A stretch of DNA of 64,000 nt from Mobula hypostoma (GCF_963921235.1 NC_086101.1:14756001-14820000); one strand, 5' to 3'. Positions 1-64,000 are shown, counted from the first letter of the stretch. Translations and numbers: made by a program. The notes: generated by a model from the letters alone, not told the origin.

Positions 1-11900: not shown

Positions 11901-13339
11901 TGCACACTGGTTAAACGGCCAAGTCTTTCATTCAGTCTATTATTATTAGCATTTTATTATGGATTTATTGATTATGTCCCCAAGAAAGTCACCGCAATGT
12001 TGTACGTGGTGACATATATGTGCATTAACAATGAAAAAAAAATCCACTTTGAAATTTGGACTTTGAGCTTTATTTATCAATGGCCTTCGTTGGAAAGTTT
12101 GTGAAGAGCATTGTTAAAATCATATGTGCAACGTCAAATATACTGCACTTGAAATCTACTCTTACATCGTCACAAAAAAAAACAACTTTTGCAATTAAGA
12201 TCCTCAAGAAGTACCTTCTGCCCCTTCCTAAGTACGTTAATCCTTTCTAGCTATGGTTTGGACCTGAGTCCAACAACATATCGCACTGGCTGCAATAATT
12301 TCGCTCATATTTTTCCTTTTATGTTCTAGTGAATTTGACCTCCACTTTTCAAAAAGGTTTCCTTCAATACTTTTTCAACTAAGTTTAGCAGCTGCACACA
12401 CAAAATGCTAGAGGAATTCAGCAAGTCAGGCAGGTTCTAGTGACCGTTCAGGCCAAGACCCTTCATCAGGACTGGAAAGGACGAGGGTAGAAGCCAGGTA
12501 CATAATAGAGAAAAATAATAGCCTATAGATATAGTATATTACAGGGAATTCGTTCGCTGCTTCTCTTTAAGTAAATGTGGAAAACAGAAGACCACTTACT
12601 TTAACAATCAGGTGTCTGTGACCTCTCTTCGATGATGCAAACACGCACACACAAAGAAATCCTGAAAGGAGGAAACCCAGAATAAAACTTACCACGTCAG
12701 CATTGTATTATCGGAAAGAAAAGGGGGAATTGAAATTGAAATTCTTGCTTGTGGCATGCAGCATGGAACATTATTTTCTTCACATCTTGCGTGCAACTTA
12801 AGGACCCCACTTTTCTCATTTTCGTAGTTCCATGATAATCCTAATTGTTCAGTCGTAATCTCAGTAAGCAAACATCTCCCCAAGGAATCAGTACATGTCC
12901 CAGTTCTCAGGAACTAGAGAGTACAGCAATTTTGTGAAGGAAAATCAGCTCAGCATGACTCATTTTATTCCATGAAAAGTTCCTCATGGAACTTGCGCAA
13001 AACTGATGATTTACAGAAGTATGTTTGCGAAATGAGCAGGCACTGGTCCAGTTAGCGTTGAAGATCCTGAACTCTCACTTCCCTGCGTTTTGCTCAAAGT
13101 GAGACCATTTATATATTAATTTCTATCTCTCGCTCTGTTGCGGTTCCTAAAATATAAACTGACTAGAGGCAGTACAGAGATCACTATGTATTCCGAAACT
13201 GGTGTTATTTTAGATTTAACATTCTATTGTTGGGGAACAGGTGCAGCAGATTCCTATCAGCAGTGCCTGATGCCACAGACACCGACTCAATGATTAGTTG
13301 TGTTTTGACACCCTACCTTAGAGATTACTAGGCGTACCC

Positions 13340-13565
13340 ATAGCCCACTAGTTTTCTAAGCTACATGTACCTATCCAAAAGTCTCTTAAAAGACACTGTC
13401 GTATCCGCCTCCGTCACCGTTGCCGGCAGCCCATTCCACGCACTCACCACGCTGTGCGTAAAAAAACTTACCCCTGACATTTCCTCTGAACCTTCTCCCC
13501 AGCACCTTAAACCTGTGTCCTCTTGTGGCAACCATTTCAGCGCAGGGGAAAAGCCTCTGCCTATC
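13340..13565 (-). mobile_element. CR1 3' terminal fragment
   Basis: TRGHRFKV...GKFFTQRVV-like text. Confidence 0.8.
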
Positions 13566-13569
13566 CAAG

Positions 13570-16500
13570 TCAAGTCAAGTCACCTTTTATTGTCATTTCG
13601 ACCATAACTGCTGTTACAGTACACAGTAAAAACGAGACAACGTTTTTTTCAGGACCATGGTGCTACATGAACAAAATAAAACTACACTGAACTACGTAAA
13701 ACAACACAAGAACTACACTAGGCTACAGACCTACCCAAGACTGCATAAAGTGAACAAAACAATGCAGGCATTACAATAAATAATAAACAAGACAATAGGT
13801 ACAGTAGAGGGCAGTACGTTGGTGTCAGTCCGGGCTCTGGGTATTGAGGAACTGATGGCTTGGGGGAAGAAACTTCGGTGACTTTTGCCAGATGGCAGGA
13901 GGGAGAAGTGTTTGCATGAGGGGTGCGTGGGGTCCTTCATAACGATGTTTGCTTTACAGATAGAGCATGTGGTGTAAATGTCTCTAGTGACGGGAAGAGA
14001 GACCCCGATAATCTTCTCAGCTGACTTCACTGTCTGCTGCAGGGTCTTGCGATCCGAGATGGGGCAATTTCCGAACCAGGCAGTAATGCAACCACTCAGG
14101 ATGCTCTCAATACAACCTCTGTTGAATGTGGTGAGGATGGGGGGTGGGAGATGGACTTTTCTCAGCCTTCCCAGAAAGTAGAGACGCTGCTGGGCTTTCT
14201 TTGCTATGGAGCTGGTGTTGAGGGACCAGGTGAGATTCGCCGCCAGGTGAACACCATGAAATTTGGTGCTCTTAACGATCTCTACAGAGGAGTTGTCGAT
14301 GTTCAGCGAAGAGTGGTCGTTCTGTGTCCTCCTGAAGTCAAAAACCATCTCTTTTGTTTTGTTCACATTCAGAGACAGGTTGTTGGCTCTGCACCAGTCT
14401 GTTAGCCGCTGCACCTCCTCTCTGTATGCTGATACATCGTTCTTGCTGACGAGACCCACCATGGTAGTGTCATCGGCGAACTTGATGATGTGGTTCCAGC
14501 TGTGTTTTGCAGCACAGTCGTGGGTCAGCACAGTGAACAGCAGTGGACTGAGCACACAGCCCTGGGGGGCCCCCGTGCTCACTGTGATAGTGTTGAATAT
14601 GCTGCGTCCAATCCGGACTGACTGAGGTCTCCCAGACAGAAAGTCTAAATTCAGTGGCAGAGGGAGGTGCTCAGGACCAGTAGGCTCAGCTTTCCACTCA
14701 GTTTCTGAGGAATGATTGTGTTGAATGCTGAACTGAAGTTTATGAACAGCATTCGAAAGTTCGTGTCTTTTTTGTCCAGGTGGGTTAGGGCCAGGTGGAG
14801 AGTGATGGCAAATAGCGTCGTCTGTTGAACGGTTGGGCCGGTACGCGGACTACAGGGGGTCCACTGAGGGGAGCAGCAGGGTCTTGATGTACCTCATGAC
14901 CAGCCTCTCCAAACACTTCATGATGATGGATATGAGTGAGACGGGACAGTAATCGTTGAGGCAGGACACTGAAGACTTCTTCGGCACGGGGAAGATGGTG
15001 GCGGCCTTGAAGCACGTAGCAATGAGGACGCTGCTTAGGGAGATAGAACATAGAACATAGAATATTACAGCACATTACAGGCCCTTCGGCCCACAATGTT
15101 GTGCCGACCCTCAAACCCTGCCTCCCATATAACCCCCCAACTTAAATTCCTCCATATACCTGTCTAATAGTTTCTTAAACTTCACTAATGTATCTGCCTC
15201 CACCACTGACTCAGGCAGTGTATTCCACGCACCAACCACTCTCTGAGTAAAAAACCTTCCTCTAATAACCACCTTGAACATCCTACCACTTAACTTAAAG
15301 CCATGTCCTCTTGTATTGAGCAGTGGTGCCCTGGGGAAGAGGCGTTGGCTATCCACTCTATCTATTCCTCTTGATATCTTGTACACCTCTATCATGTCTC
15401 CTCTTATCCTCCTTCTCTCCAAAGAGTAAAGCCCTAGCTCCCTTAATCTCTCATCATAATCCATACACTCTGAACCAGGCAGCATCTTGGTAAATCTCCT
15501 CTGTACCCTTTCCAACGATTCCACATCCTTCCTATAGTGAGGCGACCAGAACTGGACAGAGTACTCCAAGTGTGCTCTAACCAGAGGTTTATAGAGCTGC
15601 ATCACTACATTGCGACTCCTAAAATCGATCCCTCGACTGATGAAAGGTAATACCCCATAAGCTTTCTTAACTACCCTATCTACCTGTAAGGCAACTTTCA
15701 GGGATCTGTGGACATGTACCCACAGATCCCTTTGCTCCTCCACGCTGCCAAGTATCCTGCCATTTACTTTGTACTCTGCCTTGGAGTTTGTCCTTCCAAA
15801 GTGTACCACCTCACACTTCTCCGGGTTGAACTCCATCTGCCACTTCTCAGCCCACTTCTGCATCCTATCAATGTCTCTCAGCAATCCTCGACAATCCTCT
15901 ACACTATCTACAACACCACCAACTTTTGTGTCGTCTGCAAACCTGCCCACCCTTCTACCCCCACATCCAGGTCGTTAATAAAAATCACGAAAAGTAGAGG
16001 TCCCAGAACAGATCCTTGTAGGACACCACTAGTCACAATCCTCCAATCTGAATGTACTCCCTCCACCACCACCCTCTGCCTTCTGCAGGCAAGCCAATTC
16101 TGAATTCACCTGGCCAAACTTCCCTGGATCCCATGCCTTCTGACTTTCTGAATAAGCCTACCGTGTGGAGCCTTGTCAAATGCCTTACTAAAATCCATAT
16201 AGATCACATCCACTGCACTACCCTCATCTATATGCCTGGTCACCTCCTCAAAGAATTCTGTCAGGCTTGTTAGACACGATCTGCCCTTCACAAAGCCATG
16301 CTGTCTTTCCCTGATCAGACCACGATTCTCTAAATGTTCATAGATCCTATCTCTCAGAATCTTTTCCAACAGCTTTCCCACCATAGACGTAAGGCTCACT
16401 GGTCTATAATTACCCGGACTATCCCTGCTACCTTTTTTGAAAAAGGGGACAACATTCACCTCCCTCCAGTCTTCCGGTACCATTCCCGTGGACAACGAGG

Positions 16501-17000
16501 ACATAAAGATCCTAGCCAGAGGCTCAGCAATCTCTTCCCTCGCCTCGTGGAGCAGCCCCGGAAATATTCCTTCGGGCCCCCGGGTCTTCTCCGTCCTAAT
16601 TTGTTTTAACAACTCCAACACCACCTCTCCCTTAATTTCAACATGCTCCAGAACATCACCCTCACTCATATTGTCCTCAACATCATCAAGTTCCCTCTCA
16701 TTGGTGAATACCGAAGAGAAGTATTCATTGAGGACATCGCTCACTTCCACAGCCTCCAGGCACATCTTCCCACCTTTATCGGTAATCGGTCCAACCTTCA
16801 CTCCTGTCATCCTTTTTTTCTTCAAATAATTGAAGAATGCCTCAGGGTTTTCCTTTACCCTACTCGCCAAGGCAATGGTGTTGAAGATGTCAGTGAGGAT
16901 ATCAGCTAGCTGGTTTTCACATCCTCTAAGCACTCTGCCAGGAATATTGTCTGGTTCCAGCAGCCTTCCGTGGGTTGTCCCTGCACAGGGTCCACACGAT
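13570..17000 (-). mobile_element. Rex1/Babar LINE (RT; 13570-15045 and about 16870-17000) split by a CR1
   Basis: ORF 13731-14582 has STGAPQGCVLSPLLF and KFADDTTMVG. LADILTDIFN (about 16880) joins ISLSSV...CFKAATI (about 15040). Tail (tgact)n. Confidence 0.85.
15046..16870 (-). mobile_element. 5'-truncated CR1, same family as 2342-6606
   Basis: Close sequence match to 4800-6560, RT motifs and (ttctatg)n tail. Confidence 0.95.
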
Positions 17001-17690
17001 CAATGCCTCTCATCATCTTATCACATCTATCAGGTCACCTCTCATCCTCCGTCGCTCCAAGGAGAAAAGGCCGAGTTCACTCAACCTGTTCTCATAAGGC
17101 ACGCTCCCTAATCCAGGCAACATCCTTGTAAATCTCCTCTGCACCCTTTCTATGGCTTCGACATACTTCCTGTAGTGAGGCAACCAGAACTGAGCACAGT
17201 ACTCCAAGTGGGATCTGACCAAGGCCCTATATAGCTGCAACATTACCTCGCGGCCCCTAAATTCAATTCCACAATTAATGAAGGCCAACACACCATACGC
17301 TTTCTTAACCACAGAGTCAACCTGCTCAGCTGCTTTGAGCGTCCTATGGACTCGGACCTTAAGATCCCTCGGTTCCTGCACACTGCCAAGAGTCTTACCA
17401 CTAATGCTATATTCTGCCATCATATTTGACTACCAAAATGAACTACCTCACACTTATCTGGATTGAACTCCATCTGCCACTTCTCAGCCCAGTTTTGCAT
17501 CCTATTAATGTCCCGCTGTAACCTCTAACAGCCCTCCACACTACCCACAACATCCCCAACCTTTGTGTCATCAGCAAACTTACTAACCCATCCATCCACT
17601 TCCTCATCGAGGTCATTTATAACAATCACGTAGAGTAAGGGTTCCCAGGACAGATCCCTGAGGCACACCACTGGTCACCGACGTCTATGC
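17000..17690 (-). mobile_element. CR1 RT C-terminal fragment
   Basis: LEYCAQFW and IERVQRRFTRMLPGL motifs. Confidence 0.85.
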
Positions 17691-18074
17691 AGAATATTTC
17701 TGTAGAAGACGATGAGACAAAGGAGCAGAATTAGGCCATTCCGCACTTTGAGTTTGCTCCAGCATTTTATGATGACTAATATATTATGCCTCGCAACCTC
17801 ATTCTGCTGCTTTTTTTCTCAAAACCTTTCCAGCCCTTACTAATCAAGAAACTAGCAACATCCGCTTTAAGCATATGAAATGACATGGCACAGATAACTT
17901 GGCTAATGAATTTCAGAGATTCGCCATCTTCTGGCTAAAGAAATTCTCCCACATCTGTTCAAAAGGGAAGTTCTTCTATTCTGAGACTGTGACGTCTTGT
18001 CCTAGACTCATCTATTATAAGAAACATGCTCTCCACGGCCATTTTATCTGGGTTATTCAATGTTCAATAGATTT

Positions 18075-19590
18075 CTCTCTTTTCAAATCTTTTTATTGTA
18101 CATATAGGAAAAATAACATGAGTACATCGAAGTAACAACACTTATAATGCCTCAAAAAAACCCCATCATCTTAAAGATTGAAAACAAAATTTTGTGATAA
18201 CAAAAAAAACCTACTGAGCAGAAAAGTGAGAGAAAAAAGAACCCATTAGGTGTATAACCCCCGAGCCATGCGTCATACAAAAAGCTTCTAAAAATAAACA
18301 TCAAAGCGCCAGCAAGAAAAGAAAATATACTAAAATAATTTACAATTAGATCGTGGAAAAATTATATCAATTAACTCAAATGATAATAACGAGCAAATGA
18401 GCCCCATCTTTTCTCAAAACCAAGTAAAGATTCAAAGGTTCGACTTCTAATTTTCTCCAAACTAAGACATAGCATCACTTGAGAGAACCATTGTGACAAA
18501 GTGGGAGCTGATGTATCCTTCCACTTCAACAAAATGGTCCTTCTAGCTATCAATGTAAAAAATGCAATAACATGTTGGCCAGATACAGAAATACCATGAA
18601 TATTTTGAGGAACTATTCCAAAAAGCACAGTTAATTTATTAGGTTGTAAATTAATTTTAAGTGCTTTAGAAATTGTTGAAAAAACCGACTTCCAGAACTG
18701 TTCCAATACAGAAGAAGACCAAAACATATGTGTCAGTGTAGCTATCTCAGTTTTACATCTATCAGAATGACTATCAACATTAGGAAAGATTTTAGAAAGT
18801 CTCTCCTTTGTCAAATGATAACGATGTACAATTTTAAATTGAATCAATGAATGGCCAGCACAAATTGAAGAAGAGTTAACCAACTTCAATATCCGCATCC
18901 AATCCTCCGTCATAAAAGTCAAATTAAGTTCCTTTTCCCAATCCTGTTTAATCTTAGACAAAGGACGCTTATCCCATTGTAATAGTAAATTATAAATTCT
19001 TCCAATAGAACCCTTAATCAAAGGATTCATACTCATAATAGTATCTAACAGGTCAGCCTCCAATATGTAAGGGAAATTACTTAAATATTTTTGTAAAAAA
19101 TATCTAACTTGTAGGTATTGCAGAAAGTGTGAGTATGAAAGAGAATATTTATCAATTAATTGTTCAAAGGACATCAATCTATCTTCTTTAAATAAATCCA
19201 AAAAAGAATTAATACCTTTATTTTTCCGAAATAAAAAAATTGGATCACTCAAAGAAGGCTTAAAAAAGTAACTTCGGTAAATTAAACTACAAAGTTTAAA
19301 TTTTTTAAGATTAAAAAAATTGCGGAACTGGAGCCAAATTTGTAAAGAATACTTAATCACAGGATATAGGTTTAAATTAACAACCTTACCTAATTGCATA
19401 GGTAAAGGAGCCCCCAATAACGAGGTTAAATAAAACTGTTTTACAACTTTTAGTTCCAAGTCTACCCAAATTGGCCGATCACTCTTATCAACCCAGTATA
19501 ACCAAAAAGACATATATTGCAGATTAACAACCCAATAATACATTCTAAAATTAGGCAAAGCAAGACCTCCATCCTTTTTCAATTTTTGTA
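18075..19590 (-). mobile_element. L1/Tx1-clade LINE 3' end (ORF2 C-terminus plus 3'UTR) inserted in an older CR1
   Basis: KKDGGLALPNFRMYYW, LIQFKIVHRYHLT and TLTHMFWS zinc-finger-like region, open over about 400 codons. A-rich 3' end aataaaaaagatttgaaaag. Confidence 0.88.
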
Positions 19591-19729
19591 AATGACATTT
19601 ACTAATTCTATAGATTTCTATAAGATTCTGCTTCATATTTCTGAACACCAGCGAGTACAATCCCAGAGCAATCAATGTTCCTGGCCAATGTCAACACGTC
19701 CTGTCGTAGAGAAGAGGCTCAATACGGTA

Positions 19730-21060
19730 AGGGAAAATCACTCCACACTTCAGGAAAGATGTGACATAGGATCGGAAGATATTGAATCCTTGTAGGCAGA
19801 GTTAAGAAAATGCAAGGACACCAATGGTAATCATATTCAGGCCTGCAAACAGTAGTTGGGATGTGGACTACAGATTACAAAGGGAAATAGAAAAAGCTTG
19901 TCAAAAGGGAAATGTTATAATAGTCATGTGAGATTTTAACATGCAAGTAGATTCGGAAAATCAGGTTGGTAATGGACCTCAAGGGAGTCGACTTGTTGAA
20001 TGCCTAAGAGACAGCTGTTTAGAGCAGTTTGTTCTGGAGTCTACTAGGAGATCAGGTATAATGGATTGGGTGTTATGTAATGAACTGGATGTAATTAGGG
20101 AGTTTAACGTAAAGCAACCCTTAGGAGGCCGTGATCAGAATATGATTGAGTTCAACTTGAAATTCCATAGGGAAAAAGTAAAGTCTGATATAGCAGCATT
20201 TTAGTGAAGTAAAGTAAATTACAGTGGTGTGAGAGAGGAGTTGGCCAAAGTAAATAGAGCGGAGATGCTGGCAGAGATAACGCAGAACATTAATGGCTTG
20301 AGGTTCTGGGAAGAATGAGAAAGGTGTGAGATATTCAAATAGCAAAATAGTACAACCGTGGCTGACAAGGGAAGTCAAAGCTAATGTAAAAGCAAAAGAG
20401 AGAGCATACAACAAATCAACAATTCAAAATTAACGGAAGATATAATTTTGAGAAGCGTTTACGAAAGCAACTAAAAGAATCATTAGGAGAGAAACGATGA
20501 GACATGAAAGCAAGCTAGCAAACAGTATCAAGGTAGATAGTGAAAGCTTTCTCAATTATATAAAAAAAAGAAGAGAAATGAGAGTGGATGTAGGACTTAC
20601 AGAAAATGAGGCAGGAGAAATTATAACAGCGGAAAAGGAGATGGCTGATGAACTAAATGTGTATTTTCTATCAGTCTTCACTGTGGAAGGCACAAGCAGT
20701 GTGCCGGATGTTGAAGGGACTGAGGGAAGAGAAGTGAGTGCAGTTACTATTACCAGGGAGAAGGTGCTCAAAATGCTGAAAGACCTCAAGGTAAATAAGT
20801 CACCCGAATCAGAAGGATTCCACCCTAAGGTTCTGAAAGAGATACCAGTAGAAATTGTGGAGGCAATAGTAATGATATTTCAAGAAACATTAGCATGGTT
20901 CCAGAGGACTGTAAAATTGCAAATGTCACCCCACCCTTTAAGAAAGGAAGGAGGCAGCAGAAAGGAAATTGTAGACTAGTTAGCCTGACCTCGGTGGTTG
21001 GAAAATGTTGGAGTCCATTGTTACGGATGAGGTTTCGGGCGACTTGGAGGCACGTGATAA
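19730..21060 (+). mobile_element. Degenerate CR1 ORF2 fragment
   Basis: IMDWVLCNE, ADELNVYFLSVFT and PGFHPKVLKE-like motifs. Confidence 0.8.
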
Positions 21061-23935
21061 CAGAGGCTAATTCGGAGAAGGAAGTCTGAGAATCGGAGCG
21101 GGAGTGCAGCGGAAGCCATTTTGATTTTTCTTTTTCTCATCAGAGTTAAGAGAAGCGGGACTGCGCAGGCGTGTGACGTCGGGCAGCGAAGCGCGGAAGA
21201 TTTAAAAGGAACACAGCCGTATACAGCGGGCAGCGTAGTTTTGCCGGCGGCGGAGTGAGCCGGGAGCAGAGTGAAGGCTTAAGGGCTTTGGCTCAACGAG
21301 CTTAGGCGGAAACGGGCGAGGCAAAGTAGGTCTGGTTTTCAATTTTTCCTATTATTTGAGGAAAGGTGGAAATATGAGTATGAGAGCAGCTTGCTGTTCT
21401 CGGTGTCGGATGTGGGAGGTCCTGGAGTCTCCTAGCCTGCCGGACGTCTACATCTGCGCCAGGTGCGCCGAGCTGCAGCTCCTATTAAGGACAGTGTTAG
21501 GGAACTGGAGCTGCAGCTCGATGACCTTCGTCTGGTCAGGGAGAGTGAGGAGTTGATAGAGAGGAACTGCAGGCAGGTGGTTACACCGCGGCCACGGGAA
21601 GCAGACAAGTGAGTCACGGTTAGGAGGGGGAAGGGGTAGTGTTAGGTAACCGAGAGTACCCCAGTGGCCGTGCCCCTTGACAATAAGTACTCATGTTTGA
21701 GTACTGTTGGTGGGGGACAGCTTACCTGGGGGAAGCAACAGTGGCCGTGCCTCTGGCACAGAGTCCGGCCCTGTAGCTCAGAAGGGTAGGGAAAGGAAGA
21801 GGGGGACTCGATAGTTAGGAGTCAGGTAGGCAGTTCTGTGGACGCAGTCTTGAGACCCGGATGGTAGGTTGCCTCCCTGGTGCCAGGGTCCGGGATATTT
21901 CTGATCGCGTCCAAGATATCCTGAAGTGGGAGGGTGAGGAGCCAGAGGTCGTGGTATATATAGGTACCAATGACATAGGTAGGAAAAGGGAAGAGGTCTT
22001 GAAAGGAGAATGTAAGGAGTTAGGAAGGGAGTTGAGAAGAAGGACCGCAAAGGTAGTAATCTCGGGATTGCTGCCTGTGCCACGCGACAGTGAGAGTAGG
22101 AATGTAATGAGGTGGAGGATAAATGTGTGGCTGAGGGATTGGAGCAGCGGGCAGGGATTCAAGTTCCTGGATCATTGGGACTTCTTTTGGCGCAGGTGTG
22201 ACCTGTACATAAAGGACGGGTTGCACTTGAATCCTAGGGGGACCAATATAATGGCGGGGAGATTTGCGAAGGCTAGTGGGGAGGCTTTAAACTAGAATGG
22301 TTGTGGGGTGGGAATCAAATTGAAGAGACTAGGAGAGAGGAGGTTAGTTCACAAATAGAGAAAGCCAGTAGACGGTGTGTGAGGGAGGATAGACAGGGGA
22401 CAGAGAACGGGAGCACTCACACGGAAGATGTAGAGGAGAAGGAAGACAAAGATAACCAAGTTGTTTGCACCATTAGGGATAAACAGAGAGTAAGAGGTGG
22501 AGAGTTTCTTAAATGCATCTATTTTAATGCTAGGAACATTGTAAGAAAGGTGGATGAGCTTAGAGCATGGATTGATACCTGGAAATATGATGTTGTAGCT
22601 ATTAGTGAAACATGGATGCAGGAGGGGTGTGATTGGCAACCAGATATTCCTGGATTTCGTTGCTTCAGGTGTGATAGAATCGGAGGGACAAGAGGGGGAG
22701 GTGTTGCATCGCTTGTCAGAGAAAATATTACAGCACTGCTTTGGCAGGATAGATTAGAGGAATCGTCTAGGGAGGCTATTTGGGTGGAATTGAGGAATAG
22801 AAAAGGTGTAGTAACGCTTATAGGGGTGTATTATGAACACCTAATGGGGAGAGAGAATTGGAGGAGTAAATGTGTAAGGAGATAGCAGATATTTGTAGCT
22901 AGCACAAGAATGTGATTGTGGGAGATTTTAATTCTCCACACATAGACTGGGAAACCCATTCTGTAAAAGGGCTGGATGGTTTGAAGTTTATAAAATGTGT
23001 GCAAGATAGTTTTTTGCGGCAACACATAAAGGTACCAACTAGAGAAAGGGCAGTATTGGATCTCATGTTAGGGAATGAGATGGGTCAGGTGACGGAGGTA
23101 TGTACTGGGGAGCACTTCGGGTCCAGTGATCACAATGCCATTAGTTTCAATATAATTATGGAAAAGGATAGGACTGGACCCAGGGTGAAGATTTTTGATT
23201 GAAGAAAGGCTAACTTTGAAGAGATGCGAAAGGATTTAGAAGGAGTGGATTGGAACAATTTGTTTTATCGGAAGGATGTAATGGAGAAATGGAGGTCATT
23301 TAAAAGTGAAAGTTTGAGGGTACAGAATCTTTATGTTCCTGTTAGGTTGAAAGGAAAGGTTAAAAGTTTGCGAGAGCCATGGTTTTCAAGGGACACTGGA
23401 AACTTGGTTCGGAAAAAGTGAGATATCTACAATAAATATATGCAGCTTGGAGTAAATGAGGTGCTCGAGGAATATAAAGAATGTAAAAAGAATCGTAAGA
23501 AATAAATTAGAAAAGCTAAAGGAAGATATGATGTTGCTTTGGCAAGTAAGGTAAAAATGAATCGAAAGGGTTTCTACGGTTATATTAATAGCAAAAGGAT
23601 AGTGAGGGATAAAATTGGTGCCTTAGAAAATCAGATTGGAAGGCTATGTGTGGAGCCAAGAGAGATGGGGGAGATTTTGAACAATTTATTTTCTTCCGTA
23701 TTCACTAAGGAGGACGATATTGAATTATGTAAGGTAAGGGAAACAAGTAGGGTAGTTATGGAAACTATGATGATTAAAGAAGAGGAAGTACTGGAGCTTT
23801 TAAGGAATATAAAGGTGGATAAGTCTCCGGGTCCTAACAGGATATTGCCGAGGACTTTGAGGGAAGTTAGTGTGGAAATAGCAGAGGCTCTGACAGAAAT
23901 ATTTCAAATGTCATTAGAAAAGGGGATGGTGCCGG

Positions 23936-24865
23936 TGTCACAATGGGGCATTGATAGCGGACCGAAATGCAAGACACAGACACTGAAGTACAAGGAACAG
24001 GACTTGACTAGAGTAGGGACATGACAGGATACAGACAACGAGCAGGGACAAGAACGCAGACTAGGGCTTGAACCCGAAGCCAGAGACTGGACAAGGACCC
24101 AGAACCTGGGTCTTGCCTGGGCTCGGGCCCTAGGACCAGACATGACATGACTGCAGGACAGGAGGCTGCGTCTTGAGGCTTGAGGTTTGGAGACAGGCTT
24201 GGGGACTTAAGGCTTGAGGTTTGGAGACAGGCTTGGGGTCTTGAGGCTTGGAGACAGACTGTGAACTGTACATTAACATAGACTTATCCTTCGAAAAGCC
24301 GGGACTCATCTTCAACACGACACCATCATGTGACAGGACAGTAAATAGACATAGAGCCGGGACTTATACTTAGACAAGCCGGGACTCAACTTCATCACCA
24401 CACCGAGGTGGGACAGGAACTTCCGTCGGTTAACGGCAGAACGGATTGACTTACCCCACGAAGGCGAGCACAAGACAAGACCGATCCCCCCGCGGGGAAA
24501 GGGGAGAATGGCCTGAATTACCCCACAGAGGCAAGGACAAGAAGAGACAAACACCAAAGAACAGCAGACAGTTCCATCTCTGCATTGTTTGCGATTGAAC
24601 TCGACAGTGGTGCAGGTGAGGTATCCAGGCAGAGAGTCAGGCGAGGTATCCAGGCAGAGAGTCAAGCGAGGGCTGGGGAAAGACAGGGAGGGGAACAGGA
24701 CAGTCCAACAGGGAATCCCTGGTTTGCAGAGGTATTTATGTCTCAGCCCCAAAACGAGAATCATGTGTCCACAACAGAAACGGGGGAAAACCAGAAACCC
24801 CGGAACAAAGAACCCTGGACCGGACCGTGAACCGGAACACGGACTTCACGGACCAGACCATGACA
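23936..24865. mobile_element. Solo LTR (probably Gypsy-type) with internal tandem repeats
   Basis: TGTCA...TGACA termini, 930 bp, flanked by GCCGG/GCAGG (5-bp TSD, 1 mismatch). Removing it restores the CR1 text ggtgccggaggattgg. Confidence 0.85.
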
Positions 24866-25113
24866 GCAGGAGGATTGGTGTATTGCTCATGTTGTTCCAT
24901 TGTTTAAAAAGGGTTCGATGAGTAAACCTAGAAATTATCGGCCTGTGAGTTTGACGTCAGTGGTGGGTAAATCGATGGAAAGTACTCTTAGAGATGGTAT
25001 ATATAATTTAAAACGCAAACAACAGGAATTCTGCAGATGCTGGAAGTTCAAGCAACACACATCAAAGTTGCTGGTGAATGCAGCAGGCCAGGCAGCATCT
25101 CTAGGAAGAGGTA

Positions 25114-25152
25114 GAGTCGACGTTTCAGGCCGAGACCCTTCGTCAGGACTAA
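25114..25152 (-). ncRNA. Hammerhead ribozyme in Penelope pLTR fragment (about 25005-25165)
   Basis: Same core CUGACGA...GAAACGUC^GACU. Confidence 0.8.
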
Positions 25153-26567
25153 CTGAAGGAAGCTGCCGGGAGGAGGATTTGGGGATCGATGTGCCTGTTC
25201 CGTTTTTGTTCGATATTTCAGTGCGGGATGCAGGGTTTTGGGGTTGATGGTCGTGCTGCCGTGTTTTTCTGTCTTCGTTTCGTGGCTATCTGGAGATAAA
25301 GAATTTCAGAGTTGTATACTTTGGTAATAAATGAACCTTTGAACCTTTGTAGTTATTGGGTATGTTTAAGGTAGAGGTTGATAGATTCTTGATTAGTCAG
25401 GCATGAAGGGATACGGAAAGAAGGTAGAAGATTGGGCTGAGAGGCACATAGATCAGCTATGGTGAAATGGCAGACTAGTCTCGATGGGCCGAATAGCCTA
25501 ATGCTGCTCTTATATCTTATGGTCCTATAGTCCTAAAGAAATTTCTCCTCATTTCTGTTCTAAAATGATGTCCTTCTATTCTGAGGCTGTGCCCTCTGCC
25601 GAGACTCACCCAAATAGAAAACGTCCTCTCCAAGTGCACTCCAGATAAAGATTGGGTTAGAATACAGAACATAGAACATAGAAAACCTACAGCACAATAC
25701 AGGCCCTTCGGCCCACAAAGCTGAGCCGAACATGTCCTTCTTTAGAAATTAGCCCTCTATTTTTCTACACTCCATGTACCTTATGCTTCACTTTCACAGG
25801 AATTTCAGTAGGAATGCCACCCTCTAAAAACAGCCAGGCTGCAGAATCATCGAAGAGTTACACTGAATTTGATTTTCCTTCACTCAATGAAGCGACCGGA
25901 CAATTAACATGAGTCGTCCACTGAACTGTGGATCACTGAAGGCGAATTGGACACAAAGGATGGGACTGCTTTAGACAGGGGCAGGGTAATGGGTTGCTTT
26001 GCGGTAGGGAATAGCAACTCTGTGCTCCGCTCAGAAATAGTCATCCTCCCGGAAGCACAAGCTGGACGAAGTCGGCGGGTCGGGTAACAGCCACCCTGGA
26101 GAGAGGATTTCTGACGTTTTGGATCGAAAGCCCACATCAGGACTGAGACTGGAGTGGTAAGATAGCCAGTATAAATAGGAAAGGGGAAGTAGTGAGACAG
26201 GGGCCAGAATGTGATAGGGACCAAAGAGGGATAAAAGATCAGGGGCAGGTTTAACGATCTGGGCAGGGGCACTGCTGGAGCTGGAAAACAGTAGCGGATA
26301 GATGATAGGAGTAAGTAGTCAAAGGGGAAAATAATAAAAGCAGATGAGGATGTGTTGGGCAAGGAAGGCTGAAGGTAGAGACAGGTGCTGGGGGTGGGGG
26401 GGTGGTGCGATGAGCGGGGAAACGACTCCTACAAGTGCTGGAATCTAATAATTACGGTGATGCTGGGAACCATTAAGGGAGCGGCGGTGGAAAGCATATG
26501 GAGAAGGGACACACATCAAAGTTGCTGGTGAACGCAGCAGGCCAAGCAGCATCTGTAGGAAGAGGCG

Positions 26568-26606
26568 CAGTCGACGTTTCAGGCCGAGACCCTTCGTCAG
26601 GACTAA
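26568..26606 (-). ncRNA. Minimal type-I hammerhead ribozyme (3' pLTR)
   Basis: UAGUC-CUGACGA-AGG GUCUCGG CCU-GAAA-CGUC^GACUG: intact core, stem I AGUC/GACU and palindromic ACGU stem III. Confidence 0.85.
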
Positions 26607-26897
26607 CTGAAGGAAGAGTGAGTAAGGGATTTGAAAGCTGGAGGGGGAGGGGGAGATGCAAAATGATAGGAGAAGACAGGAGGGGGAGGGATAGAGCCGA
26701 GAGCTGGACAGGTGATAGGCAAAAGGGGATACGAGAGGATCATGGGACAGGAGGTCCGGGAAGAAAGACGGGGGGGGGGTGACCCAGAGGATGGGCAAGA
26801 GGTATATTCAGAGGGACAGAGGGAGAAAAAGGAGAGTGAGAGAAAGAATGTCTGCATAAAAAAGAGTAACAGATGGGGTACGAGGGGGAGGTGGGGC

Positions 26898-29800
26898 CTA
26901 GCGGAAGTTAGAGAAGTCAATGTTCATGCCATCAGGTTGGAGGCTACCCAGACGGAATATAAGGTGTTGTTCCTCCAACCTGAGTGTGGCTTCATCTTTA
27001 CAGTAGAGGAGGCCGTGGATAGACATGTCAGAATGGGAATGGGATGTGGAATTAAAATGTGTGGCCACTGGGAGATCCTGCTTTCTCTGGCGGACAGAGC
27101 GTAGATGTTCAGCAAAGCGGTCTCCCAGTCTGCGTCGGGTCTCACCAATATATAAAAGGCCACATCGGGAGCACCGGACGCAGTATATCACCCCAGTCGA
27201 CTCACAGGTGAAGTGATGCCTCACCTGGAAGGACTGTTTGGGGCCCTGAATGGTGGTAAGGGAGGAAGTGTAAGGGCATGTGTAGCACTTGTTCCGCTTA
27301 CACGGATAAGTGCCAGGAGGGAGATCAGTGGGGAGGGATGGGGGGGACGAATGGACAAGGGAGTTGTGTAGGGAGCGATCCCTGCGGAATGCAGAGAGAG
27401 GAGGGGAGGGAAAGATGTGCTTAGTGGTGGGATCCCGTTGGAGGTGGCGGAAGTTACGGAGAATAATATGTTGGACCCGGAGGCTGGTGGGGTGGTAGGT
27501 GAGGACCAGGGGAACCCTATTCCTAGTGGGGTGGTGGGAGGATGGAGTGAGAGCAGATGTACGTGAAATGGGGGAGATGCGTTTAAGAGCAGAGTTGATA
27601 GTGGAGGAAGGGAAGCCCCTTTCTTTAAAAAATGAAGACATCTCCCTCGTCCTAGAATGAAAAGCCTCATCCTGAGAGCAGATGCGGCGGAGACGGAGGA
27701 ATTGCGAGAAGGGGATGGCGTTTTTGCAAGAGACAGGGTGAGAAGAGGAATAGTCCAGATAGCTGTGAGAGTCTGTAGGCTTATAGTAGACATCAGTGGA
27801 TAAGCTGTCTCCAGAGACAGAGACAGAAAGATCTAGAAAGGGGAGGGAGGTGTCGGAAATGGACCAGGTAAACTTGAGGGCAGGGTGAAAGTTGGAGGCA
27901 AAGTTAATAAAGTCAACGAGTTCTGCATGCGTGCAGGAAGCAGCACCAATGCAGTCGTCGATGTAGCGAAGGAAAAGTGGGGGACAGATACCAGAATAGG
28001 CACGGAACATAGATTGTTCCACAAACCCAACAAAAAGGCAGGCATAGCTAGGACCCATACGGGTGCCCATAGCTACACCTTTAGTTTGGAGGAAATGGGA
28101 GGAGCAAAAGGAGAAATTATTAAGAGTAAGGACTAATTCTGCTAGACGGAGCAGAGTGGTGGTAGAGGGGAACTGATTAGGTCTGGAATCCAAAAAGAAG
28201 CGTAGAGCTTTGAGACCTTCCTGATGGGGGATGGAAGTATATAGGGACTGGACATCCATGGTGAAAATAAAGCGGTGGGGGCCAGGGAACTTAAAATCAT
28301 CGAAAAGTTTAAGAGCGTGAGAAGTGTCACGAACATAGGTCGGAAGGGATTGAACAAGGGGTGATAAAACAGTGTCGAGGTATGCAGAAACGAGTTCGGT
28401 GGGGCAGGAGCAAGCTGAGACAATAGGTCGGCCAGGACAGGCAGGTTTGTGGATCTTGGGTAGGAGGTAGAAACGGGAAGTGCGGGGTGTGGGAACTATA
28501 AGGTTGGTAGCAGTGGATGGGAGATCCCCTGAGCGGATAAAGTCGTTGATAGTGTGGGAGACAATGGCCTGGTGCTCCTTAGTGGGGTCACGATCGAGGG
28601 GTAAATAAGAGGAGGTATCCGCGAGTTGTCGCTGTGCCTCGGCAAGGTGTCAGTACGCCAGACTACAACAGCACCCCCTTTATCAGCGGGTTTAATAATA
28701 ATGTTAGGATTAGTGCGGAGGGAGTGGAGAGCAGAGCGTTCCGAAGGAGTGAGGTTGGAATGGGGACAAGGTGCGGTGAAGTCGAGACGGTTGATGTCCC
28801 GTCGGCAGTTGGCAATAAAGAGATCCAGAGCAGGCAGAAGACCAGAGCGGGGTGTCCATGAAGAAGAGAAGGGTTGAAGACGGGAGAAGGGGTCATCGGT
28901 GGGGGTGGAAGAGTCCTTGCCGAAGAAGTAGGCTCGGAGACGGAGACGGCGGAAGAAAAGTTCCGCATCGTGGCGAACACGGAACTCGCTGAGGTGTGGG
29001 CGAAGGGGGACAAACGTGAGGCCCTTACTGAGAACAGAGCGTTCTGCCTCCGACAGTTGAAGGTCGGAGGGGATGGTAAAGACCCGGCACGGATGAGAGC
29101 TGGGATCAGAGGAGGGAGGGGGGAGGCTGGGGGTGTCAATGGAGAGGGGAGGGTTGGGGTGAGAGGAAGATGGAGCCTCTGAGGGCCCAGGAGCTGACGG
29201 TGGGATCTGAGGAAGACGGGGCTGCGGAATGGTGGTGGGGGAAGGGGAGACGGGAGTCACAACAGCAGCACATAAAGACCCGGCCTGGTGTTCAAGGCTG
29301 GAGTTGCAGTTGGTGGTTGCGTAATCACTTCGAATGTGTCCATGGTCGTTGCTGGAGTCCGGGTTTTGAATATGCCCTGAGGTGTTGGAGCCGCCGAGAT
29401 CAATGGCAGACGCCGCAATTGAAAGTTCATGCCTGCTAGCGTCGGGGCCGGCAGGCTCTGGAGTCCGTAGATGTAAGATCTTGCGATCTTTGCCTAACAT
29501 GACAAAGTCAAAAAAACGGCGATTGCAGGGGTGAATCCGACGGAGGATGAAATAGCAGGTAGGACCATTACAGACGGCGAAGAAAGTGTCCCGAAGGTGT
29601 GGAAGAGTCTGGGATGGGGACACCAAGTACCTCCTCATGGCGGAGAGCGTCGCCTTCAGAGCTTGACGGGAGAAGCGGCGAGAGGCAGAGTCAATAAAAT
29701 GTGAGTACCTGGGATCCTCAGAAGGTCCAAATTGAGAGGCTTGGAAACGAATCCTAAAGCCAACTGGAGTAAGTTGGCGACGGAGGCACGTTCCAAGAAA

Positions 29801-29944
29801 GGATACATGGCTGTGATAGCGAGTTTGAGTCAAAGTGTGGTCGAAAAGTTGAAGAACCAAAGAAATCACAGATGGGGAGCAGTGAGAGATGGTTTCACTG
29901 AACTCCCGTCGAAGAGAGGATCTAAACTTCTTCGGTGTAGGCAT
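26898..29944 (-). CDS. Penelope polyprotein (N-terminal domain, RT, GIY-YIG endonuclease) with one frameshift near 28630
   Basis: Starts MPTPKKFRSSLRR. Motifs IIKPADKGGAVVVW, FTMDVQSLYTSIP, GVAMGTRMGPSYA, RYIDD, VIYCVRCSRCGLLYIGET and LEEQHLIFRLG. Confidence 0.9.
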
Positions 29945-30077
29945 CACCGGAAGAGGCTTCGCAGTAGTGAATTTAAACGCAAACAACAGGAATTCTGCAG
30001 ATGCTGGAAATTCAAGCAACACACATCAAAGTTGCTGGTGAACGCAGCAGGCCAAGCAGCATCTGTAGGAAGAGGCG

Positions 30078-30116
30078 CAGTCGACGTTTCAGGCCGAGAC
30101 CCTTCGTCAGGACTAA
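30078..30116 (-). ncRNA. Minimal type-I hammerhead ribozyme (5' pLTR)
   Basis: Identical motif to 26568-26606. Confidence 0.85.
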
Positions 30117-33100
30117 CTGAAAGAAGAGTGAGTAAGGGATTTGAAAGCTGGAGGGGGAGGGGGAGATGCAAAATGATAGGAGAAGACAGGAGGGGGAGGG
30201 ATAGAGCCGAGAGCTGGACAGGTGATAGGCAAAAGGGGATACGAGAGGATCATGGGACAGGAGGTCCGGGAAGAAAGACGGGGGGGGGTGTCCCAGAAGA
30301 TGGGCAAGAGGTATATTCAGAGGGACAGAGGGAGAAAAAGGAGAGTGAGAGAAAGAATGTGTGCATAAAAAAGAGTAGCAGATGGGGTACGAGGGGGAGG
30401 TGGGGCCTAGCGGAAGTTAGAGAAGTCAATGTTCATGCCATCAGGTTGGAGGCTACCCATACGGAATATAAGGTGTTGTTCCTCCAACCTGAGTGTGGCT
30501 TCATCTTTACAGTAGAGGAGGCCGTGGATAGACATGTCAGAATGGGAATGGGATGTGGAATTAAAATGTGTGGCCACTGGGAGATCCTGCTTTCTCTGGC
30601 GGACAGAGCGTAGATGTTCAGCAAAGCGGTTTCCCAGTCTGCGTCGGGTCTCGCCAATATATAAAAGGCCACATCGGGAGCACCGGAGGCAGTATATCAC
30701 CCCAGTCGACTCTTATCCCCTTAGCCCTCCTGGTTAATACCACATATTAACCACAGATTTCATACACCGGAGTCCCCCATCTATATGATTTTATTTGCTC
30801 CAACTGCCAACCACCCACCTTCCCCATCCCCACCGTCAATGGTTCACACTATCGCTTTTCCTACATTAAATTCAAGCACGGGTAGCCTTTGTGTTCCTGC
30901 CAATCACCTTCCAGCAGCTGTCTTCACTTTCACCCTCTCCGCTGCCACCCTCCCCGCATCTGTTCTCTTTGCTTGTTTCCACCCATCGCCCATCTGCCTC
31001 TGAGTCCCATCCACATTTGTTCCTTTACTGACTGACTGTATCTGTCCCTGTTCCTTCGCCTCTCCACGCCTATCAACTGCTATCTCTTATCTTTACCACG
31101 CCGCCTCTCCTCTTTATTCCGGCTCTTATTTCACCGTGGCCAGTCCTGATACGATATCTCGTCTCGAAACATCAACAATCCGCGCCCCCCACCCCCCGCA
31201 CAGAGCTGCTCGACCCGCTGAGTACTTCCAGTAGTTTGTTTCTCATTAGAATGCAGCATCTGCCCTCTCTTGTGTCTTCCCCAAGCCACCGCTCAAGCCC
31301 CACGCAGCTTCACCAAAGCCCGGCCAGACACACTCGCCCTACTATATGCCAGGCTCAGAGCCACTCAATCTTCCTAAAAATCAGATTCATAGACTCTCCG
31401 GAAGTCGGAAACCCACGTGTTCGAAATCCCGGGTTTGGAACTCCCTCCCAAAATTTGGCTTGGGAAATTTACCCTCCCCAAAATCCTCAGAGCCCGCTTC
31501 AAGGAAGGTCAGCCTCACGGACACCAGGCTCAGAGACATTCACCCTCTTCAAAGCCCGATTCAACGACAAACGATCTCTTAAGACCCTGCGTAACGCCAT
31601 TAGATTTCCCCAATGTTCGGTGAACGAGCACTTACCGTTCTCAAAATCTCGCTGCCGAATCTAAATCCTGCCGTGGACGTCTTAAGCCCAATCTTTGTAC
31701 TACAAAGCACAGACGTTACGTACACAACCTAATCTTAGCTTTGCTTCCAACATTCCCAGTTTCCGCACACCATAATGTGCATATTGTGCATAATACGTCT
31801 CAGAATCCGTTGGTTACAGCACGAAGCACACTACCCGTTTCTAAACCCTTTGGTTAGAGAAAGCAACTATGAGTTTAATGAGCTGTAACATAAAACGGAA
31901 AAATGGGGAATGCTGAAGGAGTTGGAGAGGGGGATTACCGGAAGTTGAAGAAATCCTTTTTCCATTCATCCCTCCTCACACTTGTCCTTGCAAGTGGAAC
32001 AAGTGCGACATCTTCCCGTACACCTCCTCCCTCATTACCAAACCGTCCTTCCAGCTGAGGCGACGCTTCACCTGCGAGTCTATTGTGGTCATCCACTGTA
32101 GGGGAAATGTCAGGGTACGTTTTTTCCAGAGTGCGTGGGTCGCACTCTGAGATGCGATGGTAGAGGCATTGAGCTTTAGGACTTACGTGAAGATCTGACC
32201 ACCCATTTTAATTCTACTTCCCATTCCCATTCACTCATGTCGGTCAATTAGCCCCTGTACTGCCGCAATGAGGCCATATTTATGCAGAGAGATGGTTTGC
32301 ATATTTAGGTCATATTTATGAAGAAATAGAGAAAACCCTACAGGGTTCACAATTCTAGCACCAGTCTAGTTTCAGGGTGGTTGCGGAAATACTATACACG
32401 ATTTAGACATTCTTTCATTGTCTCTCTTTTCTACTTTTTTTCTCCCTCCATTATACTAAGTAAATTAGTTAGTGCAATCCGGAGGATTTTGTAAATTTAG
32501 AATATGATTTTGCGGGTACGGGGGACGTAAAATAAAACCAGGATTCGGAAGAAATGCGTAGAAGAATTTGCGCCATTCTGAGGAGAGAGAAATTGAACAG
32601 CTGGTTCAGAAAGGACAGCTGTATTAGATGACTTTGCTCCATCAGGTGAAGGACTTCGTTGAGGAAGTTATACGGTCAGCAATATATTCGTAATGAGGTT
32701 CTTTCCTCTGGAATGGAGAAACCTAAAGGCAGACTGCAGGAGTTTAGAGAATAACTAAGGGCCATGATGCAGTACACAGAACAGCACCTACAGCATTTAC
32801 CAAGAGCATCCAAATCTATGGGGTGTAGACTTCAAATAACTAGTGAAAAGTTTGGACGGAAATAGGGAAAAATTGCTTTATTTTCACCAACAGCATGGTT
32901 GGCTTCTCGAGTTCCGTGCCTGAACGGTTAATCGGCAGAGCGCAGGGACGAAATTTACAACGAACCTTGATGTGCAACAGAAGCAACTGAACCTCAGGGA
33001 CACGGATCTGTGCTATTCAGATATTTATCGGCCAACAGCCACAGAATGCCTCTTTCAGTACCTTTAATATTTTGTATTAGTATAAAGCAATCTTTTTGCC

Positions 33101-33368
33101 GGACATTCGTGCATTCCCAGAAATCACGTTGATCTTATTCTTTGATTTTTATCGGATCGTCTGTGATCGTGGCGAACACAACTTTCATTTGCTAATCATC
33201 GCTATGAAAATATTTAAATTCTCACTCATATATCGTAGCTATTAATAGTCGAAATTTCTTTGCCTATATTTGCAATAGCTTTTCTTTCTTTTAGCGGGTG
33301 ATGGCGGCGTTGTTGAGAGAGATGCTCCAGATAATGAATATAAATGTTAAGCAATGTAATCTTCCGGC

Positions 33369-33679
33369 TGTCCCGTTTCCAACGTATATTTGATCCGTGT
33401 AAACATCCACATTAATACTGTCCTGCATTCTTCATTCTGAAGTCGGTGATCTCGAGAGATGCTCTTGGAATTTCAGATGAATTGTGTTACCGAAAGCGGC
33501 CGTTATACCAGGTGCAGTTATCGGAAACGGAATGTGTTTCCACGTCGTTGTGCCATCTGATCGCTCCGATTGCATTGATCCCTGAATTATTTGCAGCATG
33601 GCTGAAAATAGACATGATCTGCACCATCTCTGCTTCGGCAACGGCGACTGAATGATTGTTATGTTTCCTCCAGCATATC
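33369..33679 (-). pseudogene. Pseudogenised VJ-type Ig V exon, paralog of 529-870
   Basis: Acceptor ttatttatggttatAG resembles that of the first gene. The frame-corrected text ITIIQSP...IGAIRWHNDVETHSVSDNCTWYNGRFR*HNSS...SLEITDFRMKNAGQY*C...IYVGNGT aligns with IKQSP...IGAIAWYK...HGRVRTNSS...DTGKYYC...VYLGKGT. Two stops and frameshifts. Confidence 0.8.
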
Positions 33680-33914
33680 CTATAACCATAAATAATGTTT
33701 TAGAGTCGTAGAACACGGATACAGCCAATAGAGTCTTGCATATGAATGTCACCCGTGGCACCCATTGATACAGTTCCCATTTACCCGCATTATATCCACA
33801 TCCTTCGATGCCTTGAAGATATAAGTGGTTCCCTCTGCGTTTCTAAAATCTCGCGAAAATGCACGCACGATTCACCTCTGCAGGAAGCAATTTCCTAAAT
33901 CGGATGATTGAATT

Positions 33915-35620
33915 TTAGGACCATAATACATAGGAGCTGAATTAGGTCATGTGGTCCACCAAGTCTGCTCCGCTATTCAATCATGGCTGATCATTTTTTT
34001 TTTTTGCTTCCTCTACTTCATTCCCAGGCCTTCTCACCGTGACATTTGATGCTGTGCCCAATCAAGAACCTATCAGTCTCTGCCTTAAATGCACCCAGTG
34101 ACCTGGCCTTCGCAGCAGCCTGTCGTAATAAATCGACAAATTCACCACGCTCTAGCTAAAGAAATTTCTCCACACTTCTGTTTTAAATTGATGCTCCTCG
34201 ATCCTGAGGCTGTGCGCTCTCGCCCTATACTCCCCAACCATCTTTTCCACACCTACACTGCCTAGGCCTTCCAACGTTCGCAAGGTTTCTCAAAAAGACA
34301 GTGTCCATTATTAAGGACCTCCAGCACCCAGGGCAGCCCTTTTCTCACTGTTACCATCGGGTAGGAGGTACAGAAGCCTGAAGGCACACACTCAGCTATT
34401 CAGGAACAGCTTCTTCCCCTCTGCCATCTGATTCCTAAATGGACATTGAAGTTTTGGACATTATCTCTCTTCTTAATATACAATATTTCTGTTTTTGTAC
34501 AGTTTTTAAGATCTATTCAATATACTTAATTGATCAACTTATGTATTTATTATTATGTTATTTTATTTATTATTTTTTCTCTCTCTTTCTGCTAGATTAT
34601 CTATTGCATTGAACTGTTGCTGCTAAGTTAACAAATTTCACGTCGCATGCCGGTGATAATAAACCTGATTCTGATTCTGTCCTTCTAAATTCCAGCGAGT
34701 ACAGACCCAGAGCCATCAAACGTTCCTCGTATCATAACCCTTTCATTTCCGAAATTCTGTACCTCTTCTGAACCCTCTCCAATGACCCCACATCGTTTTT
34801 AGATGAAGAGCCCAAAACTATTCATAATGCTCAAGGTGAGACGGCACCAGTGCCTTATAAAACCTCAGCATCACATCCCTGCTCATGTATTCTAGAATGC
34901 TTGCCTTCCCCACCACCGACACTACCTGCAGATTAACTTTTAGGATGTTCCAAGGACTCTCAAGTGCCTTTTCATCTCAGATTTTTGGATTTTCTCCCTA
35001 TTTAGAAAATAGTCTGTACGTTTATTTCTTCTACCAAAGCGCACTTTTTCCAGCATTGTATTTCATTTGCCACGTTCTTACCCATTCTCCTAATCTGTCT
35101 AAATACTTCTGCAGCCTTCCTGTTTCCTCACTACTACCAGCCCCTCCACCAAACTTCGTATCATCTGCAAACCAGAAAACGATCCTTTTATTCTCACTCG
35201 TTGCCTCCTACCAATCAGCCAATGCTCTAACCATACCAGTAAATTTCCTGTAATAACATGGGCTGCTAATTTTGTAAGCAGCCTTATGTTGTTAGCTTGC
35301 AAACAGCATTCCGAGTGTAGAGCAATATACAAACATAGAACATTAACAGACAAGGCCCTTCGGCCAACGATGTTGTGCGTGCCCGTATCAACATAATCCA
35401 CAATCAATTCCACTTGGATAGCATATAACCATCCTTTTTTTTTCTTACGTCCATGTATTTATAGATGAGTCCCTTAAGTGCTCCTGTTGTAGCAGACTCT
35501 ACCACCACCCCCAGCTGTGTGTTCCAAGCACAGACCACATCTTTAAAAAAACTACATCTGATATTCTTCCACTTATTTAAAACGGATATGCTCTCATATT
35601 GTCTATTACCGCCATGGGGC
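33915..35620 (-). mobile_element. Degenerate CR1 3' fragments with an inserted Rex-type 3' piece (about 34290-34680, +)
   Basis: Reverse CR1 RT and 3' text. gacagtgtccattattaaggacctccagcaccc...aaacctgattctgattctg tail. Confidence 0.65.
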
Positions 35621-37559
35621 ATTTAATAACGGATTATAAAGATTCCTTTCTGGACATTTCAAAGATAGCTTGAAAGAAACAAGTTTTCCCCAGATTTTGG
35701 CTCAGAATCATTCACTATCCTCAGAGTCCTGTTAGAAAAATTCCCCATTGGAATTCCAATCTCCCCAAAAGCTGGTTCATTGAAACTTGCTATCGCCAAG
35801 CCCGCTTCCTGGAAACTTATCCTCCCTAAATCCAGGTTCGGAGAGATTCGCCCTCCCTAAAACCCAATCCAGGGTTACGCCATATCTTGAAAGGCCTTTG
35901 TGGGCTACGGGACATTCTTAAGGCGCATATTAAGATGTACTTACCCTTCTCAAACTTGCTGTAACGTTCAGAGTCACTCATCGTATGCGCTAAGTCTGAT
36001 GTTGCCTTCGGATTCACGGTCAGAAGAAAATAACCACAATACAGAAAAAAATGAGTCGAAGTTTAACGCATTGACTGCAGTTCTCGCTTCCGTATACCAT
36101 ATTAGGGATTCTGTACGTAATTCTAGGGCTTGCATCTCTTGGTTATAGTACAATAGGAACACCGTGCACGATTCAGGTCTCAGATTCCCTTGGTTAGCTT
36201 AAGCATCCGCAAGGTACATAAGAATAAGAAGAATCGTGAGTGAAACGGAAAGATGCTAGAAACTCCCAGCGGTTCGTTGAACATCTTTGGAGAGAAACAT
36301 ATAAGGGGAGAGAGAAAGATATATAAGCAACACGGTTTTGTTTCTTTCCAATCAGTTTTGACCGACTACCCCCTCACGCCTCTGTAATTCCCTTCACTCC
36401 ACTGTAATACTGCTACATCTGAATTTAGCTTCTCCTTCTCAAAGTCCAGGGTGATTTCGATTTTTATTATGATCATCACCCCTGAGGGTTCTTTTACCTT
36501 AACCTTCTAATCAATTCCCGTTGATTGCGCAACACCCAATTCAGAATAGCACGTCTCCTAGTAGCGTCACCCAGAGATCCTCTAAGAAGCCATCTTGCGG
36601 CCACTCTAGAAATTCCACTCCTGGAATCCAGCACCAACCTGATTTTCCCAATCTACCTGCTAATTGAAATTCCCCATGACTATTGTAACATTGTCCTTTT
36701 GGCATGCATTTTCTATCTCCCGTTTAATTTGTAGACATCCTTACTACTGTTTGGTGGTCTGTATACATATCCCATCAGGGTTTTTTTACCCTTGTAGTTC
36801 CTTAGTTATATCCACAATATTTCAACACTTGCCTACATAATATTGCCTCTTTCTAATGATATCAATTATTTTTTTACCAACAGAGCAACGCAGCGCTCTC
36901 TGCCTTCCTGCTTGTCCTTTCGATGTAATGTGTATCTTTGAACACCAGCCATGATCTTTTAGCCATAATTCAGTGTATAGTATGCACATTCAAATGTTAC
37001 ATCTAAGTCCTGTATTCTATCGTTTCGATTTTGTCCGCTTTTCACGTTGCAACTGATCCTGTTGACTGCAGTTCTGCCCTATCAACAGCCTCTCCTCACT
37101 ACACATTGCTTGTAACACAGCTACCTCATCTTCAGCACTATCATCCGCCTTTTCTCCGATGCTATGGTAACATATATTAATTTGAAAATAAATTTGAACT
37201 TCTAATTGCACTCTTGATTTCCCATTGCATTTCTACCATTTGCAAAACGGGAATCAATTCAGTGGAAGAATCTTTACAAAACACCTGTGCAATTATAGCT
37301 ACAATATTGAATCCAGTTCTGCGCGCCATTCTTTAGTAAAGGCTTTATAGAAATTAGATAATGTACCTCCTAATATGAATCCTGGATGAGAAAAATCCGG
37401 CCTTCTCCCCGTATCCCTTCAAACACTGCCCAATCAGGAATCTATCAAACTCGCCTTATATGTATGTAAAGACTTGGCTTCCACAGCTATCAGTGGCAAA
37501 GAATTCCACAGATCCACAACACTCTGGCTAAAAAACCTTCGTTTATCATGACAATTAAC

Positions 37560-38150
37560 AAGATGTCGAGGACTACCGTCGGTCAGAGGTGACCATGGAT
37601 ATTGCATCATAGCTGACTAGGTACGCACGCCTGGGCAGTACGATATGGCGAGCAAGCTTCTGCCCATGTAGTAAGCTCCCGCTCTCCACACATCTGATGA
37701 ACCAAACGGAACGGCAGAGACCAATACTGTTTGGTACCAGCAATGTCGCAGGAGTTGCCAGTCAGCATTGAACTCAATGTAGGACTGTATTAGGGACTCC
37801 TGCCTCGGATTTTTTTTCCTTGGGGTTTACTCCAGAAGACATCCCCATGAGTGGGTAGAGCCGCAAGGCAGCGGAGGGTTGAGATCAGAGCTTTCCTTCT
37901 AGTAGATGATCTGCCAGCCACGGCCGACGAGCCCCATCTGCCCGAAGCGACTGGTTTTAAGGCGTCAGTAACCCTCCTTTTCCCCTTCTCCTGTCAGTAG
38001 AAACGGACTCGTAGTGCTCAGTAGCTAAGCCACACGTGAAGGACAGGAGCTGGACTTCGTTGTCAGAGGCAATTTGAAGCGCACGCCATTTGGGATCATT
38101 TAATAGGTAGTGGGAACTTGACTCTATTAAGGCCCCCGGCCATAACAACC
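37560..38150 (-). mobile_element. RTE-related non-autonomous element (5' portion)
   Basis: Shares cccactacc...gcctctgacaa...tttctactgacaggagaagggg and ggagtaaaccc segments with 59259-59983. Confidence 0.6.
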
Positions 38151-38296
38151 TTAAAGATCCATAATATGATGTACAATTGTAAAATAGCACTATATACTAT
38201 TTAGCAGTTTGGTTTCCTGGCATTAATCTCAAGATAACCGAAAGGTAACATGCCGGAAGGAGGCGGCACTGACGTAACCAATGTTTATGTTTCGGA

Positions 38297-39035
38297 CAAC
38301 ACACATCAAAGTTGCTGGTGAACGCAGCAGGCTAGGCAGCATCTCTAGGAAGAGGTGCAGTCGACGTTTCAGGCCGAGACCCTTCGTCAGGACTAACTGA
38401 AGGAAGAGTGAGTAAGGGATTTGAAAGTTGGAGGGGGAGGGGGAGATCCAAAATGATAGGAGAAGACAGGAGGGGGAGGGATAGAGCCAAGAGCTGGACA
38501 GGTGATAGGCAAAAGGGGATACGAGAGGATCATGGGACAGGAGGTCCGGGAAGAAAAAACAAGGGGGGGGGAACCCAGAGGATGGGCAAGGAGTATATCA
38601 GAGGGACAGAGGGAGAAAAAGGAGAGTGAGAGAAAGAATGTGTGCATAAAAATAAGTAACAGATGGGGTACGAGGGGGAGGTGGGGCCTAGCAGAAGTTA
38701 GAGAAGTCGATGTTCATGCCATCAGGTTGGAGGCTACCCAGACGGAATATAAGGTGTTGTTCCTCCAACCTGAGTGTGGCTTCATCTTTACAGTAGACGA
38801 GGCCGTGGATAGACATGTCAGAATGGGATGTGGAATTAAAATGTGTGGCCACTGGGAGATCCTGCTTTCTCTGGCGGACAGAGCGTAGATGTTCAGCAAA
38901 GCGGTCTCCCAGTCTGCTTCGGGTCTCGCCAATATATAAAAGGCCACATCGGGAGCACCGGCGCAGTATATCACCCCAGTCGACTCACAGGTGAAGTGTT
39001 GCCTCACCTGGAAGGACTGTTTGGGGCCCTGTTTG
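38297..39035 (-). mobile_element. Penelope 3' fragment (GIY-YIG end plus pLTR)
   Basis: Near-identical to 26509-27250. Confidence 0.92.
38358..38396 (-). ncRNA. Hammerhead ribozyme in Penelope fragment
   Basis: Same motif as 26568-26606. Confidence 0.82.
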
Positions 39036-40049
39036 CGTTTATATTTCGGAATGCGGTGTCATTTCATCTCGCATCTTCACTGTTGTGCATCACCTGGTGA
39101 GAGCGCTGCAGGCCAGAACAGGCTGCCGCGGTACATTACTGTATCGCAGAACAGGTTTGTTTTGTATTAGCCTCTTGCCTTCCATGGCTCATCGAAACCA
39201 CGACCCCCGCTCCCAACCTAACAGCATGCGTGTGACCTTATCCGCCAAAAAGAGAGGAGGCGGCAAGCGGTTGAAAAACAACTCCCGACGTCACACACCA
39301 CCAGTCCTTCAGCGCGGCCATATCTAAATCCTCTAACAATGCCCAGCAGAGGTCTGCAGTGGTTCAAAAAAGCGGCACGCAAACATTAATTGGAGATGAA
39401 AAATAAATTATGTTATTGTAGCTACGCCTGGATCAAATCAAGTAATAAAAAACCTCACTACATGTTAAAGCGGGCCAAAGATAATCATCCAGAGAGAAAA
39501 CAAAATTTATCTCTACAACCTGCTTGGCATATGATCGTACATTTAAAATATAAATTGTTTGCATGAAACGCTGTGTAGTTTACAGAGATGTATTTCTCTT
39601 CCTGTCTTCCAGGTATTATTTCTTTATCGCTGCCAGAACTGGAAACCTCGCTGGCTTATTTTAACTTTAGCATTGACTTAACAGTATACTAGCCACTACT
39701 TGCATATTTAATGAAGTCTATTCACTTTAAGGTACAGGGAAAAAAGAGCTGTGCAAACCTGAGCATGCCAACAGTTCCAAAAGTTTACCAAAGCTTCCAA
39801 ATTTTTAGTGAGGCGTACTATTCTATTTTCGAAGTGAAACAGATGTAAGTTCATCAATGGCAGCACACAAAAAGCCAGAAGAACTCAGCCGATCATATAG
39901 CATCTGTGGAGGGGAATAAACCGTTCTGGCTTCCTCCCCACTTCCTTTCCATTCCTGATAAACGGTCTGTGCCCGAAACGTCGACTGTTTTCCCCTCAAT
40001 AGATGAAAACTGACCTTCTGAGTTCCACCCGCATTTTCTGTGTTGACAC

Positions 40050-40660
40050 GAGGAAATCTGCAGATGCTGGAATTTCAAGCAACACACAAAAAAGTTGCTG
40101 GTTCCACATCCCATTCCCATTCTGATATGTCTATCCACGGCCTCCTCTACTGTAAAGCTGAAGCCACACTCAGGTTGGAGGAACAGCACCTTATATTCCG
40201 TCTGGGTAGCCTCCAACCTGATGGCATGAACACTGACTTCTCAAACTTCCGCTAATGCCCCACCTCCCCGTCGTACCCCATCCGTTATTTATTTATATGC
40301 ACACATTATTTTACTCTCTCTGCCCTTCTTCTCCCTCTGTCCCTCTCACTATACCCTTGCCCATCCTCTGGGCTCCCACCACCCCCCCCCCCCCCTTTTC
40401 TTTCTCCCTATGCCTCCTGTCCCATGATTCTCTCATGCCCCTTTTGTCAATCAACTGTCCAGCTCTTGGCTCCATCCCTCCCCCTCCTGTCTTCTCCTAT
40501 CATTTTGGATCTCCCCCTCCCCCTCCCTCTTTCAAATCTCTTACTAGCTCTTCTTTCAGCTAGTCCTGACGAAGGGTCTCGGCCTGAAACGTCGACTGTA
40601 CCTCTTCCTAGAGATGCTGCCCGGCCTGCTGCGTCCACCAGCAACTCCTTTGTGTTTTGT
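40050..40660 (+). mobile_element. Penelope 3' fragment with short inverted pLTR piece
   Basis: STSHSHSDMSIHGLLYC...NFR* plus 3'UTR. acacaaaaaagttgctgg near 40085 is inverted relative to ccagcaactcctttgtgt near 40640. Confidence 0.88.
40561..40598 (+). ncRNA. Hammerhead ribozyme in Penelope fragment
   Basis: tagtcctgacgaagggtctcggcctgaaacgtcgactg. Confidence 0.82.
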
Positions 40661-41394
40661 GTGTTGATCTGGATTACCAGCATCTTCAGGAGCTCTGTAC
40701 TTTATCATGAGTACGTTTCATGCACCAAGCTCCTTTAACACCCTCCCAAGGATGCACAATTATCGGTATTTTAAATTGACGCCCAGCCGTTGATAGCAGA
40801 ATTGCTGCTGACGTTCTGCCAACATTCCCTCTAATTTTTTACAGCTGCACCAACAAATCATTGCTCTGAGCGAAAAGTTTCTGCTCGACGTGAAAATATC
40901 ACGGCACTTTTTTTGTAATATGCTGTGGTTGGAAATGTGACCTTAGTCAAGTGAAAAGAATGCTCGACTCTGGAGTCTGTTTTCAGGACCTTTATTTTAC
41001 TTGGTACCAAGGGGAGAGAGAGCTCCCGACATTGTTCTCCTGTTACAATAGCGTCCTTTTATACAGATCAGCATAGTAACAGCAGGCTTATTATCATATA
41101 GCCAATCATTGTATAGAAATATTACCACACGTTAACAATATGTTACCGTTCACAAAAAAAAAACTTACAGTGAAACAAGCAGTTGCAAGATAAACTATCT
41201 TGCAGAGCTCAACACGTTAGTTTCTGTTTCTGTGGTCACAGCAGATTAGCCTCAAACCTTATCTCGCAAGAGTTAGAACGTAATGTTCTTCCACTGCACA
41301 CAATGCTTTTTGCTTTGCTGTCTCCTTGACCCTAGTCACTTAGCTTATTAACCCTTTTCCTCTGCATATGCATACTGTGAATATTTAGAACGAA

Positions 41395-42195
41395 AAGGTT
41401 CAAAGGTCGAATTTAATGTCAGAGAAATGTATACAATATACATCCTGAAATGCTGTTTCGTCGCAAACATCCACGAAAACAGAGAAGTGCCCCAAAGAAT
41501 AAACGACAGCTAAACGCGAGAACTACAATGTCCCCCCAGTTCCCTCCTCCCGCGCGTAAGCGACAGGAAACAACAATCCCCCCTCCCTCCACCAGCAAAA
41601 AAAAGCGCATCGGTACCGTCACCGAGCCCAATCATGTGCTAAGCAATAGCAAAGTCACAGACCAAAGTTACCCCAAAGGCTTCGCATTTCAACCGACATT
41701 CGACAACCACAGGTTCTCTCTCTCCCTGGCAAGGGAAAGGGAGATATCCCCTATTTTCACAGCGAGCGGGAGACATGACACCCCGCAGGTTTACGAAGTC
41801 AGAAGTCCGTTTCGTAGCTTTTTTCGAGCTGTGTGTCCGAAGATCGCAAAGACCTCGGATATTCAGGCCCACAGCGAAAGATTTTCCGGCCTCCCCGGCG
41901 ACACACGAGTCTCCTGCCATGACACCGACCCTCGATCCGCCCGTCTCCAGAGCCCCGAGATCTTAGGCTTCCGAACGTGAACAGGAATCTCAAGTCAAAC
42001 CGTTGGTATGTCGAATAACCGCCAGTCGTGGAACCCCGAGAACGGGTCCCATTCCCGCAAAGAACCGAAGTCTGCGTGTAACTCCAGGTCAGGGTCGTCA
42101 AAGAAACCTTGAAAGGGAAAAATAAAGATATTAAAGGTGGAAATAGAGCTGCTTCCGAAGATGCAAGCAAAGTAGTTACCATTAGGCGCCATTAT
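41395..42195 (-). mobile_element. Probable non-autonomous retroposon with (ttgaacct)-type tail
   Basis: Begins atggcgcc..., GC-rich body, ends taaattcgacctttgaaccttt. A similar tail lies near 25320. Confidence 0.45.
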
Positions 42196-42334
42196 CCCTC
42201 CTAAGCTCCTGCTAAATCTTGTGATTTTTGAAAACTGAAAAATCCTGTGCTTTTGATTTTATTTATTAATTGAAGGGTATCATAAAGTACAGTACGTCAA
42301 AGAAATCTTTTTTTTTCATTTCGTAAACTTTTTC

Positions 42335-43085
42335 TCAGCTATCTTCATTACAAATTCTTTGTCTGTAAACACTGTTCAGATTAATTTTGCTTCCAGTTGA
42401 AAGAGTCGTCTTAATCGTCGTTAAATCATCCAAATGTTCCACTTCTAGACTGTTTCTGCATATACGTTTTATAATTCGTAAGACCGAATCCACGTTCACT
42501 GTCAGCACAAGCTTCAAATGCTCCAGCGATGTCAACACGATTTGACATTTCTTCAAATATTTCGTTTCTAAGCATGTAGTTTAATATATCAGTGAATCTC
42601 TTAATTGAACCAAACTTAACTTTCTCGGAAACAACAAATTTGAAATCACAGTATTGCTGCGATATTTTCGAGGCAATGCTTTCGTCTTAGTTTGTAATAG
42701 TAGTTCAGTACTTTTTGTCAGTCGTACTTTTTTTCGATTTCCAAATTCAAAATTGGTTGCATCTGCAATAACAATAGGGTTAAAAGCTTACCATTCTCTT
42801 AAATGATCGTCAGGAAATCTATTATCCAAGTCGTTAGGCACACGTTGAATGAATAGAATAATAGGCTCAGTATCAACGTCATAACTTGAAAGTGCAAGCT
42901 GATCCTCCACTTTGTCAATCCAATAATTGATATCGTCAAGATACTGTGACCGTAACTTAATGACGTCATAGTTTATTAACAATGACCAACTGACTTGCAC
43001 TCTGTGCTCATTGTTACAATTTATAACAGTGGTGTAACTTGAAAGACGGATAATGTAAATACGTTGAAACTCGAAAATATTTCAA
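42335..43085 (-). pseudogene. Degenerate intronless ORF of unknown family (ORF-Y)
   Basis: ORF-track pieces 42788-43000 and 42335-42556 are in the same frame, giving about 250 codons with only two internal stops in AT-rich DNA. No recognisable motif. Confidence 0.5.
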
Positions 43086-44560
43086 AGTACTGTAAAGGTT
43101 CTTGTACATATATCATTTACAAAATTTATGAATAATATTCAATAACATATAATTAATAACAGTGTATAGATAGCTTTCAAAATTATGTTAATACTACATA
43201 ATAGAAAATTCGAGTTGTGCGGCCACAAAGGCTATGTGCGCCGGTGCATTTCAGTTACTGCACGGCCGTGCACCCGCGTAGGTTGGAGGGAACAGTGTCT
43301 TCTGCAGAACTTCCGATCCAGCACGAACCAATCTAAGCTGATAACTTTTTTAAACGTTCTCTATATTCTCGGTAACCCACCTCTCACCAACTCCACTCCA
43401 CTACCACCACTCATACTCCAACCCACCACTCCAATTCTTCACCATCGCTGTGCGAAAAACCTGGGAAAACGCCCTCGGAAACAGCATAGTGGTCGTGCTC
43501 ACTACTCCAGGACTGCCGCTGTTTAAGAAGGAAGCTCGCCAGCAATTAAATGCTCGGTCAGCCTGCGAAGCCCACATTCCTTCAAAACATTTTTAAAAAT
43601 TCTTCAGCTGACTTATACACCAAAGACCCGCATAATGGTGAAATTAAACCTGATTCTGATATAAAGGATGGCTAGAAAATGGTAAAGTCGAACAACCGCA
43701 TTATCACATAAAATTGTAAAGCTGACTGTCCGGTAAACTTTTTCCAATTTTGTCAAGGGCAATAATGCTAAAATTATCCCGCTTTGTGACTATGTTTTAA
43801 TCCGCAAATAGTCCGATTCCCGATTTCATTGACAAATTAAACTGAATGGCATATAATGCTCATTCATGTGACTTCTAGTAGGCAGAGATGAATCACTGTA
43901 TTGTTGGACAAGAATGGAAAGGTGGGGGGCGGGGGGGGGACACTGAGTAAAAGTGTAATACCCGGTAGATAAGAGAAAAGGACTGAGGCGTCATCGATTA
44001 TTTTTGCTTCTTTTAAACATCATAGTTGTATTTGCAATAGTATTTTGAACAATGGCAGCTGAAATTCTGGTTAACCTGAATCTCTCACTACTTTTCAGTT
44101 TAAAACTTTCTCCCAATAATTCTTAATGTATTTCCTTTCTAATGTGCTCCAGTGTCTGACATGTAGCTCCGCCATGGATGACACCAAGTATATTTTAAAT
44201 CTTGAATCTTTGAATGCTCACTCAGAGCGCTTCTCCAATGTATAACACAAATATAGGGAATCTCCTGTTGGTTATCCGATTGATCCTTCTTCTCCCAGAC
44301 ACTAGCATGGGAATCTTCCTTCCTATATTCAGTCGTCGAATTTCTCGCCCCCTTGAATTTTTGTACTCTTTCCTTATCTGTTCAAACCTTGCGTTTCAAT
44401 TCGTTGGCTCGAGCTCATCTGACCAAACTGTGTCAGATTCCTATTGGATATAGCCAGTGTCTCCAACACTTCGTGCCGTAGGTGACTAACTTTGCTCTAT
44501 TCAACTGTGCTTCAAACCAGTCAAACCTGGTCACCCAGACACTAAGCGGAGACAACGGAA

Positions 44561-44869
44561 TTAATTCTGCAAACCTGTCATTGTGCACAATAAGCCAATA
44601 GTCTGAAAAATAGTCTCAGGTTTAACAGACTACGAGCAGAAATGTCTTGCGTCCACGTCTATGGCCCTGATAAAATTATCCCAGAGCAAGAATCTGTTCA
44701 TCAAATCGTTCATAAGATATAAGTTATAGAGCAGCTTCACAAACTGACAGCCTCCATCCCTCCACGCACATGGCAAGGACAACTCCCACTCTCGTTGACC
44801 CATTCGAGTTCGGTGTTTTTTTCCATATTTTTCTTCCTCATGGCCAACAACTCCTCCGTTTTGATCCAT
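44561..44869 (-). pseudogene. ORF-X1, a 102-codon Cys-containing ORF of unknown family (one internal stop)
   Basis: MDQNGG...MGQREWELSLPCAWRDGGCQFVKLLYNL...MNRFLLWD..IRA...FCS*SVKP...LLCTMTGLQN*. A paralog lies at 56088-56395. Confidence 0.6.
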
Positions 44870-44898
44870 GGAAATTTCTGGGGATCACACTACTTTTC

Positions 44899-47800
44899 TA
44901 TTCTCGTGGGTGATCAGCCAGATGTCGTGGTGCACATCGGTACTAATGACATAGCAAGGAAGAGCGAAGAGGTCCTGGAGAGTGAGTATAGAGAGCTTGG
45001 TAGGAAGTTGAAAAGCAGGACCTCGAGGGTGGTAATCTTAGGATTGCTACCAGTGCTACGTTCCAGTGAGGGTAAGAATAAGATGCTCTGGAGGATGAAC
45101 AAGTGGCTGAGGAACAGGTGTAGGGAGCAGGGTTTCAGATTTCAGGATCATTGGGACCTCTGCTGGGGCAGGTGGGACCTGTACAAGAGAGACAGGTTAC
45201 ACTTGAAAAGGGGACCAATATCCTTTCAGGGAGGTTTGTTAGTGCTATTGGGGAGGCATTAAACTAGATTTGCAGGGGGGTGGGAACCAGAGAGCCAGAG
45301 CTGACAGTGGGGCTGGGGTGAAAATAAATGATGTTAAAAGTTCAAGCAAAGCCGCAAATATAAAGGTTGTAAGTGGTGGTAAAAATCTTCTGAGATGTAT
45401 ATATTTCAATGCTAGGAGCATTGCGGGGAAGGCAGACCAGTTGAGGGCGTGGATTGACACGTGGAATTATGACGTTATAGCAATTAGTGAAACTTGGCTA
45501 CAGGAGGAGCAGGACTGGCAGCTTAATATTCCAGGGTTCCGATGTTTCAGATGTGATAGAGGCAGAGGAATGAAGGATGGGGGGCTGCTAGCATTGTTTG
45601 TCAGGGAAAATGTTATAGCAGTGCTCAGGCAGGACAGATTAGAGGGCTTGTCTACAGAGTCCTTATGGATGGAGCTGAGAAACAGGAAAGGTATGGTCAC
45701 ATTAGTGGGGTTGTATTATAGACAATAGTCAGCGAGAATTGGAGGAGCAAATCTGCAGAGAGATAGCAGGCAACTGCAGGAAACATAAAGTTGTGGTGGT
45801 AGGGGGTTTTAATTTTCCACATATTGATTGGGACTCCCATACTGTTAGGGGTCTAGATGGGTTAGAGTTTGTAAAATGTGTTCAGGGAAGTTTTCTAAAT
45901 CAATATATAGAGGTACCAATTAGAGAGCATGCAATATTAGATCTCCTATTAGGAAACGAGTTAGGACAAGTGACGGAAGTGTGTGGAGGGGAGCACTTTG
46001 GTTCCAGTGATCATAGCACCATTAGTTTCAACTTGATCATGGATAAAGATAGTTCTGGTCCTACGGTTGAGGTTCTAAACTGGAAGAAGGCCAAATTTGA
46101 AGAAATGAGAATGGATCTAAAAAGAGTGGATTGGGACAGGTTGTTCTCTGGCAAGGATGTGATCGGTAAGTGGGAAGCCTTCAAAGGAGAATTTTTGAGA
46201 GTACAGATCTTGTATGTTCCTGTGAGAATTAAAGGCAAAGTGAACAGGAATAAGGAGCTTTGGTTCTCAAGGGATATTGCAACTCTGTTAAAGAAGAAGA
46301 GAGAGTTGTATGACATGTATAGGAAACAGGGAGTAAATAAGGTGCTTGAGGAGTATAAGAAGTGCAAGAAAATACTTAAGAAGGAAACCAGCAGGGCTAA
46401 AAGAAGACATGAGGTTACCTTAGCAGTCAAAGTGAAGGATAATCCAAAGAGCTTTTAGAGGTATATTAAGAGTAAAAGGATTGTAAGGGATAAAATTTGT
46501 CCTCTTGAAGATCAGGGTGGTCGGCTATGTGCGGAACCAAAAGAAATGGGGGAGATTTTAAATGGTTTTTTTGCGTCTGTATTTACTAAGGAAACTGGCA
46601 TGAAGTCTATGGAATTAAGAGAAACAAGTAGTGACATCATGGAAACTGTACAGATTGAAAAGGAGGATGTGCTTGCTATCTTGTGGCAAATTAAAGTGGA
46701 TAAATCCCCAGGACCTGACAGGGTATTCCCTCGGACCTTGAAGGAGACTAGTGTTGAAATTGCAGGGCCCTGGCAGATATATTTAAAATGTTGGTGTCTA
46801 CGGGTGAGGTGCTGGAGGATTGGAGAATGGCTCATGTAGTTCCGTTGTTTAAAAAAGGATCGAAAAATAATCCTGGAAATTACAGGCTGGTAAATTTGAC
46901 GTCAGTAGTGGGTAAGTTATTGGAAGGAGTACTAGGAGACAGAATCTACAAGCATTTGGATAGACAGGGATTTATTAGGGGAGAGTCAACATGGCTTTGT
47001 GCGTGGTTGGTCATGTTTGACCAATCTATTGTAGTTTTTCGAGGAGGTTACTAGGAAAGTGGTTAAAGGGAAGGCAGTGGATGTTGTCTACATGGACTTC
47101 AGTAAGGCCTTTGACAAGGTCCCGCATGGGAGGTTAGTTAGGAAAATTCAGTCGCTAGGTATACATGGAAAGGTGGTAAATTGGATTAGACATTGGCTCA
47201 ATGGAAGAAGCCAAAGAGTGGTAGTAGAGGATTGCTTCTCAGAGTGGAGGCCTGTGATTAGTGGTGTGCCACAAGGATCAGTGCTGGGTCCATTGTTATT
47301 TGTCATAAAAATCAATGATCTGGATGATAATGTGGTAAATTGGATCAGCAAATTTGCTGATGATACAAAGATTGGAGGTTTAGTGGACAGTGAAGAAGGT
47401 TTTCAAAGCTTGCAGAAGGATTTGGACCAGCTGGAAAAATGGGCTGAAAAATGGCAGATGGAGTTTAATACAGACAAGTGTGAGGTATTGCCCTTTGGAA
47501 GGACAAACCAAGGTAGAACATACAGGGTAAACGGTAAGGCACTGAGGAGTGCAGTAGAACAGAGGGTTCTGGGAATACAGATACAAAATTCCCTAAAAGT
47601 GGCGTCACAGGTAGACAGCGTCGTAAAGAGAGCTTTTGGTACATTGGCCTTTATTAATCAAAGTATTGAGCTTAAGAGCTGGAGTGTTATGATGAGGTTG
47701 TATAAGGCATTGGTGAGACCGAATCTGGAGTATTGTGTTCAGTTTTGGTCACCAACTTACAGGAAGGATATTAATAAGGTTGAAAGAGTGCAGGGAAGGT

Positions 47801-48273
47801 TTACAAGGATGTTGCCGAGACTTTAGAATCTCAGTTACAGAGCAAGTTTGAATAGGTTAGGATTTTATTCCCTGGAGCGTAGAAGAATGAAGGGAGATTT
47901 GATAGAGGTATATCAAATTATGATGGGTATAGATAGAGTGAATGCAAGCAGGCTTTTTCCACTGAGGCAAGGGGAGAAAAAAACCAGAGGACATGGGTTA
48001 AGGGTGAAGGGGGGAAAGTATAAAGGAAACATTGGGGGGTGGGCTTCTTCACACAGAGAGTGGTGGGAGTGTAGAATGAGCTGCCAGACGAGGTGGTAAA
48101 TGCGTGTTCTTTTTTTTAACATTTGAAAATAAATTGGACAGATACATGGTTGGGAGGTGTATGGAGGGATATGGTCCGTGTGCAGGTCAGTGGGACTAGG
48201 CAGAAAATGGTTCGGCACAGCCAAGAAGGGCCAAAAAGCCTGTTTCTGTTTGTAGTTTTTCTATGGTTTCTAT
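44899..48273 (+). mobile_element. 5'-truncated CR1 (end of ORF1 esterase plus ORF2)
   Basis: VVVHIGTNDI, YFNARSIAGK, YMDFSKAFDKVPH and KFADDTK. Tail tttctatggtttctat. Confidence 0.95.
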
Positions 48274-48599
48274 TGAGTAAATACAGTCCAAAAGGAGCAC
48301 CAACATTTATGAATACATCAAATAATACTGAATAATGTACTAATTGAAATATCACGGACTGTACAACATAGATAAACAAATAATGTAAAAATACTGGGAT
48401 ATTTAAAAATATTATCAGCATATAAAAGAAAAATATCTAAAAACATCTAACTGGGATTGTTAAAAATATCTATAATTTCATAAGAGGTTTTTAACAGCAA
48501 ATAATGAAATATAATGAGGTAGAAATACATAATATTCAGGAAAAACATCATGGTATAAAGTCAGACAAAATCACCAAAAAGAGATTTGGAATATATCAA

Positions 48600-49112
48600 C
48601 CATGTAAACATTTAAACTTGCTATCCAAAAACACATAGGCATAAACATTGAATAGTCATTAGAACAAAGAGCAGAACAATAATAACGTAAGAGATAAAAT
48701 AAGACGAATCCAAGGTTGTACTTTAACATTCATACCCCAATTTAGAACTTTATTCCAAAAGGGTGTATTCTGGAAAACATCATTACCTATGTCAGCATGA
48801 TCTCTAATAATCTTGAATAAATCTTTCCATTGTCTAATAAGAGCTCCATTATGGTTAATAACTTTATTCCACTGTGCAGTAAAATGAGGGGTAGGTGGAA
48901 TAGTATATGTCTTAGTAAGCGCTCCACCGTATCATTGATACTGCCAAAATGGAGAAGGGTGAGCGGACAAAATTTGAAAAGGTGAATAAATGACTGAAGG
49001 TGCTGGATTTGAATGTGTGCATATATGGTATAAGGTAGATGAATAGGCAACACAGTGGCAGATTGGTAGGCGTGATAGTGTAGGCATCACCAATGAAAAT
49101 GAATTCAAATCT
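48600..49112 (-). pseudogene. 3' part of envelope/class-I fusion glycoprotein gene (membrane-proximal ectodomain plus TM anchor)
   Basis: YGGALTKTYTIPPTPHFTAQWNKVINHNGALIRQWKDLFKIIRDH...FWNKVLNWGMNVKVQPWIRLILSLTLLLFCSLF, followed by a CLCLC-like stretch. Frameshifted. Confidence 0.65.
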
Positions 49113-51697
49113 TTAGAAAGTGGTAATATAGGGTCAGAAGGTGTTGAATCATTATGGATAAAGCTACGGATCTGAGGGTAAAAAGAAACTCTGACACGAG
49201 TGGTATACAAACCCAAAAACAGTGGTAAGGAGGTGGCCTACAAATTACAACCAGAGATAGAAATAGAACAATGTTACAATATTCATGGGGGACTTCAATG
49301 CACAGGTAGATTGGGAAAATGAGGTTGGTGCTGGATTCCAGGAGAGTGAGTTTCTAGAATGCCTACAAGGTGCTTCTTTAGCCCTCTAGATGATCAACTA
49401 TTCTGGACTTGGCCTTGTGCAATGAACCAGAATTAATTAGAGATCTGAAAGGTAAAAGAGCCCTGAGGGAAAGTGATTATGATATGATAGCATTCACCCT
49501 GAGATCTAAGAAGGAGAAGCTAAAGTCAGATGTATCAGAATTACATAGGAATAAAGGGAATTACAGAGGCATGAGAGAGGAGTTCGCCAGAGTTGATAGG
49601 AAAAGAACACTGGCCGGGATAACGGCAGAGCAGCAATTGCTGAAATTTCTGGAAGCAATTCGGAAGGTAAAGAATCCGTACATCCCAAAGAGGAAGAAGT
49701 ACCCCAAAGGAAATATGCCACAACCATGGCTAACAAGAAAATTCAAAGCCAACATATAAGCCAAAGAGAGGACTTATAATAAAGGAAACATTAGTGAGAA
49801 GTTAGATCGGGAAGCTTTTAAAAATCAACTGACAGCTACTAAAAAAGTAATTACGAAGGTAAAGATGGAATACAAAAGTCAGCTAGTTAATAATATTATA
49901 GAGGAACTAAATGTTTCTTCGGAGACATAAAGTGTAAAAGAGAAGGGAGTGTGGATATCCGAACGCTGGAATGTGATGCCAGAGAGGTAGTAATGGGAAC
50001 AAACGAAATGGGGGACGACCTGAATAAGTAATTTCCGTCAGTCTTCCCTGTGGAAGACAATAGCTGTATTGTGGAAGTCCCAGGCATCATGGGGCATGAC
50101 GTGTGTGAAGCTACCATAACTAGAGAGAAGATTCTTGGGTAACTGAAAGGTCTAAAGGTAGGTAGGACATCCGGACCAGATGGTGTACACCCCAGAGTTC
50201 TGATAGAGGTGGCTTAAGAGATTGCGAAGGCGTTGGTAAAGACTTTTCAAGAATCACTAGATTCTGTAATGGTTCGGGACGACAGGAAGATTACAAATGT
50301 CACACCACTCTTCAAAGAGGGAGAAAGGCAGAAGAAAGGAAACTGTAGGCCAGTTAGTCTGACCTCCGTGATTGGCAAGATGTTGGAGCCGATTATTAAG
50401 GATTAGGTCTCAGGGTACTTGGAGGCACATGATAAAAACAGGCCGTATTCAGCATAGTTTCCTCAGGGGAAAATCTTGCTTGCCAAAACTGTTGGAATTC
50501 TTTGAAGAAATAACAAGTAGAATAGATAAAGGAGAATCGGTTGATGTTATGTACTTGACACATCAAAAGGTCTTTCACAAGGTGCCACATGTGGGGCTGC
50601 TTAGCAAGCTACGAGCCCATGGTATTGTAGGACAGATTCTAGCATGGGTAAAGAAGTAGCTGATTGGCATGAGGCAAACAGTGGGAATAAGGGGAGTCTT
50701 TTTCAGGCTGTCTGCCGTTGACTAGTGGTTTTCTACAAGAGTCTATGTTCGAACCCATTATTTTTACTTTATATGCCAAAGATTTGAAGGATTGAATTAA
50801 TGGCTTTGTTGCAAAGTTTTCAGACGATATCGAGCGAGGTGGAGGGGCAGGTAGTTTTGTGGAAGTAGAGGGGCTACAGAAAGTCTTAGATTAGGAGAAT
50901 GGGCAAAGAAATGGCAAATAAAATAAAGTGTCGGGAGGTGTATGGTCATACACTTTGGTAGAAGAAATGAAAGGTTGAACTATTTTCTCCATTTCTAAAT
51001 GGAGAAAAGAATACAAAACTTTGAGGTGCGAGGAGACTTGGGAGCCCTTGTACTGGGTTCCCTAAAGGTTAATTCGCAGGTTGAGTCCGTGGTGAGGAAG
51101 GCAAATGCGATGTTAACATTTATTTCAAGAGGATTAGAATATAAAAGCAAGGATGTTATATTGAGACTTTATAAAGCACTGCTGAGGCCTCACTTGGAGT
51201 ATTGTCAGCAGTTTTTGGCCCCTTATCTTAGAAAGCATATGCTGAATCTGGAGAGCGTTCAAAGGAGGTTGACGAAAATGATTGCAGGATTGAATGGCTT
51301 ATCATATGAAGAGCGCCTGATGGCTCTGTGCCTGTATTCACTGGAGTTCAGAAGAATGAGTGGTGACCTCATTGAAGCCTTTCAAATGGTGAAAGGCCTT
51401 GATTGAGTGGGTGTAGAGAGTCTGTTTCCTATGATGGGAGAGTCTAAGAGCAGAGAACACTGCCTCAGAATAGATTGGCGCCCTTTTGCAACGGATACGA
51501 GGAGGAATTTCTTAATGTATTTTAAGTCTAAGTGTGTATTTAAGGCAGCGATTGATAGATTCTTAATGAGTCAGGGCTTGAAGGGATATGGGGAGAAGGT
51601 AGTAGATTGAGGTTGAGAGGAAAATTGGATCAGCAATGATGAAATGGCGGAGCAGAGTCTTTGACTCCGCTCCTATGTCGTATGGTCTTATGGTCTT
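49113..51697 (+). mobile_element. Degenerate 5'-truncated CR1 inserted in the env-like gene
   Basis: APE/RT remnants and tail tatggtcttatggtctt. ATCT is duplicated at 49109-49112 and 51698-51701. Confidence 0.9.
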
Positions 51698-53315
51698 ATC
51701 TACATTTAGTTGAATAGATGGATTGAGTAACAGCCCAGCTAAGGCTAAGTCCCTCAAAACACTGGAAACCGCCATATTAGAGTTATTCATATTGCAAATG
51801 AAAGATCTATTCTTTCAATGTGTGCTTGAAATAGCAATGTAAGAAGTATCATTCACCAAAGCAAATTTGAGAAATGTGTTCTGCTGACAGGCAAAATAGA
51901 TAGAGGAAAACTATTATGAGAAACATAGCCACAATTTGTTAACCCTTCATAACTAAGTCCTCAGACGGAACAGCATTCTGCTTTCTTTAATGACAGTAAG
52001 TCACTTTTACTGCCTTCATAGATTATTGATATTTAATAGCATAAGTAGGTGAACTGGGTAAGTGAAATCCAAACTCCTTCTTGATATGTTCCAACACTGT
52101 ATATTCGGTACGTTCGGTTTAAATTGTACCATGTTAACTCCATTACAGAAAGCAATCTAAAGGTATTGGTTGTACATACCGCATCTTTAGCGGGTTGAAT
52201 ACTTTCATTATTAATTCTGTCGATAATTCGATTTGTCATACCTCTCAAAGGTTCCACTTCCATAGGGCATTTCCTAAACTATATTTGTTTGTTGCTTACC
52301 TACAGTGCTAACTCCTCCCATATCCAGTTAATCCTAATTTGCAATTTCTTTCATCTTTTGCTTCAGAGAATCCAACTGAGCGTTTCCCTCTAAAATATCT
52401 ACTGTATATGCCGTTGAAACGCCAGTCGCGTAACCTAAAACCATAATTCCTGTAAACCCTCTCCTTCGATTCTGTCGTGTTTCAAATTCTAAATGGGTAA
52501 ACTGTTCAATTAATAAATGTTGTAAAATCTTTTGGAGGCCTATTCCACGCCATCTAGGAATTTGGAATGCTGTCAAACTTATCAAACCTGCACATATCGA
52601 TATACTAGATGTGATATGTACAACCAATACCTTTAGGTTACTTTCTATAATGGAGTTAACATGCAGCTACAATATTCCGTTTTTCTTCTCATTCAAATCC
52701 TCCTCCCTTTGTATATGTCCGAACCTCATCACACAAGAACGTATTAGTAACAGTTGGAACTTCAGTGGTCGTATCAATTGTTAAATATACCGTGAGGTAA
52801 CGTGCATGCCCCATGACCAACCGGAATTGATTTGTCTAGGGGACAGGCTAACTGATTATCCCGTTTCTGATTTCTGTCCACGTCAACACTACCATTACAT
52901 TCACAATATTGTATTTGAGTTATAAGCTTTTATTCCTGAACCACGACCTAAATCACATACTTCCACTGTTATACTGGTACTCCCATCTTTTCCCCAATTT
53001 ACAGTTACTTGACCACGAGTATCAACAAATATCGGTCTCATTTTCTTTACAATATTTCGTCTTAGTCCTTCATGAATTCGTACTACTACCTCACCTTCCG
53101 CATCCACACACTCTACTATTACTATAGCAGCTGATGGAATTCAAGTAGACTTTGCTGTGAATGTTGTGAATAGTCGATCTGCAGACAACCTGATCTTTGT
53201 GTCCAGATGAATGTAAAATTGGCCAGTAAAACACGTCATTGAAGAACAAGTGACCTTCAATAAAGCCTTCGACCATTATGAGACCAATCATCAGTAGTAT
53301 TCCAGCACCAATCAT
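51698..53315 (-). pseudogene. 5' part of envelope/class-I fusion glycoprotein gene (signal peptide, SU, furin site, fusion peptide, heptad, Cys-containing ectodomain)
   Basis: MIGAGILLMIGLIMVEG; RQNRRR|GFTGIMVLGYATGVSTAYTVDILEGNAQLDSLKQKMKEI (furin site at 52460-52477); MTNRIIDRINNE...AVCT; FALVNDTSYIAISSTH*KNRSFICN; CFEG...W...KC. Multiple frameshifts and stops. Confidence 0.7.
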
Positions 53316-53689
53316 CTCCGAATACTTAGAAAGAAAAACAAGAGAAGTCGTTGTACTAACCTAAATATCTAATACTGTCTCTAAATTCAGCTCTTCTATT
53401 ACCCGCTTTATTTCCAGAACTAGTGATGAACGCAGTTTCTTATCTGCTTCTCTCTTCCATTCTCTCTGCTTTGTCTTGCCTTAGGCGATAGCAGCAATGG
53501 CCTCGGTTTAACCACCCACCACCCCGCCTTCTTGATGCTGAGTGTGAAGTGAGCTACTCTTAAACTCCTGGTGCAAACAGGAAGTGGTTGCCCACCGGTT
53601 GATGGGTCAAATTGCAAGGATGGCAACCGTTGCTGACAAGGGAAGTTAGCGGACTGCATAAAAGCTAACGAAAGGGAAACTGTTCTCTT

Positions 53690-55175
53690 ACAAAGGTGAC
53701 TGGAGAGTTGGATGATTGGGATTTTGTTTTTAATTCCAACAAAAGGAAACTCAAAAATGCCAAAGGAAGGAAAAGATGAAATATGAGGGCAAACTGCTCA
53801 GTACTATAAAGCGGGATTCTAAACGTTTTTTTTAGTAATATAAAGAGTGAAAGGGAGGTGAGAATTGACATCGGACCTCTGGAAAATGGTGCTGGTGAGA
53901 GAGTAATGGAGGGTACAAAGAAATAGCGGATGAACTTAATAAGGATTTCGCAGCAATCGTCACTGTGGAAGACACTAGTAGTGTGCCAGAGGTCCGTAAG
54001 TGTCAGGGAGCAGGAGAAAGTGACATTGGTATTACAAAGGACAGGTTTTAAGGTAGATAAGCCACCTGGACCAGATGAACTACAACTCAGAGTTTTGAAC
54101 GACGTTGCTGAAGGGATATCAGATGCATTGGTTATGATCTTTTAAGAATTGCCTGATTCTGGCTTGGTTCCGGTGGACTGGAAAATCACAGAAGTCACTC
54201 CACTCTTCAAGAAAGGAGGAAGGCACAAGAAAGGAAATTATAGGCCAGTTAACCTAAACTCAGTGGTTGGGAAAGTGTTGCAGTCTATTATTAAGGATGA
54301 GGTTTCCGGATACTTGGAGACTAATGATCAATTAAGTCAAAATAAGCATTGTTCCTGTAAAGGGAAAATTTGCCTGACATATCTGTTAGAGTTCGTCGAG
54401 GAAGTAACAAGCAGTGGGGGACAAAGGATAGGCAGTGGATGTCATTTACTTGTAATTTCAAAAGCGATTTGATAAGGTAGCAGACATGAGGCTGCTTAGC
54501 AAGATAAAATCTTATAGCATTACAGGGTAGATGCTGACATGGAATGGCTGACAGGCAGGAGGCAGCGAGTGGGAATACAAGGGGACTTTTCTGGTTGCTG
54601 CCAGTGACTAGTGATGTCCCTCAGGGGTCAATATTGGGACCGCTACTTTTCTCACCATTTGTCAATGATTTGTATAATGGAATTGATGGCTTTGTGGCAA
54701 AACTTGCAGATGATACGAAGTTAGGTGGGTGGCTAGGTAGTGCTGAGAAAGCAATGCGATTGCAGAAGGACGTGAACAAATTGGAAGAATGGGCAAAAAG
54801 TGACAGATGGCATACAGTGCTGGGAAATGCATTTTGGTAAAAGGAACAAAAGTGTAGGGAATTGCATAAATGAGGAAAAAATAACAGTATCTGAGGTGCA
54901 ATTGGACTTGGGGGTCCTCGTGCAAGACTTTCAGAAGGTTAATTTAAAGGCTGAGTCGGTCGTGAAGCAGGCAAATGCAATGATGGCATTCATTTCAAAG
55001 GGAATAGAATATAAAAATAATCAGTTTCCTGATTGGTCAGGGCATCAAAGATTATGGCGAGAAGGCAGGTGTATGCGGTTGAGTGGGATCCGGAATCAGC
55101 CATAATGGAATGGCGGAGCATTCTCAATGTGCTGAATAGTCTAATTCTGTTCCTATGTCTTATGGTCTTATTATG
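53690..55175 (+). mobile_element. Degenerate CR1 ORF2 with internal deletions
   Basis: KPPGPD, NYRPVNL, VPQGSILGP and KLADDTK. Tail tatgtcttatggtctta. Confidence 0.85.
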
Positions 55176-55179
55176 TTAA

Positions 55180-55640
55180 AGATAAGGGTGGGGAGACCCG
55201 AGGGAGGCGACAGGCAAGTAAGGAGATAAGGTGATAGAGGGAAATGGGAATGGGGAATGGTGCAGGGGGGTGCATTAACGGAAGTTCGAGAAATCGATGT
55301 TCATGCCGTCAGGTTGGAGGTTATCCAGATGGAATATAATGTATTGCTCCACAAACCGGAATTTGGCCTAATTGCAACCATAGAGGAGGCCATGGACTGA
55401 CATGTCAGGAAGGGAATGCTAAATTGAATTAAAATGGGAGACCACTTGGAGATCCCGCCTTTTTTGGTTGATGGAACATAGATGCTCGGCAAAGCGGTCT
55501 CCCGTCTGCGTCGGGTTTCACCGATATACTGGTCTTCAGAGCGGGAGCACCAGATACAATCGATGCACAAGTGACGTGTCGCCTCATCAGGAAGGACTCC
55601 TACCTGCCCTGCTGAGTTCCTCCTACATTTAGTGTATGTT
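55180..55640 (-). mobile_element. Old Penelope GIY-YIG fragment
   Basis: IYCIWCSR..DQYIGETRRR-like text. Confidence 0.75.
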
Positions 55641-56087
55641 GCATATTGTCCTTCTTTTCAATGGAACAGACTAAAACCCATTACTTATATCCAGTACTGT
55701 GAGACACTTTGCTACAGTGTTCTTACAGTGGAGGTAGATGAAGGGGTAACTTTTTCAATTTGTAATCTATGGTGAATTTCTAACATCATCGGATTTATGA
55801 ACGGCAATATGGGTGAATTATTTGTAGATGCTATTTCTCGCAAAACTTTCAGTGTTAATAAACTCTAAATAACTTTCTCTACACCTGCCTCTATTTGATT
55901 TGCAAATTCATATTCCGTCTGGAGTTTTGGATGAACGCCTTGTATACATACTTCTCAACGCATACTGCCATAGTTGAGTTTATGTTTAGCAAATCCTGCC
56001 TGGCAATCTAAAAAATTGTCTGGCTTTTCAGTCTTTTGTCATATCTTCTTTCTTCCCCCTCACACCCCAACAGTATATATCCTGAGA

Positions 56088-56395
56088 TTATTTCTGCAAG
56101 CCTGTCATTGTGCACAATAAGCAGTTCATTTGAGAATGGTCTCAGGGTTTCGCAGATCGTTAGCAGAAACTGCCTGTGCCCACATTCATTGCTCTGATTA
56201 ATTTATCGCAGAGCAAGAATCACTTCATCAAACAGTTCACAAAATGGAGGTTACTGAGCAGCTTCACAAAATGGCAGCCTCCATTCCTTCAAGAGCATGG
56301 CAAAAACAAAGACATCTAATTTGTCTGCTTCAACTGCCCCTGGCCCATTCGAATTCAATGTTTTCTTCCATGTTTAATTGTTTCGTGGCAAACAA
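56088..56395 (-). pseudogene. ORF-X2, diverged paralog of ORF-X1
   Basis: HGRKH*IRMGQ...LPCS*RNGGCHFVKLLSNL..LMK*FLLCDKLIRA...LLCTMTGLQK*. Same terminal stop position as X1. Confidence 0.6.
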
Positions 56396-57070
56396 TAGAA
56401 TAGAGGATGTTGAGTGATAGTTGTAACCGAAGCATTCTTACCCTCCTCTTTGATTCTATCCACCACCCATTAAATACGATTTTATTCCAGAGTATTTTTA
56501 TTCACGCTGTTTACAGCCACAGATGCTGCTTGACTGACTGAAAATTTTTTCAGGTTTTCTGCTTTTTGTGCAGGTTGCACTACTGACAGTCTCACTTGTC
56601 TGCATATTCGAGTAATGATTTTCCCCGATGAGTTCATCTCTAGTACTTCAAAAGGCTAAAGTTCCATTGCTCTCGATTATCGTTTATGCCATTACAGGTA
56701 GCATATTTAAAATTTAGTAATGTAGATGGAATGAATGTGTCAGTACGTCCAGTTGAACTCCGTCTTTTTGTGTGCTTCCCCGTAGCTGTCAGTCTGTGGT
56801 TTTGTATTGCCATGTGCTCCTGTTCCCGCTCCTGCTCTTCTCCGGCCCAGTATTACTGAGTACTCCGTCTCTCATCCATTTCTCATTATTACCCGTATTG
56901 CTGTCAACTATGTCTCATTGTGCTCCACCTATCATCTGCCTCTCTGTTTATTGCTCAGTGTATTTCAGTCCTGTGTTTTCACCTGTTTGCTGCCAGATTG
57001 CGCCAATGAATTTTCCTGGGCTTTACCAGCATTCGTAACTGTACTCTGTCAGTCTGATTATCGACTCTGA

Positions 57071-58232
57071 TAAAGTCCCACATAGGAGATTAGTGGGCAA
57101 ATTTAGTGTACATGGTATTGGGGCAGAGTACTGACATGGGTTGAAAATTGGCTGGCTGACAGAAAACAAAGAGTAGCGATTAATGGGTCTCTTTCGGAAT
57201 GGCAGGCGGTGACCAGTGGGGTAAGGGTTCAGTGCTGGGACCGCAGCTGTTTACAATGTATATTAATGATTTAGATGAGGGAATTAAAAGTAACATTAGC
57301 AAATTTGCCGATGACACAAAGCTGGGTGGCAGTGTGAAATGTGAGGAGGATGTTATGAGAATGCAGGGTGATTTGGACAGGCTGGGTGAGTGGGCGGCCA
57401 TATGTGGATAAATATGAGGTTATCCACTTTGGTGGTAAGAATAGGAAGGCAGATTATTATCTAAATGGAGTCAAATTAGGAAAATGGGAAGTACAACGAG
57501 ATCTAGGTGATCTTGCAGATCAGTCACTGAAAGCAAGCATGCAAGTACAGCAGGCTGTGAAGAAAGCTAATGGCATGCTGGCCTTCACAACAAGGGGAAT
57601 TGAGTACAAGAGCAAAGAGGTCCTTCTGCAGCTGTACAGGGCCCTGGTGAGAACACACCTGGAGTACTGTGTGCAGTTTTGGTCTCCAAATTTGAGGAAG
57701 GGCATTCTTGCTATTGAGGGAGTGCAGCGGAACTTCACAAGGTTAATTCCCGGGATGGCGGGACTGTCATATGTCGAAAGATTGGAGCGACTGGACGTGT
57801 GTACTCTGGAATTTAGAAGGCTGAGAGGGGATCTTATTGAAACATATAAGATTATTAAGGGATTGGACACGCTGGAGGCAGGAAGCATGTTCCCGCTGAT
57901 GGGTGAGTCCCGAACCAGAGGCCACGGTTTAAGAATAAGGGGTAGGCCATTTAGAACGGAGTTGAGGAAAAACTTTTTCACCCAGCGAGTGGTGGATGTA
58001 TGGAATGATCTAGCCCAGAGGGCTGTGGAGGCCAAGTCTCTGGATGCTTTCAAGAAAGAGATGGATAGAGCTCTTACAGATAGCGGAATCAAAGGTTATG
58101 GGGATAAGGCAGGAACTGGATACTGATAGTGGATGATCAGCCATGATCACAGTGAATGGCGGTGCTGGCTCGAAGGGCCGAATGGCCTACTCCTGCACCT
58201 ATTGTCTATTGTCTATTGTCTATTGTCTATTG
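57071..58232 (+). mobile_element. 5'-truncated CR1 inserted in the Gypsy LTR
   Basis: KFADDTK, HLEYCVQFWSP and (ctattgt)n tail. Confidence 0.92.
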
Positions 58233-59258
58233 ACTCTGCTGTTTCCCGATTCTGCTTTTTGATTTCCCTGGATGTTTTGATCTCTGCCTGAACTCTGACG
58301 CTGACTTTGTTCGTACCTCGGGATTTGCTACTGAATTAACATCATCATGTGCGCAGTACTGGGTATGCAATTGGCTCTCTGCTCCAGCTCCCTGACAGTA
58401 CAATCTGGCCAGAATGGATCCAGCAGATCCCGGTCGTCTGAGAGCTGTCCTGGAACAACAAGGGGTGATGCTGGCGAGACACCAGAACCAGCTGGACTCC
58501 GAGTTCAGGGCAGTGGAGTCGCTTTCTGCCAATGTAGCCGATCTTGTGGCCCAAACTTAGTCACTCCAGCTGTCCTAGAGCGCCCATCAACATTCTCCAA
58601 CTGCATCTTCTGCCCTGCCCTCAGCGTTCTTGTTCACTCGTCCCGTCCAAGAGCCCCATCGGCCTTCTCCAGAAAAGTACTCAGGTGAGCCCGGTACCTG
58701 CCGCTCTTTTCTTTCTCAGTGCACCCTCATTTTTGAACTACCACCAACAACATTTCCGACTGATCGAGCCAAGGTACGCTACGTCATCACCGAACTGTCC
58801 GATCGGGTGAGAGAATGGGGAACAGCCGTCTGGGAGGCAGGCTCCCCTTTCTGCAGTAGTTTTCAGTTATTTTCTGAGGAGATGAGAAAGGTGTTTGATC
58901 GCTCCAAACATGGGAGAAAGGCTGCCCGTGAAATGCTGCACATGCACCAGGGACACAATCTGTGTCAGCTTACGCCATAGAGATCCGGACCCCAGCCACA
59001 TCCAGCAGCTGGAACTCGGAGGCACAGTACGGCACCTTCCTGAACGGCCTCTCCGAATACATCAAAGATGAGCTGTTCACCCAGGACCTTCCTGCCACCT
59101 TTGAAGCCCTGGTGGATTTGGCCATCCGTACTGATATTCGCCTTCAGCAGCGCCGCAGAGAGAGGGGCTCCAGAGGGTCCCTGGGGGCACTGGGTGAGTT
59201 CCAAGCTCCTCGTCAGTCCACATTGCCGTGCTGTTTGCCTCCATCTACAATTCCCGTT

Positions 59259-59983
59259 GGTTCCAAGGTTGTCAAGCCGAGGAGTGGGAGTGAAGACAAG
59301 CTCCCACTACCTAAAAGTGCTCCTCATGGCATGCGCCTCAAATAGCCTCTGACAATCAAGGCCAACTCCTGGCCTTCTCGTGAGGCTTAGCCTCTAAGCC
59401 TGGCGGAACTGTTTCTACTGACAGGAGAAGGGGCGAAGGTGGGTCCTGGTGCCTTAAAACCAGTGCTTCGGGTAGATGGAGCTCGTCAGCCTGGGAAGGC
59501 AGTCCATCTAAGAGAGGGAAAACTCTGATTGCGGCCAAACCCACTCATGGGAAAAGCTTCGGGAGTAAACCCTGAGGACAAATCCGGAGCTGGAGTCCCT
59601 GAGGCAGTGTTCGTTCCCTTCAACTTCGTTCTGGCAACTCCTGCGATGACACTGGTGCCAAGCTGTATCGGCCCTTGTCCTTCCCTTGGACAACATCAGT
59701 AGCGTAGAGAGGGGAGACATGCTGCATGGGCAACTGCCGGTCTTCCATACAACCTTGCCCAGGCCTGCGCCCTGGAGAGGACGCTCCAGCGTCACCTCAC
59801 CGCGACGGCACAAAACGGAAAGCAGCACTGGAGGACAGCGCCTTCAAGTGCAGTCGCTGCAGCCGAGACTGTCACTCCGGTGTGGGCCTTTACAGCCACA
59901 ACAGACGCTGATCTACCAACACAGACTGAAGCAAGACTTTCCTGGCGCAGATCCATGGTCTCGCGAGACTAACGGATGCCACC
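59259..59983 (+). mobile_element. Internally deleted non-autonomous RTE element
   Basis: 12-bp TSD ACAATTCCCGTT at 59247-59258 and 59984-59995. The 5'UTR-like part is fused to an RTE C-terminal FKCSRCSRDCHSGVGLYSH motif and a ccatggtctcgcgagac...ggatgcc 3' end. Confidence 0.85.
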
Positions 59984-62164
59984 ACAATTCCCGTTCCAGA
60001 GCCCGAGGCGATACATATTGACGGTACCCGCCTGACGCCGACTGAAAGACAAAGGATAATCAGCACCCGCTCCTGTCTGTAATGTGGCCAAACAGACCAC
60101 TTCATCTCCAGCTGCCCAGTAAAAGCCAGCGCTCACCAGTAGGACGAGGTGAACTAGTGAGCGTGACCCCTGCCCGGCCCTCCTCGACACCACTCACTCT
60201 CATACCTGCTTCTCTGGAGTGGAGCGTCCAACGCCGAGCAGTCTCCGCCTTGGTTGATTCTGGTGCGGAGGAGTGTTTTATCAATTCCGGCTTGGCTGCC
60301 CAGTGGGGACTACCCACGTCTGCTCTCCAGTCACCATTATTGGATAACCCCTTGAACGGTCAGAGACTGGCTAACATCACCCATGTCACGGCCCTAGTGA
60401 GTCTCAGTTTATCCGGCAACCATCATGAACAGTTAACCCTTTATGTTATTGACTCTCCTCAAGCTCCCATTGTCCTGGGCCATCGCTGATTAGTCAGACA
60501 CAACCCCCACATTGACTGGTTCAGTCGCAAGATTGTAGGCTGGAGCCCATTCCGTCACTCCCACTGCCTCCGCCATGCTCAGATTCCCTTGTCCCCAAGC
60601 CCAGATCCCCCCGAGGAATTTCCCGACTTTAGTGCCATCCCTCCTGAATACATGGACCTCAAGGCTGTGTTCAGCAAGTCCCGGGCCACTTCCCTGCCGC
60701 CTCGCCGTCCATCTGATTGCGCCATTGACCTCTTGCTTGGCACATCTCCCCTAAGGGACCGCCTGTATTCCCTGTCCGTACCTGAAATGAAGCCATGAAT
60801 AAGTACATTCAAGAGTCTCTGGCTGCAGGCATCATCCGGTCGTCTTCCTCCCCTGCTGGTGCCGGTTTTTTCTTTGTTGAAAGCAAGGGCGGCTCCTTGC
60901 GTCCATGCATTGATTACCAGGGACTGAATGAAGTCACTGTTAAGGACCGTTACCTTCTTCTGCTCATGACCTCGGCATTTGAACTACTACAAGGAGCCTC
61001 CGTTTTCACCAAACTTGATCTCCGTAACGCTTACCATCTTATCCGCATCCGCGAAGGGGTCGAGTGGAAGACAGCCTTCAACACCACCTCAGGCCATTGC
61101 GAGTATTTAGTCATGCCGCTCGGTCTCGCCAATGCCTCCGCCTTCTTCAAAGCCCTGGTAAATGACGTTCTCAGGGACATGCTGAACGAATTTGTTTTTG
61201 TGTATCTCGACGACATTTTGATTTTTTTTTCTAAGTCCCTTGCTGAACACACAAGTCACGTCCGCAGAGCTCTCCAGCGCCGTCTGGAGAACCAGCTCTT
61301 TGTGAAGGCTGAGAATATGAGAGTTTAATCACAATACTGTCTCCTTCCTGGGGTATGTAATTTCAGGCGGCCCCATTCAGATGAAACAACAGAAGGTCAA
61401 GGTGGTGGTCGAATGGCCGCAACCCTCGACTCGTCGGGAGTTGCAACGCTTCTTGGGCTTTGCTAACTTCTATCGCCGCTTCATCAGAAATTACAGTACA
61501 CTGGCGGCACCACTCGCTGCTCTTACCGCATCGGCTGTCAGATTCTCCTGGGCACCTGCTGCTGAAAAAGCATTCACCTCTGCCCCCATCCTGATTCATC
61601 CCGACACCGACCGGCAGTTCATTGTGGAGGTGGATGCGTCTGACATTGGCGTAGGAGCTGTTCTCTCGCGGCGCTTGGCCAAGAATGAGAAGGTACACCC
61701 CTGCGCCTTCTTCTCTCACCGCCTCACTCCCACGGAGCGGAATTACGATGTCGGAAACCGGGAGCTGCTGGCTGTGAAGCTAGCTCTGGAGGAGTGGAGG
61801 CATTGGCTGGAGGGAGCAAATGTGCCATTCTTAGTCTGGACTGATGACAAGAATCCGGAATATATCTGTACGGTCAAGCGTCTCAACTCCAGTCAAGCTC
61901 GTTGGTCTCTGTTTTTCTCAAGATTCAATTTTACTTTGTCCTTCAACTCCGGTTCCAAGAATACCATCTCCCGAAGGGTTCCCTCCTCTGAGACCCCTGA
62001 TGTCCCCTAATGTCATCCTCCCTGCTCACTGTCTCGTGGGTGCAGCGCAATGGGACATTGAAACCATGGTGCAGCTGCTCAACAGAGTGAGGCAGCCCCT
62101 CGTCAATGCCCCACTAACTGTGTTATGTTCCCAGCTCTGTACACACACAAGTATTGCAGTGGGG

Positions 62165-64000
62165 TCAGATTGCAGTATGAATAATAAGTTTACCGTCCTG
62201 GATACTGTTGGCGGGGACGACCGACCAGGTGTGAGCCATGGTGGCAGGCCCTCCGGCACTGAGTCTGACCCTGTGGTGCAGAAGGGTGGGACGGAGAAGA
62301 GGAGAGCTGTCGTCATTGGACACTCTATAGTCAGGGGAGCAGACAGGAGATTTTGTGGACATGAGAAGGACACCCGCATGGTCTGTTGCCTCCCGGGTGC
62401 CAGGGTCCGGGATGTCTCTGACCGGGTGCACGACATCCTGGTACGAGAGGGAAAGCAACCAGAAGTCGTGATACATGTCGGGACCAACGACATAGGTAGG
62501 AAGAGGGATGAGGTCCTGAAGTCTGAGTTTCGGGAATTAGGCAGAAGGCTGAAGAACAGGACCTCAAGGGTAATGTTCTCAGGATTGCTGCCAGTGCTAC
62601 GTGACAGAGATGGTAAGAATTGGAGGAGATGGCAGTTGAATGCGTGGCTGAGGAGTTGGTGCAGGGAGCAGGGTTTTAGATTTTTAGATCATTGGAATCT
62701 CTTCTGGGGAAGGTGGGACCTATACAGATTGGATGGGTTGCATCTGAACTCGAGGGGGAACAATATCCTTGCAGGCAGGTTTGCTAGCATGGTTCGGGAG
62801 GGTTTAAACTAATTTGCGAGGGGGATGGGAGCCAGAGTGATAGAGCAGTGAAAGAAGTGCATGGAGTAAAGCCAGATCTAACATACAGAGAGGCTTTGAG
62901 GAAAGAGAAGCAGAATAAACGGTGTAAAGACAGTAAGGTAGAAGTGCTGAAATGTGTGTACCTCAATGCAGGAAGCATCAGGAACAAAGGTGATGAACTG
63001 AGAGCTTGGATACATACATGGAATTATGATGTAGTGGCCATTACAGAGACTTGGCTGGCACCAGGGCAGGAATGGATTCTCAATATTCCTGGATTTCAGT
63101 GCTTTAAAAGGGATAGAGAGGGCGTAAAAAGGGGAGGAGGGGTGGCATTACTGGTCAGGGATACTATTACAGCTACAGAAAGGATGGGTAATGTAGCAGG
63201 ATCCTCTTTTGAGTCAATATGGGTGGAAGTCAGGAACAGGAAGGGAGCAGTTACTCTACTGGGCGTATTCTATAGGCCCCCTGGTAGCAGCAGAGATACA
63301 GAGGGGCAGATTGGGAGGCAGATTTTGGAAAGGTGCAAAAATAACAGGGTTGTTATCATGGGTAACTTTAACTTCCCTAATATTGATTGGCACCTGATTA
63401 GTTCCAAGAGTTTAGATGGGGCAGAATTTGTTAAGTGTGTCCAGGATGGATTCCTGTCACAGTATGTGGACAGGCCGACCAGGGGGAATGCCATACTAGA
63501 TCTAGTACGAGGTAATGAACCGGGTCAGATCAAGGATCTCTCAGTGCGTGAGCATCTGGAGGACAGTGACCACCGCTCCCTGGCCTTTATAATTATCATG
63601 GAAAAGGATAGAATCAAAGAGGACAGGAAATTTTTTAATTGGGGAAAGGCAAATTATGAGGCTATGAGGCTAGAACTTGCGGGTGTGAATTGGGATGATG
63701 TTTTTGCAGGGAAATCTACTATGGAAATGTGGTCGATGTTTAGAGATCTCTTGCGGGATGTAAGGGATAAATTTGTCCCGGTGAGGAAGATAAAGAATGG
63801 TAGGATGAAGGAACCATGGGTGACAAGTGAGGTGTAAAATCTAGTCAGGAGGAAGGAGGCAGCATACATGAGGTTTAGGAAGCAAGGATCAGCTGGGTCT
63901 ATTGAGGAATATAGGGAAGCAAGAAAGGAGCTTAAGAAGGGGCTGAGAAGAGCAAGAAGGGAGCATGAGAGGGCCTTGGCGAGTAGGGTAAAGGAAAACC
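62165..64000 (+). mobile_element. CR1 (same family as 2342-6606), truncated within ORF1, with an open esterase region and ORF2 APE, running off the window
   Basis: Close match to 3010-4830. VIGHSIVRG, VGTNDI, DGLHLN and VAITETWL. Confidence 0.95.

Follow-up and report, generated by a model that had tools for sequence, protein, structure and literature searches.

A dead provirus beside a hAT fragment in Mobula hypostoma, and a sister envelope gene likely co-opted in stingrays

Our data show that positions 44213-56394 (minus strand) of the window, by which we mean the whole 64,000-nt stretch of Mobula hypostoma DNA analysed here (GCF_963921235.1 NC_086101.1:14756001-14820000; G000:C12:14756001-14820000), are a single decayed provirus interrupted by three CR1 LINEs and one Penelope piece (Table 1). 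Both LTRs are present, and internal deletions took gag and most of pol. That the window holds one dead provirus beside an unrelated hAT transposon, and that the env of a sister copy on C2 was likely co-opted by rays, is a joint explanation which we hold with high confidence.

An earlier note had read this region as a cluster of virus-like minus-strand genes, in which undescribed accessory proteins accompany env. Its AT-rich, degenerate minus-strand env holds up, as 53324-51701 and 48901-48627 are colinear with the intact Env of the family (tblastn, E down to 1e-68). Its positions for the CR1 and Penelope inserts are about right, and the pieces parted by LINEs do belong together, since they are adjacent in other genome copies. 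The remnant of an endogenous virus was rightly suspected, being retroviral and having colinear copies, but what remains is a single provirus flanked by both LTRs, not a 3′ half or a row of tandem units. The note recognised no RT in the cluster; the coding-like text that it saw at ~55700-56080 is, however, a fragment of one, 56002-55656 matching the N-terminus of the Pol RT (P0040) with E 7e-10.

The non-LINE minus-strand stretches of the window are AT-rich and laden with stops, and a Pfam search with all 18 frames of the window pieces returned 0 families, the RT piece reaching E 0.06 at best. Internal deletion fused the 5′ LTR directly to pol, with gag and protease gone; the pol fragment is 71-75% identical to the RT region of copies C45, C50 and C2b. 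The 5′ part of env is 78% identical in nucleotides to the open copy on C2 and carries 19 frameshifting indels. The window copy is inert, a relic that records integration, loss of internal sequence and later LINE insertion.

Table 1. Features of the provirus and its surroundings, in window positions
Feature	Position	Strand	Remarks
5′ LTR, first ~310 nt only ('ORF-X2')	56084..56394	-	starts TG, like solo LTRs
pol fragment: protease-RT linker and RT N-terminus up to LDISNGF	55656..56083	-	frameshifted, with stops
Penelope-type insert	55180..55640	.	repeat family; GIY-YIG-like text 55301-55657; coordinates from the earlier note
CR1 LINE insert	53690..55175	+	CR1 RT-like ORFs; coordinates from the earlier note
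pol 3′ end (integrase C-terminal extension), up to env splice acceptor	53330..53594	-	copy alignment
env 5′ part: signal region, surface part, furin site, fusion peptide, heptad	51698..53324	-	
CR1 LINE insert within env	49113..51697	+	coordinates from the earlier note
env 3′ part, broken: heptad B, transmembrane helix, short tail	48564..48940	-	
3′ untranslated region, T-rich (43% T)	48274..48563	-	13/13 copies aligned
CR1 LINE insert at boundary of 3′ UTR and polypurine tract	44899..48273	+	48274 abuts 44897 in other copies
End of internal region, purine-rich tract immediately before LTR	44850..44897	-	
3′ LTR ('ORF-X1'), U3 to just past TATA region, R-U5 lost	44213..44849	-	
Near single-copy host DNA outside provirus	43300..44205	.	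only ~40-60 nt matches elsewhere
hAT DNA-transposon 3′ fragment ('ORF-Y'), separate from provirus	42229..43297	-	

ORF-X1 and ORF-X2, which had been proposed as accessory proteins, are two copies of one non-coding LTR. A repeat search found their cores, 44619-44782 and 56146-56309, to be direct repeats with 75% identity. The env region has dispersed copies in the genome at ~70% identity (at least 77 matches, the best 40 of 92 candidates being scored), and we examined 20 kb around each of 10 env loci. There the X repeat lies 3′ of env and its 3′ region in 8 loci, and two X repeats flank the internal genes in 4 (C45, C50, C2a and C2b). It measures 807-825 nt in five of the six copies with both ends, has TG..CA termini and carries AATAAA with a TATA box ~110 nt upstream of it. 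A purine tract precedes the 3′ LTR, and in C50 and C2b a tract starting with TGG follows 5 nt past the 5′ LTR; a tRNA pattern search for the partner of this candidate primer-binding site found no tRNA gene. At 13 of 17 loci the X repeat stands without internal viral sequence, as a solo LTR; such occurrence independent of env is the outcome that the earlier note itself had named as speaking against its reading. Flanking 4-bp duplications agree in at least three of four letters in 6/6 solo LTRs with both ends and in all four in two, 7 of the 13 loci having no detectable end; in the window copy the 3′ end is lost. We assign the X repeat as an LTR because of the env-flanking layout, the termini, the TATA/AATAAA signals, the duplications, the adjoining tracts and the solo loci together. 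The search for colinear copies and LTRs that the note had recommended was thus rewarded with paired LTRs and a purine tract around sister copies, and the layout of the family is LTR-gag-pol-env-LTR.

The history of the family would include integrase-mediated integration, with its 4-bp target duplications, then spread and neutral decay, while solo LTRs would be products of LTR-LTR recombination. The two LTRs of the window copy diverge by 0.28 (K2P, over 288 nt). Those of C45 and C50 are 0.14 apart; for the C2 pair the value is 0.18 over 193 nt, and a further piece of 124 nt gave 0.39 and may be misaligned. With a synonymous distance to organism D of ~0.07-0.08, the age of these insertions is likely two to four times that of the species split from D. 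Absolute dating was dropped: the assumed rates differ ~2-fold (2.2e-10 and 0.5e-9) and lead to roughly 140-640 My.

It is highly improbable, in our estimate, that the family is a complex retrovirus with genuine accessory ORFs beside env, a reading that by now is narrowed to the 3′ region. Its model is the snakehead retrovirus (SnRV), which the family resembles in RT and which, according to the accessible part of PMC12193657, carries ORF1-3 and a 205-codon 3′ORF after env. On the 5′ side of env there is little room for such genes. In 11/11 aligned copies the first majority stop in the pol frame comes only ~50 nt ahead of the env ATG, so that no gap is left for an accessory gene. On the 3′ side only ~285 nt separate the env stop from the LTR, 43% of them T and with majority stops in all three frames (13/13 copies). 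These 13 copies revealed no small ORF that is conserved in the interval from env to LTR, and the ATG-started ORFs of single copies vary from 16 to 73 codons at inconsistent positions. In one frame of the 3′ UTR an ATG column is followed by ~50 codons without a majority stop, so that a tiny ORF of ~50 codons may be encoded there. In the LTR itself, mismatches are fewest at position 2 of the ORF-X frame, which would fit a coding sequence; this signal of codon constraint, significant against a single reference, is pseudo-replicated and was set aside. Column counts over 22 copies show 8-22 majority-stop columns in each of the six frames and a variability that is flat across frames.

The other members of the proposed cluster are also ordinary sequence. 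The small hydrophobic ORF is not a gene of its own: 53091-53360 lies in the env frame in other copies and represents the env signal region, and the T-rich 3′ UTR is likely the element that the title of the note had meant by this name. The stretch 43300-44205, into which the coding-like text at ~43700-44540 reaches, is essentially single-copy DNA outside the provirus. ORF-Y, which had been counted into the viral cluster, is a piece of a high-copy repeat (3563 first-look candidates, of which the best 40 were scored). Its sister copies match the hAT C-terminal dimerisation domain PF05699 in 2 of 4 pieces (E 8.8e-5 and 5.4e-4), while the window copy is too decayed to match alone. Judged by the dispersal of its copies and by this domain, the two features by which we recognise a hAT element, ORF-Y is an independent hAT DNA transposon outside the provirus. 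The association with env fails in both directions, with env or LTR at 0 of 14 ORF-Y loci and ORF-Y at 0 of 10 env loci. The window is ordinary debris, and a reminder that LTRs, T-rich UTRs and a transposon may look like accessory genes.

The better-kept copies allow the family to be placed. Their pol matches RVT_1, RT_RNaseH_2 and RNase_H above the Pfam cutoff and Integrase_H2C2 and rve below it, and it encodes RT, tether, RNase H and integrase, the RNase H being dual. The nearest Pol proteins are coelacanth and frog 'NYNRIN-like' polyproteins at 44-47% identity, other matches reaching 28-39%. A quick-method tree groups the family with these coelacanth and frog elements (SH-aLRT 90); it covers 34 of 45 matches, the 11 without the anchor motif being left out, and has no labelled SnRV, Loki or foamy rows. 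Over one RT block from LDISNG to NGL (54 residues, counted by eye) identity is 36/54 to SnRV and 22/54 each to Loki-Lch and simian foamy virus, and by this by-eye count of a single block the family pol appears closest to SnRV. The block and the retroviral layout are shared with SnRV and clade Huo. The family differs from SnRV, as described in the available text, in an Env tail of ~24 aa versus 136 aa and in the lack of space for a 205-codon 3′ORF. SnRV-like ERVs are known from the elephant shark (CmiERV lineage I, PMC4422223), and clade Huo ERVs are widespread (PMC6001957), as far as the accessible portions of both papers tell.

The Env profile matches hPIV3 F0 (E 1.3e-5), and in Foldseek the Env model matches RSV/hPIV3 F at E ~1e-9 with TM-scores of 0.2-0.4, the model itself being weak (pLDDT 54.7, residues 1-207 unmodelled). 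By profile and predicted fold the family Env is related to paramyxo/pneumovirus F, the similarity to Mononegavirales F0 by which Loki Envs are recognised. The ESM Atlas gave class I fusogen matches below 0.9, which we treat as a lead only. A PDB search with the single sequence found nothing, and a profile search of a 5.8-billion set returned P0001 alone. Relatives of Env occur across sharks, rays and one frog.

Lokiretroviruses were suspected first because of the hPIV3 F0 profile match, the RSV/hPIV3 F model match and the report that Loki is absent from chondrichthyans (0 of 6 genomes in the accessible part of PMC7947760). If the family belonged there, it would widen that group to cartilaginous fishes. 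The likeness extends, by what is described in the same part of that paper, to the signal peptide, R-X-K/R-R site, fusion peptide, coiled coil and TM of Env, to its F0 similarity and to the dual RNase H; the Integrase_H2C2-type signal is also a Loki feature, and a Loki-like Env (P0034) is a weak match (E 1.5e-5). We nevertheless dropped the assignment after comparing RT motifs by eye with Dataset S2 of PMC7947760, so far as that dataset was available, and now consider it very unlikely. The RT has WT.LPQGFH and LDISNGFWS, as SnRV, and not the Loki (T/N)RCPFGY, and the RT block count given above favours SnRV. Env is 733 aa long versus ~570 aa for P0034, with ~200 extra N-terminal residues. Foamy viruses share with the family the paramyxo/pneumo F core of Env (according to the accessible text of PMC11468914), and foamy Pol is the best PDB match to the family RT (E 1.6e-19). 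They differ from it in RT, as the block count shows; no long leader peptide was seen in the family, and foamy Env ranked 39th in the viral fold search. F-like Envs are known for Loki and foamy viruses (PMC7947760 and PMC11468914, in the parts available), and our literature search found no paper tying one to an SnRV-like RT, our own comparison with SnRV covering RT only. The family combines an F-type Env with an RT resembling neither that of Loki nor that of foamy viruses, and so widens the range of retroviruses in which F-like envelopes occur.

One copy of the family env is open. At G000:C2:126459313-126461514 it runs full-length for 733 codons without a stop, the only one of at least 79 family Env matches in this genome to do so, while the other copies carry many stops. 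The encoded protein has a signal region, an R-R-R-R furin site, a fusion peptide, a TM helix near residue 690 and 8 N-glycosylation motifs; neither CXXC nor CX6CC is present. The provirus around it has a fragmented pol and LTRs about 0.18 apart. Proteins of Hypanus sabinus (XP_059838750) and Hemitrygon akajei (XP_072911529) are 93% identical to it, differing at 54 and 51 of 733 positions respectively, mostly within the first 283, and keeping 15/15 cysteines. The TM half has changed at 21-23 of 450 positions and the surface half at 28-33 of 283. Hypanus also holds a truncated second env copy (P0003).

Both stingray proteins start with MTCSSATLW. An exon for MTCSSATL(W) with a GT donor is found at L051:848-873, 9.4 kb upstream of the C2 env, within a different LTR-like repeat that has a TATA box, and splicing from this donor to an AG acceptor, 10 nt ahead of the env ATG, keeps the frame. 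From the RefSeq proteins and these GT/AG sites we infer a 9.4-kb splice. The LTR-like repeat, ~1.6 kb upstream of the C2 provirus, would supply the TATA box and a 9-codon first exon, and splicing to the viral env acceptor would yield a 745-aa protein with signal, furin site, fusion peptide and TM, probably maintained by purifying selection. Transcription of the C2 env would likely start from the captured LTR; after splicing and furin cleavage, the product would likely appear on the surface as a class I fusion protein.

The C2 env sequence is present in sequencing runs from seven organisms, with no RNA run among those listed; parts of env occur at depth 3-5 in run X9, whose RNA type is a guess and which we do not count as evidence. 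The single-copy 3′ flank is present at ~94-99% in DNA-type runs of three other organisms. Since no contig bridges env and the unique flank, orthology rests on their co-occurrence and on the shared first exon, and by this indirect synteny the C2 env appears to be conserved as an ortholog across species. Among 30 of the 36 differences between the C2 env and organism D, 13 are synonymous and 17 non-synonymous, with 0 stops and 0 indels. The resulting dN/dS is 0.46-0.56 (P 0.04-0.09), for the surface part only and one species. At 6% neutral drift the C2 env should have gathered ~5.5 stops and 5.4 frameshifts; the chance of its staying open is therefore ~2e-5 (0.004 for stops alone), and the survival of the ORF is strongly non-neutral.

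We explain these observations by co-option: the C2 env is likely an F-type env taken over by stingrays as a membrane gene of the host. It could instead be undomesticated and have remained open by chance, by a slow, shark-like mutation rate or as a recent insertion, which we regard as unlikely. The literature assumes slow rates for chondrichthyans, dN/dS is only mildly under 1, and the truncated Hypanus copy (P0003) would suit such an account. A recent or merely lucky insertion is hard to reconcile with LTRs 0.18 apart and a broken pol, with stop-rich sister envs, with an ORF open in three species that differ by 4-7% in protein, with a TM half evolving half as fast as the surface half, and with a captured first exon common to the species.

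As to the role of the putative co-opted protein, a fusion-competent surface protein in a host tissue is the most likely one, though we put it somewhat short of an even chance. We rank it slightly above entry blocking because neither cleavage site nor fusion peptide nor anchor has been lost. That endogenous Envs can restrict viruses is established (Fv4, enJSRV), and the C2 env may be kept as an antiviral protein that blocks a receptor and does not fuse cells; the faster change of the surface part and the numerous related env families in this genome are in line with this possible, but less probable, function. A pure decoy need not preserve the furin site, the fusion peptide, all cysteines and the TM anchor, as the C2 Env does.

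Stingrays are live-bearing and have uterine villi, and many cartilaginous fishes are live-bearing. A more specific proposal, to which we give rather doubtful standing, is that stingrays domesticated the env of an undescribed lineage, combining an SnRV-like polymerase with a paramyxovirus-F-like fusogen, as a syncytin-like protein for cell fusion that is driven from a captured foreign LTR. If this is true, it would be the first syncytin of the F class and the first in cartilaginous fishes. The C2 env shares with syncytins the open frame, single within a decayed provirus, the conservation between species and the hallmarks of fusion. Unlike in syncytins, its product is F-type and has no orthoretroviral TM (no CX6CC or CXXC), its host is cartilaginous, its first exon comes from a different LTR-like repeat, and it is known here from sequence alone. 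Among other fishes, percomORF of spiny-rayed fishes is a co-opted retroviral env.

Our literature search brought up no paper on a co-opted ray env, and a vertebrate env/gag survey (PMID 32667990; 177 co-option events as cited in the accessible part of PMC8922424) may include this gene. The ERV is of a known kind, and a good candidate for a domesticated env lies elsewhere in the genome. An open, conserved and apparently spliced stingray env is a candidate with which to test whether cartilaginous fishes domesticated retroviral fusogens, as mammals did.

The open env copy on contig C2 of the Mobula hypostoma genome is preceded by a first exon that lies in an LTR-like repeat, and this repeat carries a TATA box and gave 744 first-look candidates in a search of the genome. 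A near-identical but truncated second env copy is found in Hypanus (protein P0003, 319 aa), apparently on the same chromosome as the first copy of that genus. An env form lacking 837 nt in frame was seen in contigs of three other organisms, the gap being equivalent to positions 942–1780 of L052, the fetched piece with the C2 env. Many M. hypostoma env copies, on contig C45 and others, break close to where this gap falls, and the deleted form is possibly a subfamily that spread after the deletion.

Features in the window and at the C2 env locus
Feature	Location	Strand	Remark
Open env, 733 codons	G000:C2:126459313-126461514 (L052:313-2514)		also present in Hypanus and Hemitrygon
First exon of C2 env	L051:848-873		within a high-copy LTR-like repeat distinct from the provirus LTR
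Decayed Gypsy element, Sushi-like, with gag, protease, RT and RNase H	window 58200-62050	+	unrelated to the provirus
Penelope element with long ORF	window 26898-30025	-	
ORF like an immunoglobulin V-type exon	window 464-922	-	

The M. hypostoma genome also has several other env families that are of this type but more distantly related (40–47% matches, e.g. G000:C21:139536812-139537750), one of them with a long open stretch. Full-length distant relatives of the Env of this provirus family, with 24–26% identity, are present in Chiloscyllium punctatum (P0010, 739 aa) and Pelodytes ibericus (P0012, 723 aa); these may be young proviruses or additional co-options. A TRP-channel gene model of Pristis pectinata (P0014) contains in its N-terminus a 70-residue piece of this Env family (60% identity), either a remnant that became an exon or an error of the annotation.

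Among the other elements of the window, the Sushi-like Gypsy RT served as outgroup in the RT tree, and the Penelope element has near-identical repeats spaced 3.5 kb apart. The ORF at the window start suggests a host immune-receptor gene close by, because it resembles an immunoglobulin V-type exon. A GC-richer repeat at 41500–42200 is similar to an insert within the C45 provirus and to sequence in another fetched genomic piece, L026.
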